Shown here piece after piece: positions 1 through 64,000 of a DNA stretch of 64,000 nt (positions within the stretch are counted from its first letter, which is position 1; every line of letters starts with the position of its first letter). Location of the stretch: contig OZ220705.1 of NCBI GenBank assembly GCA_965116515.1, positions 3,888,331 through 3,952,330 on the forward strand. Direction: 5' to 3'. Both the position numbers and the translations under genes were made by a program. Below the pieces are notes generated by a model. The model saw only the letters and a list, made by a program, of their open reading frames with translations, had not been told where the DNA came from and did not search any database. This DNA is from Alphaproteobacteria bacterium. GTDB lineage: Bacteria > Pseudomonadota > Alphaproteobacteria > SP197.

Positions 1-444
1 TCCCCACTCGAAGGGAGCGAACCACTGCTGTCCCTCGTGCTGGGCGTCCTGGATGTTGTAGAGCGCCGGGACCACGTCCTTCCAGTTGGAAAGCAGCGAC
101 GTGTCGATGGGCTGGAGAATGCCCGCGTGCCGCCAGCGCGGCACATTGTTGCTGCAAGGATGCATGACATCCACCACGAACCCCGCCCTCACCTTGGTGA
201 AGGACTCCTCGGCGTCACCGAAGACCGGACAATCCGGCTCCACACCGTGTTTTTCGACATAGCTTGGCCAGATTTCCGGCACGTCATATCCGGACCACGT
301 GAAATAGATCGCCTGTTCCTCGGCCCGGGCCGCCGTCAACGGCATCACCGTCGACACCAGTCCGACCGCGGCCATCGCCTGGCTGAGCTCACGACGGCTC
401 AGTTCCCCGTTTTCAAGTCGCTTGATGGTATCCCTGATATCCAT
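1..444 (-). CDS. Periplasmic substrate-binding protein, PotD/PotF (polyamine) family, paralog A. Only the N-terminal ~148 codons are in the window; the gene continues past the window start.
   Basis: The reverse-strand translation reads MDIRDTIKRLENGELSRRELSQAMAAVGLVSTVMPLTAARAEEQAIYFTWSGYD... It is about 88% identical at protein level to the intact gene at 1674..2783. It has a Tat-like SRRELS signal. A GGAGGA RBS lies 8 nt before the ATG at 444, and the same arrangement occurs in paralog B. The ORF table misses it because it runs off the window edge. Confidence 0.7.
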   Translation of the reverse strand, partial: MDIRDTIKRLENGELSRRELSQAMAAVGLVSTVMPLTAARAEEQAIYFTWSGYDVPEIWPSYVEKHGVEPDCPVFGDAEESFTKVRAGFVVDVMHPCSNNVPRWRHAGILQPIDTSLLSNWKDVVPALYNIQDAQHEGQQWFAPFEWG

Positions 445-632
445 GGATGTGATCCTCCAGATTGTCACCAGCCCGGAGCCCGGTGGCCCTGGGTTTCATG
501 TTGTGTCCGCGTCACTCGGTTGCGGACCCGGTGAGCATCTTCCAATTTTTCTGACTGGTCAATCAAGTTTCAAGGTGACCCGGACAATGAAACCCATCGC
601 GACTGTTGGCATGAACAAGCGCAGAGACGGCC

Positions 633-850
633 ATGCGTTTCGCTGACGGTGTGCCCAGGACGGTTGATGTGATGGAAGAAGGTGTGTGGATCCCCCTCAA
701 GCGCGGTGTTCGCCTGGCGGCGCGCTACTGACTACCCGGGGATGCCGAACACAATCCGGTGCCCGCACTTCTCGAATGCCTCCCTATTGCGAGCGCGACA
801 CGGCGCGGCCGGGAGACGAGCCGAAACACGCGTGATTCGCCGGCCCGATG
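633..850 (+). pseudogene. Decayed 5' fragment of a CocE/NonD-family hydrolase gene. It is the duplicated copy of the start of the gene at 2983..5010.
   Basis: Nucleotide homology to 2972..3190. It encodes MRFADGVPRTVDVMEEGVWIPLKRGVRLAARY followed by an in-frame TGA (tac tga at 723..728) and a 1-nt deletion. After about 850 the homology ends and the TetR gene follows. Confidence 0.6.
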
Positions 851-898
851 GCCACCGGCTCGAACAGGATGTCGTGGCGTGAGTCCCGGGCCATCGCG

Positions 899-1585
899 TC
901 AGGCCGCACAGCCTTGCGCCACCGGCCGCGCGAAATGATGCGGAAAGACCGTGGCGAGATAGGCGAGGCAGTCCATTCTCGCGGTTTGCCGGCGGATATC
1001 GCGCGGATACATGAGAAGGTTGAGCCACAGGCCGTCGACCAGAGCCTCGAGGCTGCGGGCAATGCCTTCCGCGTCGGTGTTCTGGTATCCGCCGCTTGCC
1101 ACCAGTTCCCGGCACAGCCGGAAGATCTCGACGTATCTCTCGTCATCGAAGCGATGATGGATCTCGAGATAGGCGGGCCGGTACTTCGCCTGACCCCAGA
1201 AGGCGAACCACACCGCCAGTTTCTTTCTGGAGCAGATCCGGCGATCGAAGTCCGCTTCCAGGATGGCCTGCAGTTGTTTCGCCGGATCCGGACCCGCATT
1301 CAGCATGGCGTCACGCCACAGCGCATAGTGCTCCCGCGCCAGGTACCCCAGGGTCTCGACATAGAGGTCTTCCTTGGTGCGGAAGTGAAAGTTGACCACG
1401 CCATGCGAGAGCCTGGCGCCTCTCGTGACGGTTGCCAGGGTGGTGCCCGAAAAGCCCCGCCTGGCGATGGACTCGATGGTGGCGTCGATCAGCTGCTGGC
1501 GCCGTGCCTGGCGGGCGGCAAGGCGCCGGTCCGCCGTGCCGGTCGGTTGCGACCCGGTCGAAGCCGGGGATGCGACATCTGGCAT
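899..1585 (-). CDS. TetR/AcrR-family transcriptional regulator
   Basis: 228 aa. N-terminal HTH RQQLIDATIESIARRGFSGTTLATVTRGARLSHGVVNFHFRTKEDL. ATG start at 1585. Confidence 0.85.
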   Translation of the reverse strand: MPDVASPASTGSQPTGTADRRLAARQARRQQLIDATIESIARRGFSGTTLATVTRGARLSHGVVNFHFRTKEDLYVETLGYLAREHYALWRDAMLNAGPDPAKQLQAILEADFDRRICSRKKLAVWFAFWGQAKYRPAYLEIHHRFDDERYVEIFRLCRELVASGGYQNTDAEGIARSLEALVDGLWLNLLMYPRDIRRQTARMDCLAYLATVFPHHFARPVAQGCAA

Positions 1586-1673
1586 ATCGCTTCCACCACA
1601 TTGTGAAGGGAACGGGAACCGGGACCACGCGTGTCCCGGTTCCCTTCTGTCAGACGGAAGGTGCGGTGTCCGG

Positions 1674-2783
1674 TCAGAAACCGGCGATCATCTCACCCCA
1701 GTCACGGTTGATCATGGTCTCGATCTCTTCGACCTGCGCTCTCAGGAAGACACCCTTGTCCAGGATGTCGGCGGGGTTCCGGGAGAGTCCACGGGCCGTC
1801 AGATCGGCATCGCTGACGAGATCGAACGCCGCGGCGCTCGAGTGACCATAACCGTTTTCCACGATCGTGTGCACCCCGACCTCGGGAGCGAGCATCGCAT
1901 TGATGAGATCGTGGGCCTTGTCGTAGTGAGGCGCATTGCTGGTCAGCACCGTGCCACAGACCCAGGTGAGCGCGCCCTCCTTGACGTTGGCAAACTTCAC
2001 CGGAATGCCCTGCCTGGTGAGTTCCAGGGGCGAGCTGTTCCAGGTCATGGCCGCCACGAGTTCGCCGGAGGCGAGAGCCTGTTCCACCGTCGTCATGTCA
2101 CTCTGGCGGAACCGCAGCAGGTCACGCTGCTGCCTCAGGATATCGAGCACCTTCGCCAGGGCCTCATCGGTCAGGTTGTCGGTATCGACGCCGGCGTAGA
2201 TGGCGGCGCACCACCAGGCATCCTCGGCCGCATCGATGATCGAAAGCCTGCCGGCATAGCGCTCGTCCCACAGCAGCCCCCACGACTCCTCTTCGCCCTG
2301 CCAGTCGACGATGTCCGTGCGGTAGGTGATCGACGTCTGTCCCCACTCGACGGGAGCGAAATACTGCTCTCCCTCGTGCTGGGCATCCTGGATGTCGTAG
2401 AGCGCCGGAATCACGTCCTTCCAGTTGGAAAGCAGCGACGTGTCGATGGGCTGGAGAACGCCCGCGTGCCGCCAGCGGGGCACATTGTTGCTGCATGGAT
2501 GAATGACATCCACGACGAAGCCTGCTCTCACCTTGGTGAAGCCCTCCTCGGCGTCGCCATAGACCGGACAGTCCGGCTCCACGCCATGTTTCTCGACATA
2601 ACCTGGCCAGTAAATCGGATCGTCGTAACCGGCCCACGTGAAGTAGATCGCCTCTCCCTCGGCCCGGGCCGCCGTCAACGGCATCACCGTCGACACCAGT
2701 CCGACCGCGGCCATCGCCTGGCTGAGCTCACGACGGCTCAGCTCCCCGTTTTCAAGTCGCTTGATGGTATCCCTGATATCCAT
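1674..2783 (-). CDS. Periplasmic substrate-binding protein of an ABC transporter, PotD/PotF spermidine/putrescine-binding family (paralog B, intact). Tat-type signal.
   Basis: Listed ORF 1674..2807 is 377 aa. It has SRRELSQAMAAVGL twin-arginine-like n-region and the family-1 SBP fold. I prefer the ATG at 2783 as start because a GGAGGA RBS sits 8 nt upstream. The upstream GTG at 2807 is an alternative. Confidence 0.8.
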   Translation of the reverse strand: MDIRDTIKRLENGELSRRELSQAMAAVGLVSTVMPLTAARAEGEAIYFTWAGYDDPIYWPGYVEKHGVEPDCPVYGDAEEGFTKVRAGFVVDVIHPCSNNVPRWRHAGVLQPIDTSLLSNWKDVIPALYDIQDAQHEGEQYFAPVEWGQTSITYRTDIVDWQGEEESWGLLWDERYAGRLSIIDAAEDAWWCAAIYAGVDTDNLTDEALAKVLDILRQQRDLLRFRQSDMTTVEQALASGELVAAMTWNSSPLELTRQGIPVKFANVKEGALTWVCGTVLTSNAPHYDKAHDLINAMLAPEVGVHTIVENGYGHSSAAAFDLVSDADLTARGLSRNPADILDKGVFLRAQVEEIETMINRDWGEMIAGF

Positions 2784-2982
2784 GGATGTGATCCTCCAGT
2801 TTGTCACTCGCCCGGAGCCCGGTGGCCCCGGGTTTCATGTTGTGTCCGCGCCACCTGGTTGCGGACCTGGTGAGCATCACCCAGGTTTTCTGACTGGTCA
2901 ATCAAACTCGACACCGGCGCGACGACAAGGCGCTATGGCACGGATGCGTGTAGACTGTCATGGAGCAGCGGGAGTCACAGTC

Positions 2983-5010
2983 ATGCGCATCGTCGACGCT
3001 CTGCCCTCGAAGGTGGAGGTGAGGGAAGAGGGTGTGTGGATCCCTCTCAATCGCGGCGTTCGCCTGGCGGCGCGCATCTGGCTTCCCGACGATGCGGAAC
3101 ACAATCCGGTGCCGGCACTTCTCGAGTATCTCCCCTATCGCAAGCGCGACATGACGCGGCCAGGAGACGAGCCGAAACACGCTTGGTTCGCCGGCCACGG
3201 CTATGCCAGCCTGCGCGTCGACCTAGCCGGCGCCGGTGACAGTTTCGGCGTCATGCGCGACGAGTACACCAGGCAGGAACTCGAGGACGGCCGCGAGGTG
3301 ATCGCCTGGATCGCCAGGCAGTCCTGGTGCACCGGCAATGTGGGCATGTTCGGCATCTCCTGGGGTGGTTTCAACTCGCTTCAGGTGGCTGCCCTGCAGC
3401 CCCCGGAACTCAAGGCCGTGGTCACGTCGTGCTCCACCGACGACCGCTACAGCGACGACATGCACTACATGGGTGGCTGCCTGCTCAACGACAACCTCGA
3501 CTGGGGAACCACCTTCTTCGGCATCCTGCCCCTCCCCGGAGACCCGCTGGTCATGGGAGAGGACTGGCGAGCGAACTGGCAAGCGCGGCTGGAGGACGTC
3601 CCCTGCCCCGTCGAAACGTGGATGCGCCACCAGACGCGCGATTCCTACTGGCGTCACGGATCGGTGTGCGAGGACTATGACGCCATCCGCTGCCCGGTCT
3701 TCGCCGTCGGTGGCTGGCTCGACGGCTACTCCAATGCCGTCTTCCGCCTGCTCGCCGGACTCGAGGTACCGCGTCTCGGACTCATTGGCCCCCATGCCCA
3801 CCAGTGGGGCCATATGGAGACCGCGCCCGGCCCCCACTTCGGCTTTCTCCAGGAAATGCTGCGCTGGTGGGATCACTGGCTCAAGCACAAGGAGACGGGA
3901 ATCATGGAAGAGCCCATGCTGCGGGTCTTCCTGCAGGACGGGGTGCCGCCCCGTTCCTGGTATCGTGACTGTCCAGGTCACTGGATCGGCGAGGTCACGT
4001 GGCCCTCGCAGCGAATCCGCAACCGCCGCTACCACCTGAACCCGGACGGTCTCGGCAGGGAACCTGGCCGTCACGAACCGCGATCCGCCGTCACGCCCCA
4101 GACGCTGGGTCTTGCCGGCGGCGAATGGTGCCCTTACGGCACCGGCGGTGACGGGCCCGAGTTCCCTGGCGATCAGCGCCAGGACGACGGCGCTTCGATC
4201 ACCTTCGAGACGCCACCGCTTGACGCGGATATCGACATCCTCGGCCCGCCGGTGGCGGAACTTGAACTCGAGGTCGACAGGCCTGTCGCCTATCTCATCG
4301 CCCGCCTCAACGACGTCCGTCCCGATGGCGCGGTGTCACGGGCGTCCTTCGGTGTCCTCAACCTGACCCATCGCCACGGACACGATGAGCCCGAGGCCAT
4401 GCCCACGGGTAGCCCAACGACGGTGCAGTTGACGCTCAACGACTGCGCCTACCGCTTTCGCAAGGGGCACCGGATCCGCATGTCGCTCTCCACAACCTAC
4501 TGGCCGATGCTGTTTCCGGCTCCCGAATCGGTACTGCTGACGGTCCATACCGGGACCAGTGTGCTCGACCTTCCGGTGAGACCTGCCACGGGCGGGCCCC
4601 GGATCGGTGAATTCGAGGAACCAGAACAGGCACCGGCGATGGCAATGACGCAGATCGCCGCTCCGCAATCGCGCAACGTAACCACGATTGATCAGCAATC
4701 AGGGCGTCTCGAAGTGACGTCCGAGCGGGGCAGCGGCACCTACCGCATCGAAGACCATGGTCTCGAGTTCGCGAGGGACACCTTCGAACGCATGAGCATC
4801 ACTCCGGACGACCCGCTCTCCGCCGAGAGCGAGGTCGTCGTCACCACCCACATGAAACGCGGCGATTTCGAGGTGGACGTGCGTGCCCGCACCCATCTCA
4901 GGGCATCACGCGAACAGTTCCATCTCGCCGCCGATCTCGACGTCCGGGAGGGCCGTGACCGGATCCTGACGCGCCGCTGGTCCGTGCCCATCGACCGTCA
5001 TCTTGTGTGA
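2983..5010 (+). CDS. CocE/NonD-family hydrolase (X-Pro dipeptidyl-peptidase S15-like alpha/beta hydrolase)
   Basis: Motifs LEYLPYRKRD, GYASLRVDLAGAGDS and GMFGISWGGF (nucleophile elbow) are typical of CocE/NonD. The listed ORF starts at 2761. That N-terminal extension mirrors the promoter and 5' region of the divergent SBP gene, so I prefer the ATG at 2983 with a GGGAG RBS. Confidence 0.8.
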   Translation: MRIVDALPSKVEVREEGVWIPLNRGVRLAARIWLPDDAEHNPVPALLEYLPYRKRDMTRPGDEPKHAWFAGHGYASLRVDLAGAGDSFGVMRDEYTRQELEDGREVIAWIARQSWCTGNVGMFGISWGGFNSLQVAALQPPELKAVVTSCSTDDRYSDDMHYMGGCLLNDNLDWGTTFFGILPLPGDPLVMGEDWRANWQARLEDVPCPVETWMRHQTRDSYWRHGSVCEDYDAIRCPVFAVGGWLDGYSNAVFRLLAGLEVPRLGLIGPHAHQWGHMETAPGPHFGFLQEMLRWWDHWLKHKETGIMEEPMLRVFLQDGVPPRSWYRDCPGHWIGEVTWPSQRIRNRRYHLNPDGLGREPGRHEPRSAVTPQTLGLAGGEWCPYGTGGDGPEFPGDQRQDDGASITFETPPLDADIDILGPPVAELELEVDRPVAYLIARLNDVRPDGAVSRASFGVLNLTHRHGHDEPEAMPTGSPTTVQLTLNDCAYRFRKGHRIRMSLSTTYWPMLFPAPESVLLTVHTGTSVLDLPVRPATGGPRIGEFEEPEQAPAMAMTQIAAPQSRNVTTIDQQSGRLEVTSERGSGTYRIEDHGLEFARDTFERMSITPDDPLSAESEVVVTTHMKRGDFEVDVRARTHLRASREQFHLAADLDVREGRDRILTRRWSVPIDRHLV

Positions 5011-5034
5011 CGCGCCTGCCGTGCCGGGCGGAAC

Positions 5035-6000
5035 CTACCTTCTGGCGGCCTTCGCCTCGGCGATGGCGCCGAGGAACTCCAGCATGGTGTGAGCCCCTAG
5101 GTAGGACGTCACGCCGGTGCCGACGTCGAGCTGGGGGTTGACCTCGACGAAGTCGAAGCCGATGACGTCCATGTGTCGTGCCGTGGCGCGCAGGATGTCG
5201 CGCAGTTCGGCGTAGAGCATGCCGTTGGGTTCGGCAGAGACGCAGCCCGGCACGAGCGACATGTCGAGAACATCGACATCAATCGACACATACATCTTTT
5301 CGCCCCGCGGGAAGGTCTCGTGCACGAAGCCCTCGGGGCCAAGCCGGCGGATGTCATCCATGGTGACGATGCGGCTGCCTTCGGCGCGGGCGTCAATGAA
5401 CTCCTGGAGGGCGCTTCTGAGGCTGCGGATGCCGATCTGTGTCAGCGACAGCACATGGGACATGGGCTTGATGTGACGGAAGGCATGGCCGTTCGTGAAC
5501 CGCAGATCGTGAACGAAGGGCTGATAATCCAGGTGGGCGTCAAAGTGCATGACGTGCATGGGCTCACCGAACGCCCGCACCACCGGATAGGTAACCGAGT
5601 GATCGCCACCGATGATGACCGGCATGGCGCCGCGCTCGAGGATCCCCGCAACATCAGCGGTGATGTTGTCGAATGTCCTTTCGACATTGGTGGTCAGGAT
5701 GTCACTGTCCCCGACATCGACGATGCGCCGGTTTGCCGTTTCCTCGACCAGGTAGGACTTGCCGGTGAGGCTGTCGTAGTACCCCGCCGATCCGAACCTC
5801 AGGGAATGTTCCCGGATGGAACGGGGAGCAAAGCGCGACCCGCCCATGAAGGGAGATCCCTCGTCGATCGGCGTGCCGAGGATGGCGTAATCGGCATCGA
5901 GAGTGGCGATGTCGTCGCAGTAGTCCTGGCGAAGGAATGTCGCGATTCCGCCGTAGGGCGGATTGTAGCGGCCTGCCGGCCCCTGCATGTTGATCTGCAT
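5035..6000 (-). CDS. Ureohydrolase of the arginase/agmatinase family (agmatinase or guanidino-acid hydrolase)
   Basis: 321 aa. Mn-binding motifs GGDHSVTYP, DAHLD and SIDVDVLD. Confidence 0.85.
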   Translation of the reverse strand: MQINMQGPAGRYNPPYGGIATFLRQDYCDDIATLDADYAILGTPIDEGSPFMGGSRFAPRSIREHSLRFGSAGYYDSLTGKSYLVEETANRRIVDVGDSDILTTNVERTFDNITADVAGILERGAMPVIIGGDHSVTYPVVRAFGEPMHVMHFDAHLDYQPFVHDLRFTNGHAFRHIKPMSHVLSLTQIGIRSLRSALQEFIDARAEGSRIVTMDDIRRLGPEGFVHETFPRGEKMYVSIDVDVLDMSLVPGCVSAEPNGMLYAELRDILRATARHMDVIGFDFVEVNPQLDVGTGVTSYLGAHTMLEFLGAIAEAKAARR

Positions 6001-6015
6001 GATGCGTGACCCCAG

Positions 6016-6504
6016 CTAGAATCGTCCAAGAACCAGAAATCGCACGGCCGGTTCTCCCGTTGGCGGAAGCCTGTCCCAGGTAGCCTTCATCTTCAACAGC
6101 GCGCCTGCCGCGCACATCCGCTCGCAAGCGTCCGCCAGCCCGCCTCCAGGCGCCACGGCAAGGGACAATACTCCTCCCGCCCTCAGCAGTCTGACGAGAT
6201 CGTCAAGCACGTCAGGAGAAACATCGCCGCCCCTGAAAGCCCCTGCTGCGACGACAGCGTCGTAGGTGCGATCCGGCAGATCAGCGGGTGACCTGGCGCT
6301 GAAGAGCCGGCGGTAGGCACCTCTCGCGCGTGCTTGCGCGAGCAAGTTGGCGCAAGCATCCATGCCGTCGATGATCCGGTATCCAAGATCTGCGAGAACC
6401 GCGCCGGCCGCACCGTCGCCACAACCCCAATCGAGAATCTCCGCCTGCCGGTTGTCCATGTGGCCAGCAAGGTTGTGACAGCATCCGGCGACGCCATCAC
6501 GCAT
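6016..6504 (-). CDS. Small class I SAM-dependent methyltransferase
   Basis: 162 aa. Motif I ILDWGCGDGAAG. Start uncertain. Confidence 0.5.
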   Translation of the reverse strand: MRDGVAGCCHNLAGHMDNRQAEILDWGCGDGAAGAVLADLGYRIIDGMDACANLLAQARARGAYRRLFSARSPADLPDRTYDAVVAAGAFRGGDVSPDVLDDLVRLLRAGGVLSLAVAPGGGLADACERMCAAGALLKMKATWDRLPPTGEPAVRFLVLGRF

Positions 6505-6618
6505 CGGATCCCTCCATCAGTCGGGGTAACGGCAGTTGGTTCGGTGGGTTCCTGTTGTGCGACCCTCCATGCACCGGACACTCCATCGACCTTGCTCCCG
6601 CTGGTCCGAAGGACAGGG

Positions 6619-7206
6619 TCATGGTCTCGCCCGCGTTGTCAGCGAGGCGATCAGCCTTTGAGCCGCCGCAAGCGCCATGGCGCGGTAGCGAGGCGGTCCT
6701 CTTAGGGTCACCATCGACTGGTGATCGTTGTAGATGGCGGCAAGGCCGTGGGCAACGGTCGTGACGTCGTCTGAATCGGCATCGGGAAACGAGATACGCA
6801 GCACGTCCCCCAGGGCATCGACGAAGCCCTGGAGCCAGCTCTCGAGGCGGGCGGCAATCGCCGGATTGCGGCGGGCGGCAGAATAAACCGATTCGAGGAC
6901 CGGCAACTCGTCGTCCGGAACCTCCGGAAACAGGTAGTCCGGCAGGCTCCCGACGCCCGCCTTGGCGATGAACCAGGCGCGCATCTCGTCGTTTTGCAGC
7001 TGGAGGCGGGCTTCCAGACGATCGAGGAATGCCGCGACCAGATCGTCGCGGTTGCCGATGTAGTGACGGATGATCGAGCGCCTGACACCCGCTTCACCGG
7101 CCACCTCCTCCAGGGAGGCGGCGTCCAGCCCCGAACGTGCCACGCACCGCGAGAACGCATCAAGAATCTGTTCCGATCGCTCGGCACTGAGATCAGGACG
7201 CGCCAT
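6619..7206 (-). CDS. TetR-family transcriptional regulator
   Basis: HTH SEQILDAFSRCVARSGLDAASLEEVAGEAGVRRSIIRHYIGNRDDL. I chose the ATG at 7206. The listed ORF starts at a GTG at 7215. Confidence 0.8.
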   Translation of the reverse strand: MARPDLSAERSEQILDAFSRCVARSGLDAASLEEVAGEAGVRRSIIRHYIGNRDDLVAAFLDRLEARLQLQNDEMRAWFIAKAGVGSLPDYLFPEVPDDELPVLESVYSAARRNPAIAARLESWLQGFVDALGDVLRISFPDADSDDVTTVAHGLAAIYNDHQSMVTLRGPPRYRAMALAAAQRLIASLTTRARP

Positions 7207-7244
7207 GAATGTCACCCCGAATTGCGAGTGTCTTGTCCGAAAAA

Positions 7245-7292
7245 TAGATTGTCATTATTGACAATTTATATTGATCCATCAGAATTGTCATC
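7245..7292. promoter_or_regulatory. Candidate TetR operator and divergent promoter. Palindrome ATTGTCA-TTAT-TGACAAT (7248..7265) plus a third ATTGTCA half-site at 7284..7290. A TTGACA -35-like hexamer (7258..7263) is embedded in the palindrome.
   Basis: Read directly in the intergenic region between the TetR gene (start 7206, minus strand) and the plus-strand gene starting at 7320. Confidence 0.5.
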
Positions 7293-7319
7293 CACGAACA
7301 CCTGGAGAGGGCTGGATTC

Positions 7320-9260
7320 ATGCACTGCCGCCTTACCGCCATAATGGCTCACTTCCTCGCCCTTGCCATCCTGGTCTGCCCCTTCGACGTGGCAACGGGT
7401 GATACCGCCTACGGCAGCCACGACGCATGGAGCGGCCAGGTGGCCCAAGTCTACGGCACCCGCGTGGTTGATCTCGACGGCGCCGTTCATCGAATCGGGA
7501 CCGACGCCGGCGTCCGGCCGGTGGTCCTTCTGTTCATGAACGCCTTCTGTCCGGTATCCAACCGCTACGCTCCCGAACTCAATGATCTTGCCACATTGGC
7601 CGATGCGCTTGGCGCCTCCTTCTACGGTGTCATGTCGGGGCCTTATCTGACGGTGGGTGAAGCCAGGAACTTCGTGGATGACCACGGTTTCGACTTTCCC
7701 GTCATCTTCGATCCCTCCGGTGATCTCGCCCTGCGCCTCAACCCCGTCGTCACCCCGGAGGCCTTTGTCATCGATACCGGTGACGATGTCATCTACCGCG
7801 GCCGCATCGACGACCGTTTCGAAGCGATCGGCGTGCTGCGCAACCAGATCACCAGCCACGACCTCAAGGATGCCATCGCAATGGTGGGGGCGGATGACGA
7901 TCCGCTGCCCGTCTCCACGACGCCCGTCGGCTGCGTGTTCGAGGGCTGGGATGCGGACCGACTGCCGGAATCCGTGACCTACAACCGGGATATCGCTCCC
8001 CTGCTCACGGCCAACTGCACGGAGTGCCACAGGGACGGCAGTGTTGCCCCCTTCCCGCTCGATACCTTTGTCGATGCCAGACGCCGGGCCCGCATGCTGG
8101 CCTTCGTGACCCGCGAGCAGATCATGCCGCCCTGGCGTGCCGTCGAGGGATTCGGTGCCTTCCGCGACGAGCGACATCTTTCCGACCGCCAGATCGCTCT
8201 CCTCGCAGCATGGGCCGAAGCCGGTGCACCGCTGGGGGACGCAGCGGATGCGCTTCCGGAAACGGCGTGGCCGGACCCCGAGTGGCGCATCGGCGAACCG
8301 GATCTCATTCTCGAGATGGAGGAGCCCTTCGCCATCCCCGCGACTGGTCCCGATATCTATCGGTACTTCGTCATCCCGTTCGAGCTGTTTGAGGAGCATG
8401 GAATCAGGGCCATCGAATTCCAGCCCGGCGACGAGAGCGTCGTTCATCACGCCAACCTTTTCGTCGACTACTCAGGTGCTGCGCGCCGCGAGGACGCCAA
8501 GGACGACATACCGGGCTTTTCCGTCTTCGGGACGGGGAACTTCTTCGACTACAGCGGCGAGCAGGAAACCTGGGGCATCGGAGGCTGGACACCCGGCGTC
8601 GATCCCTATGTCCTGCCCGACAAGCATGCCATGTGGCTTCCGGCCGGCGCCGGCGACGTCGTGTTCGAGATCCACTACCACCTCAGTGGCAAGGCCACGG
8701 AGGACCGGAGCCGGATCGGCCTGAGATTCGCCGACGAGCCCGTTGCCCACTGGGTTGACGGGCTCGTGATCGGCACGCAACAGCTCGCGATCCCTCCGGA
8801 ATCGGACACCTACTGGCGCCATGTCCGGATGGAGGTTCCGGCGTCGATCAGGCTGATCGACATCTTGCCGCACATGCACTACCTGGGAGCCGAGGCCAGG
8901 GCGATCGCGACCCTCCCGGACGGTACGCAGATACCGCTGGTCCATGTCGAGGAATGGGATCTGCGGTGGCAGAACATCTACACCTTCCGCGAACCGATCC
9001 ACCTGCCCGCCGGCAGCACGATCGACGGCTGGATAAGATTCAACAACACCTCCCACAACCCCTACAACCCGACGCTGCCGCCCAAGACCGTGACGTGGGG
9101 CTGGGGTTCGGACGAGGAGATGATGGAGTTCTGGATCAGCTTCGTGCTCGACGACTGGCGTCAGCGTGACCGGGTGATCAATGCATCGTGGAATACCTGG
9201 TCCGAGGATCCCCGGTGGGACGGCCCGGTGCCGGATCTGGCCGACCTCAACCTGCCCTGA
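7320..9260 (+). CDS. Secreted tri-domain redox protein: thioredoxin-like (AhpC/TSA/TlpA-like) domain with CxxS motif, c-type haem-binding site, and a C-terminal copper type II ascorbate-dependent monooxygenase (PHM/DBH)-like domain.
   Basis: 646 aa. Signal peptide MAHFLALAILVCPFDVATG. Redoxin-like region FMNAFCPVSNRYAPEL (monothiol C-P-V-S). Haem motif NCTECHRDGSVAPFPLD (CxxCH). His-rich C-terminal blocks HHANLFVDY, HYHLSGK and HMHYLGAE, as in Cu-monooxygenase folds. GGAGAGG RBS before the ATG at 7320. Confidence 0.6.
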   Translation: MHCRLTAIMAHFLALAILVCPFDVATGDTAYGSHDAWSGQVAQVYGTRVVDLDGAVHRIGTDAGVRPVVLLFMNAFCPVSNRYAPELNDLATLADALGASFYGVMSGPYLTVGEARNFVDDHGFDFPVIFDPSGDLALRLNPVVTPEAFVIDTGDDVIYRGRIDDRFEAIGVLRNQITSHDLKDAIAMVGADDDPLPVSTTPVGCVFEGWDADRLPESVTYNRDIAPLLTANCTECHRDGSVAPFPLDTFVDARRRARMLAFVTREQIMPPWRAVEGFGAFRDERHLSDRQIALLAAWAEAGAPLGDAADALPETAWPDPEWRIGEPDLILEMEEPFAIPATGPDIYRYFVIPFELFEEHGIRAIEFQPGDESVVHHANLFVDYSGAARREDAKDDIPGFSVFGTGNFFDYSGEQETWGIGGWTPGVDPYVLPDKHAMWLPAGAGDVVFEIHYHLSGKATEDRSRIGLRFADEPVAHWVDGLVIGTQQLAIPPESDTYWRHVRMEVPASIRLIDILPHMHYLGAEARAIATLPDGTQIPLVHVEEWDLRWQNIYTFREPIHLPAGSTIDGWIRFNNTSHNPYNPTLPPKTVTWGWGSDEEMMEFWISFVLDDWRQRDRVINASWNTWSEDPRWDGPVPDLADLNLP

Positions 9261-9431
9261 TACCGCACCGGCTGTGCTGGCAACGGAGGGGCCACCACCG
9301 GGCCGCATTCGCGATCGACCATTGACATGGCCCTCAAGGCGACCCTGGCCGGGGCCAACGCGTGCCGTGACGATCTGGACTGGTCGGCAGCCACATCGCC
9401 TCGCCAGTGCGTTGAGCGCAAGAGCCGGGAG

Positions 9432-10721
9432 TCAGGTCCAGGTGGGCGGCGTTTCCTGCAGATCAAGACGGTCGCGCATCACGCCGGAGACGAGGTACCA
9501 GGTGAGACCGAACTGTCGCAAGCCATGACGGGGGACGAGGTCCAGCGATTCCACGGGCATGTCGGTTTCCTCGCCAAGAACGAGGCGCGTGAGCTGGGTG
9601 CCGAACATCGTGCTCATGGCGACGCCGCGTCCGTTGAAACCAAGACCGGCGTGGACGTTCCGGGCGAGCCGGAAGAGACGTGGCGTGTGATCGGGTGTCA
9701 CGGCCACCCGGCCGCCCCAGCGGTGGGTCCAGGCGACGCCTTCGAGTGCCGGGAAGATCGCCGTGGCCATCTTGCGCAGATGTCCGACCGAACCCGGCTC
9801 CGCACCGTTCGTGAAGTTTCCGCGGCCACCCATGACGAAGCGGTTGTCGCGATCGAGCCGGAAATAGTGCAGCGTCCGGCGGGTCTCCGCGACAGCATGT
9901 CGACCGGGCAGGATGGCTCTGCGGCGTTCTTCATCCAGGGGCTCGCTCGCGGCGATGAAACTGGTGACGGGCACCACCGAGCGCTCGAGTCCGGGCCACA
10001 GGCGGTCGCTGTAGCCATTCGTGCAGAGCAGCAGGTGTTCGGCCTCGACTTCGCCACCCGAGGCTGCCAGGCGCCAGCCGGCACCATGCGCATGAACGCT
10101 GTGGACGCGGGTCCGGCCATGGACGATGGCGCCCCTTGCGATGGCCGCCCGCGCCAGACCGCGGGCAAATGACAGGGGTTGCACGTGTCCGCCCCGGGGG
10201 TCGTGCATGCCGATATGGTAGTAGTCCGTGCCGATGAAATCCTTCAGGGCGGCACGTTCCAGGCGCTCGACCTTCACACCCTGTTCGCCCCATTCCCGGG
10301 ACCACGCCTCGAGGAAGGCCTTGGCGTGGCGGCCAAGCCCGGCGCTGACCAGTCCGGGGCGTTCATGATCACAGTCGATGCCGTGGCGGCCAATCAGGTC
10401 GAACACGAGGTCCGTCGCCTGATCGAGCATGGCCAACACGGCAGGCGTCCTGTTGCCGCCATACTTTGCCGCAACCTCCGAGGGCAGCATGCGCCAGCCC
10501 GGATTGACCTGGCCGCCGTTTCGGCCGGAGGCGCCCCAGCCAGGTTCTCCGGCTTCCAGCACGATCACCCGCTTGCCGGCTTCAGCCAGGTGAAGTGCCG
10601 CCGACAGTCCGGTAAAGCCGCCACCGACGATGGCGACATCCGCACCGGTCTCTCCGGCAAGGGGTGGCGTGTCAATGGCAGGCGCCGCGCTCGCGGCCCA
10701 CAGGCTCTCCGGCAGCTTCAT
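9432..10721 (-). CDS. FAD-dependent oxidoreductase, DAO family (gamma-glutamylputrescine oxidase PuuB / glycine-D-amino-acid oxidase-like)
   Basis: Dinucleotide-binding motif DVAIVGGGFTGLSAALHLAEAGKRVIVLE. I chose the ATG at 10721 (MKLPESLW...). The listed ORF extends to 10820. Confidence 0.75.
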   Translation of the reverse strand: MKLPESLWAASAAPAIDTPPLAGETGADVAIVGGGFTGLSAALHLAEAGKRVIVLEAGEPGWGASGRNGGQVNPGWRMLPSEVAAKYGGNRTPAVLAMLDQATDLVFDLIGRHGIDCDHERPGLVSAGLGRHAKAFLEAWSREWGEQGVKVERLERAALKDFIGTDYYHIGMHDPRGGHVQPLSFARGLARAAIARGAIVHGRTRVHSVHAHGAGWRLAASGGEVEAEHLLLCTNGYSDRLWPGLERSVVPVTSFIAASEPLDEERRRAILPGRHAVAETRRTLHYFRLDRDNRFVMGGRGNFTNGAEPGSVGHLRKMATAIFPALEGVAWTHRWGGRVAVTPDHTPRLFRLARNVHAGLGFNGRGVAMSTMFGTQLTRLVLGEETDMPVESLDLVPRHGLRQFGLTWYLVSGVMRDRLDLQETPPTWT

Positions 10722-10788
10722 CACGGATTCCCCCGATGCAGAGGGTAGTCTAGTCTGTCCGCTGGAACCGAGACCAGACCGACGAACC

Positions 10789-12300
10789 ATGACGGCACCT
10801 CCCAACATCCTCCTTGTCATGATGGATCAACTCGCGCCTCAGGTGCTGAAGCCCTACGGCGGCACGGTGTGCCGGACGCCCAATCTGGAGCGGTTGGCCG
10901 GCGAGGGCGTTGTGTTCGAGAACGCCTACTGCAATTACCCGATCTGTGCGCCGGCTCGCTTCAGCCTTATGTCAGGCCGCATGCCGAGCCGCATCGGAGC
11001 GTTCGACAACGCAACCGAATTTCCATCCGAGGTCCCGACCTTCGCACACTATCTTCGTGCAATGGGCTATCACACGTGCCTGTCCGGCAAGATGCACTTC
11101 GTCGGTGCGGACCAGCTTCACGGTTTCGAGGACCGGGTGACGACCGACGTCTATCCCGCCGACTTCTCGTGGACCAGCGACTGGTCGCTGGGTCCGACCT
11201 TCTGGGAACCGTGGTTCCACTCGGTGCGGATGGTGCGCGATGCGGGACCTTGGCGGCGCAGCGTCAACACGAGCTACGATGAGGAGGCAACCGTCGAGGC
11301 CTGCCGCTGGCTGCACGATCACGCCGACCGGGCCGATGGCCGGCCCTTCTTCCTGGCGGCGAGCTTCATCAGCCCGCACGACCCCTACCTGGCGCCTCCG
11401 TCTCACTGGGATCTCTACACGGACGACGGGATCGACGATCCCAGGGTCGGCGACATCCCGCTCGAGGAGCGTGACCCCCACAGTCGCAGATTGTACTACA
11501 CGATCGGTCGCCACATGGAGACGATCGGTCCTGCGGACGTCCGCCGGGCGCGACGCGCCTACTATGCCGTGATGAGCTGGCTCGATGACCGCATCGGGCG
11601 GATCCTGGAGACCCTCAAGGCCATCGACGCAGACGACCATACGATCGTCGTCCTGACAGCCGATCACGGAGACATGCTTGGCGAACGCGGCCTGTGGCTC
11701 AAGATGAGCTTCTTCGAGTGGTCGGTGCGCGTACCGCTGATCGTGCATGCGCCGACGCTCTATCGAGCGCGCCGGGTCAGGGAGAACGTGTCCCTGCTGG
11801 ATCTCTTTCCGACCTTCCTGGAATGGGCCGGCGACGGCGAACTGCCGGAACTGTTCGCGCCGATCGACGGCGCCAGCGTCGCCGGACTGGCCGCCGGACA
11901 CAGTGACGGCTGGCCTGATGTCGTCGGTAGCGAGTACTGCGGTGAGGGCGCGTCCTCACCGGTGCTCATGATTCGCCGCGGACGCTGGAAGTACATCCAT
12001 TGCGAGGATGATCCGCCCCTGCTCTTCGACATCGAGCAGGATCCTGACGAACTCGTCAACCTCGCCGGGACACCGGAGGTCGGCGGCGTCGAGACCGATC
12101 TTGCCGGCGAGGTCTGTCGCTGGTGGGATACCGCGGCCCTGAAGGATCGCGTGATCGAGAGTCAGAGGCGCAGGAAGTTCCTTCACGCCGCCCTGTCGGT
12201 TGGCCGTCGCACACCCTGGGACTGGCAACCGGTGCGTGATGCCTCGCGTGAGTATGTGCGTGGCGACAGTGACGTGGATGGCATCTATGACAGGACCTGA
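10789..12300 (+). CDS. betC: Choline-sulfatase
   Basis: Sulfatase signature CAPARFSLMSGR (C-x-P-x-R). N-terminus MTAPPNILLVMMDQL. About 500 aa with the typical BetC length and C-terminal region. I chose the ATG at 10789. The listed ORF 10630.. overlaps the divergent gene. Confidence 0.8.
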   Translation: MTAPPNILLVMMDQLAPQVLKPYGGTVCRTPNLERLAGEGVVFENAYCNYPICAPARFSLMSGRMPSRIGAFDNATEFPSEVPTFAHYLRAMGYHTCLSGKMHFVGADQLHGFEDRVTTDVYPADFSWTSDWSLGPTFWEPWFHSVRMVRDAGPWRRSVNTSYDEEATVEACRWLHDHADRADGRPFFLAASFISPHDPYLAPPSHWDLYTDDGIDDPRVGDIPLEERDPHSRRLYYTIGRHMETIGPADVRRARRAYYAVMSWLDDRIGRILETLKAIDADDHTIVVLTADHGDMLGERGLWLKMSFFEWSVRVPLIVHAPTLYRARRVRENVSLLDLFPTFLEWAGDGELPELFAPIDGASVAGLAAGHSDGWPDVVGSEYCGEGASSPVLMIRRGRWKYIHCEDDPPLLFDIEQDPDELVNLAGTPEVGGVETDLAGEVCRWWDTAALKDRVIESQRRRKFLHAALSVGRRTPWDWQPVRDASREYVRGDSDVDGIYDRT

Positions 12301-12537
12301 AACCGCCGGATGACAAACGGCATGGTCGCCACCTCGGCCGCACCCGTGACCACGCCGGTGGCCGTTCCATCAACATGACCGCACGACGCACGACTTATTG
12401 CCGGCATCGACCTGCTCCCTACGTGGATCAGGAATTGCCACCGGCGCCCGACCTTCAGGCCGGGTGACGTCTGGCCCGACAATCTGCGCATAGGGTAGGC
12501 TGAATCGACGTCTCCGAACGGAACCAGGGGGGAGCCC

Positions 12538-13500
12538 GTGAAGGCAGAGACCGCAACGAACGAATGGCACCGAAGTCCGCGGCGGGTGCATGTGCACTTC
12601 GATGGCATCAGGGTCGCGGACTCCGAGCGCACCATGCTGCTCCGTCAGCACGGCTTCCTGCCGGTCTACTACTTTCCCGAAGACGACGTGCGCACCGACC
12701 TTCTGGTGGCCACCGGCTACACGACCACGTCGCCCTACAAGGGCACGGCGAACTACTGGCATCTCGACACCGGATCACGTGTCGCGCGCTTCGCCGTGTG
12801 GCGATATCTGCGGCCGAAGGACGGATCGCCCGACACCAGCGGTCACTACGGTTTCGACTGGCACAGCATGGACGCCTGGTGGGAGGAAGACGAGCGCATC
12901 CTCGTGCACGCGCGCGATCCGTTCCTGAGGGTGGACGCGGTGCGCAGCGCCCGATCCGTCAGGGTCGAGATCGCCGGGTGTACCGTTGCGGAAACGCGCC
13001 GTCCCGTGCTGTTGTTCGAGACCGGACTGGTGACGCGCTACTATGTCCCCGAAGAGGACGTGCAATCCGGATTGTTCGAGCCGAGTGCCACCTACACGCT
13101 CTGTCCCTACAAGGGTCGTGCGCGTTATCATCATGTACGGATCGATGGCACTCGCTACAGCGATGTGGCCTGGCAGTATGTCCGCCCCCTGCCCGCGGTG
13201 GCGGCGATCGCCGGACACCTTGCGTTCTGGAACGAGCGCGCCGACACGACGATCTTCGTCGACGGAAAACACCTTCCGGACAGAGGCGTGCGCTCAGCCG
13301 GTGAGGGCAGCGAAATGCTGCAGCCGTGGCGTGAGTTCTGGGGGGAACCCCCGCCAGCCGCAATGAAGAGCCGAGGCATCGGCACACAGATCGAGGCCGC
13401 GCGTCCCAACGGCCGGGCCGAGGGCCCGCCCGACGATGTCATGGACCTCGATGTCGAACGCGCCGGAGGAGGCCCGGACGACTGGCCGGAACAGGGGTGA
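12538..13500 (+). CDS. Tandem DUF427-domain protein
   Basis: Two internal repeats. Each contains VRVxF/VRVEI...PVYYFP/RYYVPEEDV...CPYKGxAxY...VAW-YxxP, the DUF427 hallmarks. GTG start at 12538 with a GGGGGAG RBS. Confidence 0.6.
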   Translation: MKAETATNEWHRSPRRVHVHFDGIRVADSERTMLLRQHGFLPVYYFPEDDVRTDLLVATGYTTTSPYKGTANYWHLDTGSRVARFAVWRYLRPKDGSPDTSGHYGFDWHSMDAWWEEDERILVHARDPFLRVDAVRSARSVRVEIAGCTVAETRRPVLLFETGLVTRYYVPEEDVQSGLFEPSATYTLCPYKGRARYHHVRIDGTRYSDVAWQYVRPLPAVAAIAGHLAFWNERADTTIFVDGKHLPDRGVRSAGEGSEMLQPWREFWGEPPPAAMKSRGIGTQIEAARPNGRAEGPPDDVMDLDVERAGGGPDDWPEQG

Positions 13501-13597
13501 CCGGACAGGCGCCGCCGTGCCCTCCCCCTGACTGGCACGCTTCAGGTGCGTGCTCTACCCTGTCGCCCAAGTCCATAGCCGGCCAGGGAGCCATGCC

Positions 13598-15394
13598 ATG
13601 ATCCAGTCACGCCCGGAACTTGTCGGAACCTTCGGCATGGTGACCACCACCCACTGGCAGGCCAGTGCCGCCGGCATGGCCATGCTGGAACGGGGCGGCA
13701 ATGCCTTCGATGCGGCAGTGGCGGCCGGCTGTGTCCTCCATGTGGTCGAACCGGACCAGAATGGTCCAGGCGGCGATGTCCCCCTCATCCTGTGGAGCGA
13801 GAAGAGGAGCAGGGTCGACGTCATCTGTGGCCAGGGGGTGGCACCGTCGACGATCTCCGGTGAGGCCCTGCGGAACATGGGCCTCGATATCATGCCGGGA
13901 ACCGGACATCTGCCCGTCGTCGTGCCCGGCAGTTTCGGGGCCTGGATGCTGCTGTTGCGCGACTACGGGTGCCTCACGGTTCGCGAGGTTCTCGAACCGG
14001 CCATCGCCATCGCCCGCGACGGCTTCCTGCTCACTCCGACGGTCGCTTCCGTTCTCCGGCAAGCGCGTCCCTTCATGGAGGAATTCTGGCCGACATCGGC
14101 AGAAGCCTACTGTGACGGCACCCTCGAGGCCGGTGACCTCCACCGCCTGCCCATGCAGGCCCGGACCTGGGAGAGGATCATCGAGGAGGCGGAGGCCGCG
14201 GGCGGTGACCGCGAGGCCCAGGTCGAGGCGGCACGCAAGGCATGGTACGAGGGGTTTGTCGCAGAGGCGATCGACCGGTTCATGCGCGAACCGGTCATGG
14301 ATTCCAGCGGCGAGGCCCATGCGGGATTTCTCACCGGCGAAGACCTGGCGCGCTGGCGCGCCACCGTCGAGGATCCGGTGACTCTGGATTACGGCGACTA
14401 CACCGTCTGCAAGGCCGGACCCTGGTCCCAGGCCCCTGTCCTGCTCCAGCAGCTGGCCCTCCTCAAGGGCTTCGACGTGGCGGCCATGGATGCGTCGGGA
14501 CCTGACTTCGTCCACGTGATTCAGGAATGCGCCAAGCTTGCCCTTGCCGACCGCGAGGCCTTCTACGGCGATCCCCGCTTTGTCGATGTGCCGCTTGAGC
14601 GGCTGCTGTCCGAAGACTACTGCGCCGGCCGGCGCCAACTCGTGGAGGAAGCCGCCAGCCTGGAGATGCGGCCCGGAACGATCGACGGTTACGGTGGCGC
14701 CATCACGCTGAGAGCTCTGGGCTCAACCAACATCGCCCATGCATCGACCTCTCCCGAGAGCAGCGCTGGATCGAAACCGTGGCGGACATGGAGCGAATTT
14801 GTGGCCCGGCGCCATGGTGATACCTGCCACTTCGACATCATCGACCGCCATGGCAACATGATTTCGGGCACCCCTTCCGGCGGTTGGCTCACGGGATCGC
14901 CTGTCGTACCCGGTCTCGGCTTTCCGGTCTCGGTCAGGGGACAGATGTTCTGGCTCGACGACGCCCATCCCAATGCACTGCAGCCAGGCAAGCGGCCTCG
15001 CACCACTCTGACTCCTACCCTGGCGCTTCACAGGGGCGAACCGCGCCTCGTCTTCGGCACGCCCGGGGGCGATCATCAGGACCAGTGGTCTCTCCATGCC
15101 TTCCTGCGCCATGTGGATCACGGCATGACTCTCCAGGAGTCCCTTGACGCGCCATCCTTCTACACCGACCACATGCCGAGTTCGTTCTACCCGCGCGAGT
15201 GGATGCCGGGTCATCTGGCCATCGAGGATCATTTCCCCCGGTCCACCCTCGATGACCTCGACCGCAGGGGTCACGACCTCAGGATCTATCCGCGCTGGAG
15301 TCACTACAACTCGATGACAATGGCCTCGAAGGAAGGCCGCGTGCTGCGCGCCGCCGCCAGTCCGCGCCGGCAGTGCTACGCCGTGGGTCGCTGA
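13598..15394 (+). CDS. ggt: Gamma-glutamyltransferase family protein
   Basis: N-terminal GMVTTTHWQASAAGMAMLERGGNAFDAAVAAG. Autoprocessing/nucleophile region TCHFDIIDRHGNMISGTPSGG. GTPGG motif. Start chosen at MIQSRPELVG. Confidence 0.8.
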   Translation: MIQSRPELVGTFGMVTTTHWQASAAGMAMLERGGNAFDAAVAAGCVLHVVEPDQNGPGGDVPLILWSEKRSRVDVICGQGVAPSTISGEALRNMGLDIMPGTGHLPVVVPGSFGAWMLLLRDYGCLTVREVLEPAIAIARDGFLLTPTVASVLRQARPFMEEFWPTSAEAYCDGTLEAGDLHRLPMQARTWERIIEEAEAAGGDREAQVEAARKAWYEGFVAEAIDRFMREPVMDSSGEAHAGFLTGEDLARWRATVEDPVTLDYGDYTVCKAGPWSQAPVLLQQLALLKGFDVAAMDASGPDFVHVIQECAKLALADREAFYGDPRFVDVPLERLLSEDYCAGRRQLVEEAASLEMRPGTIDGYGGAITLRALGSTNIAHASTSPESSAGSKPWRTWSEFVARRHGDTCHFDIIDRHGNMISGTPSGGWLTGSPVVPGLGFPVSVRGQMFWLDDAHPNALQPGKRPRTTLTPTLALHRGEPRLVFGTPGGDHQDQWSLHAFLRHVDHGMTLQESLDAPSFYTDHMPSSFYPREWMPGHLAIEDHFPRSTLDDLDRRGHDLRIYPRWSHYNSMTMASKEGRVLRAAASPRRQCYAVGR

Positions 15395-15400
15395 TCCGTT

Positions 15401-16441
15401 TCAGCAGGGGTTGAGCGGCGGCTCGCCGTCGATGTAGCGCCGCACTTCCTCCGCCAACCGCGTTGCAGCGTCGCGCACGGTCTTCATGGAGGCCCCGGCG
15501 ATATGCGGTGTCAGGACCACGCCGGGGTGGGAGAGCAACGGCCAGTGCGCCGGCGCGGGCTCGACGGCGAAAGTCTCCAGCATCGCCCCCCTGAGGTGCC
15601 CGCTGTCGAGCGCACATGCGAGAGCATCGTAGTCGACGAGCGGTCCACGGGCCGTATTGACGAACCAGGCCCCCTGCTTCATCCGGGCGAAGGCGTCCGC
15701 GTTCATGAACCCTTCGGTCCGGGGGGTGACGCGAGCGTGCAGTGTCACGAGATCCGACTGTTCGAGGAGTGCATCGACATCCACCTGGCGCACCTTGTCA
15801 TCCATGTCCCCTGGCGGCACACCGATCAGGGGATCGGCGACAAGAATGTGGCAATCGAAGGCGCGCAGCAGGCGAACGACGCGAGCGCCGATGTTTCCGT
15901 AGCCGATGACACCGACAGTCATGTCACAGAGTTCCACGCCGGCCTCGTCGGCGCGGTAGAGGTCCCCCCGCCACACGCCCTGGCGCAAGGCCTCGTGTCC
16001 CCGGGCGATGTTGCGGGTCAAGGCGAGAATGGCGCCGATGGTGAATTCCGCCACCGCCGATGCGTTGCGTCCCGGCGTGTTGACGACCCGGATGCCGTGC
16101 GCCCGTGCCGCAGCCATATCGATGTTGACCGGCCCACCGCGCGAGACGGCAACACACCTCAGCCGGGGCAACCGCTCCATCATGGAGGCCGAAAGAGGAG
16201 CAAGATGGGTCACAAGGACTTCGGCGACGCCGATCCTCGCAACGATATCGTCTGGCACACCCATGTATTCCTTGAGACCATCCATTCCCGGAACCCGGTA
16301 GCCGTGTTCCATGGGCTCATCGGGCCACGCCAGTTCGTGAAGCCTTGTCACGATTCGCCTCCCGCAGGCCTTGCGCAGGGCGTCATCGAACATCCACGGG
16401 AGCATGAAGCGGTCACCAATGATCGAGATGTTCCGGGTCAT
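15401..16441 (-). CDS. D-isomer-specific 2-hydroxyacid dehydrogenase (NAD-binding)
   Basis: NAD-binding GVIGYGNIGARVVRLLRAFDCHILVADP. Catalytic region TPHIAGAS. The start overlaps the stop of the upstream kinase by 4 nt (ATGA). Confidence 0.8.
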   Translation of the reverse strand: MTRNISIIGDRFMLPWMFDDALRKACGRRIVTRLHELAWPDEPMEHGYRVPGMDGLKEYMGVPDDIVARIGVAEVLVTHLAPLSASMMERLPRLRCVAVSRGGPVNIDMAAARAHGIRVVNTPGRNASAVAEFTIGAILALTRNIARGHEALRQGVWRGDLYRADEAGVELCDMTVGVIGYGNIGARVVRLLRAFDCHILVADPLIGVPPGDMDDKVRQVDVDALLEQSDLVTLHARVTPRTEGFMNADAFARMKQGAWFVNTARGPLVDYDALACALDSGHLRGAMLETFAVEPAPAHWPLLSHPGVVLTPHIAGASMKTVRDAATRLAEEVRRYIDGEPPLNPC

Positions 16442-18021
16442 CGGTCAGCCCTGCGGTTCACGGTGGCGTGCGCACTCCACACCGGGGCCAGGGCCTCGCG
16501 GGTTCGGACATAGAGCGGATAGCGCTCCTCGTAGATTCCGACAAGTTCGGGGTCCGGCGCCTCGGCCGCTGTCAGCAGCGGTGTCACCCAGTCGGCCGTG
16601 CAGTCTTCCATGGTGGTGTAGATCCCCTGTTGCATGGCCGCGATCATCGCCGCTCCCGCCGCACCTGTCTCGTCACGCCGGGTACGGCGCAAGCGCCGGT
16701 CCAGCACGGCACCAAGAATGGCACGCAGGACGCTCGACCGTGCCGCGCCTCCCGCGAGGCGCACTTCCGGTGGAACCGGACCCATGTCGCTGTGACAATC
16801 GCGCGCCGCATAGGCGAGACCTTCCAGCACGGCGCGCGCCAGTTCTGCGAGGCCGGCCCCCGAATCGAGCCCTGTGAAACTGGCCCGCGCCTCTGGAGCA
16901 AGGAAGGGCCCGCGTTCTCCGGCCGGAGAGATGTAGGGATGATAGAGGATCCGCCCGGCTTCGCCGACATGTGCCAGAGCATCAATACGTGGCATCAGGT
17001 CTTCACGACTCCTGCTGACTCCGGAGTCCTCGAGAATGTCGCGCATGAGATCCAGCAGCCAGTCGATGTTGAGTGTGCCCGAGAGATTGGAGTGCATCTG
17101 GATGTAGGTCTCCGGAAGCGGGCAGCACATCGTGTAGCCGGAAAGCCGGGGACTGGACCGCACCGACTGTGCACCAGTCACGTAGCGCATGTGTACGCCG
17201 GTCGAGCCTATGATCGAGAAGGCGGCTCCACCTGCAGGATCGTGGATACCGCCACCAAGTGCCGTGCAGACGCCATCGATGTAGCCGAGAATCACCGGCA
17301 GGCCCTCCGGTAACCCGGTGGCGTCAGCCGCTTCACGCGTGAGCGGGTGGGAGTCCCTCATTCCGTCAACGATGTCGGGCAACAGCCTGGCATGGGATTC
17401 AAGACCGAATTGTGCCAGGGGTTCATCAGAATAATGGCGCGTGCGGAAGTTGCCGAAGGTCAGGACCGCTTCCGACGGATCAGTCACGCGCTGGCCGGTG
17501 AGCCGGTAATAGAGCCAGTCCTTGCAGTGGAAGGCGGTGGCGGCGCGCTGGAGTACATCCGGGGTATGACGGACCATCCAGGCGAGCTGACTCGATTGCT
17601 GACACGGCGCCACTCCGGTGCCCGTGGCATCATAGAGCGCCTGGTAGTCAGGCCTCTCCCGGACCCGGCGGGTCTCCTCCGCCGCTCTGCCGTCGAGCCA
17701 CAACCACGCCGGACCGACGGGATTTCCGGCCGAATCAATCAGCCATGTCCCGTCCCCCTGACCTGTCACGGCGAGGGCGCGGACCCTGCCGCGCAGACCG
17801 GGCGTACTGTCGGTGAGATCGCGCAGCGCACCGGCGGTCCCGGCCCAGGTCCGCTCCATGTCCTGTTCGGCAGCACCATCCGGACCGATCCGGTAGCTGT
17901 TGGGCCGCGACGCCACACCGATCTCGTCGCCTTCCAGCGTGAAAGCCACGGCCTTCAGCACCGAAGTGCCGGCATCCATGCCGATAATCACGTCCGCATT
18001 CACAGATGTACCGTCCGTCAC
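16438..18021 (-). CDS. FGGY-family carbohydrate kinase
   Basis: 527 aa. N-terminal IIGMDAGTSVLKAVAF and FGGY C-terminal fold. Confidence 0.75.
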   Translation of the reverse strand: MTDGTSVNADVIIGMDAGTSVLKAVAFTLEGDEIGVASRPNSYRIGPDGAAEQDMERTWAGTAGALRDLTDSTPGLRGRVRALAVTGQGDGTWLIDSAGNPVGPAWLWLDGRAAEETRRVRERPDYQALYDATGTGVAPCQQSSQLAWMVRHTPDVLQRAATAFHCKDWLYYRLTGQRVTDPSEAVLTFGNFRTRHYSDEPLAQFGLESHARLLPDIVDGMRDSHPLTREAADATGLPEGLPVILGYIDGVCTALGGGIHDPAGGAAFSIIGSTGVHMRYVTGAQSVRSSPRLSGYTMCCPLPETYIQMHSNLSGTLNIDWLLDLMRDILEDSGVSRSREDLMPRIDALAHVGEAGRILYHPYISPAGERGPFLAPEARASFTGLDSGAGLAELARAVLEGLAYAARDCHSDMGPVPPEVRLAGGAARSSVLRAILGAVLDRRLRRTRRDETGAAGAAMIAAMQQGIYTTMEDCTADWVTPLLTAAEAPDPELVGIYEERYPLYVRTREALAPVWSAHATVNRRADR

Positions 18022-18256
18022 ATGGCCAGAATCCTGATCAGGGTATCCGTGACCGGCCGGAATTGCATCAGCGCTTCATGGCGTGATCACCGAGGACGAT
18101 CGGGCGATATGGCGGACGACCGAGCCCGAAGCCGTCACCAATCGGAGCTGTCCCGACCTGCAGATCGACAGGTCGGTGTCGCCGGGCGACGAGGAATTCG
18201 GGATCGCGACGGATGGTCGTATCGGATACGCTCTGCCGGAAATTCGGGTGCATTGC

Positions 18257-19423
18257 ATGAAGATCGAACGCATCATCGCCCGTCCGCTCAAGCGGGGATC
18301 GCCTCTCGACCGGGGAACGTCGCCACGTGCGTCCATCCCGCCCGGGGGCGATGGCGGCAACACGCTGTCGCGTTACCGCGAGTTTTCCGGACGGGCCCGC
18401 GACCCCGGCGGCAGCGGCCCGCCGGCGCTGTGCCTGGCAATCGCCAGCGATGGCACCTGGGGCATGGGTATCACCGATTTCTCCGGGGCAGTCGTGCCCC
18501 TGATCAACGAGTACTTCGCTCCCATGATCGAAGGCGGCAATGCACTGGCGACCGAACGGTTGTGGGACCTCATGTTCCGTCATGCCAGCGTTCCCGGGGT
18601 GGGCGGGATTGTGAGCTACGCGATCAGCGCCATTGATCTCGCCTTGTGGGATCTCAAGGGAAAGCTCCTGCAGCGTCCGGTCTATGAACTGCTGGGCGGA
18701 CCTGCGCACGCGGAGACCTTCTGCTATGCCACCGGCCACGACGTTGCATGGATGCTCGAATCGGGCTTCGAGGCGGTCAAACTGCCATGCTTGTTAGGTG
18801 AGGCTCAGGGCATCGTGGCCCTGGAGAGGATCGAGGAGAAGGTGGCGCACGCCAGGGAGATGATCGGTCCCGAACGTGAACTGATGCTCGACTGCTGGGT
18901 GGCCGGAGATGTCGAGTTCATGGTAAGGCTTGGCGAACGGTTGCGGCCCTACGGCCTGAAGTGGCTCGAGGACTATCTCTACCCCGAGGACTTCGCCTCC
19001 TACGAGGAACTGCGCCGGCGTCTTCCCTGGCAGACACTGGCTACCGGCGAACGCTGGTTCACCCATCTTCCCTTCGGCGAGGCAGCGGCGCGCCGCACCG
19101 TCGACATTTTCCAGCCCGACGTCCGCTGGGTCGGAGGTGTGACGGCCTGTATCAAGATCGGTCACATCGCCGAAGGCGCAGGCCTCCAGGTCGCCCTGCA
19201 CGGCGGTGTCAACGACTCGTTCGGCCAGCACCTGTGCCACGCCATGCCCAGCAACATGTGGGGTGAACTCTACATTGACTCGGCTCCCGGCATCCCTCTG
19301 GAGGAAGGCTGGCGTCCAACACCGGGCATGGCCATCCCGAAAGACGGTCGCCTCGTTCCACCGGCCACGCCCGGTTTCGGCATCGAACTCACCCGCGACG
19401 AGCTTGAGGCCATGACCGACTGA
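18257..19423 (+). CDS. Enolase-superfamily dehydratase, L-rhamnonate dehydratase (RhmD)-like
   Basis: Shared blocks with RhmD as I recall it: SAIDLALWDLKGKLLQRPVYELLGG, FCYATG, LMLDCW, LKWLEDY, QPDVRWVGGVT, PGFGIELTRD. ATG at 18257. The listed ORF begins at 18083. Confidence 0.7.
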   Translation: MKIERIIARPLKRGSPLDRGTSPRASIPPGGDGGNTLSRYREFSGRARDPGGSGPPALCLAIASDGTWGMGITDFSGAVVPLINEYFAPMIEGGNALATERLWDLMFRHASVPGVGGIVSYAISAIDLALWDLKGKLLQRPVYELLGGPAHAETFCYATGHDVAWMLESGFEAVKLPCLLGEAQGIVALERIEEKVAHAREMIGPERELMLDCWVAGDVEFMVRLGERLRPYGLKWLEDYLYPEDFASYEELRRRLPWQTLATGERWFTHLPFGEAAARRTVDIFQPDVRWVGGVTACIKIGHIAEGAGLQVALHGGVNDSFGQHLCHAMPSNMWGELYIDSAPGIPLEEGWRPTPGMAIPKDGRLVPPATPGFGIELTRDELEAMTD

Positions 19424-19602
19424 TCACCCCCCTGCAATTGATTTTCTGCACGATCCGGGAAACCCCACTTGACCCGGACAGGGGAATCTCTAGCGTGACA
19501 TCGACGTGTTGGCGCAGTCGCCCGTCTGTCCTTCTTCAGGGCTTTGGGTCGTTTCAGCACCGTCGAACTGCTTTTGCTCAACCCTGTTTGGAGACTGAAC
19601 AC

Positions 19603-19833
19603 ATGGCCACCACCGCTGACCGCATCAGGCAGATCATCGCCGATAATCTCGACGTTGGCCGCGATCCCGACTTCGACGCGAAACTCGTTGACTCCGGCGT
19701 GTCCTCGGTAGACTGCATCGCGTTTTTCAAGATTGTGAACGACGAGTTCAGCCTGGGACTGGTCGCCGAGGAGTGCCGGCAATTCGAGACACTGAATCAA
19801 TTGGTTCAGCACATCGATCAGAAGGCGGCATAA
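19603..19833 (+). CDS. Stand-alone acyl/peptidyl carrier protein (77 aa) with an atypical phosphopantetheine-site motif
   Basis: Four-helix-bundle-sized ORF MATTADRIRQIIADNLDVGRDPDFDAKLVDSGVSSVDCIAFFKIVNDEFSLGL. Candidate attachment Ser within DSGVSSVD (19690..19713). GGAGAC RBS. Sits directly upstream of a PPTase and a PKS. Confidence 0.65.
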   Translation: MATTADRIRQIIADNLDVGRDPDFDAKLVDSGVSSVDCIAFFKIVNDEFSLGLVAEECRQFETLNQLVQHIDQKAA

Positions 19834-19853
19834 CAGCACATCTGCACTGACGA

Positions 19854-19889
19854 CTGACAGGATGTCGCACCTGGCCCGTCGCTGGGTCG
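19854..19889 (+). terminator. Candidate intrinsic terminator hairpin after the carrier-protein gene (GTCGCACC...GGTGCGAC with a nested CCGTCG/CGACGG stem). No U-tract.
   Basis: Inverted repeat read directly 21 nt after the stop codon. Confidence 0.3.
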
Positions 19890-20340
19890 ACGGTGCGACA
19901 GGATGCCCGGGCCAGGGTTCCCGACCGAACAACGGGCTCCTCGCCATGGATTCTTGAGGGCCGGCCGGCCTTGGCGCCTTCCGGACTTTCGCCTGCGGCC
20001 AACCGGCACACGTGCCGCAAAGGGGTCACGGAAAAGCCGAACCGGCGTCGGCCGGGCATCCGCATCCACTCTGTCAGCAGGTGGCGACATGGCCGCCACG
20101 CCCAAAGCTGCTGCCTGTCCAACTCGACGAGTAGCCAGCCGGCACCGGAACTTCGAGTCGAACGGTGCCCATGGCGTCCGGTTGTGCGCCGGAACGCTTC
20201 CAGCGTCCTGGTACAGTCCGTGCCGATCACCCGGGCGGGGCTATCGAGGACCCTGGTCGACGCCGAGAGACGGGCCCCATTTGCGGATCTGAATGCGGCC
20301 GGTAGAGTCCCCGGAGGCATGGCGACCAAGGACTCCGACC

Positions 20341-21045
20341 ATGACCCTGACGGAGAACACATGGTGGACTCACTGGCGCGAGGTGGATGGCACGATCGTT
20401 CTCCATGTCGATCTGGCGCCGGATGCCGGGCGCGAGGCGCGGGCGGTCTCGTTGCTCGACGACAGCGAGAAAGCGCGCGGCCTCCGCTTCCGGTCCGTTT
20501 GTGCCCGCCGCGAGTTCGTCCTTTGCCGCGCGGCGCTTCGCGTCAGCCTCGCCGAGCGCCTGGGCTGCTCTGGTGAACGGCTTTCGTTCGGCTTCCTGGA
20601 ACACGGCAAGCCCTACGCGAGGCTCGCCGACCGGTCCGTGGACATCGCGTTCAACGTCAGTCACAGCGGCGGGCACGGCCTGATCGCGATCACCGACAAG
20701 GCGAGTGTCGGTGTCGACGTGGAGGAACGTGCGCCTCAGCGCGATCTCGACGGCATCGGCAGCCTGGTGTACGGCCCCAGGGAGCAGCGGTTCCTGGGGA
20801 ACGCTTCGGATCGGGAGAAAGTGCAGATCTTCTATCGCCTGTGGAGCATGAAGGAAGCGTTGATCAAGGCACTCGGCACCGGGTTTTCCCTGAACCCGTC
20901 GGGATTCGAGGTTCCCGGACCGATGCTGCGGGGAGAACGGTCCGGCATCTTCCGCTTCCCGCACCTGCCGTCACAGGCGTGGCGGGTCCTGGACCTGGGG
21001 GAGTCCCGATTCGCCGCCGCGCTTGCCTACCGGCTGTCGTCATGA
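20341..21045 (+). CDS. 4'-phosphopantetheinyl transferase, Sfp/EntD type
   Basis: Motifs GKPY, FNVSHSGGHGLIAI, VGVDVEE and WSMKEALIKALGTG. ATG at 20341 with an AAGGA RBS. The listed ORF starts at 20293. Confidence 0.85.
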   Translation: MTLTENTWWTHWREVDGTIVLHVDLAPDAGREARAVSLLDDSEKARGLRFRSVCARREFVLCRAALRVSLAERLGCSGERLSFGFLEHGKPYARLADRSVDIAFNVSHSGGHGLIAITDKASVGVDVEERAPQRDLDGIGSLVYGPREQRFLGNASDREKVQIFYRLWSMKEALIKALGTGFSLNPSGFEVPGPMLRGERSGIFRFPHLPSQAWRVLDLGESRFAAALAYRLSS

Positions 21046-21198
21046 CCCGGATCGATACCGGCGACGAACCGCCGGACAGCGAGTCCCGGTGCTAACCGCC
21101 GTGGCCGGAGTCCGCCCTTGTCCCGATGCGGTCGTTCGCCCAGCCTGCCGCCGCACGGCTTGCGGCCTGCGCGATGGCACATTGCACCGACAGGAATC

Positions 21199-22950
21199 AT
21201 GAGCGCCGCCGAAACGCGAGGCATCCGCTTCCAGCCCGATGAGACGCCGGCTCCGGCGCTCTCGCTCGGCCTGGGACTGCAGATCGTCATTCTCTCACTG
21301 GCTGGCATCATCCTGATCCCGACGATCGTGATGCGGGCCGGCGGAGCAAGCGAGAGCTATCTCTCCTGGGCGGTGTTCGCAACGGTCGCGATCTGCGGCG
21401 CTACAACGATCCTGCACGCAATCCGGATCTGGCGAATCGGCACCGGCCACCTGGTCGTTATGGGTCCCACCGGGGTCTACATCGCCGTCTGCATTACCGC
21501 GGTTGCCGAGGGCGGGCCAGCGCTTATGGCGACCCTGGTTGTTGTCTCGTCCGTGCTTCCTCTCGTGCTGGCCGCGCGGATGCCGCTGTTCCAGCGGCTG
21601 CTGACACCGACGCTTTCGGCAACGGTCCTGATGTTGATCCCCGTGACGGTAATGCCTGCCGTGTTCGGTCTCCTGACCGCAGTACCGGACGGCACGTCCG
21701 TTCTGGCATCGGCGCTGAGCGCCCTTGCGGTACTCCTCGTCATCGTAGGCATCGCTCTGAAGGTGACGGGCGCGCCACGCTTGTGGGCGCCGATCGTCGG
21801 GGTGGTCGCAGGCTCCGTTGTCGCCGCCGCGTTCGGCCTCTACGACACGGGCCGCGTCATCGAGGCGCCGTGGATCGGTTTTCCAACGGGCGAGTGGGCG
21901 GGCTTCGATCTCGAATTCGGCCCGGCATTCTGGGCGCTTCTGCCGACCTTTCTGCTCGTTACCGTCATTGCCTCGGTCCGGACCATCAGCGGCGCCGTGG
22001 CCATTCAGCGGGTTTCGTGGCGCCGGCCGCGGGCGGTGGATTTCCGCGCGGTACAGGGCGCGATCACAGTCGACGGTCTGGGCAACCTGCTCACCGGTCT
22101 CGCCGGTACGGTGCCAAACGCGTCCACGACCGTCGGCGCATCCGTAACCGAGTTGACGGGTGTCGCCAGCCGCCACGTTGGTATCGCCACCGGCGCAATC
22201 CTTGTCGTAATAGCGTTTCTGCCGAAGGCGCTCGCCGTCGTGCTGGCGATACCGGGACCGGTGGTCGCCGCCTATCTCGGGGTGTTGCTGGCCATGATCT
22301 TCATTGTCGGAATGAGTGTCGCGATGCGCGACGGGATCGACTACCGCAAGGGCCTAATCATTGGCGTCTCCTTCTGGGTCGGTATCGGTTTCCAGTACGA
22401 CATGATCTATCCCGAACATGTTTCCGAGATCGCCGGTGGACTCCTGCGAAACGGGGTCATGACAGGAGGCGCCGCGGCCATCCTGATGACACTTTTCGTG
22501 GAATTGACGAAACCACGCCGCAGCCGTCTCGTGGTTGCGTTCGAGACCTCCTCGGTGCCGAAGATCAGGAGTTTCCTCGGCATCTTCGCCGACCGGAACG
22601 GGTGGGGCGCGGCGATGGCCGCGCGGCTCGACGCTGCCTGCGAGGAGACGCTTCTCACTCTTCTCCACCAGGACGACGGGTCAGACGTGGCGAATCCGGG
22701 CCGGCGTCTGCGTCTGGCGGTCCACAGGGAAGGCACCGGCGCGGTCGTCGAATTCGTCGTGGCCGCACAGGACGTCAACCTCCAGGATCGCCTCGCGCTG
22801 ATCGGCGACGAGCCGGGCGCAACGCCTGCGGAGCGGGAGGTGTCGCTGCGACTCTTGCGCGGGTTGGCATCCTCTGTGCATCACCAGCAGTATCACGGTG
22901 TCGACATCGTGACCGTTCGCGTTGCGGCGCCGATGTCCGGCGCCGATTGA
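21199..22950 (+). CDS. NCS2-family (nucleobase:cation symporter-2 / xanthine-uracil permease-like) transporter with a ~150-aa C-terminal cytoplasmic extension of unknown function
   Basis: TM1 motif PALSLGLGLQIVIL. NCS2 signature region TTVGASVTELTGVASRHVGIATGAILVVIAFLPK, which I compare with UraA ...TGVASRYVG.... The C-terminal soluble part (FETSSVPKIRSF...VEFVVAAQD...) is not recognisable with confidence. Confidence 0.7.
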   Translation: MSAAETRGIRFQPDETPAPALSLGLGLQIVILSLAGIILIPTIVMRAGGASESYLSWAVFATVAICGATTILHAIRIWRIGTGHLVVMGPTGVYIAVCITAVAEGGPALMATLVVVSSVLPLVLAARMPLFQRLLTPTLSATVLMLIPVTVMPAVFGLLTAVPDGTSVLASALSALAVLLVIVGIALKVTGAPRLWAPIVGVVAGSVVAAAFGLYDTGRVIEAPWIGFPTGEWAGFDLEFGPAFWALLPTFLLVTVIASVRTISGAVAIQRVSWRRPRAVDFRAVQGAITVDGLGNLLTGLAGTVPNASTTVGASVTELTGVASRHVGIATGAILVVIAFLPKALAVVLAIPGPVVAAYLGVLLAMIFIVGMSVAMRDGIDYRKGLIIGVSFWVGIGFQYDMIYPEHVSEIAGGLLRNGVMTGGAAAILMTLFVELTKPRRSRLVVAFETSSVPKIRSFLGIFADRNGWGAAMAARLDAACEETLLTLLHQDDGSDVANPGRRLRLAVHREGTGAVVEFVVAAQDVNLQDRLALIGDEPGATPAEREVSLRLLRGLASSVHHQQYHGVDIVTVRVAAPMSGAD

Positions 22951-23040
22951 GAGCGGCATTGCGTCACGACTTTATTGCTGCCTGTTCACGTTTCGCTCGC
23001 GGTATGATCATGGCGGCCAGCTGACCAGGAGAGCAGTCCA

Positions 23041-26000
23041 ATGACGGATCCGGACAGGCCGGAAGGCCGCAAACAGGGAGTGTCCGCCGGCAGCGAGGCC
23101 ATGGCGATTGTAGGCATGGCCTGCCGTTTCCCCGGCGCAGACGACCTCTTCGCCTTCTGGCGCATGCTGGAAGAGGGGAAAAGCGGCGTGATCGAAGGGG
23201 TTCCCGGGTCCGGCGTTGGTCGCATCGGTGAACTGTTCGCTGAAGGCGAGGGGCGGGCCCCGGCCTGCAGGTTCGGCGCCTACCTCGACGAACTCGACCG
23301 GTTCGACGCCGCCTTCTTTCGCATCTCGCCGGTGGAAGCGCAGTTTCTCGACCCCCAGCAGCGAATGATGCTGGAAACCTGCTGGCGCGCACTGGAGGAT
23401 GCCGGCATCGACCCCGACAACCTGAAGGGCAGCCGCACCGGCGTCTTTGCGGGGATCAGCAACAACGAGTATCGCGGGCTGATCCTGGAAAGAACCCGGC
23501 CTGACGAACCCGCCGCGAGCCTTTACTCCGTCACCGGCACCTCGTTCAACACCGCGATCGGCCGGGTCTCTTTCGCTCTCGGCCTGGAGGGCCCGGCGCT
23601 CGCGCTCGATACGGCCTGCTCGTCCTCCCTGGTCGCGATACATCAGGCGGTGACCGCCCTGCAGCGAGACGAGGCGGACGTGGCACTGGCGGGCGGTGTG
23701 CATGCGATCCTCTCCGGTCGTCTGCTGGAGATGCGCGCCAATGCCGGCATGCTTTCGCCGGACGGCCGGTGCGCCACCTTCGATGCCGCTGCCAACGGCT
23801 ACGTGCGCGGTGAGGGCTGCGGGATCGTGGTGATCAAGCGTCTCTCCGATGCCGAGGCCGACGGCGACCGCATATGGGCGGTGATCCGGGGCACCGCGCT
23901 GAACCAGGATGGCGCCAGCCCGGGTCTGACCGTGCCAAGCGGTCCGGCCCAGGAAAAAGTCATGGAGTCCGCGCTGAAACAGGCTGGCCTCTCGCCTTCG
24001 GATGTGGACTACGTGGAGGCGCACGGGACAGGCACCGAGGTTGGCGACCCCATTGAAGCGCAGGCAACCGGCACGGCTTATGGCCACGGACGCGATCCCG
24101 AACGCCCGCTGCTGATCGGCTCGGTCAAGACCAATATCGGCCACCTTGAAGCGGCAGCCGGAGTCGCTGGGGTGATCAAGACGGTGCTGGCCATGAGGCG
24201 GGGCGTCATCCCCAGGCACCTCCATTTCCGGGATCCCAGTCCGGAAATCGACTGGGACCGTCTGCCCCTTCAGGTGACGGCAGAGCCCACCGAATGGCCA
24301 CGGTCTGCCGGTGCGCCGCCGCGCGCGGGGGTGAGCGGTTTCGGCTGGTCGGGGACCAACGCCCATGTGGTGCTGGAAGGGTATGGTGACCGGCACGACA
24401 CCGTCGCCGAAGATCCAGGGCGCTGGACCGACGGGCCGCCGGGGTGCATCGCCATCATTCAACCGTCCTCAATCGAAGGAGCGGCGCCGGTCGCGAAGAC
24501 GCTGGCCTCGCGCGGGTCGCGAATCCTGCCTCTCTCGGGCAGATCGAACGAAGCCCTGAGGGAACTCGCGGGATCGTACCTGTCCTGGCTCGATGAAGGC
24601 ACCCGCGCCGACAGTGCGGAAGCGCTCGCCGACATGGCCTGGACGGCCGCCGTCGGACGCAGTCATTTCGAGTGCCGGTCGGCAGTGGTGTTCCATGACG
24701 CCGGATCCCTGCGCGCCGCCCTGCAAGACCTCCGGGAAGCAGGCGGCACGCGGGTGCCGGCGGCGGCGAGGAAGGTGGCGTTCGCCTATACCGGACAGGC
24801 CAGCCAATGGCCTGGCATGGGCGAAGCGCTCTACGCAAGCGAGCCGGCGGTGCGCGCCGTGCTCGACCGCTGCGACGCGATCCTCGCCAAGGAACGGGAT
24901 GCGTCACTGCTGGACGTGATGTTCGGCCGACCGGGAGCCGCGGGTGACCTCGACGAGCCCCGGTGGAAACAGCCGGCGATCTATGCCCTTGAATGCGCGC
25001 TCACCGCGCTGTGGGACACTCTCGGCGTACGGCCGAATGTCGTGGTCGGACACAGTCTTGGCGAGATCGCGGCGGCGCAGGCTGCGGGCGTGTTCAGTCT
25101 GGAAGAAGGACTGCGCTTCGCCGCAGCCCGGGGCGGGCTGATCGGGGCGCTTCCCGGCGACGGCGCGATGGCCGCGGTCTTTGCGCCCGCTCCGCGTGTC
25201 GCCGAGGCACTGGACGAACACAATGCGGCTTCGGACGGCATTGGCCTTTGTATCGCGGTGGACAACGGCGCCCAGCAGGTGATCAGCGGTCCGGCGGTGG
25301 AGATCGACGCGATCCTGGGACGCCTGGAAGGTCAGGACATCCGGGCCGTGAAACTGCGCAGGAGCCCGGCCTACCACAGCGCGATGATCGACCCGGCCCT
25401 GGACGACCTGGAAGGCGCATTGGCCGGAACCGCGTTCGCTCCGCCTTCGATCCCGTTCGTCAGCAATCTGACCGGCCGCGCGCTGGAGGCCGGTGTCGCG
25501 CCGGACGCGTCCTATTGGCGGCGTCAGGTGCGCGAGCCGGTGGCCTTCCGTGCGTGCATCGAGACCCTGGCGGAATTTGGCGTGGACGCGATCATCGAGA
25601 TCGGTCCCCATGCCGTGTTGGGCCCGATGGCAACGATGGCATGGCCGGAATCCGCAGCCGAACCTCCTGTCGTGCTCTCAAGCCTGCGGCGGCCGGGCAA
25701 GGATGAGGAGCCGCCGCCGGCGGGTTCGGGCGGCGGCTTCATGGAGGCGGTTGCCGGCGCCTACGATGCGGGCCTGGCGCTCGACTTTCCGGGACTGTTC
25801 ACGGGCGAAACGCGCTGCCGCATCGCCCTGCCCGGCTATGCCTTCCAGCGAGAACGCTACTGGGTCGAGGGAACCAGGCGGCGGTCTCAGACCGGCCACC
25901 CCTTGCTGGGAACACGCCACGAGTCCGCGAGCGGCGAGGTCGCCTTCGACACCGAGGTCTTTCCCTCGGACCCGACGTGGCTCAACGACCATCGGGTGTT

Positions 26001-29000
26001 CGGCCGTCTGATTGCGCCCGGCGCGCTCTACGGCGCGATGGCCGCCACCAGCATCCGCGGGGATGGCGGAGGGGAAGCTGCGGTCGAGGACTTTCAGATA
26101 CAGAACGCCCTGGTCTTTCCCGAAGACGACGCGGAGGAGAGATCGAACGACAGGGGCCGGCGGATGCAGGTCCTGCTGGACGACGACGACCACGGTTCCC
26201 GCCGGATCCGCATTCTCAGCAGGGGCGACAGCGAGGACACGTGGACACTGCATGCAGAGGGCCGCATCCCGACAGACTCCTCAGGTTCGACGCGCCCACC
26301 ATCGCGCCTCGATGTCGAGGGAATGAAGGCCGGCCTCTTGCCGGTCGACCTCGCCGCTTACTACCGCTCCAAGGCGGCTGTCGGAATCGATCTCGGTCCC
26401 TCCTTCCGCACGCTGCAGGCGCTGTGGGCCCACGCCGGTGAAGCGGTCGCGGACGTGGTGCTCCCCGTCGAGCGAGAAGGTGATGCGCTCGACGTGCATC
26501 CGCTCGTGCTCGACGGCTGCTTCCAGGCCGTCGGCGCTGCGCGCAACGCCGGCAGCGACGGCGAGGACGTCACCTACCTCCCCTTCGCCTGGGAGCGACT
26601 GTGGCTGGCGGGCAGTCTGCCGGGTCGGCTGGTTTGTCATGTGAAGATGAGGGAAATTCCGCCGGGTCCGCAAGCGGATGCCGATGACTATGAGCCCGAG
26701 GTTCGGGCCGCCGACTTGTGGCTCTATGATCCGGACGGCGTACTGGTCGGCGAACTGGCCGGCTTTACGGTCAAACGCGCGACACGGGCAGCGTTGCTGG
26801 CTTCCGTGGAAGGAATTGACGATCTCATCTACGAGATCGTCTGGCGGGACAGCTCACTTGCACCCGGCATGTTGCCTGCGGATTTCCTGACCGGGCCGCG
26901 GGACATTGCGGCCGACACCCAACTCTTCAGCAACTACCTGGCGAACGAGGATGTGGGTGCGCAAAGCCGGGCCGCGCTGCTTGCGGATCTGGAGCAGTTG
27001 GCGCGCGCCTACGCCCTCCAGACTCTGGACAGGATCGGCTGGCAACGCATCGCCGGCGAACGCGTGGAGTCCGAGGCGTTGCGGGAGCATCTGGAGGTCG
27101 GCGACCACCACCGGCGACTGTTCCGCCGCATGCTGGACATGCTGGCTCAGGACGGGGTTCTGGAGGACCAGGGCGACAGCTTCGTCGTCAACGTTTCCTC
27201 CGGGGCACCTCTCCCGGGGGGACTGGCGAGCGACCCGGATGCCGTGGCTGGCGACATGGCGGCGCGGTACGCGCATGGCACAACCGAAATCGGCCTGTTT
27301 CGACGAAGCGCCGATGCCCTGGCCGATGTCCTGCAGGGACGCATGGATCCGTTGACATTGCTGTTCAGCAGCGGCGAACCGACAGCGGCCGACCTCTATC
27401 TGAAGGCGCCGGTGGCCCGCGCCGCGAACCGGATGCTGGCGGACGCTACGGCGGCATTGCTGCGAGCCCTGCCGGAAGGGCGCACGCTGCGTATACTGGA
27501 GATCGGGGCCGGCACCGGCTCGGCCACCGCGGCCATACTCCCGGAGTTTCCGGAAGGGCGCTACGAGTACACCTATACGGACATCTCGGCCGGCTTCTTC
27601 GCGGAGGCGGAATCGCGCTTCGGCGGTGCCGAGGCATCGATCAACTACCGGGTGCTGGATATCGAGAAGGACCCGGTGGAACAGGACTTCGACCGGCACG
27701 GCTACGACCTCGTGATCGCTTCCAATGTGCTGCACGCGACACGATATCTGAACGAGACGCTGGCGCACTGCCTCAAGGTCCTCGCCCCGTCGGGCCAGCT
27801 TGTCGCGCTGGAGAACCTGCGTGGCCAGGGATGGCTCGACCTGACCTTCGGGCAACTCGACGGCTGGTGGCGATTTGCCGACACGTATCGCCCACACCAT
27901 GCCCTCGCCACTCCGGCGGTGTGGCGCCAGGCATTGGGTGACGCCGGCTTCGGGGACATCGCGATCCTTGGCTTCGACGAGTCCGACCCGAACGCCAATC
28001 CGGACCGGGGGGTGATCCTTGCCCGGGGTCCGGCGGACGTGAGCGAGACGCCGGGTATCTGGGTCCTGGCCGCCGACCGCGGTGGCGTGGCGGCGGATCT
28101 CGCGGCGGATCTCGCGGCACACAACCAGACGGTGGTGCTTGCCGGACCGCAAGCGCCCCCCGGCGAACCAACGGAGGCCGCGGGCGTCGTCAAGACTCTC
28201 GTGGAGGCGGAGCGACGCGAGTCGTGGACATCCCTGCTCGAAGACCTGCCGGGCGACCTTGCAGGTGTCGTTCATCTTGCCGGGCTGGACGGCCATGGCG
28301 CGCAGGCGACGACCGCGGAACTGGCCGAGGACACCCGCCATGCGGCGGCGAGCGCGCTGGCACTGACCCAGGCGCTGGTGGACAGCGATCTGGCCCTGTC
28401 GAAGGGTCTCTGGTTCCTGACACGGGGCGCGCAGATCCTGGAGCGCGAGCGTGGCGGACAACTGACCGGCGCCGCTCTGTGGGGCTTCGGCAAGGTGGCG
28501 GCACGGGAAGCGCCCCAGCTGCAACCGAGAATGCTGGATCTCGATCCCGACGATGCGGTCCTGCCATCCGGCCTGGCGGACGAGTTCCTCCATCCCGATG
28601 CGGAAACACACATCGCCCGTCGATTCGGCCGCCGCCTTGGCGCGCGGCTGGTCCGCGCAGAAGCGGTCGCGGACCGGCTGATCCTGCCCGAGGAGCCCGG
28701 TTGGGAACTGAAGCCCGATGCCGGCGGCTCGCTCGACTCGATCGGGATCATGCAGGTGCCGCCGCTCAGGCTCGAACCCGGAGAGGTCCGCGCAGCGGTC
28801 GACGCCTTCGGGCTCAATTTCCGCGACGTTTTCATCGCCATCGGCGTCGTCGACGACTTCATGGGCGGGGAATTCTGCGGCCGCGTCCTCGAAGTCGGAG
28901 AGGGTGTTACCGGCGTCTCCGTGGGAGACCGCGTCGTCGGACTGACGTTCCGCAACTACGGCTCCGAGACCGTGACTCTGGAAAAGATGATCGTGCCCGC

Positions 29001-32000
29001 ACCACCGGGCTTCTCGGTCAGCGAGCTTGCGACATTTCCGACGGCGTTTGTTTCAGCCGCGCTTTCGTTCGAACTCTCGGGGCTGAAGGCGGGCGATCGC
29101 GTGCTCATCCACGCCGGGGCAGGCGGGGTAGGCCTTGCGGCCATCCAGTTGGCGCAGGCGGCGGGCGCGGAGGTCTTCGCCACGGCGAGTGCGCGCAAGC
29201 GGGACCATCTCCGATCGCTGGGCGTGACTCATGTGTTCGACAGCCGCACGACGGCCTTCGGCCAGGATATCCTGGAGGTGACAGACGGCGCCGGCGTCGA
29301 CATGGTGCTGAACAGCCTGACCGGCGAGGGCTTCATCGAGACCAGCCTGTCATGCCTCGCCCGAGGCGGGCGCTTCGTCGAAATGGGCCGGGTCGGCATC
29401 CTGAGCCACGACGAGATGGCGGCTGCGCGTCCGGACGTGTCCTATGCCATCCTCATGATCGACGCTCTCAAGGAGGACGAACCCGCACGCGCCGGTGACA
29501 TCCTGCGCGGCGTGATGGCGCGGCTTGCCGCCGGAGAGTTGACCCCGCTGCTCCACGCGCGATGGCCCGTGGCCGAAGTGGGAGCTGCGATGAAGTGCAT
29601 GCAGGGCGCCCGGCACATCGGCAAGATCGTCTTCACCAACTCGCCGCTCGCCAGGGGAGCCCTGCGGGGTGACCGGAGCTATCTCGTCACCGGTGGACTT
29701 GGCGGCATCGGCTGCGCGGTGGCGGAATGGCTGGCGGACCGCGGCGCCGGTTCCATCGTGCTCAACGGCCGACGGTCTCCCGACCCAGACGTCGAGCGGG
29801 TGATCGAGGCACTCCGCAAGAGGGGAGCCGAGGTGCGGGTGGAAATAGCCGATATGACCGATCCGCCCGCGATGGACGCCATGATGGCGCGGATCGACGA
29901 GGACCTGCCGCCACTCGCGGGCGTGATCCACAGCGTCGGTGTCCTTTCGGACGCCGCGATCGGCAATCAGAGCTGGGAGAACTTCGAAACGGTGCTCTGG
30001 CCCAAGATTCTGGGAGCATGGCATCTGCACAGGGCGACCGAAAATCGCGATCTCGACATGTTCGTTCTCTTCTCGAGTGTCGCGGGCGTTCTTGGTAATC
30101 CGGGCCAGGCCAACCATGCGGCGGCGAATGCGTTCCTCGACCAGCTCGCCGCGCACCGTCGCTCCCTCGGGCTTGCCGGCCAGGTCATTGCCTGGGGCGC
30201 CTGGTCGGAGATCGGGGAGGCTGAGGAACAGCGGGAGCGGATGTCCCGGCGCTCCGCGTCGGGCGGGCTCGAGTGGATCGTTCCGCAACAGGGCATGAGG
30301 GCCTTCGACCGGCTGGTGCGCGAGGACGCCACGGCGTCCGTGGTGCTCGCGCGTGACTGGACGGCGTTTGGAGAATCGCTCGAGAGCCGTCCGCCCCTGC
30401 TGGAGGACCTGTTGTCAGACGGTGCCGACGACGGCGCCGATGATTCCCTGGCCGACGATCTGTTCACCCGCCTGCAGGATGCGCCCGCGGCAATGCGCGA
30501 AGACGTGATGGCGTCGTTTATCCAGGGAGAAATCAAGGCTGTACTCAGGCTTCCTAGACCGCCGGCGCCCACGGTCGGGTTTTTCGACCTGGGCATGGAT
30601 TCCCTGATGGCGGTGGAGTTCCGCAATCGGCTCAACCGCGCCTTCGCAGGCGCTTACACGGCGTCCAATACGGTGGTGTTCGACTACCCCGACATCGCCG
30701 CACTCTCCGCCTTTCTCGCGGATGAGCTTGCCGGAGTCGTGGGCGCCGACGTGCCCGCCGCGCGAACCGTGCCGGCAGCCGTGCGCGATCACGACAACAC
30801 TTCGGACGGCATCGCCATTGTGGGCATGGCCTGCCGATTCCCGGGAGCACCAGATCTGCCGGCTTTCTGGCGTCACCTTGATTCCGGCTCGAGTGCCGTC
30901 ACCGGGGAGCGTCCCGAGACAGGCCCCTGGAGTGGCTACATCGACCATCTGCCCCCGCAATACGCGGAATTCGGCAACGCAGGCTTCATCGACGGGATCG
31001 ATCAGTTCGATGCCCGCTTCTTCGGTATCTCGCCGATCGAGGCACGGCTGGTCGATCCACAGCAACGGATGCTGCTGGAAACGACCTGGCAGGCCCTGGA
31101 GGACGCGGGGATCGACCCCGACCGGCTCAAGGGCAGTCGCACCGGGGTCTATGCCGGCATAGCGAGCAGCGAATACCGCGACCTGATGAGGAACGAGGAT
31201 TACGGTATCGGCTATCTCAGCACCGCTGCGAGCATGGCGGTTGGCCGGCTTTCGTTCCGCTTCGGTCTTGGCGGGCCCGCGATGCCCGTGGAACTCAACT
31301 GCGCTTCATCGCTGGTTGCGGTGCACCATGCCGTCACGGACCTGCGCCTGGGCACGGTGCACATGGCCTTGGCCGGCGGTGCGAGCGCCGTCCTGTCTGC
31401 GCCGGTGACGCGCGAAATGGCTGATCTGGGCCTTCTGTCGCGCGGCGGTGCATGCCGGACCTTCGATGCGAAAGCGGACGGGTTTGTGCGGGGCGAGGGC
31501 TGTGGCGTGATCATCCTCAAGCGTCTTGCAGACGCGGAGGCCGACGGCGATCGGATCTGGGCGGTGATCCGCGGCTCTGCGGTCAACCAGAACGGCGCGG
31601 CCGCCGGTGCAACGGTGCCGAACGGCCCGGCTCAGGAACGGGTGATCGAGCAGGCGCTCTCGCAGGCCGGCTTCGCCCCCGGCGAAGTGGACTACCTGGA
31701 GGCACACGGCGCCGGTTCGGCGTTTGGCGATCCCATCGAGGTACAGGCAGCGGCGGCGGTGTATGGAAGGGAGAGAGCCAGCGACCGCCCGCTACTGATC
31801 GGTTCGGTAAAGACCAGTATCGGACATCTCGAGTCGGCGGCCGGCATCGCCGGACTGATGAAGACCGTGCTGGCCATGAACCGGGGCGCCATTCCCCGCC
31901 ACCTGAACTTCCGGACCCCGAATCCGCTCATCGAGTGGGACCGGTTGCCAGTGCGGGTGACGGAGGAAGCGACCGCCTGGCCATGCGATACCGCCCGACC

Positions 32001-33252
32001 ACCGAGGGCCGGGGTGAGCGCCTTCGGAATCTCGGGAGTCAACGCCCATGTCGTGTTGGAGGGATATGCTGCCGAGGGCCCTGTGCCCGTGGGGCCGGCG
32101 CTGCCGACCGCAGTCTCCCTGCCGAAACCGATTGCCGCTCAACCCCAGGAGGAGATTGCGCTCGCAGCGCGCACCATGCGTCTCTTGCCGCTTTCGGCCA
32201 AGTCGGATGACGCGCTGAGAGCGCTCGCCGAGCGGTACCTTGGATGGCTTGACGAGCGGTCCGACGAACTGGCGCCGGGAGAAGCTGCATCCGGTTCCCT
32301 GCTGTCCGACATGGCATGGACGGCCGGAGTGGGAAGGAGCCATCTTGCACATCGCGCCGGCCTCGTGTTCCGTGACGCCGCGGCGCTGCGGGCGGGTTTG
32401 AAGGCTCTGGTGGCATCCCGGGACCTCCCGGAACCCGGGACACCTGCAAAGGTTGCATTCGCCTACCCGGAGGAGTTGGGCAACTGGACTGCCCTGGCGG
32501 GGACACTCTACGAGATCGAACCGGTGGTCCGGGCGGTACTCGACCGCTGTGAGGCCGCCATGCACGACCGGTGGAACGAGTCGCTGCTCGAAAGACTGTT
32601 CCGCCGAAGCGAACCGGTTGATCCGGCATGGGCGCGGCCCATGGTCTGTTCCCTGGCATGTGCGCTCACGGCGCTCTGGTCGAGCATCGGCATCCGGCCA
32701 GGCGTGGCGATCGGCTGGGGAGCCGGCGAACTGGCGGCAGCCCAGGCCGCCGGCGTCTTCGATCTGGAGCAGGGGCTCACGCTTGCGACGGAACCGGACG
32801 ATGCACCCGAAGTCATCATGCCATCCCCGCCATCGATCAGCCTCGTCAGCAGCGCCACGGGGCGGCTGGTCGATCCAGGCGACATGCCGGACGGAGCTCG
32901 CTGGAGTCGTCAGACGCACGTCCGGGCGGCCCCGGAGCGTTGCGCTGGCACTTTGGCGGAACTGGACGTCGACGCGATGATCGAGATCGGCCCTGGAACC
33001 GAATTCGGATCGATGCTCGCCCGTGCCTCGACGGCGGCTGCCGACAGCGGCGTGGCGGTTTCGATCGAGACCCTGCGGCGATCAGGCGGAGACGAGGACG
33101 GCGGCTTCATCGCTGCGGTCGCCGCAGCCTACGAGGCGGGCCTTGCGGTGTCCTTCGAGGGTCTCTTTGCGGGCGAGGCCAGGCGCCGGATCGCGCTTCC
33201 CGGCTACCCGTTCCAGCGCCGAAGCCACTGGCTCGTGTCGCGCGAACGGTAG
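23041..33252 (+). CDS. Type I polyketide synthase, single 3403-aa ORF. Domain order: KS-AT-DH-cMT-(KR structural subdomain)-ER-KR-ACP-KS-AT0 (degenerate, truncated AT). No TE or R domain.
   Basis: KS1 DTACSSSLVA, EAHGTGT, NIGHLE. AT1 GHSLGE. DH HPLLGTRHESASGEVAFDTEVFPSDPTWLNDHRV. cMT LEIGAGTG. ER HAGAGGVG. KR TGGLGGIG. ACP LGMDSLMAVE. KS2 ELNCASSLVA, EAHGAGS, SIGHLE. Second AT-like region has GWGAGE in place of GHSLGE. Confidence 0.9.
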   Translation: MTDPDRPEGRKQGVSAGSEAMAIVGMACRFPGADDLFAFWRMLEEGKSGVIEGVPGSGVGRIGELFAEGEGRAPACRFGAYLDELDRFDAAFFRISPVEAQFLDPQQRMMLETCWRALEDAGIDPDNLKGSRTGVFAGISNNEYRGLILERTRPDEPAASLYSVTGTSFNTAIGRVSFALGLEGPALALDTACSSSLVAIHQAVTALQRDEADVALAGGVHAILSGRLLEMRANAGMLSPDGRCATFDAAANGYVRGEGCGIVVIKRLSDAEADGDRIWAVIRGTALNQDGASPGLTVPSGPAQEKVMESALKQAGLSPSDVDYVEAHGTGTEVGDPIEAQATGTAYGHGRDPERPLLIGSVKTNIGHLEAAAGVAGVIKTVLAMRRGVIPRHLHFRDPSPEIDWDRLPLQVTAEPTEWPRSAGAPPRAGVSGFGWSGTNAHVVLEGYGDRHDTVAEDPGRWTDGPPGCIAIIQPSSIEGAAPVAKTLASRGSRILPLSGRSNEALRELAGSYLSWLDEGTRADSAEALADMAWTAAVGRSHFECRSAVVFHDAGSLRAALQDLREAGGTRVPAAARKVAFAYTGQASQWPGMGEALYASEPAVRAVLDRCDAILAKERDASLLDVMFGRPGAAGDLDEPRWKQPAIYALECALTALWDTLGVRPNVVVGHSLGEIAAAQAAGVFSLEEGLRFAAARGGLIGALPGDGAMAAVFAPAPRVAEALDEHNAASDGIGLCIAVDNGAQQVISGPAVEIDAILGRLEGQDIRAVKLRRSPAYHSAMIDPALDDLEGALAGTAFAPPSIPFVSNLTGRALEAGVAPDASYWRRQVREPVAFRACIETLAEFGVDAIIEIGPHAVLGPMATMAWPESAAEPPVVLSSLRRPGKDEEPPPAGSGGGFMEAVAGAYDAGLALDFPGLFTGETRCRIALPGYAFQRERYWVEGTRRRSQTGHPLLGTRHESASGEVAFDTEVFPSDPTWLNDHRVFGRLIAPGALYGAMAATSIRGDGGGEAAVEDFQIQNALVFPEDDAEERSNDRGRRMQVLLDDDDHGSRRIRILSRGDSEDTWTLHAEGRIPTDSSGSTRPPSRLDVEGMKAGLLPVDLAAYYRSKAAVGIDLGPSFRTLQALWAHAGEAVADVVLPVEREGDALDVHPLVLDGCFQAVGAARNAGSDGEDVTYLPFAWERLWLAGSLPGRLVCHVKMREIPPGPQADADDYEPEVRAADLWLYDPDGVLVGELAGFTVKRATRAALLASVEGIDDLIYEIVWRDSSLAPGMLPADFLTGPRDIAADTQLFSNYLANEDVGAQSRAALLADLEQLARAYALQTLDRIGWQRIAGERVESEALREHLEVGDHHRRLFRRMLDMLAQDGVLEDQGDSFVVNVSSGAPLPGGLASDPDAVAGDMAARYAHGTTEIGLFRRSADALADVLQGRMDPLTLLFSSGEPTAADLYLKAPVARAANRMLADATAALLRALPEGRTLRILEIGAGTGSATAAILPEFPEGRYEYTYTDISAGFFAEAESRFGGAEASINYRVLDIEKDPVEQDFDRHGYDLVIASNVLHATRYLNETLAHCLKVLAPSGQLVALENLRGQGWLDLTFGQLDGWWRFADTYRPHHALATPAVWRQALGDAGFGDIAILGFDESDPNANPDRGVILARGPADVSETPGIWVLAADRGGVAADLAADLAAHNQTVVLAGPQAPPGEPTEAAGVVKTLVEAERRESWTSLLEDLPGDLAGVVHLAGLDGHGAQATTAELAEDTRHAAASALALTQALVDSDLALSKGLWFLTRGAQILERERGGQLTGAALWGFGKVAAREAPQLQPRMLDLDPDDAVLPSGLADEFLHPDAETHIARRFGRRLGARLVRAEAVADRLILPEEPGWELKPDAGGSLDSIGIMQVPPLRLEPGEVRAAVDAFGLNFRDVFIAIGVVDDFMGGEFCGRVLEVGEGVTGVSVGDRVVGLTFRNYGSETVTLEKMIVPAPPGFSVSELATFPTAFVSAALSFELSGLKAGDRVLIHAGAGGVGLAAIQLAQAAGAEVFATASARKRDHLRSLGVTHVFDSRTTAFGQDILEVTDGAGVDMVLNSLTGEGFIETSLSCLARGGRFVEMGRVGILSHDEMAAARPDVSYAILMIDALKEDEPARAGDILRGVMARLAAGELTPLLHARWPVAEVGAAMKCMQGARHIGKIVFTNSPLARGALRGDRSYLVTGGLGGIGCAVAEWLADRGAGSIVLNGRRSPDPDVERVIEALRKRGAEVRVEIADMTDPPAMDAMMARIDEDLPPLAGVIHSVGVLSDAAIGNQSWENFETVLWPKILGAWHLHRATENRDLDMFVLFSSVAGVLGNPGQANHAAANAFLDQLAAHRRSLGLAGQVIAWGAWSEIGEAEEQRERMSRRSASGGLEWIVPQQGMRAFDRLVREDATASVVLARDWTAFGESLESRPPLLEDLLSDGADDGADDSLADDLFTRLQDAPAAMREDVMASFIQGEIKAVLRLPRPPAPTVGFFDLGMDSLMAVEFRNRLNRAFAGAYTASNTVVFDYPDIAALSAFLADELAGVVGADVPAARTVPAAVRDHDNTSDGIAIVGMACRFPGAPDLPAFWRHLDSGSSAVTGERPETGPWSGYIDHLPPQYAEFGNAGFIDGIDQFDARFFGISPIEARLVDPQQRMLLETTWQALEDAGIDPDRLKGSRTGVYAGIASSEYRDLMRNEDYGIGYLSTAASMAVGRLSFRFGLGGPAMPVELNCASSLVAVHHAVTDLRLGTVHMALAGGASAVLSAPVTREMADLGLLSRGGACRTFDAKADGFVRGEGCGVIILKRLADAEADGDRIWAVIRGSAVNQNGAAAGATVPNGPAQERVIEQALSQAGFAPGEVDYLEAHGAGSAFGDPIEVQAAAAVYGRERASDRPLLIGSVKTSIGHLESAAGIAGLMKTVLAMNRGAIPRHLNFRTPNPLIEWDRLPVRVTEEATAWPCDTARPPRAGVSAFGISGVNAHVVLEGYAAEGPVPVGPALPTAVSLPKPIAAQPQEEIALAARTMRLLPLSAKSDDALRALAERYLGWLDERSDELAPGEAASGSLLSDMAWTAGVGRSHLAHRAGLVFRDAAALRAGLKALVASRDLPEPGTPAKVAFAYPEELGNWTALAGTLYEIEPVVRAVLDRCEAAMHDRWNESLLERLFRRSEPVDPAWARPMVCSLACALTALWSSIGIRPGVAIGWGAGELAAAQAAGVFDLEQGLTLATEPDDAPEVIMPSPPSISLVSSATGRLVDPGDMPDGARWSRQTHVRAAPERCAGTLAELDVDAMIEIGPGTEFGSMLARASTAAADSGVAVSIETLRRSGGDEDGGFIAAVAAAYEAGLAVSFEGLFAGEARRRIALPGYPFQRRSHWLVSRER
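23095..24384 (+). other. PKS domain KS1 (ketosynthase), active-site Cys codon at 23617..23619
   Basis: AIVGMACRFPGA ... DTACSSSLVA ... EAHGTGT ... NIGHLEAAAG ... NAHVVLEGY. Confidence 0.85.
24772..25870 (+). other. PKS domain AT1 (acyltransferase) plus post-AT linker. Active Ser codon at 25054..25056.
   Basis: FAYTGQASQWPGMG ... GHSLGEIAAAQAAG ... RRSPAYHSAMI (unusual specificity motif) ... RIALPGYAFQRERYWV. Confidence 0.8.
25897..26790 (+). other. PKS domain DH (dehydratase)
   Basis: HPLLG...P catalytic-His motif, then LDGCFQ and the hot-dog fold region. Confidence 0.7.
26880..27990 (+). other. PKS domain cMT (C-methyltransferase). Motif I LEIGAGTG at 27496..27519.
   Basis: LRILEIGAGTGSATAAILPEF ... 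YDLVIASNVLHAT. Confidence 0.75.
28050..28620 (+). other. PKS KR N-terminal structural (pseudo-KR) subdomain
   Basis: Rossmann-like region GIWVLAADRGGVAADLAADLAAH ... GVVHLAGLD preceding the ER, as in fully reducing modules. Confidence 0.5.
28680..29640 (+). other. PKS domain ER (enoylreductase, MDR family)
   Basis: LEPGEVRAAVDAFGLNFRDV ... DRVLIHAGAGGVGLAAIQLAQAAGAEVFATAS. Confidence 0.8.
29677..30250 (+). other. PKS domain KR (ketoreductase catalytic subdomain) with His in place of the catalytic Tyr (NHAAAN; His codon CAT at 30115..30117)
   Basis: SYLVTGGLGGIG ... FSSVAGVLGNPGQANHAAANAFLDQLA. Confidence 0.75.
30460..30700 (+). other. PKS domain ACP. Phosphopantetheine Ser codon at 30601..30603.
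   Basis: FFDLGMDSLMAVEFRNRLN. Confidence 0.8.
30808..32067 (+). other. PKS domain KS2 (second ketosynthase). Cys codon at 31300..31302.
   Basis: GIAIVGMACRFPGAP ... VELNCASSLVA ... EAHGAGSAFGDP ... SIGHLESAAG ... NAHVVLEGY. Confidence 0.8.
32449..33252 (+). other. PKS AT0: degenerate, shortened acyltransferase-like remnant (GWGAGE; Ala codon 32722..32724 where the catalytic Ser is expected). It is followed directly by the stop codon.
   Basis: KVAFAYPEELGNWT in place of FAYTGQASQWPGMG. IGWGAGELAAAQAAG. Only about 160 aa lie between this motif and the RRIALPGYPFQRRSHWL linker-like end, compared with about 260 aa in AT1. Confidence 0.7.
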
Positions 33253-34199
33253 GCGGGACCACGAGCGCGGGTTTCGTCTTCCGGATCCCCGTGCGCGGCC
33301 TTTCGGAAGCCAAGTCCTGTCAGGTACTCGCGCACCATCGCCGCGCATTGCGCGGGTTGTTCCAGTTGCAGAAAGTGTGACGCCTGTGGCACGAAGTCGT
33401 AGTCGACAGCCGACGCATGACTGAGGTCGAAGGTGGGGAGATACGCGTATGGCAGCGTCGGATCGGCGCCGATGACCTTGGTCGGGCAGATCAGAATCGA
33501 CAGATCCAGCAACGGCGAAAAGCTCCTCACGTACTCCGCGATCTGGGCTTCGTAGTCGCGAGGACAGCGCAGTTCGTACCCGTTTCCGTCGGCGCTCTCG
33601 CGAAGAGTCGACCGTGCCATGAGATCGCGCACGCCCGGTACAACCCGGGCAAATCCGGGAACGATGGCCAGGACTTCCGCATACTGCTCTTCGGACTTGA
33701 ACCGCTCCGTCCGGCGCCGGGTCATTGCGGCCGTCCTCTCCGCCGCCTCGATGAACTCCAGTTCGCTTGAGGCGGGTTTGCAGAGCGGCGGATCGAACAG
33801 GACCAGCGCGGAATAGGCGTCATTGAATGACAGCAGGGCGACAAGCGTCGACAGTGAATGAAACACTCCGACCGTCGTCTTTTCGCCGTACTCCCGGACG
33901 ATGGCATCGAGAATGATGTCATGATCGAAAATCAGTGTCGGAATGTTGTGGTCCCGCTGGGAACCGACCTCGTTCCAGCCGTGGTTCCTGAGGTCATAGA
34001 CCATCAGGTCGAAGTCATCGGCGAGCAACGACCAGAACGGATAGTAAAGGTCGGCCGCGAGACCGTTACCGTGGGTCAGAACAAGCCGTGGACCGGACGG
34101 GTTGCCGTATCGCCGCACGGTGGTCACGGTGCTCGTGTCGATCCGGACGTCGAACGTGGCAAGAGGCTCGGGTATCGTCCACATCGTTGCTTCCGTCAT
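33204..34199 (-). CDS. Alpha/beta-hydrolase-fold protein (candidate thioesterase/hydrolase). Convergent with the PKS gene and overlapping its 3' end by 49 bp.
   Basis: 332 aa from MTEATMWTIPEPL. Fold-typical HGNGLAADLYYPFW and a nucleophile-elbow-like VGVFHSLSTL that is non-canonical. Confidence 0.55.
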   Translation of the reverse strand: MTEATMWTIPEPLATFDVRIDTSTVTTVRRYGNPSGPRLVLTHGNGLAADLYYPFWSLLADDFDLMVYDLRNHGWNEVGSQRDHNIPTLIFDHDIILDAIVREYGEKTTVGVFHSLSTLVALLSFNDAYSALVLFDPPLCKPASSELEFIEAAERTAAMTRRRTERFKSEEQYAEVLAIVPGFARVVPGVRDLMARSTLRESADGNGYELRCPRDYEAQIAEYVRSFSPLLDLSILICPTKVIGADPTLPYAYLPTFDLSHASAVDYDFVPQASHFLQLEQPAQCAAMVREYLTGLGFRKAAHGDPEDETRARGPAYRSRDTSQWLRRWNG

Positions 34200-34707
34200 G
34201 ACGCTTGTGTCCGCTTTCCTCTCTATGCGGTGCCTGCAACGGGACACGGCATGACTTCAATGGTCGCCCACGTCACCGCAACGTTCACGGAATATTCGGA
34301 CGAATTGGTTTCCCCTGAATACAGGAACCTGGGGACGGTTGTCCGCTGTGTGGTGGTTCCCCGCGTGTCCGAAATCCGGGGAAACTTCCTTTCATCGGTC
34401 TTGAGATCAATGTTTCATAGTTTGCGTCCTGATACCACACACGAGACAGCCATCCCTTCCAGCCGTCCCGTGCTTGCCGGCCTCGGCGGAGACATCGCAC
34501 TCCACCGACGGGCCAAGCCAGGCAGCGAACGAACGACCATGATCGGTGGCGCATGGACCGGGCCAGGCTGCGGCCCCTCTGCATCTTCGGCAAACGCAGC
34601 GGGTTCGTTGTCGGGCAGACAACGTCACCGACACCGTGGTTGCCCTGGACCCGGGTATGGTAGAACGATCTCCTGGCACTCCGGGGGTCCGGGAGAGGGA
34701 TGACACC

Positions 34708-36042
34708 ATGGACGACCGACTCACGCAGTCACTTCAGGATCTCGACCGTCATCACCACCTGCATCCCTTTACCGATGCCCGCGTCTTCAATGACGCCGGC
34801 GTACGCGTCATCACCGGAGCCGAGGGCGTTTACCTGACCACCTCGCGCGGTCACCGCGTACTCGATGGCATGGCGGGCCTGTGGTGCGTGAACATTGGCT
34901 ACGGGCGCCCGGAACTTGCCCGTGCAGCCCATGACCAACTCCTCTCGCTGCCCTACTACAACACCTTCTTCCAGACATCGACCGTGCCCACCACCCGCCT
35001 CGCCGGACGCCTCGCGGAGATTGCTCCGGAGGGCTTCAACCATGTCTTCTTCGCCAATTCCGGATCGGAAGCAAACGACACGGCGGCGAAGATGGTGCGC
35101 TGGTACTGGCACACGAAGGGGAAGCCATCCCGCAAGACCATCATTTCCCGCCGCCATGCCTACCATGGTGTCACCATGGCGGCGGCGAGCATGTGCGGGC
35201 TCGAGGAGATGCACCCCCAGTTCGACCTACCCCTTCCCGGATTCATCCACGCGGACTGTCCATACTGGTACCGCTACGGCCGCGGGATGGACCCGGAAGA
35301 CTTCGGTATCGCCGCGGCCCGCTCGGTCGAACGGCTGATTACCGAGAACGGCCCGGAGAACATCGGCGCGTTCATCGGCGAACCGGTGATGGGTGCCGGT
35401 GGGGTCATCGTGCCTCCGGAAAGCTATTGGCCGGAAATCATGAGAATTTGCCGCCGATACGACATCCTCGTCATAGCCGATGAGGTGATCTGCGGGTTTG
35501 GCCGGACGGGCGAATGGTTCGGCAGCAACACCTTCGGCATCGAACCCGACATCATGACCATCGCCAAGGGACTCTCGTCAGGCTATCAGCCCATCAGCGG
35601 CGTACTCGTGCACGACCGGATTGCCGGCGTGATGGTCGAAGAAGGTGGGGAGTTTCAACATGGATTCACGTGGTCGGGCCATCCTGTTGCCGCCGCCGTG
35701 GCGCTGGAGAACATCGACATTCTCCGGCGCGAGGCCATCATCGAGACATGCCGGAACGTGACCGCGCCGCACCTGCAGCAGCGCCTGCGGGATCTTGTCG
35801 ATCGTCCTCTCGTCGGCGAGGTGCGTGGCGTGGGCATGATGGCAGCGGTGGAACTCCGCGGCAATAAGGGCACCGCCGCCATGGTTCGCGAAGAGGCATG
35901 GAAACGTGGCCTTCTCGTCCGCGCGACCGGAGAATCGCTCATCCTGTCACCGCCCCTCATCATCACGACGGACGAGGTCGACATGCTGGCAGATACACTC
36001 CTTGCGACACTCGACGCCGTCGAATCACAGCCCGCCGCATGA
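34708..36042 (+). CDS. Class III (omega) aminotransferase, PLP-dependent (putrescine/beta-alanine-pyruvate aminotransferase-like)
   Basis: GAEGVYLTTSRGHRVLDGMAGLWCVNIGYGRPEL, FANSGSEANDTAAKM, ADEVICGFGRTGEWFG, TIAKGLSSGYQP (PLP Lys). ATG at 34708 with a GGGAGAGGGA RBS. Confidence 0.85.
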   Translation: MDDRLTQSLQDLDRHHHLHPFTDARVFNDAGVRVITGAEGVYLTTSRGHRVLDGMAGLWCVNIGYGRPELARAAHDQLLSLPYYNTFFQTSTVPTTRLAGRLAEIAPEGFNHVFFANSGSEANDTAAKMVRWYWHTKGKPSRKTIISRRHAYHGVTMAAASMCGLEEMHPQFDLPLPGFIHADCPYWYRYGRGMDPEDFGIAAARSVERLITENGPENIGAFIGEPVMGAGGVIVPPESYWPEIMRICRRYDILVIADEVICGFGRTGEWFGSNTFGIEPDIMTIAKGLSSGYQPISGVLVHDRIAGVMVEEGGEFQHGFTWSGHPVAAAVALENIDILRREAIIETCRNVTAPHLQQRLRDLVDRPLVGEVRGVGMMAAVELRGNKGTAAMVREEAWKRGLLVRATGESLILSPPLIITTDEVDMLADTLLATLDAVESQPAA

Positions 36043-36053
36043 GGTTCTGAGCC

Positions 36054-36599
36054 TTGATTGGACGATTCGCGGCAAGGTTGGGACGCCGCCTTCCCGGGCA
36101 AATGGTGGCCGGAACGATCCTCACGATTGTGGGTGTCTGGTTCTTCTTCCAGCCGTTGCGTCATGACTACCCCATGGCGGAAGACCTCGTCGCAGTCGAG
36201 GCGGGCGTCGTGGAGGCTGTCGAAATCCGCAAGCGGCGCGGCGCCGTCATCCGCTTCCTCGTTCCCGACCCCCTCGAACTGCAGGCAGTTCTCGAAGGAG
36301 ACAGGAGGATCGTGCGCTATCGCAGTGACCTTCCGCACTACCGGGAACTCAAGCAGACCCTGAAGTCAGGAGCTCATGTCTTTCATCTGTGGATCGATGC
36401 GTCCGACCCCGACGATGCCACTCTTGTCTGGCAGCTCGACAGCGGGGGAACAACCCTGATCTCGGTTGATGACACCATCGAGGCGCTGGTGGACGTCCGT
36501 AGACGGCAGATGTGGCTGCCTGGCGCCATAGCGATCTTCGGTCTCGCCATCATCACACTGTCCATGCGGCGGCGCCTGCCAGGGGAGCCTGCGGCCTGA
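36054..36599 (+). CDS. Small membrane protein with an N-terminal and a C-terminal TM helix (DUF3592-like topology), unknown function
   Basis: 181 aa. TM segments VAGTILTIVGVWFFF and LPGAIAIFGLAIITL. Starts 12 nt after the aminotransferase stop. Confidence 0.45.
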   Translation: MIGRFAARLGRRLPGQMVAGTILTIVGVWFFFQPLRHDYPMAEDLVAVEAGVVEAVEIRKRRGAVIRFLVPDPLELQAVLEGDRRIVRYRSDLPHYRELKQTLKSGAHVFHLWIDASDPDDATLVWQLDSGGTTLISVDDTIEALVDVRRRQMWLPGAIAIFGLAIITLSMRRRLPGEPAA

Positions 36600-37106
36600 G
36601 ACGTTGCAGCGGACCCCGAACGCACCGCCACGGCTCGATCAATCTCCCGCCGCCTGTCCGACAAGGACCAGGCGCGTCATGCCCCACCTATGTGCTGTCT
36701 TGTCCACCCTTGTCAGCGAGACCCCTTCCGAGACCGGAATTGACGCGCACGACGGCGCTTTCGCTCCGGGAATCCAAGGATCATCATCGGAGCGGCACCT
36801 CGACCACGTTCGGAACAACTTCCTCAGGTTTGCTCGCCCCCCAGGCACTGCCGGGGTCCTTGTCGGTGACCGCCATGCGGAGCGTGATCCGTGGGCTCCA
36901 ATCCGACCTGCCTGTTCCGCACTGTCCCTGGCACAAGGCCAGTGGAAGTTCGCCTTCGGGACGTGTCGTTGAAGCTGCTGTCGCACATTGTCAGCATGAG
37001 GTTTCGCGGTGATCGCCTGACCTCTTTCGCCATTCCGATCGGGGACGTTTCCAGGAGCGAATCCCTCAACGGCAGTCACCGGAAAGGCGAGCCTGCCCGG
37101 TCATTC

Positions 37107-38660
37107 TCAGGCTTGCGTTCGCTTTACCATGGCGCGGAGGTCCGAGAGGGCCCACGCACCCAGGTAGCGGGCTGAAACGGCATAGGTGACGAAACCGAGG
37201 GCCACCAGAACCACGAGATAAGCAGCAATGTGATCGCCGCTGGCAGGCCACCAGTGGTAGCGTGTGTAGTGGAGTGCTGCCAGCGCGGCCGCCATCACCG
37301 CTGTGGCCGCGACCATGCGGGGCAGGCGCCGCTTGAGGCGCTGATCGGCAATGAGGTGGTTCCGGCGGACCAGGACCACATAGAGGATGATGGCGTTGAC
37401 CCACGCCGCCGTGGCGGTCGCGAGGGCAATGCCGACATGACCCAGAGACCAGACCAGGGCCAGCATGACGGCAATGTTGCTCACGAGACCGACCACGGCA
37501 ATCTTCAGCACGGTCCCGGGGTCCTTGCGCGCAAAGAAGGCAGGTGCCAGCACCTTGATCAGCACATAGGCAGGAAGCCCGGCGGCGAATGCCCTGAGAG
37601 CGGCGGCACTCGCCTCGCTGTCGACCGCCTTGAAGGCGCCGCGCTCGAAGAGCACGGCGATCACCGGATGCGCGATGACCATGAGAGCGGCCGCCGCGGG
37701 CAGGGTGAGAACCATCACAAGTTCGATGGCGCGGCTCTGACTTTCGTTGGCCCCGGTCTCGTCACGAGCCTCGATCTGCCTCGACAACAGAGGCAGCAGT
37801 GCACTGCCCACGGCAATGCCGACAACTCCCAGCGGCAACTGATTGACCCGGTCTGCATAGTAGAGCCACGAAATGGCCCCGGTGGAAAGAAACGAGGCGA
37901 CCCACAGATCGATGAGAAGATTGACCTGCACGACGCCGGCACCAAGGGCCGCGGGAACGAAGCGGCGGAGCAGTTCCCTCACACCTGCCGTCAGGCGCGG
38001 CAGGAGAAGGCGAGGCATCATGCCGGCACGCCTGACTGCATGGAGGACAAGTGCCAGCTGCAGGATTCCGCCGCACGTCACGCCCCAGGAGACGGCCCTG
38101 CCTGCGTGCACATCGTCGAGCACATGAATCAGGAGCGCTGCGCCGATGAGACTGAGATTGAGCAGGATGGGCGCGGCGGCATAGGCGGCAAATCGCCCGG
38201 TCGAGTTGAGCATGCCGCCGAAGAGCGCCACCAGTGAAATCAGGAGGATGTAGGGAAAGGTGATGCGAGTGAGATCGACGGCCAGGTCGAATTTCAGGGG
38301 TTCGTCGACGAACCCGGGTGCCAGCACCGTGACCACCCACGGCATCGCCACCTCGAAGACTGCGACAAGCACGGCAAGAACCACGGCGAGAACCGCCAGG
38401 ACCTCGTCGGCCAGCCGCCTTGCGGCCACTTCGCCCTCACCCTCGAGGCTGCGGGCGAAGAGAGGGATGAACACCGTGTTGAAGGCGCCCTCAGCCAGAA
38501 GGCGGCGGAAGAAATTGGGGAGCTTGAAGGCGACAAGGAAGGCGTCCGCCACCCAGCCCGTCCCCAGGGCTGCGGCAAACAGCACGTCCCGCACAAATCC
38601 GAGAACCCTGCTCGCGGCTGTCAGTCCGCTGACCGTCAGGAAAGCCCTGGAGAGATTCAT
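37107..38660 (-). CDS. murJ: Lipid II flippase MurJ (MviN)
   Basis: MNLSRAFLTVSGLTAASRVLGFVRDVLFAAALGTGWVADAFLVAFKLPNFFRRLLAEGAFNTVFIPLFA, a near-canonical MurJ N-terminus. 517 aa polytopic. Confidence 0.85.
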   Translation of the reverse strand: MNLSRAFLTVSGLTAASRVLGFVRDVLFAAALGTGWVADAFLVAFKLPNFFRRLLAEGAFNTVFIPLFARSLEGEGEVAARRLADEVLAVLAVVLAVLVAVFEVAMPWVVTVLAPGFVDEPLKFDLAVDLTRITFPYILLISLVALFGGMLNSTGRFAAYAAAPILLNLSLIGAALLIHVLDDVHAGRAVSWGVTCGGILQLALVLHAVRRAGMMPRLLLPRLTAGVRELLRRFVPAALGAGVVQVNLLIDLWVASFLSTGAISWLYYADRVNQLPLGVVGIAVGSALLPLLSRQIEARDETGANESQSRAIELVMVLTLPAAAALMVIAHPVIAVLFERGAFKAVDSEASAAALRAFAAGLPAYVLIKVLAPAFFARKDPGTVLKIAVVGLVSNIAVMLALVWSLGHVGIALATATAAWVNAIILYVVLVRRNHLIADQRLKRRLPRMVAATAVMAAALAALHYTRYHWWPASGDHIAAYLVVLVALGFVTYAVSARYLGAWALSDLRAMVKRTQA

Positions 38661-38814
38661 TCCCCTCTCACAGCGTCGCCGGAAAGCCCGTGATCACGCT
38701 TCATCCCACAAAACGGAACATTCATGAACAGTCACGCCGCCCGTCTGCGGACGACAATGATCGGATATGATGGCGAACCGGTGTCCTGCCCGTCGGCAGC
38801 CGGGTAACTGGCCG

Positions 38815-39642
38815 TCAGGGCGTGATGCCGCGAAGCCGTTCGCTTCGGCGGCGCAGGAGTTCCATCACGATCATCAATCCGATCGATGTCAAGATGAGCA
38901 TGGTGGCGACCGCCATGATGGTCGGCGAAAGAAGCTCACGGATGCCCGACCACATGCGCCTTGGGAGCGTGTGCTCCTCGGTGCTGGCCAGGAAGATCGC
39001 GATGACCAGTTCATCCCACGACGTGATGAAGGCGAAGAGCGCACCGGCCACGACGCCTGGCAGAATGAGGGGAAGCGTGATCTTGAAGAAGACGCGCAAG
39101 GGGTCGCCACCCAGGCTCGCACCGGCCCGGATGAGATTGTAGTCGAATCCGGCCAGGGTGGCCGAAACGGTGATGACGACGAAGGGCACACCGATGGTCG
39201 CGTGGGCGAAGACGAGGCCGGCAAGCGTCCCGGTCAGTCCGACCTTGGCATAGAAATAGAACATGCCGGCCGCCGTGATGACGATCGGCACGATGATGGG
39301 AGAGATGAGGACTGCAAGGATCGTGGACTTTCCCGCATACTCGGCACGATTGAGACCCAGCGCTGCCAGGGTTCCCAGCACCGTCGCCACCAGGGTCGCG
39401 AAGATACCGACGATGATGCTGTTCTGGAGGCCCAGCAACCACTGCGGGCTCGAGAAGAAATCGCCGTACCAGCGCAGCGAAAAGCCTGGCATGGGGTACG
39501 TGAAATAGGGCTCGGAATTGAAGCTGAGCGGCATGATCACGATGATCGGAATGATCAGGAAGGCGAAGATCAGGCAGCAGATCACGCGGAACGTGACATA
39601 CCAGATCCTGTCGAGCGTCGTGGCGTAGGACGGCATCGCCAT
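38815..39642 (-). CDS. ABC transporter permease, PotC/PotI-like (polyamine)
   Basis: 275 aa, six TM helices, EAA-loop region GASLGGDPLRVFFKITLPLILPG. Confidence 0.8.
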   Translation of the reverse strand: MAMPSYATTLDRIWYVTFRVICCLIFAFLIIPIIVIMPLSFNSEPYFTYPMPGFSLRWYGDFFSSPQWLLGLQNSIIVGIFATLVATVLGTLAALGLNRAEYAGKSTILAVLISPIIVPIVITAAGMFYFYAKVGLTGTLAGLVFAHATIGVPFVVITVSATLAGFDYNLIRAGASLGGDPLRVFFKITLPLILPGVVAGALFAFITSWDELVIAIFLASTEEHTLPRRMWSGIRELLSPTIMAVATMLILTSIGLMIVMELLRRRSERLRGITP

Positions 39643-39644
39643 GG

Positions 39645-40907
39645 TCAGTTCACCTTGAGCCGGTCAACACCGACAAAACGGTTGTAGATGAAGAACATGA
39701 CAAGAGTGAGCAGGAGCAACACGCAGGACAATGCCGCCCCGAGCCCCCAGTTGGCTGTTTGCCCCATGTTCTGGACGATCCAGTAGCTGACCATCTGATC
39801 GCCCGGTCCGCCAACCAGCGCCGGCGTGATGTAGTACCCCAGTGAGAGAATGAAGACGAGCAGTGTTCCCGCCGCCACGCCGGGCATGCACTGCGGAAAG
39901 TAGACCTTCAGGAAGGCCTTCCAGCCCGGCGCACCAAGGGACGCCGCGGCCCGCATGTGCCATGGGTTGATGGTCTTCATCACGCTGTACATGGGCAGCA
40001 CCATGAACGGCAGGAGGATGTGCACCATCGCCACGTAGACACCGAACCGGTTGCGGATCAGTTCCTGGGGTTCGTTCCACAGGCCCAGCCACAACGCCAG
40101 GTCATTGATCAGCCCCTCGTTCTGCAGCAACACGAGCCAGGAGGTTGTCCGCACCAGCAGTGATGTCCAGAACGGCAGAAGAACGAGAATCAACAGCAGG
40201 TTGCTGATGCGTGTCGGCAATGTCGCCAGAAGATAGGCAATCGGCAGACCGAGCAGGAAACACAGCAGGGTGACGGCAAAGCTGATCTCGATGGTCCGCA
40301 GAAGAACGTCCACGTAGATCGCCCTGTCCGGGGAGACGCCGACAATCTCGCGTTCCTGGTCGCGCTGCAGGTCGAGTGACCACAGGAGGTAGTAATCGGT
40401 GTAGTAGTCAGAGGCGTTCTTGATGGCATACCAGTAGGCAGGGTCACCCCAGTCCTTGTCGATCTTGATGAAGCCATCGTGGATCTGGTCCACGGGAAGC
40501 AGCGCCAACTGTTCGGACTGGCGCGCTGTCTTCTTCACCATCGACTTGAAGCCGCTGATGTCATAGTTGAGCCGCTTGGCCGCGCGGCCGAACTGTCCGC
40601 GTTCGGCAACGGACAGTTCCTCGGCAAAGGTGGCCATGGCTTCCGGCGGAGGAAATCCCTCGCCGTCCCACTCCCGGAACACCTCCGCTGTACGCGGGAA
40701 CCCCGACGTGAGATCCGGATCCTCGACGGAAAGTGCCAGCAGCGAAATGATCGGCAGGATGAACCCGACAACGAGAAACAGGAAGAGCGGTGCAACGAGG
40801 GCGATTGCCCAGACCTTGCGCATGCGCTCGGCGCGCCTGAGCTTGATCTTCAGCGGCACGCCATCGGCTGTGCGCATCACGTCATGGCTGCCTGTCGTTG
40901 CCACCAT
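39645..40907 (-). CDS. ABC transporter permease, PotB/PotH-like with an enlarged periplasmic loop
   Basis: Permease core ...AASLGAPGWKAFLKVYFPQCMPGVAAGTLLVF. I chose the ATG at 40907, preceded by a GGAGA RBS. The listed ORF begins at a GTG at 40925. Confidence 0.75.
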   Translation of the reverse strand: MVATTGSHDVMRTADGVPLKIKLRRAERMRKVWAIALVAPLFLFLVVGFILPIISLLALSVEDPDLTSGFPRTAEVFREWDGEGFPPPEAMATFAEELSVAERGQFGRAAKRLNYDISGFKSMVKKTARQSEQLALLPVDQIHDGFIKIDKDWGDPAYWYAIKNASDYYTDYYLLWSLDLQRDQEREIVGVSPDRAIYVDVLLRTIEISFAVTLLCFLLGLPIAYLLATLPTRISNLLLILVLLPFWTSLLVRTTSWLVLLQNEGLINDLALWLGLWNEPQELIRNRFGVYVAMVHILLPFMVLPMYSVMKTINPWHMRAAASLGAPGWKAFLKVYFPQCMPGVAAGTLLVFILSLGYYITPALVGGPGDQMVSYWIVQNMGQTANWGLGAALSCVLLLLTLVMFFIYNRFVGVDRLKVN

Positions 40908-40989
40908 GTCCTGGTGTCTCCGCACCGATGATAGAAAAGACAGGGAAAACCGGGGCTGTGACGCCCCGGCTTTCCCTGGAACTGGCTCG

Positions 40990-42063
40990 TTACTGTGAAC
41001 GCCAGACCTGGAAGCGCTCTGTCAGCTCCTCTTCCCGGTCCGCCCACCACACGGTGTCTACCCACAGGGCATTCGCGAGATTGGCCGCAGCTGTCGGCAA
41101 GTGCTGCAGAATGTCCGGATTGATGAGCGCGCCCGCCTCGGCGGTCGTCGGGCCGTACGAGATGTACTGGGACTGACGCGCCATGACTTCAGGACGGCTG
41201 GCATACTCGATGAACTTCATGCCGAGATCGAACTCCGGATGCCCGGCCGGAATGACCCAGTGATCATAGTCAATGATCTGTCCATCCCAGACGATGACGA
41301 AGTTCTTTCCTTCCTTGACGATCGCATTGTAAATGCGGCCGTTCCAGGCGGTGGTCATGGCGACTTCGCCGTCGGCAAGAAGCTGCGGCGCCATGGAGCC
41401 GGCATCCCACCAGATGACCTCGTCCTTGATCGTCTCGAGCTTGGCAAAGGCACGATCAAGGCCCTCTTCCTCATTCTCCAAGAGGTAGGTGTAGACATCA
41501 TCCGCGGCGACACCGTCAGCGATAAGCGCCATTTCGAGCGATGCGGCCGGGCTGTTGGCATAGAGGCCACGCTTGCCCGGGAACGCCTCGAGATCGAAGA
41601 AGTCGGCGATCGTGGTCGGAACGTTGTCGCCGGAGTAGGCATCGCCATCATAGGAATAGATGGTCGCCCATGAGATGGTGCCCACCGAGCAGTCGAGAGC
41701 AGCACCCGGGAAGAAGCGGTCCATGCCGCCGAGCATCTCCCAGTCGAGTTCGGCGAGAAGGCCTTCATCACAACCGGCCATGGCAGTTCCCGACTCCCCG
41801 TCGATGACGTGCCACTTGTATTCGCCAGTCTCGACCTGGACACGGATCTCCGACAGGGTGCCGCCCCACTCGTCCTCGAGGACGGTCATGTCGATTTCCT
41901 TGGCCGCAGGCTTGTAGTAGGCCTCGCGCTGGCTGGCGGAATAGGCGCCGCCCCAGGAAGCCACGGTAACCGTGTCCTGGGCCAGGACGGCTGACGGAGC
42001 CTGCAGGCCCGCCAACGCGGCGCCGGCAAGGACCGCAGCTGAAACTCTCAATATTCCCTTCAT
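40990..42063 (-). CDS. Periplasmic substrate-binding protein, PotD/PotF-like (Sec signal peptide)
   Basis: MKGILRVSAAVLAGAALAGLQAPSAVLAQDTVTVASWGGAY. Family-1 SBP. Confidence 0.8.
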   Translation of the reverse strand: MKGILRVSAAVLAGAALAGLQAPSAVLAQDTVTVASWGGAYSASQREAYYKPAAKEIDMTVLEDEWGGTLSEIRVQVETGEYKWHVIDGESGTAMAGCDEGLLAELDWEMLGGMDRFFPGAALDCSVGTISWATIYSYDGDAYSGDNVPTTIADFFDLEAFPGKRGLYANSPAASLEMALIADGVAADDVYTYLLENEEEGLDRAFAKLETIKDEVIWWDAGSMAPQLLADGEVAMTTAWNGRIYNAIVKEGKNFVIVWDGQIIDYDHWVIPAGHPEFDLGMKFIEYASRPEVMARQSQYISYGPTTAEAGALINPDILQHLPTAAANLANALWVDTVWWADREEELTERFQVWRSQ

Positions 42064-42166
42064 GATTGTCGTCTCCCTTCAAAGGACGTTGTTCATGTCG
42101 TGCAAGGTCGCTAGGACCGTGCTTCATGTGCCGCGTCACGCGGCCTTGAGGACACCTCCCGTCATG

Positions 42167-43288
42167 TCAGGCGGCATCCAGCGCCCGGCAGTCGCCCGAC
42201 CGCCAGCCGATTCTGATTTCCTGTCCCGGTTCAAGGCCGCCATGGCCCGAACCGCGCGGCACCTTGACGACGAAATCGTCGTCGCCGAAAACCTCCAGGC
42301 GCACTCTCGCGTGGTCGCCCATGTAGATCTGCTCCTGCACCACCGCCGTGAAGATGTCATCGCAACCATCACTCTCCACGGCACCAACCACCACCACCTC
42401 GGGACGCAGTGACAGGGTGGTTTGCTGCCCCACCCCGGAAACATTGACAGGCAGGGCCCTGATCGCATGCCCACTGGCAAGTTCGACAAGGCAGACATCC
42501 TCGGCGAACTCCTTGATCGTCCCCCTGAGCCGGTTGTTCTCTCCGATGAACTGGGCAACGAAGGCGTTCTTCGGCCGTTCATAGAGTTCCTCGGGCGCGT
42601 CGAGCTGCTGGATGATTCCGTCATCGAAGACCGCAATGCGGTCCGACATGGTCAGCGCCTCGCTCTGGTCATGGGTGACGTAGACGAATGTCAGGCCCAC
42701 GTTCTGGTGAATGTGCTTCATCTCGATCTGCATCTGCTCGCGCAGCTTCTTGTCGAGAGCGCCAAGCGGCTCGTCCATGAGGACGATCTGGGGCTCGAAG
42801 ACGAGGGCGCGCGCCAGAGCGACGCGCTGCTGCTGACCACCGGAAAGCTGGGCCGGGCGGCGCCTCTCGAAACCGGTGAGTTCCACCATGGCGAGAGCTT
42901 CGGCGATCTTCGTCTCCCGGGCAGGCTTTTCGACCTTGTGGCACTGCAGCGGAAACTCGAGGTTCTCGTAAACCGTCATGTGGGGAAACAGGGCGTAGTT
43001 CTGGAAGACCATGCCGATATCCCGCTTGTGCGGGGGCACCAGGCGCAACGAGCGTCCGTTGAGCACGATGTCGCCATGGGTCGTCGATTCAAACCCGGCC
43101 AGCATCATGAGCGTCGTTGTCTTGCCCGATCCGGATGGTCCGAGGAGCGTGAGGAACTCGCCCTTCTCGATCGCCAGGTTGAGGTCCTTCACCACGAGAA
43201 CCTCACCATCATAGGTCTTCTGGACGTTCTCGAACCGGACCTGGGGCTCGTTGCTCCCCTGGTCCCGGCTGTGCATGCTGTCCGTCAT
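42167..43288 (-). CDS. ABC transporter ATP-binding protein, PotA-like
   Basis: Walker A GPSGSGKTT. Signature LSGGQQQRVALARAL. C-terminal TOBE-like domain. Confidence 0.85.
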   Translation of the reverse strand: MTDSMHSRDQGSNEPQVRFENVQKTYDGEVLVVKDLNLAIEKGEFLTLLGPSGSGKTTTLMMLAGFESTTHGDIVLNGRSLRLVPPHKRDIGMVFQNYALFPHMTVYENLEFPLQCHKVEKPARETKIAEALAMVELTGFERRRPAQLSGGQQQRVALARALVFEPQIVLMDEPLGALDKKLREQMQIEMKHIHQNVGLTFVYVTHDQSEALTMSDRIAVFDDGIIQQLDAPEELYERPKNAFVAQFIGENNRLRGTIKEFAEDVCLVELASGHAIRALPVNVSGVGQQTTLSLRPEVVVVGAVESDGCDDIFTAVVQEQIYMGDHARVRLEVFGDDDFVVKVPRGSGHGGLEPGQEIRIGWRSGDCRALDAA

Positions 43289-43541
43289 TCACCCGGTCCC
43301 GAACGTTTCGCCGATATCTGGTACTCCATCCTGATCACTTCTTCCCTCCGACGCGCCACGCAACACGGTCCATCTTGCCCTCAAGTACGCTGCCAAGCCC
43401 AAATACCGGAGTCCGCCTCCGCATGGAAGTGAATTCCGAGGTACTAGACTAGAACAGTCACGTTCATTATCAAAACTTCTCTCGTGATCGGCGGAGGACA
43501 CAGGTGGCCCAGATGCGTGACTTTCCACGGGCCGGGGAATC

Positions 43542-44846
43542 ATGACCCGCCTCTTCCCTCCACCCGGATCCACGGCCCGGGGGCTTGTCGCCCTCCTCGG
43601 GCTCGTCCTCGGACCAGCCCTTTGCCCTTCCGCAGATGACAGCCCGGCGCTTGAGGTGTCGAGCACCCAGGTGATCCATGCCGCAGTCGCCAGCGGACTG
43701 ATCGGCACGGCGGATTTCGAAGCGATCGACGATCCCCACGCGGGCCCGCTCCTTGTTGGCCGGCCCGGAGCGGTGGATGACCCGGCGCGGACCTTCAGCA
43801 TCATCATGTTCGGGAGCGAATCGACAGGGCTGACACAGATCCAGTTCATCATGTCGGCCCCCTGGGAAGGCCTCAGTGATCGCCTTGAACTCGCTGCCAG
43901 CATCGCCAGCCTTGTCGTGACCCTTCCATCGTTCCAGCCGCCCATGCCACCCATGGAAGCTGGCCCGGCAAGCCTGACACCGATGGCCTCCTGGCTCTAC
44001 AGCCTTTTCTACGAGTCCTGGCTCGGCTGGCCCGGCTCCGGGAAGAGACTGGTGCGGGTGCGCGATGATGTCGCCGTCATCATGGAAGGCACTCCGCCGG
44101 AAACATGGATCATGACACTGGCCGTCGACCGCAGCTTTCCGGACACGACCTGGCCTGGTGCGTGGTCCGGATCCGACACCCCCGGCGTGACGGAGGCTCG
44201 ACAGCTCATTCGCCAGGGCGAATATCAGGTCGCCCGCGGCCTCCTGGAACCTCTGGCCGAAGGCGGTGATCCTCAGGCTGCCCTTCTCATGGGGGACATG
44301 GCGCGGTTCGGCAGGATCGGTATCCCCCACATCGAGGATGCAACCGACTGGTATCTCGTCGCGGCACGCCATCGCCAACCGCGGGCCATCTGGGCCCTGG
44401 CAGCAATGCTCACCGAGGGATGGGGGACCTTCTTTCTCAACAACCTGAAGGGTCAGCTCCTGGCGCGGGCCGAAGCCGCCGGCTCGGCGGACGCCCTCCT
44501 GCTCCTCGGCCGCACCACCCCGGGCGTGAACTACGTTCGTCCACCTGGAGTTTCGGCCAGCGACCAGATCCTGGAGGCCGCACGATGGGGACTGCTGGCC
44601 GCGCAACACGACATCGCCGACCGCTACGCCAGGGGTGACGGCGTCACCTCCGACGCGGTAGAGGCCTGCGCCTGGGCCATCGCGGCCCTGGAGAACACCG
44701 GCCCCGGGGCGGACTACATCTATTCCCGGCAGCTTCTTGCTGATCTCTCTTCCAGGCTCGATGAGACCGGCCTCGCACGGGCCAGGGAAAGAGCCATGGA
44801 CCTCGTGACCGGGCCACCCGCATGGTCGCCCCTTGCTATCGAGTAA
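43542..44846 (+). CDS. Secreted Sel1/TPR-like repeat protein, unknown function
   Basis: Signal peptide MTRLFPPPGSTARGLVALLGLVLGPALCPSA. C-terminal Sel1-like repeats (AQHDIADRYARGDGVTSDAVEACAWAIAA). Confidence 0.5.
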   Translation: MTRLFPPPGSTARGLVALLGLVLGPALCPSADDSPALEVSSTQVIHAAVASGLIGTADFEAIDDPHAGPLLVGRPGAVDDPARTFSIIMFGSESTGLTQIQFIMSAPWEGLSDRLELAASIASLVVTLPSFQPPMPPMEAGPASLTPMASWLYSLFYESWLGWPGSGKRLVRVRDDVAVIMEGTPPETWIMTLAVDRSFPDTTWPGAWSGSDTPGVTEARQLIRQGEYQVARGLLEPLAEGGDPQAALLMGDMARFGRIGIPHIEDATDWYLVAARHRQPRAIWALAAMLTEGWGTFFLNNLKGQLLARAEAAGSADALLLLGRTTPGVNYVRPPGVSASDQILEAARWGLLAAQHDIADRYARGDGVTSDAVEACAWAIAALENTGPGADYIYSRQLLADLSSRLDETGLARARERAMDLVTGPPAWSPLAIE

Positions 44847-45007
44847 GCTCCCTTCTTCAATCCTGTCGGGAATGACGTGAGCCACGCCTGTCCCGAAACG
44901 CTGCTCTGCGAATCGCTCCGCTCCCGGATGTTCCCGTCATGGTGCGCCAGCGGACTTCACGTCCCGGCGCGAGTTGGGGTAGATTGCAGTATTGGCGGGA
45001 GGTGACA

Positions 45008-46231
45008 ATGCAGCCACACGACATCCCTGCGGTGGATGACCTGATCGCCCGGCAACGATCCGGTTTCACCCTGGAACAGCCGTTCTACCGGGACCCAGGG
45101 ATCTTCAGACGGGACATGGAGAAGGTCGTTTCCAGGTCCTGGCTCTATGTCGCCCACGAGAGCGAAATTCCCTCGAAGGGCGACTACCTTGTCTACCGGG
45201 TCGGCGAGGAGTCGATCATCCTGGTACGCGGCCGTGATCACATGGTCCGCGCCTTCTTCAATGTCTGCCGTCATCGCGGCAGCCAAATCTGCCTCGAGGA
45301 ACGCGGCAATGCCGGCAAGCTCGTGTGCCCCTACCATGCCTGGACCTACGATCTCGACGGCCGCCTCATCGCCGCACGTTCCATGCCAGAGGGATTCAAC
45401 AAGACGGACTACCCGCTTCATGGATGCTCGGTCCGCGTGGCCCACGGTCTCATCTTCATCTGTCTGGCCAGTGCCGATGATCCGAATGTCGCGGATTTCA
45501 GCGGAGTTGCCGACCTGCTCGACACCTACGCCGGACTGCATCACCTGAGGGACACGAAGATCGTGCACCGCGAGGTCTATCCGACCTACGCCAACTGGAA
45601 ACTCGTCGTCGACAACTTCCGCGAGTGCTATCACTGCTCACCGGCACACCCCGAGTACACGATGGTCAATGCCTACGTGAAGGCGCACGACCGCGACCCG
45701 GAGACCTACCGTCCGGTGATCGATGCCTGGGCCGAGAAGACGAAAGAGCTCGGCCACCCCGTGGGCTGGACAAATGGCGACATCGGTGACCCGCGCCAGC
45801 CCCACAGCGTATGGCGCCAGCCCATCAGGGAGGGCTATCTCACGCTTTCGGAGGACGGACAACCCGTCGCTCCCCTGCTTGGCGCCCTGGAACACTGGGA
45901 TGGTGGAGAGACCGCCTTCACACTCGGCCCGCTGTCCTATGCCTACCTGTGTGCCGATCATCTCGCGATGTTCCGTTTCACGCCGGTCACGCCGGAATTC
46001 AGCGAGGTGCTCGTGACCTGGCACGTTCGCGCCGATGCCGACCTGGACCGGGACGTTGACCTCAAGCGCCTGATCTGGATGTGGGACGTCACCACCGTCG
46101 AGGACACGAAGATCATCATCGACAACCAGAAGGGCGTGAACTCCACGCGCTACGCACCCGGGCCCTATGCGACCCTGGAGGATTACACGGCAGCCTTTAC
46201 CGACTGGTACCTTGACCGCATTGCCTCCTGA
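45008..46231 (+). CDS. Rieske [2Fe-2S] aromatic-ring-hydroxylating-type oxygenase alpha subunit, GbcA/Stc2/CntA-like (quaternary-amine N-demethylating monooxygenase family)
   Basis: Rieske CRHRGSQIC...CPYHAW. Mononuclear-iron region NWKLVVDNFRECYHCSPAHP. GGGAGG RBS before the ATG at 45008. Confidence 0.75.
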   Translation: MQPHDIPAVDDLIARQRSGFTLEQPFYRDPGIFRRDMEKVVSRSWLYVAHESEIPSKGDYLVYRVGEESIILVRGRDHMVRAFFNVCRHRGSQICLEERGNAGKLVCPYHAWTYDLDGRLIAARSMPEGFNKTDYPLHGCSVRVAHGLIFICLASADDPNVADFSGVADLLDTYAGLHHLRDTKIVHREVYPTYANWKLVVDNFRECYHCSPAHPEYTMVNAYVKAHDRDPETYRPVIDAWAEKTKELGHPVGWTNGDIGDPRQPHSVWRQPIREGYLTLSEDGQPVAPLLGALEHWDGGETAFTLGPLSYAYLCADHLAMFRFTPVTPEFSEVLVTWHVRADADLDRDVDLKRLIWMWDVTTVEDTKIIIDNQKGVNSTRYAPGPYATLEDYTAAFTDWYLDRIAS

Positions 46232-46255
46232 TTCCCCGACATCCCGGGGGAGGCC

Positions 46256-46645
46256 CTAACCGGTCCTTGCGGCCCGATATCTTGAATGCAGGAGCGCCGG
46301 GTCCTCTTCAGGGGGGAGTTCCGTCCGCACCCGGGCCGGGAGTGCGGAACGCACGATGCGATAGGACACGGAAAGGCGCTGCCACAGTTGGTCTTCCGCA
46401 CAGTCAAGAGGCAGGTTTATCCATGAGCGGTGGAAGTACCGCGCTTTTCTCCCGACACCAGCATCGATCAGCATCGTCGCCGTCTCGATACTGTCGGTCT
46501 TGACGGAAACGCCGTCATCGGATGCCCCCATGCAGGCAAACATCTTGCCGCCAACTTTCCAGGCGTCATGGCCGTCTCCCCAGGGGTCCGTATCCACGGC
46601 ACCCGGAAAGACAGCGCACATCGCATTGATCGTCGTCCGGCCCAT
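46256..46645 (-). CDS. MmcQ/YjbR-family protein
   Basis: DTDPWGDGHDAWKVGGKMFACMG resembles the YjbR family core (PFG..FKV.GK.FA). Confidence 0.5.
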   Translation of the reverse strand: MGRTTINAMCAVFPGAVDTDPWGDGHDAWKVGGKMFACMGASDDGVSVKTDSIETATMLIDAGVGRKARYFHRSWINLPLDCAEDQLWQRLSVSYRIVRSALPARVRTELPPEEDPALLHSRYRAARTG

Positions 46646-46775
46646 GTCCTCATCAACTCCGTCGTGTCAGCCGCAGGATCAATACACTCTCGTGGAAGCG
46701 GGTGCGACTCGCATTGGCTGATGCGACAGGGCAGACTCACCATCACATGTGAATTGACGACTGGAGTTTGATGTC

Positions 46776-47696
46776 ATGGAAACTGCTAGGAAGTTGTTGT
46801 TCGCCGCCGGCGCGGCCCTCCTGTTCACGGTACCGGCCGGGGCGGACGTCCCCGAATCGGAGAGGCCTATCATCGTTCCATTGCACAACTGGACCGGCGC
46901 CCAGATCTCCTCGACCGTTTCGGGAGAGATTCTCAGGCGCATGGGCTACAATGTCGAGTACGTGGCGATCTCCGCGCTGGCCGCGCCTCAGGGAATCGCC
47001 GACGGCGAGATCACCTATTCGCCCGAGTTGTGGAGCAACAACCTGGGTGATGTCTATCCGGTCATGATCGAGAACGGCGACATCGTCGACATCGGTGACC
47101 TGGGACTCGATGCCCGGGAAGGCTGGCTCTATCCACTCTATGTCGAGGAGGAGTGCCCGGGTCTGCCCGCTTGGGAAGCCTTCCTCGATTGCCACGAGCT
47201 CTTTGCCACCACCGAGACCATTCCCAACGGCCGCTTCCTTGACTACCCGTCAGAATGGCGCAGTCGCGGCGGCGATCTCATTCGCGAACAGGAGCTGCCG
47301 TTCGATGTTGTTCCCGCGGGCAGTGAAGGAACGATGATCGCGGAACTCAATTCGGCAGTGGAACGCGAGGCACCGCTCGTCATGATGTTCTGGGCCCCCC
47401 ACTGGGTCCTGTCCGTTCACGAGACCGGATGGATCGACATTCCGGAGGACCTGGTGAACCAGTACAGCATGCACAAGCCGCGCATCTTCAAGGTCGTCTG
47501 GCCCGGGACTCACGACGAATGGCCAGTGGCGGCCCGGTTCCTCGAGAGCTTCACGCTCGCGAACGGGCCTCAGGAAGTCATGATGGATCTGATCGACAAC
47601 CAGCAACAGGATCTCATCGAAGTGACGAACCGGTGGCTCGACGACAACGTGGACGTCTGGCAGCCAATGGTCGACGCCGCCATGGCAGGTTCCTGA
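46776..47696 (+). CDS. Periplasmic glycine betaine/choline-binding protein, ChoX/OpuAC family (orphan; no cognate permease or ATPase adjacent)
   Basis: Signal peptide METARKLLFAAGAALLFTVPAGA. Collinear resemblance to ChoX-type proteins as I recall them (VPLHNWTGAQISSTV..., LVMMFWAPHWVL...). Confidence 0.65.
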   Translation: METARKLLFAAGAALLFTVPAGADVPESERPIIVPLHNWTGAQISSTVSGEILRRMGYNVEYVAISALAAPQGIADGEITYSPELWSNNLGDVYPVMIENGDIVDIGDLGLDAREGWLYPLYVEEECPGLPAWEAFLDCHELFATTETIPNGRFLDYPSEWRSRGGDLIREQELPFDVVPAGSEGTMIAELNSAVEREAPLVMMFWAPHWVLSVHETGWIDIPEDLVNQYSMHKPRIFKVVWPGTHDEWPVAARFLESFTLANGPQEVMMDLIDNQQQDLIEVTNRWLDDNVDVWQPMVDAAMAGS

Positions 47697-47708
47697 TCAC
47701 CAACTGAC

Positions 47709-47744
47709 CAGACAGTGCCGGGGTTCCAGCCCCGGCACTGTCTG
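47709..47744. terminator. Bidirectional terminator hairpin: perfect 16-bp inverted repeat CAGACAGTGCCGGGG-TTCC-CCCCGGCACTGTCTG between convergent genes
   Basis: Read directly. 13 nt after the stop of the + gene at 47696 and 37 nt after the stop of ffh. Confidence 0.7.
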
Positions 47745-47780
47745 ATGATCCGGACGAGGTGGTTGTGGTCCTGGTCCCGT

Positions 47781-49181
47781 TCAGGGGAACTTCAGTCCGC
47801 CCGGCATGTCGATGCCGGACAACGGGTTCCCGGATTCAGGTATCTCGAAGCCGGGCGGAAGTTGGCCTCTCTTCGCCATCCTTCGAACCTTCTTCATGCT
47901 GCCGTTCATCTGGGCATGCATTTTCATGACTCTGTTGACATCCTGGATACGGGTGCCTGAACCGGCGGCGATGCGCTTCTTGCGGCTCGCGTGAATGATG
48001 CGCGGATCACGGCGCTCGGCCGGGGTCATGGACGAGAGGATCGCCTCGATGCGGCCGAGCGCAGACTCGTCGAGTTTCGAGGCCTCCATCTCCCGGCGCG
48101 CCCGGGCAACGCCGGGCAGCATTCCGAGAAGCCCCTGCATGCCGCCCATCCGACGCAGGTGCGATATCTGCAGGCGCAGATCGTCGAAGTCGAGTCCCTG
48201 CCCGGACTCCATCTTCCTTGCCAGCTTCTGCGCATCCTCCTCTTCCACGACCCGGGCAGCCTTTTCCACCAGGCTGACGACGTCGCCCATGCCGAGAATC
48301 TGGCCGGCGAGGCGGTCGGGGTGGAAGGACTCGAGCTGGTCGAGCTGTTCACCGGTTCCCAACAGCTTGATGGGACACCCGGTGACCTGCCGCATCGAGA
48401 GAGCAGCTCCGCCGCGGGCATCGCCGTCAATCCGGGTCAGGACGATTCCGGTAACACCGGCGCTCTCGTGAAATGACCGGGCGCTGTTGACCGCATCCTG
48501 CCCGGTCATGGCATCCGCCACGAACAACACTTCGCGAGGCGAGGCCAACGCCCTGACGCTTGCCAGTTCCTCCATCAGTTCATCGTCGATATGGAGTCGC
48601 CCCGCGGTATCGAGGAGAACCACATCGGTGGCGCTGCGTCGCGCTGCCGTGAGCGCGCGCCGGGCAATGGCAAGGGGGCCTTCTCCGGCTACGATCGGCA
48701 GGGTTGCAACCCCCGCCTGTTCACCGAGAACCGCCAACTGCTCCTGGGCCGCCGGACGGCGGACATCGAGGGAGGCCATCAGGACTTTCCTCCTCCCCTC
48801 CCCTTCCTGGAGCCAGCGCCCGATCTTGGCCGTGGTCGTGGTCTTGCCTGAGCCCTGGAGACCGACCAGCAACATGGCAACGGGGGGATTGCCGGCGAGA
48901 TCAAGTCCGGTGGATTCGGAACCGAGCGTTTCCACCAGGTGGTCATGCACGAGCTTGATGACCTGCTGGGCCGGATTGACGCCCCGCAGCCTCTCCGCAC
49001 CACGTGACCGCTCGCGGACCGTTTCGACAAATTCCCTGGCAACCGAGAGTGCGACGTCGGCCTCTAGCAGGGCGGCACGCACCTCACGCAGAGCAGCGTC
49101 TATGTCGCTCTCGCGCAGGGAGCCCTTGTGCCGCAGCCGGGTAAAGATTTCCTCAAAATTGGTGGTAAGCCTGTCGAACAT
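47781..49181 (-). CDS. ffh: Signal recognition particle protein Ffh
   Basis: MFDRLTTNFEEIF... GLQGSGKTTT ... DTAGRL ... TRIDGDARGGAALS ... M-domain GMGDVVSLVEKA. Collinear with canonical Ffh. Confidence 0.95.
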   Translation of the reverse strand: MFDRLTTNFEEIFTRLRHKGSLRESDIDAALREVRAALLEADVALSVAREFVETVRERSRGAERLRGVNPAQQVIKLVHDHLVETLGSESTGLDLAGNPPVAMLLVGLQGSGKTTTTAKIGRWLQEGEGRRKVLMASLDVRRPAAQEQLAVLGEQAGVATLPIVAGEGPLAIARRALTAARRSATDVVLLDTAGRLHIDDELMEELASVRALASPREVLFVADAMTGQDAVNSARSFHESAGVTGIVLTRIDGDARGGAALSMRQVTGCPIKLLGTGEQLDQLESFHPDRLAGQILGMGDVVSLVEKAARVVEEEDAQKLARKMESGQGLDFDDLRLQISHLRRMGGMQGLLGMLPGVARARREMEASKLDESALGRIEAILSSMTPAERRDPRIIHASRKKRIAAGSGTRIQDVNRVMKMHAQMNGSMKKVRRMAKRGQLPPGFEIPESGNPLSGIDMPGGLKFP

Positions 49182-49199
49182 GGAGACTCCCCTGGGGAT

Positions 49200-49682
49200 T
49201 CAGGTCTCTTCCCGGGCCATCCGATAATGGAAATCGCAGTGGTCGGCACCCTGCATGATGGTCTGCGTACGGCTGAGGCGGATACGTGAATCATAACCTG
49301 TCGCGAATGTCGCGTCCCGATTGCAGGAAAGCTCGAAACCGATGTCTGCCAGCCCCATCGCCCGGTACATTTCCGCATAGCGGCACCGCGTGACGCGATA
49401 AACGTGTTCGTCATCCGTGCTGCGCGAGACCTCGGTCTCAAGGGCGCCATCGGCATCCCAGAGATGCTGGAAGGACAAGAATCCGCGGATTCCCCCGGGA
49501 CCTCCGTTCTTCTCGGCGAACTCGCGTCCCTCGGCGATGGCCGCCTCGACAATCGCCGATGAAAGGATGCGGCGCGCGCGCGCCTCGCCGACCTCGGCCT
49601 TCATGGCCTGCCAGAGCGGCCTGACAACTTCGGCCTGAATTCGCCGCCTTTCGAGAACCGGCAGGCGATTGAGCGTTGTCAT
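49200..49682 (-). CDS. Hypothetical protein, possibly of the L-2-amino-thiazoline-4-carboxylic acid hydrolase-like family
   Basis: C-terminal TGYDSRIRLSRTQTIMQGADHCDFHY. I chose the ATG at 49682 with a GAGGTG RBS. The family assignment is from memory. Confidence 0.35.
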   Translation of the reverse strand: MTTLNRLPVLERRRIQAEVVRPLWQAMKAEVGEARARRILSSAIVEAAIAEGREFAEKNGGPGGIRGFLSFQHLWDADGALETEVSRSTDDEHVYRVTRCRYAEMYRAMGLADIGFELSCNRDATFATGYDSRIRLSRTQTIMQGADHCDFHYRMAREET

Positions 49683-49748
49683 TGGAGTCACCTCGTCTGC
49701 CGGGAGGGCATGGACGCCCGTGGCGTCCGCCCCTATATAGCAACAGCC

Positions 49749-50576
49749 ATGGATCCTGTCAGTTTCGTCAAGATGCACGGCCTGGGCAATGACTTCGTCA
49801 TCATTGACGCCCGGGAACGTGCCGCACCGCTTCCCTCATGCGCGATCCGCACCATTGCCGACCGCCGTGTCGGTGTGGGATGCGACCAGCTCATCCGTCT
49901 CGAGCCTTCGATCACGGGCGATGCCTTCATGCGCATCTGGAATCCGGACGGCAGCGAGGCCGAAGCCTGTGGCAACGGAACCCGCTGCGTCGCCCGGCTG
50001 CTCATGGAAGAGACCGGGAGGGATGACGCCGGCATCGAAACGGAGTCCGGCCTGTTGAAGGCACGCCGGCGTGGAGTCGGGATGTTCGACGTCGACATGG
50101 GCGAGCCCCGGCTCGGCTGGCAGGACATCCCGCTGGCGAGGCCGTCGGACACGCTTCAGGTGGATCTCGGCGATGCCGCACCTTCGCCCGCCACCTGTGT
50201 CAGTATCGGCAATCCACATGCCGTCCTCTTCGTCGAGGACTGCGATGCGGTTGATCTTGCGGCGACCGGACCGCTGCTCGAGGAAAACCCTCTCTTCCCG
50301 CGACGGGCCAACATCAGCTTTGCCTCGGTCGAGACGGAGTCGAGAGTGCGGGCGCGGGTCTGGGAGCGGGGGGCTGGCGCAACACGTGCCTGCGGTTCCG
50401 CGGCCTGCGCCATCGCCGTCGCCGGACACCGGCTCGGCCTCACCCTGCGCCATGTGACGGTGGCCCTGCCGGGCGGTGCCCTCGACCTCGACTGGCGCGA
50501 GAACGGACATGTTCACATGACCGGACCCGCCAGCCTGGTGTGCAGGGGAACGCTCATGCCGGAGATCACGGCATGA
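49749..50576 (+). CDS. dapF: Diaminopimelate epimerase
   Basis: FVKMHGLGNDFVIID ... CGNGTRC ... GNPHAVLFV ... ACGSAACA. Confidence 0.9.
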   Translation: MDPVSFVKMHGLGNDFVIIDARERAAPLPSCAIRTIADRRVGVGCDQLIRLEPSITGDAFMRIWNPDGSEAEACGNGTRCVARLLMEETGRDDAGIETESGLLKARRRGVGMFDVDMGEPRLGWQDIPLARPSDTLQVDLGDAAPSPATCVSIGNPHAVLFVEDCDAVDLAATGPLLEENPLFPRRANISFASVETESRVRARVWERGAGATRACGSAACAIAVAGHRLGLTLRHVTVALPGGALDLDWRENGHVHMTGPASLVCRGTLMPEITA

Positions 50577-51769
50577 GCCATGTGGTGAACTTCGGCTGCC
50601 GACTCAACACCCGGGAGGCGGCAATCATGTCTCGTCACCTGGAATCGGGCGGTGTGGAGAACACGATTGTCGTCAACACCTGCGCCGTGACGGCCGAGGC
50701 CGAGCGTCAGGCGCGCCAGATGGTGCGCCGGCTGCGCCGAGAGCATCCGTCGGCCACCATCGTCGCCACCGGCTGCGCCAGCGAGATCGACCACCAGGCG
50801 TGGACCGCCATGCCGGAGATCGATCGTGTCGTGGCCAACGGCCTCAAGACCCGCCGCGAGACGTGGACCACGGCGCCCGCCCCATCGCGGACCGTACCCC
50901 CGGCAGCGAAGGCCCGGACACCCGTCGAGGTGCAGAACGGGTGTGATCATCATTGCACGTTCTGCATCATCCCCCGCGGTCGCGGCGCCTCGAGAAGCCG
51001 TCCGGCTGAGGATGTCATCAACGATGTTCGAGACATCGTCTCATCCGGGTGCAACGAGGTGGTGCTGACCGGCGTCGACATCACGGCATGGGGCCAGGAT
51101 TTTCCGGACCGGCCCCGCCTCGGTAACCTTGTCCGCGCCATCCTCGCCGGCGTACCCGAACTGCCGCGACTGAGGTTGACCAGCCTCGATGTCGCAGAGG
51201 TCGACGGGACACTCCTCGATGCGATCGCGTGCGAGGAGCGCCTCATGCCCCACCTTCACCTGTCACTTCAGGCGGGTGATCCGATGATTCTCAAGCGAAT
51301 GAGACGCCGGCACACACCGCTTGACGCTGTCCGCTTTTGCCGGAGCGTGCGCCAGCTGCGTCCCGACATCGTGTTCGGCGCCGATCTGATTGCCGGGTTT
51401 CCCACCGAATCGGAAGGCATGTTTGCCAATACCCTGGCCCACGTGGACGATTGTGGCCTGACATGGCTCCATGTCTTTCCCTATTCCGAGCGGCCCGGAA
51501 CACCCGCAGCAAGGATGCCGTCCCTTCCGCGCCAGGTGAGAAAGGAGCGTGCGGCGAGGCTGCGGCAGGCCGGCGTGGCCGCTGCCGTCGCCTGTCTTGA
51601 CTCTCTTGTTGGCTCCACGTCTGCCGTTCTCGTCGAATCCCCGGGCACAGGCCGCACGGAACACTATGCCCCGGTGGCGACGCCCGTGGAACTCGCAACG
51701 GGCAGCATCCATGCACTCGTCCTCACCGGCCGCGACGGTAACAGGCTTCTCACGGGACCCGGCCCGTGA
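50573..51769 (+). CDS. mtaB: Radical-SAM methylthiotransferase, MiaB-like (tRNA t6A methylthiotransferase MtaB-like)
   Basis: N-terminal MTTase Cys residues. Radical SAM CDHHCTFCIIP. 4-nt ATGA overlap with dapF. Confidence 0.8.
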   Translation: MSHVVNFGCRLNTREAAIMSRHLESGGVENTIVVNTCAVTAEAERQARQMVRRLRREHPSATIVATGCASEIDHQAWTAMPEIDRVVANGLKTRRETWTTAPAPSRTVPPAAKARTPVEVQNGCDHHCTFCIIPRGRGASRSRPAEDVINDVRDIVSSGCNEVVLTGVDITAWGQDFPDRPRLGNLVRAILAGVPELPRLRLTSLDVAEVDGTLLDAIACEERLMPHLHLSLQAGDPMILKRMRRRHTPLDAVRFCRSVRQLRPDIVFGADLIAGFPTESEGMFANTLAHVDDCGLTWLHVFPYSERPGTPAARMPSLPRQVRKERAARLRQAGVAAAVACLDSLVGSTSAVLVESPGTGRTEHYAPVATPVELATGSIHALVLTGRDGNRLLTGPGP

Positions 51770-52689
51770 GCAGAGACGGTTGGTTCGCCCGGCTGCGTTC
51801 CGGTCTCACGCGCTCTTCGGACAGGCTGAAGGAATCGATCGGCGCGATCGTCAACGCCAGAAAGCTCGACAGTGCAGCTCTCGGGGACCTCGAGGACGTG
51901 CTGATCGAGGGCGATATCGGAGTGACCACGGCGGCCACCCTGGTGGCGGAACTCTCGCGCCAGCGGTTCAACCGGCAGGTGACGGATGAGGAAGTGCGCG
52001 GCGATCTTGCCGAACACATCGCCCGCATTCTCGAGCCGCTCGCCGTGCCCCTGTGTCCTGATCCCGCCAATCGTCCCCATGTCGTCCTGGTGATGGGAGT
52101 CAACGGGACAGGCAAGACCACGACGATCGGCAAACTCGCGCGGCAGCACCGCGAAAACGGTCTCGCCGTGGTGCTGGCCGCCGGCGATACCTTTCGGGCG
52201 GCAGCCATCGAACAGCTCGGGATCTGGGGCCGCAGGACCGGCGCCATCGTGGTGAGCGGCAAGGAGGGAGGCGATCCCGCAGCCCTTGCCTACACCGCCT
52301 ACCAGACGGCGCAATCGCACAATGCGGACCTCCTTCTCGTCGACACCGCCGGCCGTCTCCACAACAAGCGCCATTTGATGGACGAACTGGTCAAGATCCG
52401 ACGGGTACTGGGCAAGCTGGATGCCAGTGCGCCACACGACCGGGTTCTCGTCGTCGATGCGACCACCGGCCAGAACGCCCACGCCCAAGTCGAGACCTTC
52501 CGCGATGCGTGCGACATCACCGGACTGATCGTCACCAAGCTCGATGGATCGGCCCGGGGCGGGGTCGTCGTCGGTCTGGGCGAACGATTCCAGCTTCCCC
52601 TGCACGCCGTCGGCGTTGGCGAGGGGACCGATGATCTCAAGCCTTTCGAGGCGCGCGAATACGCCCGCTCTCTCATGGGGCTTTCCTGA
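51766..52689 (+). CDS. ftsY: Signal recognition particle receptor FtsY
   Basis: VVLVMGVNGTGKTTTIGKLA ... DTAGRLH ... TKLDGSARGG. 4-nt overlap with mtaB. Confidence 0.9.
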   Translation: MSRDGWFARLRSGLTRSSDRLKESIGAIVNARKLDSAALGDLEDVLIEGDIGVTTAATLVAELSRQRFNRQVTDEEVRGDLAEHIARILEPLAVPLCPDPANRPHVVLVMGVNGTGKTTTIGKLARQHRENGLAVVLAAGDTFRAAAIEQLGIWGRRTGAIVVSGKEGGDPAALAYTAYQTAQSHNADLLLVDTAGRLHNKRHLMDELVKIRRVLGKLDASAPHDRVLVVDATTGQNAHAQVETFRDACDITGLIVTKLDGSARGGVVVGLGERFQLPLHAVGVGEGTDDLKPFEAREYARSLMGLS

Positions 52690-52734
52690 CCACCCCGGGA
52701 CTGCTATTCGTCAGCCTCCATTCAACCGGATACG

Positions 52735-53337
52735 GTGCGCATGACAACACCGGTGCTGTCTGAAGACGAGCGGGACCCCCGTGACAAGACTGCCGCAGCG
52801 GCGAAGATCCTCTTCGACTCCCGCCTGATCCTGCTCTTCGGCGAGATCAACGAAAAGGTGGCGCGCGAGACGGCCGGGCAGCTCCTTGCGCTGAGCGAGA
52901 TCTCGCATGAACCCGTCCGCATGGTGATCAGCTCACCGGGAGGCCATGTCGAGTCGGGCGATGCCATTCACGACATGATCCGCTTCGTCGGCGCTCCCGT
53001 GACGGTCATCGGAACCGGCTGGGTGGCCAGTGCGGGTGTGCATGTCTACCTCGCCGCGGCACGGGAAAGGCGCTACTGCACGCCCAACACCCGTTTCCTG
53101 CTTCACCAGCCCATGGGCGGCATCGGTGGCAGTGCCGTCGACATGGAGATCGAGGCCCGGGAGATCCTGAAGATGCGCGACCGCCTCAATCAGGTCATTG
53201 CCAGCGAGACAGGACAGTCTCTCGAGCAGGTGGCGCGGGACACGGACCGCAACCACTGGCTCACTCCTGAAGAAGCCCGCGACTACGGCATTGTCAGCCA
53301 TATCGTATCAGGAATCGACGACACCAACGCCAGTTGA
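52735..53337 (+). CDS. ClpP-family serine peptidase (orphan, no clpX adjacent)
   Basis: SSPGGHVESGDAIHD, TGWVASAGVHVY (Ser), LLHQP (His) and DTDRNHWL (Asp) are consistent with an intact ClpP triad. Confidence 0.7.
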   Translation: MRMTTPVLSEDERDPRDKTAAAAKILFDSRLILLFGEINEKVARETAGQLLALSEISHEPVRMVISSPGGHVESGDAIHDMIRFVGAPVTVIGTGWVASAGVHVYLAAARERRYCTPNTRFLLHQPMGGIGGSAVDMEIEAREILKMRDRLNQVIASETGQSLEQVARDTDRNHWLTPEEARDYGIVSHIVSGIDDTNAS

Positions 53338-53424
53338 CGCGTTCCCCGGCAGTTGAATCGCGCCGGTCACCGAAACGGCACATCGGTTCTGACCGGCACG
53401 TCCCGCATCGAGCGAATCACCCTG

Positions 53425-53916
53425 CTACGCCCGCGTCGATGCGCGCGGTCGAGCGGTGGCTTGCCTCAGTTCGGGGTCCGGAAAGCCGGGCTTGCTTGCT
53501 TCCCAGTCGGCCATTCTGCCATCGACGATGCGGAACAGCGGATGGAGCCGCCGCGTGGCCGTTTCATTCCATTGCCGCCACGCGGGCGAGCGGCGCGCCA
53601 GCTTCGCCATGAGGTGACGCCACTCGAAGTCGACCTGGCCCCGGGATACGTCAATCACGACTGTCTCTGCGCAGGCCTCGATCTTGGCGCCGTCGAACCG
53701 GTATCCCCGTGACACCGCTTCGACATGGACGGCCCACAGATAACTCCCGATCACCGCCACCGGTGCGGTCTCTTTGCGGAACCGGATCAACTGGGGATGA
53801 TGGCGGTATCCGCTGGTCCTTCCGGCAAGAACGGCCTGGGCAAGAAGACCCTCACGCCACAGGGCCACCAGACCGCTCGCATCAAGATGGCAAGGATGCA
53901 GACTCCACAAGCGCAT
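53425..53916 (-). CDS. Pyrimidine-dimer DNA glycosylase / endonuclease V-like (Pyr_excise family) protein
   Basis: MRLWSLHPCHLDASGLVALWREGLLAQAVL, an N-terminus characteristic of this family as I recall it. Confidence 0.55.
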   Translation of the reverse strand: MRLWSLHPCHLDASGLVALWREGLLAQAVLAGRTSGYRHHPQLIRFRKETAPVAVIGSYLWAVHVEAVSRGYRFDGAKIEACAETVVIDVSRGQVDFEWRHLMAKLARRSPAWRQWNETATRRLHPLFRIVDGRMADWEASKPGFPDPELRQATARPRASTRA

Positions 53917-53918
53917 GC

Positions 53919-56072
53919 CTATGCGGGGACCGTGTGCGCCCGATGCCCGGCAGCCGCCCGCGGCGGAATGGGCCTGTCGGAATGCTTGACTGCCGGCCGG
54001 GGAATCAGCACGGCATCAACGGCCCTCACGAAGTCATCGCCGACGATGAGCGGATTGACGTCCATCTCCGAAATCACGTCCTTCAGCGCGTGGCAGACGG
54101 CCGAAAAGCGGCTGAGCACGACACAGAGCAGGGCAACGTCGCATGGCGGACGGGAGCGTACACCGTCAAGCAGGCGCCGGATCCTGAGTCCGTCAATGAG
54201 ATGTCGGGCCTCGTCGGCGCCGAATGGCGCCAGTGAAGAGGCCTTGTCGTCAAGCAGTTCCACCAGGGTGCCTCCGGCGCCCACCATTACCACAGGGCCC
54301 CATTGGGGATCATTCACCATGCCGAAGGCCACTTCGGTTTGCCCGTGGATCATTTCGGCGACACATAACTCCGGTCCAAGAGACATCAGGGACGTGGCTG
54401 CAGCGCGCACCGCGGCCTCGTCCTTCAAGTCGAGACGAACGCCGCCCCCGTCGGACTTGTGATGGAGTTCCGGGACCGCCGTCTTGAGCACCACCGGATA
54501 TCCGATGTCGCGGGCCGCCGCGGCGGCTTCGTCGGGGGATCGGCAAAACCGGCTCGCGGCGACCGGGATGCCGAAAGCGCCCAGCATGGAGAGGACTTCG
54601 GTTTCGCCAGGGGAATCACCCCCGGCAAGACGTTCCCTCCAGAGCCGGACGAGATCCGGGTCCACGACCTGCGCCACGCCATCGTCAGGTGCCCGTCGAT
54701 CGCGATAGGCGAGAGCGCACTTCACGGCCGTGAGAAGCGGCTTCACACCGTTGATCACCGGCACGCCGCTGTCGAGCATGTCGCTGGCGAAGGCCCCGTT
54801 ATGCGCGAAACCAAGGGAGTTGGTGAGTATGTAGGGCTTTTCCGATTCACCGGCAATCCGCCGCGCCGCCTCGCCGATTTCAGACAGGCCCTCGTGCCGG
54901 TCCGTGCGGAAGTACTCATGGGCAAGGATCGCAACTCCGGGATCCCGTTCGAGAATGCCGGCACACTGGATCATCACGGGTCCGAGACGTTCGTTGTAAC
55001 GACCGGCCGCGTCGAGGGGATTGACCGCCTCAAGTCCGATGTCGAGACAGGACTCGAGAGCGCTGATTGTGGCCCTGGACAGTGGCGCAAACTCAAGCCC
55101 CATGTCACTGGCGAGATCCATCATCTGTTCGCGCAATCCTCCCGAATCGAGAATCGCGGCAAATCCCCCCTCGCCCACGGTCTTTCCGAGACCGAGGATC
55201 TGGGCCGCAGCCATGAGTTCGTCGAGATCGTCCGCGCGCAACACGCCGTAGCGGCGGCACACTGCATCGAATGCCGTGTCGTCTCCGGCAAGGGCCCCTG
55301 AGTGTGTCCGGGCAAGCCGGGCGCTTTCCGGAGTTCTTCCGACCTTCGTGACCACAACCGGAATCCCCCGGTCACGCGCCCTGGCAACGGCCCGCACAAA
55401 GGCGTCCGGATCACGGATCGCCTCGGCAAAGAGCGCCAGAACACGGGTTGTCGGCTGCTCCAGGGCGTAGTCCATGTAGTCCGCGACTGATGCGTTGATC
55501 TCCTGTCCCTGTGACACCAGAAGATTGAAGCGCAACCGGCGTGACTCATTGGCCAGCATGCCGAACACCGATCCCGAGTGGCAGAAGGCCGCGATATGGC
55601 CGGGCACGGTATCGAGGGGCTCCTGGAAACTCGCGAAGGTCCGGGCGTCAAAGTTATAGAATCCCATGCCGTTGCCACCGCACACCGGGACACCCGCCTC
55701 GCGGGCCATCGCCTTCAGGCGTTCGAGAAGTCGAGGTTTCCGGTCGTCATCCAGGAGACAGGCATCGAAGATGACCATTGCCCGGATTCCGGCGCAGATC
55801 GCCTCATCGAAAACCCCTTCCATGCGATGCGCGGCCACCGACAGGATGGCTAGATCGACCGGGCCCGGGAGCTCCGCCATGGAAGCCCTGGCCTCGATTC
55901 CTTCGACGGCGGAATGCCTCGGATTCACCACGACAAGACTGCCAGGGTAACCACCCGCCAGAAGGCTCTTCACCATGAGGTTTCCGACGGAGCCGGGCCG
56001 CGGCGACCCACCGACAAGGGCAATGGATCGGGGCGCCAGCAGAGGCGCAAGCCAGTGAGTGCGTGCCGTCAT
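53919..56072 (-). CDS. Acyl-CoA synthetase (NDP-forming), acetate--CoA ligase [ADP-forming]-like (fused CoA-binding, ligase-CoA and ATP-grasp domains)
   Basis: MTARTHWLAPLLAPRSIALVGGSPRPGSVG (CoA-binding). ATP-grasp region C-terminal. I chose the ATG at 56072 with a GAGGGG RBS. The listed ORF extends to 56435 across the divergent caiD-like promoter and start. Confidence 0.7.
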   Translation of the reverse strand: MTARTHWLAPLLAPRSIALVGGSPRPGSVGNLMVKSLLAGGYPGSLVVVNPRHSAVEGIEARASMAELPGPVDLAILSVAAHRMEGVFDEAICAGIRAMVIFDACLLDDDRKPRLLERLKAMAREAGVPVCGGNGMGFYNFDARTFASFQEPLDTVPGHIAAFCHSGSVFGMLANESRRLRFNLLVSQGQEINASVADYMDYALEQPTTRVLALFAEAIRDPDAFVRAVARARDRGIPVVVTKVGRTPESARLARTHSGALAGDDTAFDAVCRRYGVLRADDLDELMAAAQILGLGKTVGEGGFAAILDSGGLREQMMDLASDMGLEFAPLSRATISALESCLDIGLEAVNPLDAAGRYNERLGPVMIQCAGILERDPGVAILAHEYFRTDRHEGLSEIGEAARRIAGESEKPYILTNSLGFAHNGAFASDMLDSGVPVINGVKPLLTAVKCALAYRDRRAPDDGVAQVVDPDLVRLWRERLAGGDSPGETEVLSMLGAFGIPVAASRFCRSPDEAAAAARDIGYPVVLKTAVPELHHKSDGGGVRLDLKDEAAVRAAATSLMSLGPELCVAEMIHGQTEVAFGMVNDPQWGPVVMVGAGGTLVELLDDKASSLAPFGADEARHLIDGLRIRRLLDGVRSRPPCDVALLCVVLSRFSAVCHALKDVISEMDVNPLIVGDDFVRAVDAVLIPRPAVKHSDRPIPPRAAAGHRAHTVPA

Positions 56073-56211
56073 CGTGAACCCCTCGCCAGACCGCCGGCAA
56101 ATCATGGTCCGGTCATGGGGTGTGTCAAGAAGGACCCGACCGCCTTGCAGGAGGGCGCGCTCAGGCGTTAACTGTGAGAGATTGGTTGAGTCGGAACAGC
56201 GGGAGCAATCC

Positions 56212-57021
56212 ATGACCTTGCCTGCCGAAGACAATGACAGCCAGGGTGTGACTGTCCACCGGGAGGACGGGGTGCTGCTCGTCACCCTTGATCGCCCTCC
56301 GGCCAACGCCATCGACACTGCGACCAGCCGCAGGATGGGAGAGGTGTTCCTCGGATTTCGTGACGATCCTGACCTGAGGGTGGCCATCCTGACCGGTGGC
56401 GGCGAGAAGTTCTTCTCGGCCGGCTGGGACCTCAAGGCCGCTTCGGCCGAACTCGAGGTGCTCGAGGAGGATTACGGACCTGGCGGGTTTGGCGGCATGC
56501 AGGACCTGCTCGATCTCAACAAACCCATCATCAGCGCGGTCAACGGCATCTGTTGCGGTGGCGGACTCGAAGTCGCCCTTGACGCCGACATCCTGATTGC
56601 AGCCGAACACGCCACCTTCGCGCTCCCCGAAATCACCGTCGGCACCTATGCACCAGCGGCCTGCATCGCCTTGCCCAAGCGCATTCCCTATCACATCGCC
56701 ATGGAACTCCTGCTCACCGGAAGGTGGTTCGATGCCGCCGAGGCACACCGCTGGGGTCTGGTCAATCGCGTGGTGCCATCAGCGGACCTCATGGACGAAG
56801 CATGGAAAATGGCACGGCTCCTTGCCGACGGACCACCCCTCGTCCAGGCGACCACCAAGGAAATCGTGCGCGATGCAGAGGACAAGAAATTCCAGGACGC
56901 TCTCAACAAGGTCAACGCGCGGCAGTACCGCACAGTCGAGATCATGATTCCCAGCGAGGACCGCAAGGAGGGCCCCCGCGCCTTCCAGGAGAAGCGCAAG
57001 CCGGTCTGGAAGGGGCACTGA
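56212..57021 (+). CDS. Enoyl-CoA hydratase/isomerase (crotonase) family, carnitinyl-CoA dehydratase CaiD-like
   Basis: VTLDRPPANAIDTATSRRMGEVFLGFRDDPDLRVAILTGGGEKFFSAGWDLKAA and ...EKRKPVWKGH closely track E. coli CaiD as I remember it. GGGAG RBS. Confidence 0.65.
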   Translation: MTLPAEDNDSQGVTVHREDGVLLVTLDRPPANAIDTATSRRMGEVFLGFRDDPDLRVAILTGGGEKFFSAGWDLKAASAELEVLEEDYGPGGFGGMQDLLDLNKPIISAVNGICCGGGLEVALDADILIAAEHATFALPEITVGTYAPAACIALPKRIPYHIAMELLLTGRWFDAAEAHRWGLVNRVVPSADLMDEAWKMARLLADGPPLVQATTKEIVRDAEDKKFQDALNKVNARQYRTVEIMIPSEDRKEGPRAFQEKRKPVWKGH

Positions 57022-57045
57022 CCGGGCTCCGGTCCAAAAGGAGGT

Positions 57046-59136
57046 GTGACGAGCGTGGTGCGCGACCCGCGATACGACATTCTCTTCGAGCCGGTACGCA
57101 TCGGTCCCGTCATTGCGCGCAACCGGTTCTACCAGGTCCCCCATTGCAACGGCGCCGGTATCCAGTTTCCCCACGGACAGGCCGCCATGCGCGGCATGAA
57201 GGCCGAGGGCGGTTGGGCGGTGGTGAACACCGAGTGGTGTTCAATCCACCCTTCGATGGATATTCCGGCGGCTCAGGGCACGAGGCTGTGGAGCCGGGAG
57301 GACGTGCGCGTTCACGCCATGATGGTGGAGGCCGTCCATCGCCACGGCGCACTGGCCGGGTGCGAACTCGCCCACGCAGGCCTCACATCGCACAATTCCT
57401 ACAGCCGGCTGACGGCCATGGGGCCGTCCGCCCGGCCGATGCCACCCCAGGATTTTCCCGGTCATGGCCGGGCCATGACACGCGACGACATTCGCAATAT
57501 CCGGCGCTGGCACCGCGAGGGTGTCAGACGTGCCCTGGAGGCAGGATTCGACCTTGTCTACGTCTACGCCAGCCATGGCATCACGGTCTTCACGGATTTC
57601 CTGTCACCGCGGATCAACCGGCGAACGGACGAGTACGGAGGATGTTTCGAGAATCGTCTGCGCCTGTTGCGCGAGACCCTAGAGGACGTCATGGAAGAGG
57701 CTCAGGGAAGGTGTGCCGTGGCCCTGCGCTTCGGCGTCGACGAAAAGGATGGACCGGTTCACCTGGGAGACGAGGAGTGCCGGGCTGTCGTCGAGAGCCT
57801 GGCCGAAGTTCCTGATCTCTGGGATGTGAATATTGGCGGGCCGAACGACATGCTGACCTCCCGTTTCCGCAAGGAGGGCTGGCAGGAATCGTCCATGGCC
57901 TTTGTCAAGGCACTCACCTCCAGACCTGTCGTTGGTGTCGGCCGCTTCACCAGCCCGGACACAATGGCGGCCATGGTCAGACGTGGCGTTGTCGATTTCA
58001 TCGGCGCGGCACGACCGTCGATCGCCGATCCATTCCTGCCCCGCAAGATCGAGGAAGGCCGCATCGACGACATTCGCGAGTGTATCGGCTGCAACGTGTG
58101 CCTGGCCTCCGACATGATGTCCGTGCCCATACGCTGCACCCAGAATCCCACCATGTCGGAGGAGTGGCGCCGTGGATGGCACCCCGAGCGGCTGCCCAGG
58201 CGGGGCAGCAGCGCACGCGTCCTGGTGGTTGGCGCCGGTCCGGCCGGCCTGGAGGCGGCACGGACTGCCGGAGAGCGGGGCTACGAGGTGACCCTGGCCG
58301 AAGCCGGTCCGGAACCCGGCGGTCATCTCAACCGGATGGCACGCCTGCCGGGCCTTGAGGAGTGGATCCGGGTGCGGGACTGGCGCATCGGCCAGATCGA
58401 CCGGCTGAACAATGTCGAGGTGTACCGGAACAGCAGGCTGAACGCATCCGACGTGACCGGCTGGGGCTTCGGCCACGTCATCGTGGCCACCGGATCGCTC
58501 TGGCGACGTGACGGAGTGGGACGCACCAACATCGATCCCGTCCAGGGTCACGAATGCGGTCATGTCCTGTCCCCCGATGATGTTCCCGGTGACGCCCGGC
58601 TCCAGTCGCCTGTGGTGATCTTCGACGACGACCCCTATGTCATTGGCGGTGCCCTGGCAGAGAGACTGGCCTGTGATGGACATCGGGTGCTTCTCGTGGG
58701 CACCGGTGCCATGGTTTCGCCCTGGACCCGCTTCGCCACCGACCAGGCGGACATTCATCGTCGCCTGGTCTCGTGTGGTGTCGACGTGCTCCTCAACCAC
58801 AATCTCGTGGCCATCCGGGACGGCTCGGTGAGCGTTGCCGGCATGTTCGGCGAGCCTCCCTCCATCCGGGAGGCGGCGAGCGTCGTTCTGGTCACGATGC
58901 GCCACCCGCAGACCGAGCTGGCCGACGACCTCGGCAGGGCCATGGAGAACGGCGCGGCCGGCACCATCCAAAATGTCGTTGCCGTGGGGGATTGCCACGC
59001 ACCGGGGCTGATTTCGGAGGCCGTCTTCAGTGGACATCTGGCGGCGCGCTCGCTTGACGAAACCGACCCCGGGGACCTTCCTTTCCGGGTCGAACAGGTG
59101 CCTGCGCACTTCCAGTTCACCGGGAACGGGAGGTGA
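57046..59136 (+). CDS. Trimethylamine/dimethylamine dehydrogenase-family flavoprotein (FMN TIM-barrel + 4Fe-4S + ADP-binding domain; DgcA/StcD-like amine N-demethylase candidate)
   Basis: Collinear with TMADH: DPRYDILFEPVRIGPVIARNRFYQVPHCNGAG (Cys at the 6-S-cysteinyl-FMN position). CIGCNVC...C cluster. VLVVGAGPAGLEAA. True start may be the GTG at 57055, which has better spacing from the AAAGGAGG RBS. Confidence 0.8.
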   Translation: MTSVVRDPRYDILFEPVRIGPVIARNRFYQVPHCNGAGIQFPHGQAAMRGMKAEGGWAVVNTEWCSIHPSMDIPAAQGTRLWSREDVRVHAMMVEAVHRHGALAGCELAHAGLTSHNSYSRLTAMGPSARPMPPQDFPGHGRAMTRDDIRNIRRWHREGVRRALEAGFDLVYVYASHGITVFTDFLSPRINRRTDEYGGCFENRLRLLRETLEDVMEEAQGRCAVALRFGVDEKDGPVHLGDEECRAVVESLAEVPDLWDVNIGGPNDMLTSRFRKEGWQESSMAFVKALTSRPVVGVGRFTSPDTMAAMVRRGVVDFIGAARPSIADPFLPRKIEEGRIDDIRECIGCNVCLASDMMSVPIRCTQNPTMSEEWRRGWHPERLPRRGSSARVLVVGAGPAGLEAARTAGERGYEVTLAEAGPEPGGHLNRMARLPGLEEWIRVRDWRIGQIDRLNNVEVYRNSRLNASDVTGWGFGHVIVATGSLWRRDGVGRTNIDPVQGHECGHVLSPDDVPGDARLQSPVVIFDDDPYVIGGALAERLACDGHRVLLVGTGAMVSPWTRFATDQADIHRRLVSCGVDVLLNHNLVAIRDGSVSVAGMFGEPPSIREAASVVLVTMRHPQTELADDLGRAMENGAAGTIQNVVAVGDCHAPGLISEAVFSGHLAARSLDETDPGDLPFRVEQVPAHFQFTGNGR

Positions 59137-59139
59137 CGT

Positions 59140-59949
59140 GTGCGTGAGGTGACTGATCAGGACCGAGCCGTGTTCGAGGAAGACGGCGTCGTGCTGCTGC
59201 ACGGGGCCTTCGATGAGGCATGGATCACCTTTCTCCAAGAGGCCGTTGACGAGGCCATGGCCAACCCGGGGCCCCATGCCATGGAGTATGCCAGGGAAGG
59301 TCGCTTCTTCGGCGATGTTGAACTCGCCCATCGCCTGCCGGCGTTCATGCGCTTCGTCTGCGAGTCGCCTGCCGCCGGCTACGCCGGTCTCATCATGGGC
59401 TCCTCGAAGGTCAACTACTTTGACGATCATCTCCTGGTCAAGGAGCCAGGAACCGCCAAGCCCTCTCCGTGGCATCAGGACCAGCCCTACTGGGCCGTCG
59501 CAGGGCGCCAGGTCTGTTCCCTGTGGCTGCCGCTCGATCCCGTCAGCCGCGACGTTGCCGTCGAGTTCGTCAGGGGCTCCCACACTTGGCAGGCTTTCAA
59601 TCCCTATCACTTCGAGGACGGACGCCTCTATGAAGGGGCCGGGCTCCCTCCCCTGCCGGACATTGAATCGCAACGCGAACGCTACGAAATCCTTCGCTTT
59701 CCCATGGAGCCCGGCGACGCGCTCATGTTTCACGGCATGATCGTTCACGGCGCCCCCGGCAACACCGGGCATCATCGCCGCCGGGCGCTCTCGACCCGGT
59801 GGACCGGAGACGATGCGCGTTTTCACCGGCGTCCAGGAGAGATTTCCGTGCCTACTGTTCTGCCGGACCTTGCCGACGGCGCATGCCTTGATTGCGGCCG
59901 ATTCCCCGTCGTCTGGAGACGCCATCTGCCACGCCCGGACGCATCCTGA
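59140..59949 (+). CDS. Phytanoyl-CoA dioxygenase (PhyH)-family Fe(II)/2-oxoglutarate-dependent oxygenase
   Basis: WHQDQPYW (HxD), FHGMIVHGAPGN (distal His) and RALSTRW. GTG start 7 nt after a GGGAGG RBS. Confidence 0.7.
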   Translation: MREVTDQDRAVFEEDGVVLLHGAFDEAWITFLQEAVDEAMANPGPHAMEYAREGRFFGDVELAHRLPAFMRFVCESPAAGYAGLIMGSSKVNYFDDHLLVKEPGTAKPSPWHQDQPYWAVAGRQVCSLWLPLDPVSRDVAVEFVRGSHTWQAFNPYHFEDGRLYEGAGLPPLPDIESQRERYEILRFPMEPGDALMFHGMIVHGAPGNTGHHRRRALSTRWTGDDARFHRRPGEISVPTVLPDLADGACLDCGRFPVVWRRHLPRPDAS

Positions 59950-60218
59950 ACGAGAGCTCGCCCGTGAATGACCGAGATTGTGTCACCGACACCCCTTGTG
60001 CACCATGGCCCCAAAGAGGGATGGAGAAGGGCTGCACGTCGTGAATGTCAGCGACGACGGTGTTCAGGGGACACCCTGCAAGGAGAAGAGCCGACCGGTT
60101 ATCGTGGAGCGCGCGACCGCCGCGAACCTTTCGGCCTTCGCGTCATCGCGAATCCGGCAAGGCCTGGTCCCCGGATCGGGAAACCCGCTCCCGCGCCTTT
60201 CGTGAAGGCAAGCGGCGC

Positions 60219-61190
60219 ATGAGCATGGCAAGCGAAAATACAGAAACCCTTCGCCACCTCTATCCGCCGATTGAGCCCTTTGGATCCGGCCGCCTGGCGG
60301 TCGGGGACGGCCACGAGCTTCATTTCGAGGAGTGCGGCAACCCGCGGGGAAAACCTGCTGTTTTCCTTCATGGCGGGCCGGGCGGGGGAATCAGGCCGCA
60401 CTACCGGCAGTACTTCGATCCCGAGGCCTGGCGGGTCGTCCTCTTTGACCAGCGGGGCTGTGGCCGCTCCACGCCATGGGCCTCGCTCGAGTCCAACACC
60501 ACCTGGCACCTGGTTGACGACATGGAGGCCTTGCGCAGGCACCTCGGAATCTCCTCCTGGCTTGTCTTCGGCGGGTCCTGGGGAAGTGCGCTGGCGCTTG
60601 CCTACGCCCAGACCCATCCAGAGCGTGTCAGTGAACTCGTTCTCTACGGCATCTTCACCTTGCGCCGTTCGGAACTCCTTTGGCTCTACCAGGACGGGGC
60701 AAGCCACATCTTCCCCGAGGCATGGGAGGACTTCGTTACCCCCGTTCCCGAAACCGGAAGGGGCGACATGATGGGATCCTACCTGGAGCTCCTGATGTCC
60801 GGCGATTCCGATGTGGAACGCGTGGCGGCGCGGGCATGGAGTGTCTGGGAGGGGTCGATCCTTTCGCTCTATCCTGACCGGCGACGCGAGAAGAGGTTCG
60901 CCAGCGACGACTTCGCCAGGGCATTTGCCCGGATCGAATGCCACTACTTCGTCAATCGCGGGTTCTTCCCCCGTGACGGCCATCTGATCAGCAACATCGA
61001 CCGGTGCCGTCACATTCCCGCGGTCATCGTCCAGGGACGATACGACATCTGTACGCCCGCAAGAACGGCGTGGGACCTTCACCGCGCCTGGCCCGAAGCC
61101 GACTTTCGCCTGGTGCCTGATACCGGACACACGGCCCTCGAACCGGGCAACGTTCACGAACTCGTGGGCGCCACGGACGGCTTCCGGTGA
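60219..61190 (+). CDS. pip: Proline iminopeptidase (prolyl aminopeptidase)
   Basis: LYPPIEPFGSGRLAVGDGHELHFEECGNPRGKPAVFLHGGPGGG ... FGGSWGS. Confidence 0.85.
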   Translation: MSMASENTETLRHLYPPIEPFGSGRLAVGDGHELHFEECGNPRGKPAVFLHGGPGGGIRPHYRQYFDPEAWRVVLFDQRGCGRSTPWASLESNTTWHLVDDMEALRRHLGISSWLVFGGSWGSALALAYAQTHPERVSELVLYGIFTLRRSELLWLYQDGASHIFPEAWEDFVTPVPETGRGDMMGSYLELLMSGDSDVERVAARAWSVWEGSILSLYPDRRREKRFASDDFARAFARIECHYFVNRGFFPRDGHLISNIDRCRHIPAVIVQGRYDICTPARTAWDLHRAWPEADFRLVPDTGHTALEPGNVHELVGATDGFR

Positions 61191-61978
61191 TGGATCTGGG
61201 ACTTGGCGGCAAGACGGTCCTGATCACCGGCGGATCGCGCGGCATCGGCTATGCCACGGCACGTGTCTTTGCATCGGAAGGAACGGACCTCCACCTGGCC
61301 TCGAGGACAAGAGAGGATCTGGAACGCGCCAGGAATGCCATCCGGAGCGAGTTTCCGGTGGCCGTCGACATTCACGTCGCGGATCTCTCGAGCGGGGAGC
61401 AGATACTCGCGGTGGCGCGCGCCTGTGCCGACGCCGACATTCTGGTGAACAATGCCGGCGCCATTCCCCTCGGCACGTTACTCGATGTTGACGACGAAAC
61501 CTGGCGTGCCGCCTGGGATCTCAAGCTCTTCGGCTACATCACCATGATGCGCGCCATGTACGCTGAAATGAAGGCGCGCGGCCGCGGGGTCATCGTCAAC
61601 AACATCGGCACGGCGGGCGACCAGAAGCCGTCCGGCTACGCCGCAGGGGTGACGGCCAATGGTGCGCTTGTCACACTGACCCGCGCGCTCGGTGGAACAA
61701 GCCTCGACGATGGAATCCGGGTGCTCGGAATCAGTCCAGGCGACATGGAAAACGACCGCGGCATCATGGCTCTAAAGCATCATGCCCTGAAGAAATTCGG
61801 TGATAGCGACAGGTGGCGTGAACTGATATCCGGCATGCCTGGCGGGTCACTTCCGGTCTCCGCGGACATGGCCGATGCCATCGTCTTTCTCGCCAGCCCC
61901 CGGGCGCGTTTCATCAGTGGGGTCGTACTGACCATCGACGGCGGCATGTGCGCACGCCAGGCGGTCACAGGCGGCTGA
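61187..61978 (+). CDS. Short-chain dehydrogenase/reductase (SDR) family protein with atypical YxxxV in place of YxxxK
   Basis: GKTVLITGGSRGIGYA ... NNAG ... SGYAAGVTANGAL. ATGA overlap with pip. Confidence 0.7.
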   Translation: MMDLGLGGKTVLITGGSRGIGYATARVFASEGTDLHLASRTREDLERARNAIRSEFPVAVDIHVADLSSGEQILAVARACADADILVNNAGAIPLGTLLDVDDETWRAAWDLKLFGYITMMRAMYAEMKARGRGVIVNNIGTAGDQKPSGYAAGVTANGALVTLTRALGGTSLDDGIRVLGISPGDMENDRGIMALKHHALKKFGDSDRWRELISGMPGGSLPVSADMADAIVFLASPRARFISGVVLTIDGGMCARQAVTGG

Positions 61979-61984
61979 AAAGAG

Positions 61985-63560
61985 CATCGGCACCGGACTG
62001 CCAGACCTTCTGCCAGGTGATGAATTCGGGAACTACATCGTTGACTGAACGGTCGGAATCCGGGGTTGTGCATGTGCAGGGGTACCGCCAACCACCTCCG
62101 CACCAGACGCCCGTTGGAGGGGCCACTGCATTGAGCGAACTTGGCCGCACATCGACAGGTTGTCTACCGCCTGCTTCCGCGCAAACGGGTGATCTGGCGA
62201 TGGCTGTAGAGGACGCTGGAGGACCAGCGCCGGCTCTACAACGCCGCCCTCGAAGAGCGGATCGACTGCCACCGGAAGACAGGCAAGGGTTTCTCCTACT
62301 TCGACCAGTGCAAGAGCCTGACGGTCTGCCGGCAGGCGCTCGGCGACATGAGTGCGGTGTCGGTCATGATCCAGCGCGGCACGCTCAGGCGACTGGATGA
62401 AGCGTTCAAGGGATTCTTGCGCAGGGGCGGCGGCTTGCCCCGGTTCCAGGGTCGCCATCACTGGAACAGCATCTCCATTGTCTCCGGCGTGAAGGTGGAG
62501 GCTGACCGCATCCGCATTCCGTCGTTCGGCTGGCTCACCATCCGCCGCCGGGCAGGTAACCCCCACGTGGACGGCACTGCGAAGTCGGCCGTGTTGAAGC
62601 GCGTCGAGGGCCGCTGGTATGTGGTTGTCTGCTACGCCATTTCTCTGCCGGAGCCGGTGGACGACGGTCGTGTCGTCGGAGTGGACATGAACGCCGGACA
62701 GGTTGCCGCCAGCGACGGCGTGATCCACCACGCCCCGGACATGGCGAAGCTGGAGGCGCGCAAGCGCCGCTACCAGCGCAAGGTTTCGCGCTGCAAGCGT
62801 GGATCGAAGCGCCGGGCGCTGGCGAAGACGGCGCGGCGGATCGCCTGCAAGCGCCATGACTGGCGGCACAAGACCAGCCGGACGATCGCGGACGCTGCGC
62901 ACACCGTCGTCGTCGAGGACCTGAAGCCCAGGGCGATGACGCGGAGCGCGAAGGGGACGGCCGGGGAACCCGGACGAAACGTGACGCAGAAGGCGGGTCT
63001 GAACCGCGTCATCCTCGATACGGGTTGGTCGGGCCTGCGCCGGATGCTTTCCTGGAAGGCGGGACGGCTGATCGCTGCCGATCCTCGCCACACCAGCCAG
63101 ACCTGCGCGGCCTGCGGTGTCGTGGACGCCCGCTCCCGGCGCACGCAGGCGGCCTTCATGTGTGTCTCTTGCGGACATGCGGACAACGCGGACATCAATG
63201 CGAGCCGCGAGATACGGCGCCGGGGACTGGCGCAGCTGCACGGGGAGGGCGTTGCCGTCAGGCACCCGGTGAACCGTGAAAACATACCGAGGCTGGCGGC
63301 ATGACCCGTTCAGCCATCGATGTAAGTTCCATGAATTCGGAATGCCAGACCCGGTGGCGTACGAAGTTGCCTTCTTGTGGACGACAGGCACTCGCTCATC
63401 AAGCAGTCCTTCAAGGAGAGCCGTGCCTTGTGGACCAGAACGGCGATTAACCCGAAGTGCCAGCCGCGCTCAGGCACAACATTTTGAATGTATTGACGTT
63501 CGAGACAACTGTGTATGTCTCTACTGGGGGTCGGTTACCTTCGGTCTGACCGACAGTCAA
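61985..63560 (+). mobile_element. IS1341-like (IS605 family, tnpB-only) insertion-sequence remnant, including probable subterminal hairpin regions
   Basis: tnpB homology spans 62141..63304. The flanks carry inverted repeats (e.g. CCTCCG...CGTTGGAGG at about 62080..62120 and GTCGGT...ACCGAC near 63520..63550). Confidence 0.45.
62141..63304 (+). pseudogene. tnpB: IS605-family tnpB (OrfB, RNA-guided nuclease family) with an in-frame premature TAG at 62207..62209. Probable pseudogene. No tnpA present.
   Basis: Frame reads (TTG)AAHRQVVYRLLPRKRVIWRWL*RTLEDQRRLYNAALEERIDCHRKTGKGFSYFDQCKSL...RLDEAFKGFLRRGGGLPRFQG... It ends with a Zn-finger CAACGVVDARSRRTQAAFMCVSCGHADNADINASREI. The only long intact ORF is 62348..63304. 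Confidence 0.7.
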
Positions 63561-64000
63561 GTTGTGCCGTCAGGATACGCAGATCGAGGGTCTGTCGCTT
63601 TCGAGACTGCCCGCAACGTCCCGACGCGCCGCGTGCCTCTTGAAGTGTGCAGTGCGCTCGCTCGTGGCGGCGTCACCTGTCTGAACGAATACGGGCGCGG
63701 CAGTGCGGCCCAGGTGGCCATGTTCGCCTTTGTCAATGCGTGAACAAGGGACGGGCGGATCACCGGCCTGAGTATCCTGCCCGTCCACGAAGAGACCTGT
63801 CAGTGCGCTCCTGAGAGGCTGGGCAGGTGGCGCCACGCTCTCGACGCGCTCAACGAGAGCGCGTCTGCAGCCATCTGATCCCCGCTTTGTGTTGTGTTTC
63901 ATATCGTTTCATATTCTCTGAAACGATTCAGCTATGTGTCAATTATATCACAGATAGATCAGTATCTTAAACGTTGCACGCCAATCCGTTTCATTGTGTC

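Follow-up and report, generated by a model that had tools for sequence, protein, structure and literature searches.

A recurrent, rearranged gene set in an alphaproteobacterial genome: a candidate pathway for the breakdown of cationic short-chain acids

Six neighbouring genes of an alphaproteobacterial contig recur together in distantly related uncultured bacteria, and therefore appear to encode an uncharacterised breakdown pathway. They lie in a stretch of 64,000 nucleotides (the window, numbered from its first letter). We read the block as one pared-down form of a catabolic gene set that recurs and moves horizontally, and which would degrade a short-chain acid with a cationic nitrogen as its CoA thioester. 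This reading is held tentatively, at somewhat less than an even chance. Under it, the substrate most likely belongs to the γ-butyrobetaine, crotonobetaine and carnitine type, or is a less methylated, amino, guanidino, amide-linked or lactam-linked relative. A literature search found no paper on this gene cluster.

Layout of the locus

All six genes are intact. The gene of the NDP-forming acyl-CoA synthetase (ACS) diverges from five plus-strand genes, which encode an enoyl-CoA hydratase (ECH), an Fe–S flavoprotein, a PhyH oxygenase, a prolyl aminopeptidase and a short-chain dehydrogenase/reductase (SDR) (Table 1). Families were called with Pfam and NCBIfam profile models. The genes lie at the positions given in the preliminary description of this DNA and match the families named there.

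Table 1. Features of the locus (positions within the window)
Feature	Position	Strand	Profile match or remark
NDP-forming acyl-CoA synthetase (ACS), 717 aa	53919..56072	-	Pfam CoA_binding_2 + Succ_CoA_lig + ATP-grasp_5
Sigma-70-like promoter match	56101..56128	-	TTGACA-16-CATGAT, 10/12 matches
CaiD-like enoyl-CoA hydratase (ECH), 269 aa	56212..57021	+	Pfam ECH_1, 219 bits
TMADH/histamine-dehydrogenase-family Fe–S flavoprotein, 696 aa	57046..59136 (possible start 57055)	+	Pfam Oxidored_FMN, OYE-like_second_a-b, Pyr_redox_2
PhyH-family Fe(II)/2-oxoglutarate oxygenase, 269 aa	59140..59949	+	Pfam PhyH, 106.7 bits (cut-off 22)
Spacer between PhyH and peptidase genes, 269 nt	59950..60218	.	Lineage-specific
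Prolyl aminopeptidase, 323 aa	60219..61190	+	TIGR01249, 415 bits (cut-off 260)
SDR oxidoreductase, 263 aa	61187..61978	+	PRK06125, 329 bits (cut-off 261)
IS200/IS605-type TnpB gene, apparently disrupted; right-hand boundary	62130..63304	+	guided_TnpB, 166.6 bits

The plus-strand genes had been described as joined by short gaps or 4-nt overlaps. This is correct for the gap between the ECH and flavoprotein genes (24 nt, or 33 nt with the later flavoprotein start, which is the one called on a 99%-identical contig), for the 3 nt before the PhyH gene and for the 4-nt overlap of the peptidase and SDR genes, but not for the 269 nt which separate the PhyH and peptidase genes. At this gap the block may be split into two transcription units. 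The spacer is found in the window and in one related locus (L001) only, and at the same place in L002 the gap is 7 nt. Searches for the spacer returned no copy elsewhere and no Rfam match, and no excess of RNA structure was seen in it (z = 0.12). A longer peptidase reading frame from 60045 would add an Arg-rich, non-homologous N-terminus; the L001 gene call begins at the equivalent of 60219.

The 139-nt region between the ACS and ECH genes holds the sole sigma-70-like promoter match in the interval 53.5–62.5 kb, directed at ACS. This is weak evidence, since one site was found and 1.1 would be expected by chance. At the right-hand end, the TnpB match spans model positions 76–389 only and, relative to L001, the gene has one inserted nucleotide as well as a TAG codon; it lies outside the pathway. 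The window version of the cluster is without the LysR regulator, the SBP_bac_5 orthologue, the decarboxylase and the amidase found in related clusters. Furthermore, profile calls revealed no genes for an acyl-CoA dehydrogenase, carnitine dehydrogenase, BKACE enzyme, thiolase or ETF in the cluster.

Recurrence in other lineages

Comparative genomics of the block, which the preliminary description had recommended, finds the gene set again in distant lineages: the clustering goes beyond chance, as the same genes recur together in rearranged order. In L178/L179, orthologues of all six genes lie within about 13 kb, with a different order and different strands. Their identities are 78% for ECH, 74% for SDR, 70% for the flavoprotein and the peptidase, and 63% for PhyH and ACS, whereas FtsY shows only 45% identity between that genome and the window. 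Gammaproteobacterial MAGs (L009 and L003+L180) carry ECH (84–85%), the flavoprotein (70%), PhyH (68%) and ACS (59–62%). In L170/L171, ECH (77%), PhyH (65%), ACS (60%) and SDR (70%) are accompanied by an amidase instead of the flavoprotein. This substitute is NylA-like and nearest to 6-aminohexanoate-cyclic-dimer hydrolase (266 bits), and a neighbouring gene in L177 is caprolactamase-alpha-like (456 bits).

Over about eight lineages the recurrent core consists of ACS and PhyH, usually with ECH, often with LysR and in several cases with SDR. ECH is not obligatory, since L172 is without it. ACS co-occurs with other cluster genes in each related lineage having enough flanking sequence, and so the functional link which had been suggested for the divergent gene is well founded. 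The LysR regulator is 77–93% identical across L009, L170, L172, L178 and L180, which speaks for a common effector or class of substrate.

C1- and osmolyte-related genes were noticed beside single copies: a GCV_T/Tdm/DmdA-like gene next to ACS in L002, a GFA gene next to a 65% flavoprotein homologue in L006 and an OpuAC gene in L177. A DddP-like M24 gene lies near the L180 cluster.

The view that this is no textbook pathway also stands. The gene content matches none of the dgc, stc, cai and bco operons with which it was compared, and no orthologous locus with identical content and an established function, such as a dgc or stc operon, was matched.

The CoA-linked enzymes and the PhyH oxygenase

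The hydratase retains the catalytic glutamate pair (Glu120 in GGGLE, Glu140 in LPE). Its top NCBIfam model is crotonobetainyl-CoA hydratase (CaiD), at 293.8 bits and ahead by about 79 bits. Against the same model Sinorhizobium meliloti caiD scores 310.5 bits and the Ruegeria pomeroyi enzyme 327.4 bits, in keeping with the earlier naming of a CaiD-like crotonase. The score is below the CaiD equivalog cut-off of 500 bits (NF002936), which defines the enterobacterial enzyme only, because the hydratases of the γ-butyrobetaine clusters in S. meliloti and R. pomeroyi also fall short of it. The window protein shares 66.9% identity with S. meliloti caiD and 68.9% with the enzyme of the R. pomeroyi carnitine/γ-butyrobetaine locus. 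Window-type hydratases form their own clade, with 76–96% identity inside and 60–70% to the bco type. The window ECH was used to fetch 80 metagenome loci; 71 hold an ECH cluster, the ECH type follows an NDP-forming ACS in 63, and an acyl-CoA dehydrogenase precedes the ACS–ECH pair in 37.

In the synthetase the phosphohistidine loop T-H257-SGALAGD is conserved. Its best solved relatives are the ADP-forming 4-hydroxybutyrate-CoA ligase 8wzu (229 bits) and the DMSP lyase DddX 7cm9 (205 bits), and identity to BcoAB-type enzymes is only 25–29%. Orthologues with 59–71% identity adjoin PhyH and/or ECH in L009, L170–L172 and L177–L180. Other characterised members of the superfamily use onium acids, DddX being the case described in PMC8163506, and DMSP cleavage extends to another, distantly related DddX-like clade (PMC13543886). 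In the window ACS, Ala stands where DddX has its proposed cation–π residue, Trp391, and His where DddX has its base, Glu432. This residue test is weak because the characterised DddX-like clade is also without both.

PhyH contains the iron triad His112-x-Asp114 ... His203 and an Arg-rich segment at 213–221. Among solved structures only MysH is close (123 bits, 1e-34); the second-best match reaches 33 bits. Orthologues with 62–75% identity either stand immediately before ACS or diverge from it in L009, L170, L172, L177, L178 and L180. Homologues at 60–68% identity number in the thousands, and of three sampled contexts one was unrelated (in L173, EamA and a short OYE).

The flavoprotein

The flavoprotein is closest to the histamine dehydrogenases (HADH) 3k30 (695 bits) and 6de6 (684 bits), followed by 6l6j (623 bits), TMADH 1djn (535 bits) and FadH 1ps9 (132 bits). 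The alignment spans all three domains (residues 9–683 on 3k30 and 6–684 on 1djn). The preliminary description had pointed to an FMN-linking cysteine in YQVPHCNGAG and to 4Fe–4S cysteines, and both are conserved: the motif occupies residues 29–38, Cys34, the predicted position of 6-S-cysteinyl-FMN, aligns with the FMN-linking Cys35 of 3k30, and C346-x2-C349-x2-C352-x11-C364 align with the cluster ligands of the same structure. In addition, the protein keeps a Y-x-Y-x-x-H-G motif, an Asp aligned with HADH Asp270 and an ADP-type GxGxxG.

The substrate pocket was compared in a table of 125 homologues. Trp64 replaces HADH Gln65 (TMADH Tyr60), Gly78 replaces HADH Glu79, and one residue is deleted at the position of HADH Trp267 (TMADH Trp264). 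The position of HADH D358 (TMADH W355) is Asp356 in the window protein and Asn in most of the subfamily. By its pocket, the protein is a family member but neither a TMADH nor an HADH. Its subfamily, in which the substrate pocket is remodelled, is uncharacterised and stands closest to the histamine dehydrogenases. In the closest relatives its gene is linked to the crotonase gene.

In the dgc and stc systems a TMADH-superfamily flavoprotein acts on small N-alkyl amino acids, and the preliminary description had considered the protein typical of DgcA and StcD. This is not supported by the solved structures and neighbouring genes compared: the nearest enzymes are primary-amine dehydrogenases, the subfamily is a separate one, and partner genes of those systems (dgcB, etfAB, Rieske stachydrine demethylase) are absent from the 64-kb window. 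By established flavoenzyme chemistry, a quaternary ammonium, lacking a lone pair, is beyond the reach of TMADH-type enzymes. Thus, of the suggestion that carnitine- or γ-butyrobetaine-CoA derivatives are degraded here, the general idea of a CoA-linked amine acid survives, but such a compound would not be the direct substrate of the flavoprotein.

The peptidase and the SDR

The peptidase is an α/β hydrolase with the nucleophile motif G-G-S120-W-G, matching the prolyl aminopeptidases of Serratia (1qtr, 418 bits) and Xanthomonas (1azw, 392 bits). An orthologue (70%) lies within the rearranged L178/L179 cluster. The gene occurs in three lineages only, two of them closely related, and was not seen in L003/L180, L009 or L170–L172. 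A bona fide prolyl aminopeptidase has no obvious place in the proposed pathway.

In L170/L171 and L178/L179, SDR orthologues with 70–74% identity adjoin a DAP-decarboxylase-like gene. Neither the window protein nor three orthologues have the canonical Lys of the YxxxK motif, Tyr151 being followed by A-A-G-Val155, yet the window protein still exceeds the PRK06125 cut-off. A role as 3-hydroxyacyl-CoA dehydrogenase is uncertain because of this missing Lys.

Proposed pathway

Beyond family assignments, all steps are inferred. The precursor would be freed by C–N or amide cleavage. Here this would fall to the histamine-dehydrogenase-like flavoprotein, which may oxidise an amine C–N bond and pass electrons from FMN via the 4Fe–4S cluster to an acceptor outside the enzyme, for instance ETF; the peptidase may contribute, and the NylA-like amidase or the caprolactamase-like enzyme would take this role in other lineages. 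ACS, whose family is clear and whose substrate is presumed, would then form the acyl-CoA through its phosphohistidine. PhyH is the candidate for the oxidative step. It may hydroxylate or desaturate the acyl-CoA, replacing the acyl-CoA dehydrogenase found ahead of the synthetase in classical bco clusters; alternatively, it may hydroxylate the carbon next to nitrogen and so bring about N-dealkylation, as in MysH. The best-supported step is the next one, in which the CaiD-like hydratase would interconvert a 4-ammonio-enoyl-CoA and the 3-hydroxyacyl-CoA. Finally, the SDR would oxidise the 3-hydroxyl and a housekeeping thiolase would complete the degradation. For this model speak the linkage of the genes, the CaiD-type hydratase, the enzymes for C–N or amide cleavage and the C1 and osmolyte genes near relatives. 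Against it weigh the low identity of ACS to BcoAB-type enzymes, the missing dehydrogenase, BKACE, thiolase and ETF genes, the lack of LysR and other partners in the window version, the L172 cluster without ECH, the abundance of PhyH homologues, the SDR without its Lys, the peptidase and the 269-nt gap.

Within this model, unmethylated amino or guanidino C4–C6 acids, or their lactams or amides, are the leading candidate substrates, though short of an even chance; N-methylated, γ-butyrobetaine-like acids are also quite plausible, and a peptide- or opine-like conjugate is less probable. A bolder version, which we consider improbable, is an O2-dependent variant of β-oxidation whose substrates are short-chain acids with a cationic (ammonio, amino or guanidino) group. 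In it PhyH would replace the acyl-CoA dehydrogenase, and the HADH/TMADH-like subfamily would use either an aminoacyl-CoA or the amine from which the acid derives. If true, this would be a substrate class not described for either enzyme family.

Alternative readings

Two other accounts of the block deserve some weight, although each is unlikely. The block could be an N-demethylation operon, in which the flavoprotein plays the part of DgcA or StcD and demethylates an N-methyl amino acid (N-methylproline, a stachydrine-derived or a dimethylglycine-like compound) or an N-methylated peptide, while the peptidase supplies or removes proline. The TMADH-family fold with covalent-FMN Cys and Fe–S cluster is compatible with this, as are the peptidase genes here and in L178 and the formaldehyde or C1 genes near relatives (GCV_T in L002, GFA in L006). 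Against it, the flavoprotein is nearer to histamine dehydrogenases than to TMADH, the TMADH aromatic bowl is missing (Trp64, deletion of the Trp264 equivalent, Asp/Asn for Trp355), the demethylase partner genes are lacking from the window, and most related clusters have no peptidase. Moreover, the conserved ACS, ECH and PhyH indicate chemistry on CoA esters, which has no part in dgc and stc pathways. The N-methylproline or peptide substrates put forward in the preliminary description are weakly supported because the core is ACS, PhyH and ECH, the flavoprotein is exchangeable (for an amidase in some lineages) and the peptidase is rare. Alternatively, there is no single pathway, and two or three independent modules (ECH with flavoprotein, PhyH with ACS, peptidase with SDR) travel on mobile DNA without a common substrate. 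The ECH–flavoprotein and PhyH–ACS pairs do stay adjacent through reordering; flavoprotein, ECH, SDR and peptidase are each absent from some lineages; transposase or TnpB genes lie within or beside several copies; and the 269-nt gap precedes the peptidase gene. Nevertheless, co-occurrence within 13–25 kb persists in at least five lineages despite rearrangement, cluster proteins are 63–85% identical between hosts whose FtsY is 45% identical, and one highly conserved LysR accompanies different variants.

We regard two further possibilities as very improbable. In a DddX-type route, ACS would ligate CoA to a β-onium propionate (DMSP or β-alanine betaine) and eliminate DMS or TMA to give acryloyl-CoA, which ECH would hydrate, with the flavoprotein oxidising the methylamine. 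The match of ACS to DddX, the DMSP cleavage by a distant second clade and the DddP-like gene near the L180 cluster speak for it, but ACS is equally similar to 4-hydroxybutyrate-CoA ligase, Trp391 and Glu432 of DddX are replaced, ECH is by a wide margin of the CaiD type, implying a C4 onium substrate, the flavoprotein is without the TMA-binding bowl, and PhyH, SDR and amidase would be left without a role. Even less probable is a FadH-like 2,4-dienoyl-CoA or enoate reductase in auxiliary β-oxidation of some uncommon fatty acid, unsaturated or branched, where PhyH would be an α-hydroxylase as in phytanoyl-CoA degradation. FadH has the same domain architecture (Oxidored_FMN, Fe–S, Pyr_redox_2), the top NCBIfam model of the flavoprotein is a FadH/OYE-family oxidoreductase (323 bits), and ACS, ECH and PhyH are all CoA-ester families. 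This NCBIfam match is far under the cut-off of 793 bits, however, FadH itself reaches 132 bits against 535–695 for the amine dehydrogenases, and ECH is specifically CaiD-like. Furthermore, a covalently bound 6-S-cysteinyl-FMN is a mark of the amine dehydrogenases and not of FadH, and Cys34 aligns with the FMN-linking cysteine of histamine dehydrogenase. The breakdown of a cationic short-chain acid as its CoA thioester is the reading that we tentatively retain.

Relation to known systems

The HADHs of Nocardioides simplex (3k30) and Rhizobium sp. (6de6) and TMADH (1djn) align with the flavoprotein over their full length and share its cofactor motifs, whereas the pocket differs. The dgc and stc systems have a TMADH-superfamily flavoprotein in common with the window but differ in gene content, the window being without DgcB, Etf and Rieske demethylase. 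The DddX and DddX-like DMSP lyases and the archaeal ADP-forming 3HP- and 4HB-CoA ligases belong to the same NDP-forming ACS superfamily as the window ACS, with the same domain set and phosphohistidine loop; similarity is low (205–229 bits over about 700 aa), and the two DddX residues are not conserved.

MysH (9c9n, 9pze), an enzyme of mycosporine-like amino acid biosynthesis, aligns with the window PhyH in the region of the HxD...H triad. For MysH, hydroxylation α to nitrogen has been proposed, followed by C–N cleavage with release of glyoxylate (PMC10666671). It is biosynthetic, cyanobacterial and encoded inside mys clusters, whereas the window PhyH is linked to ACS and ECH. By analogy, MysH-like oxidative N-dealkylation would fit an amine-catabolic cluster.

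The E. coli cai operon shares the CaiD-type hydratase chemistry; in contrast, the 64-kb window is without CaiA/B/C/E/T homologues. A further counterpart is the bcoC-bcoAB-bcoD/caiD cluster of S. meliloti, an aerobic CoA pathway from γ-butyrobetaine to carnitine, whose triad is also present on the R. pomeroyi megaplasmid and many marine metagenome contigs. S. meliloti BcoAB uses ATP and CoA to form γ-butyrobetainyl-CoA (bioRxiv 10.1101/2021.01.25.428109). The bco neighbourhood of acyl-CoA dehydrogenase, BcoAB-type ACS and hydratase is not found here, as the window holds no acyl-CoA dehydrogenase; carnitine dehydrogenase, BKACE enzyme and GlxA regulator are lacking from the window set as well. 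Both systems combine an NDP-forming ACS with a CaiD-type hydratase and place an oxidising enzyme beside the ACS, while window-type sets have PhyH, an HADH-like flavoprotein or amidase, SDR and LysR instead.

Gene layout

The preliminary description had reported six genes, an acyl-CoA synthetase gene and a divergent plus-strand block of five; all six, and their family assignments, were confirmed by ORF listing and profile searches (see the table of features). In gene order, the plus-strand spacings are 24 nt, 3 nt and 269 nt, followed by a 4-nt overlap. The claim of short gaps thus holds for all except the 269 nt ahead of the peptidase gene. This non-coding spacer is confined to the window lineage, and the corresponding gap in an 88% relative (L002) is 7 nt. 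The spacer showed no repeat copy, no Rfam match and no excess RNA structure (z = 0.12). The database copy of the flavoprotein (P0001, 693 aa) begins three codons after our 696-aa call, and an exact-sequence look-up of the 696-aa protein gave no match in the database.

Positions of the block and of features discussed in the text (ACS, acyl-CoA synthetase; ECH, CaiD-like crotonase; PIP, prolyl aminopeptidase; SDR, oxidoreductase; ACAD, acyl-CoA dehydrogenase)
Feature	Sequence	Positions	Strand	Basis
ACS, NDP-forming acyl-CoA synthetase	window	53919-56072	minus	ORF listing, profile search
ECH, crotonase	window	56212-57021	plus	ORF listing, profile search
Flavoprotein, 696 aa, Oxidored_FMN/Pyr_redox_2	window	57046-59136	plus	ORF listing, profile search
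PhyH-family oxygenase	window	59140-59949	plus	ORF listing, profile search
PIP, prolyl aminopeptidase	window	60219-61190	plus	ORF listing, profile search
SDR	window	61187-61978	plus	ORF listing, profile search
SDR orthologue	L002	13879-14667		
SDR orthologue	L178	12135-12923		
SDR orthologue	L170	2325-3107		
Split SDR	L001	14136-14923		
PhyH-peptidase spacer	window	59950-60218		
TnpB gene, IS200/IS605 type	window	62130-63304	plus	
ftsY	window	51766-52689	plus	
ftsY	L178	177-1157	minus	
Pyrimidine-dimer-glycosylase-like ORF	window	53425-53916	minus	
GCV_T-family gene	L002	5404-6585	minus	
LLM-class oxidoreductase	L003	12170-13171	minus	
LLM-class oxidoreductase	L009	3758-4891	minus	
Region beside ACS-amidase pair	L180	14700-21397		
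bcoAB-type ACS, ACAD-caiD interval	L167	5921-7983		

The window has a G+C content of about 64% throughout. A promoter and terminator scan gave nothing above chance level; its sole sigma-70-like match, in the intergenic region between ACS and ECH, is oriented towards ACS. Scanning the entire window for Rfam families and tRNAs gave no match. The block is bordered on the left by housekeeping ffh, dapF, a radical-SAM methylthiotransferase gene, ftsY and a ClpP-like gene, and on the right by a broken TnpB gene, a Fic gene and an ABC transporter. The TnpB gene, directly downstream of SDR, appears disrupted. Compared with a 98%-identical copy (395 aa) on L001, a 99%-identical public contig, it carries one inserted nucleotide (near 62143) and a TAG codon (near 62207), and the remnant is a 318-aa ORF matching model positions 76-389 only. 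On L001 the SDR gene, intact in the window, is split into 153-aa and 109-aa ORFs by a frameshift or an assembly error.

The enzymes of the block

The flavoprotein scores 695 and 684 bits against histamine dehydrogenase (HADH; 3k30 and 6de6), 623 bits against 6l6j (function unnamed), 535 bits against trimethylamine dehydrogenase (TMADH; 1djn) and 132 bits against 2,4-dienoyl-CoA reductase (1ps9). A literature search on PDB code 6L6J found no paper. Cys34 is the alignment partner of the FMN-linking Cys35 of HADH, and Cys346, Cys349, Cys352 and Cys364 are those of its 4Fe-4S ligands; the motifs had therefore been read correctly as an FMN-linking cysteine and a 4Fe-4S site. The substrate pocket is unlike that of HADH: Trp64 replaces Gln65 (Tyr60 in the TMADH numbering of the literature), Gly replaces Glu79, the equivalent of Trp267/264 is lost by a one-residue deletion, and Asp356 stands where HADH has Asp358 and TMADH Trp355. 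Among 125 aligned homologues, the pocket signature NTEWCS, GG-PxDM and CLAS[N/D], its last position mostly Asn, delimits a subfamily which extends to about 58% identity, while remoter homologues (53-57%) retain the HADH-like Glu/Trp/Asp pattern. One 68% homologue (P0013) carries Ala at the FMN-linking position (YQVPHANGS), where all others have Cys, and Gly in place of the Glu preceding Trp64. Tandem sets of three TMADH/HADH-like paralogues, which share 45-53% identity with the window protein, occur in Rhodobacteraceae and related bacteria (L027, L044, L066, L067, L085).

Established flavoenzyme chemistry does not allow a TMADH/HADH-type enzyme to attack a quaternary ammonium. The flavoprotein substrate must therefore be a primary, secondary or tertiary amine, candidates being a precursor amine, an intermediate that has lost part of its methyl groups, and an aminoacyl-CoA.

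The top NCBIfam model for ECH is crotonobetainyl-CoA hydratase (293.8 bits, about 79 bits over the next model). The same CaiD-type model gives 310.5 and 327.4 bits for the hydratases of the Sinorhizobium meliloti and R. pomeroyi carnitine/gamma-butyrobetaine loci, to which ECH is 67-69% identical, and both catalytic glutamates are kept. PhyH carries the HxD...H triad. Among solved structures only MysH is close to it (1e-34; next match 2.7e-07), an enzyme for which hydroxylation of the N-adjacent carbon with release of glyoxylate has been proposed (PMC10666671). PIP reaches 415 bits on the prolyl aminopeptidase model (cut-off 260) and matches the Serratia enzyme at 418 bits; it is a bona fide prolyl aminopeptidase. 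ACS retains the phosphohistidine loop and is about equally far from ADP-forming 4-hydroxybutyrate-CoA ligase and the DMSP lyase DddX; Trp391 and Glu432 of DddX are not conserved, which speaks against a DddX-type lyase activity. SDR belongs to subfamily PRK06125, scoring over the cut-off despite Val at the YxxxK lysine. The segment reads Y151-A-A-G-V155 in the window protein and three orthologues, so that the catalytic Lys is Val in all four.

Related loci and the recurrent core

Percent identity of proteins at related loci to the window proteins (empty cell, none listed)
Locus	ACS	ECH	Flavoprotein	PhyH	PIP	SDR	Remarks
L001, near-identical contig	98	99	98	98	99	split ORF	same block
L002/L007 (L007 labelled Alphaproteobacteria MAG)	84-85	95-96	88	88-90	85	90	same block
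L003/L008 + L180, one contig, gammaproteobacterial MAG	62	85	70	68			amidase, SBP_bac_5, LysR
L009, Ectothiorhodospiraceae MAG	59	84	70	68			LysR, SBP_bac_5, LLM-class oxidoreductase
L178/L179	63	78	70	63	70	74	SBP_bac_5, DAP-decarboxylase-like, LysR
L170/L171	60	77	amidase instead	65		70	decarboxylase, LysR
L172	62		amidase instead	65			LysR
L177	71	87 (fragment)	57 (P0068, elsewhere on contig)	75 (fragment)			caprolactamase-alpha-like gene

The comparison of these loci therefore defines a recurrent core of ACS and PhyH, which ECH usually and SDR and LysR often accompany; the C-N-cleaving partner is exchangeable. PhyH is adjacent to ACS in L170, L172 and L178 (gap of 2 nt in the last), and in L009 and L180 a LysR gene stands between PhyH and the divergently transcribed ACS. 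Across 80 species-representative genomes encoding a relative of the flavoprotein, ECH adjoins its gene only at 70% flavoprotein identity or more; relatives at 67% or less have unrelated neighbours. Most decisive is L178/L179, where orthologues of all six genes lie within about 13 kb, with order and strands changed. FtsY of that genome is only 45% identical to window FtsY; the cluster proteins are thus far better conserved than this single housekeeping protein, which suggests lateral spread. In both genomes ftsY lies 0.2-1.3 kb from the cluster, which may be coincidence or reflect a common insertion neighbourhood.

Accessory orthologues are also shared between loci: LysR at 77-93% identity (five loci), the substrate-binding proteins of L009, L178 and L180 at 67-74%, the amidase at 73-76% and the decarboxylase at 84%. 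The window carries a reduced version of the cluster. Searches of it for LysR, decarboxylase, amidase, LLM oxidoreductase, GcvT, carnitine dehydrogenase, BKACE, ACAD and GFA gave no homologue at E < 0.01, and the 64 kb hold no homologue of the conserved substrate-binding protein. The SBP_bac_5 ABC transporter downstream in the window lineage (L001) was rejected as the conserved cluster transporter (22% identity to the L009 protein).

Several neighbouring genes vary. A GCV_T-family gene lies between the ClpP-like gene and ACS in L002, its best models being the TMAO demethylase C-terminal domain and DMSP demethylase; in the window its place is taken by a small pyrimidine-dimer-glycosylase-like ORF. 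An LLM-class (F420/methylene-H4MPT-reductase-like) oxidoreductase gene directly follows the flavoprotein gene in the gammaproteobacterial MAGs of L003 and L009 (85% identical between them) and has no counterpart in the window. Beside the ACS-amidase pair of L180 lie genes for a DddP-like M24 protein (305 bits, short of the 600-bit cut-off) and a class IV aminotransferase, and an MR_MLE and DUF1611 gene pair.

The relatives all come from metagenome-assembled genomes, and we found no cultured, annotated example of the cluster. Among PLSDB plasmids no close orthologue was detected (best identities 41% for ACS, 47% for PhyH and 51% for the flavoprotein), and the Shinella and Paracoccaceae plasmid loci were set aside as distant analogues only.

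Proposed function and alternatives

We propose, at the level of substrate class and with a confidence slightly short of an even chance, that the block encodes the CoA-dependent breakdown of a short acid with a cationic nitrogen; any specific substrate would at best be unlikely. ACS would have to supply the thioester. The best-supported step is CaiD-like (de)hydration of a 4-ammonio-enoyl-CoA. PhyH would perform an O2-dependent oxidation, either replacing the missing acyl-CoA dehydrogenase or acting as a MysH-like N-dealkylase, and the flavoprotein would oxidise an amine C-N bond. The amidase which replaces it in some lineages has 6-aminohexanoate-cyclic-dimer hydrolase as nearest solved relative (266 bits), and in one lineage a caprolactamase-like gene accompanies ACS. 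This suggests that the three enzymes free the same type of omega-amino/ammonio acid from amine, amide and lactam conjugates. C1- and osmolyte-related genes near some copies, namely the GCV_T/Tdm/DmdA-like gene and those for GFA, OpuAC and the DddP-like M24 protein, are mild hints of N-methylated substrates. PIP, which adjoins a NikA/Dpp-like substrate-binding protein in L178, may trim a prolyl conjugate.

Other readings were weighed against this class-level model. Catabolism of N-methylproline, raised as one possibility in the preliminary description together with a likeness of the flavoprotein to DgcA and StcD, is improbable: the partner genes and the pocket are absent, and most lineages lack the peptidase. 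The genes might instead be independent modules travelling together, as every accessory gene is missing from some lineage; their joint occurrence in at least five lineages, like the LysR that these share, speaks against this, and we consider it equally improbable. A DddX-type onium lyase scheme is very unlikely: the residues of ACS, an ECH of the C4 type and the lack of a TMA bowl all count against it. Least credible is a FadH-like reductase role for the flavoprotein, in view of the 132 against 695 bits and the alignment of Cys34 with the FMN-linking residue of histamine dehydrogenase; FadH is not known to have this covalent link.

Abundant as osmolytes and nitrogen sources, carnitine, gamma-butyrobetaine and related onium and amino acids also give rise to methylamines. 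Their aerobic degradation by known routes relies on an acyl-CoA dehydrogenase or a Rieske oxygenase. A new route would be added by a conserved mobile cluster in which a CaiD-type hydratase is combined with a 2OG oxygenase and an amine dehydrogenase of the Fe-S flavoprotein type. Such a cluster would also provide a first functional context for the large MysH-like subfamily of PhyH, whose homologues number in the thousands, for an uncharacterised TMADH/HADH branch and for a separate NDP-forming acyl-CoA synthetase clade. Should the pathway be no more than a variant that serves a minor metabolite in a handful of uncultured proteobacteria, the impact would be modest. Neither the annotated plasmid collection nor the searchable literature yielded an operon of the same gene content, and literature searches on the cluster, including co-mention of its enzyme families, returned nothing.

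Relation to the bco and carnitine pathways

All components come from known families, and their chemistry is similar to that of the bco/cai pathways. An NDP-forming ACS is present in 63 of the 80 metagenome loci fetched with the window ECH, directly upstream of ECH in those inspected. An ACAD also precedes the pair in 37 loci, often with a GlxA-type regulator and carnitine dehydrogenase. The ACAD-ACS-CaiD-like ECH triad is very common in marine and rhizobial loci (metagenome loci L087-L166, and L167 and L168), again often with these two genes. The annotated order in S. meliloti is GlxA, BKACE, carnitine 3-dehydrogenase, ACAD, an unlisted split ACS and caiD, and the R. pomeroyi megaplasmid has the same arrangement. 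In L167 (S. meliloti Ak57, CP090106.1) the bcoAB-type ACS is absent from the gene table of the record and consists of 480-aa and 228-aa ORFs, probably a frameshift or pseudogene in that assembly. In S. meliloti, BcoAB forms gamma-butyrobetainyl-CoA from gamma-butyrobetaine, ATP and CoA (bioRxiv 10.1101/2021.01.25.428109). A Roseobacter 'DddX-like' DMSP-cleaving ACS reported recently (PMC13543886) may be a member of the bcoAB-type clade.

The window-type ECH forms a clade apart from the bco type (76-96% identity within, 60-70% to the bco type), although the distance between the two is no larger than the spread within the bco type. Identity between the window ACS and ACS of the bco type is just 25-29%. 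Finally, the oxidising enzyme beside ACS differs: it is an acyl-CoA dehydrogenase in the classical bco cluster, whereas PhyH takes this place in window-type clusters.
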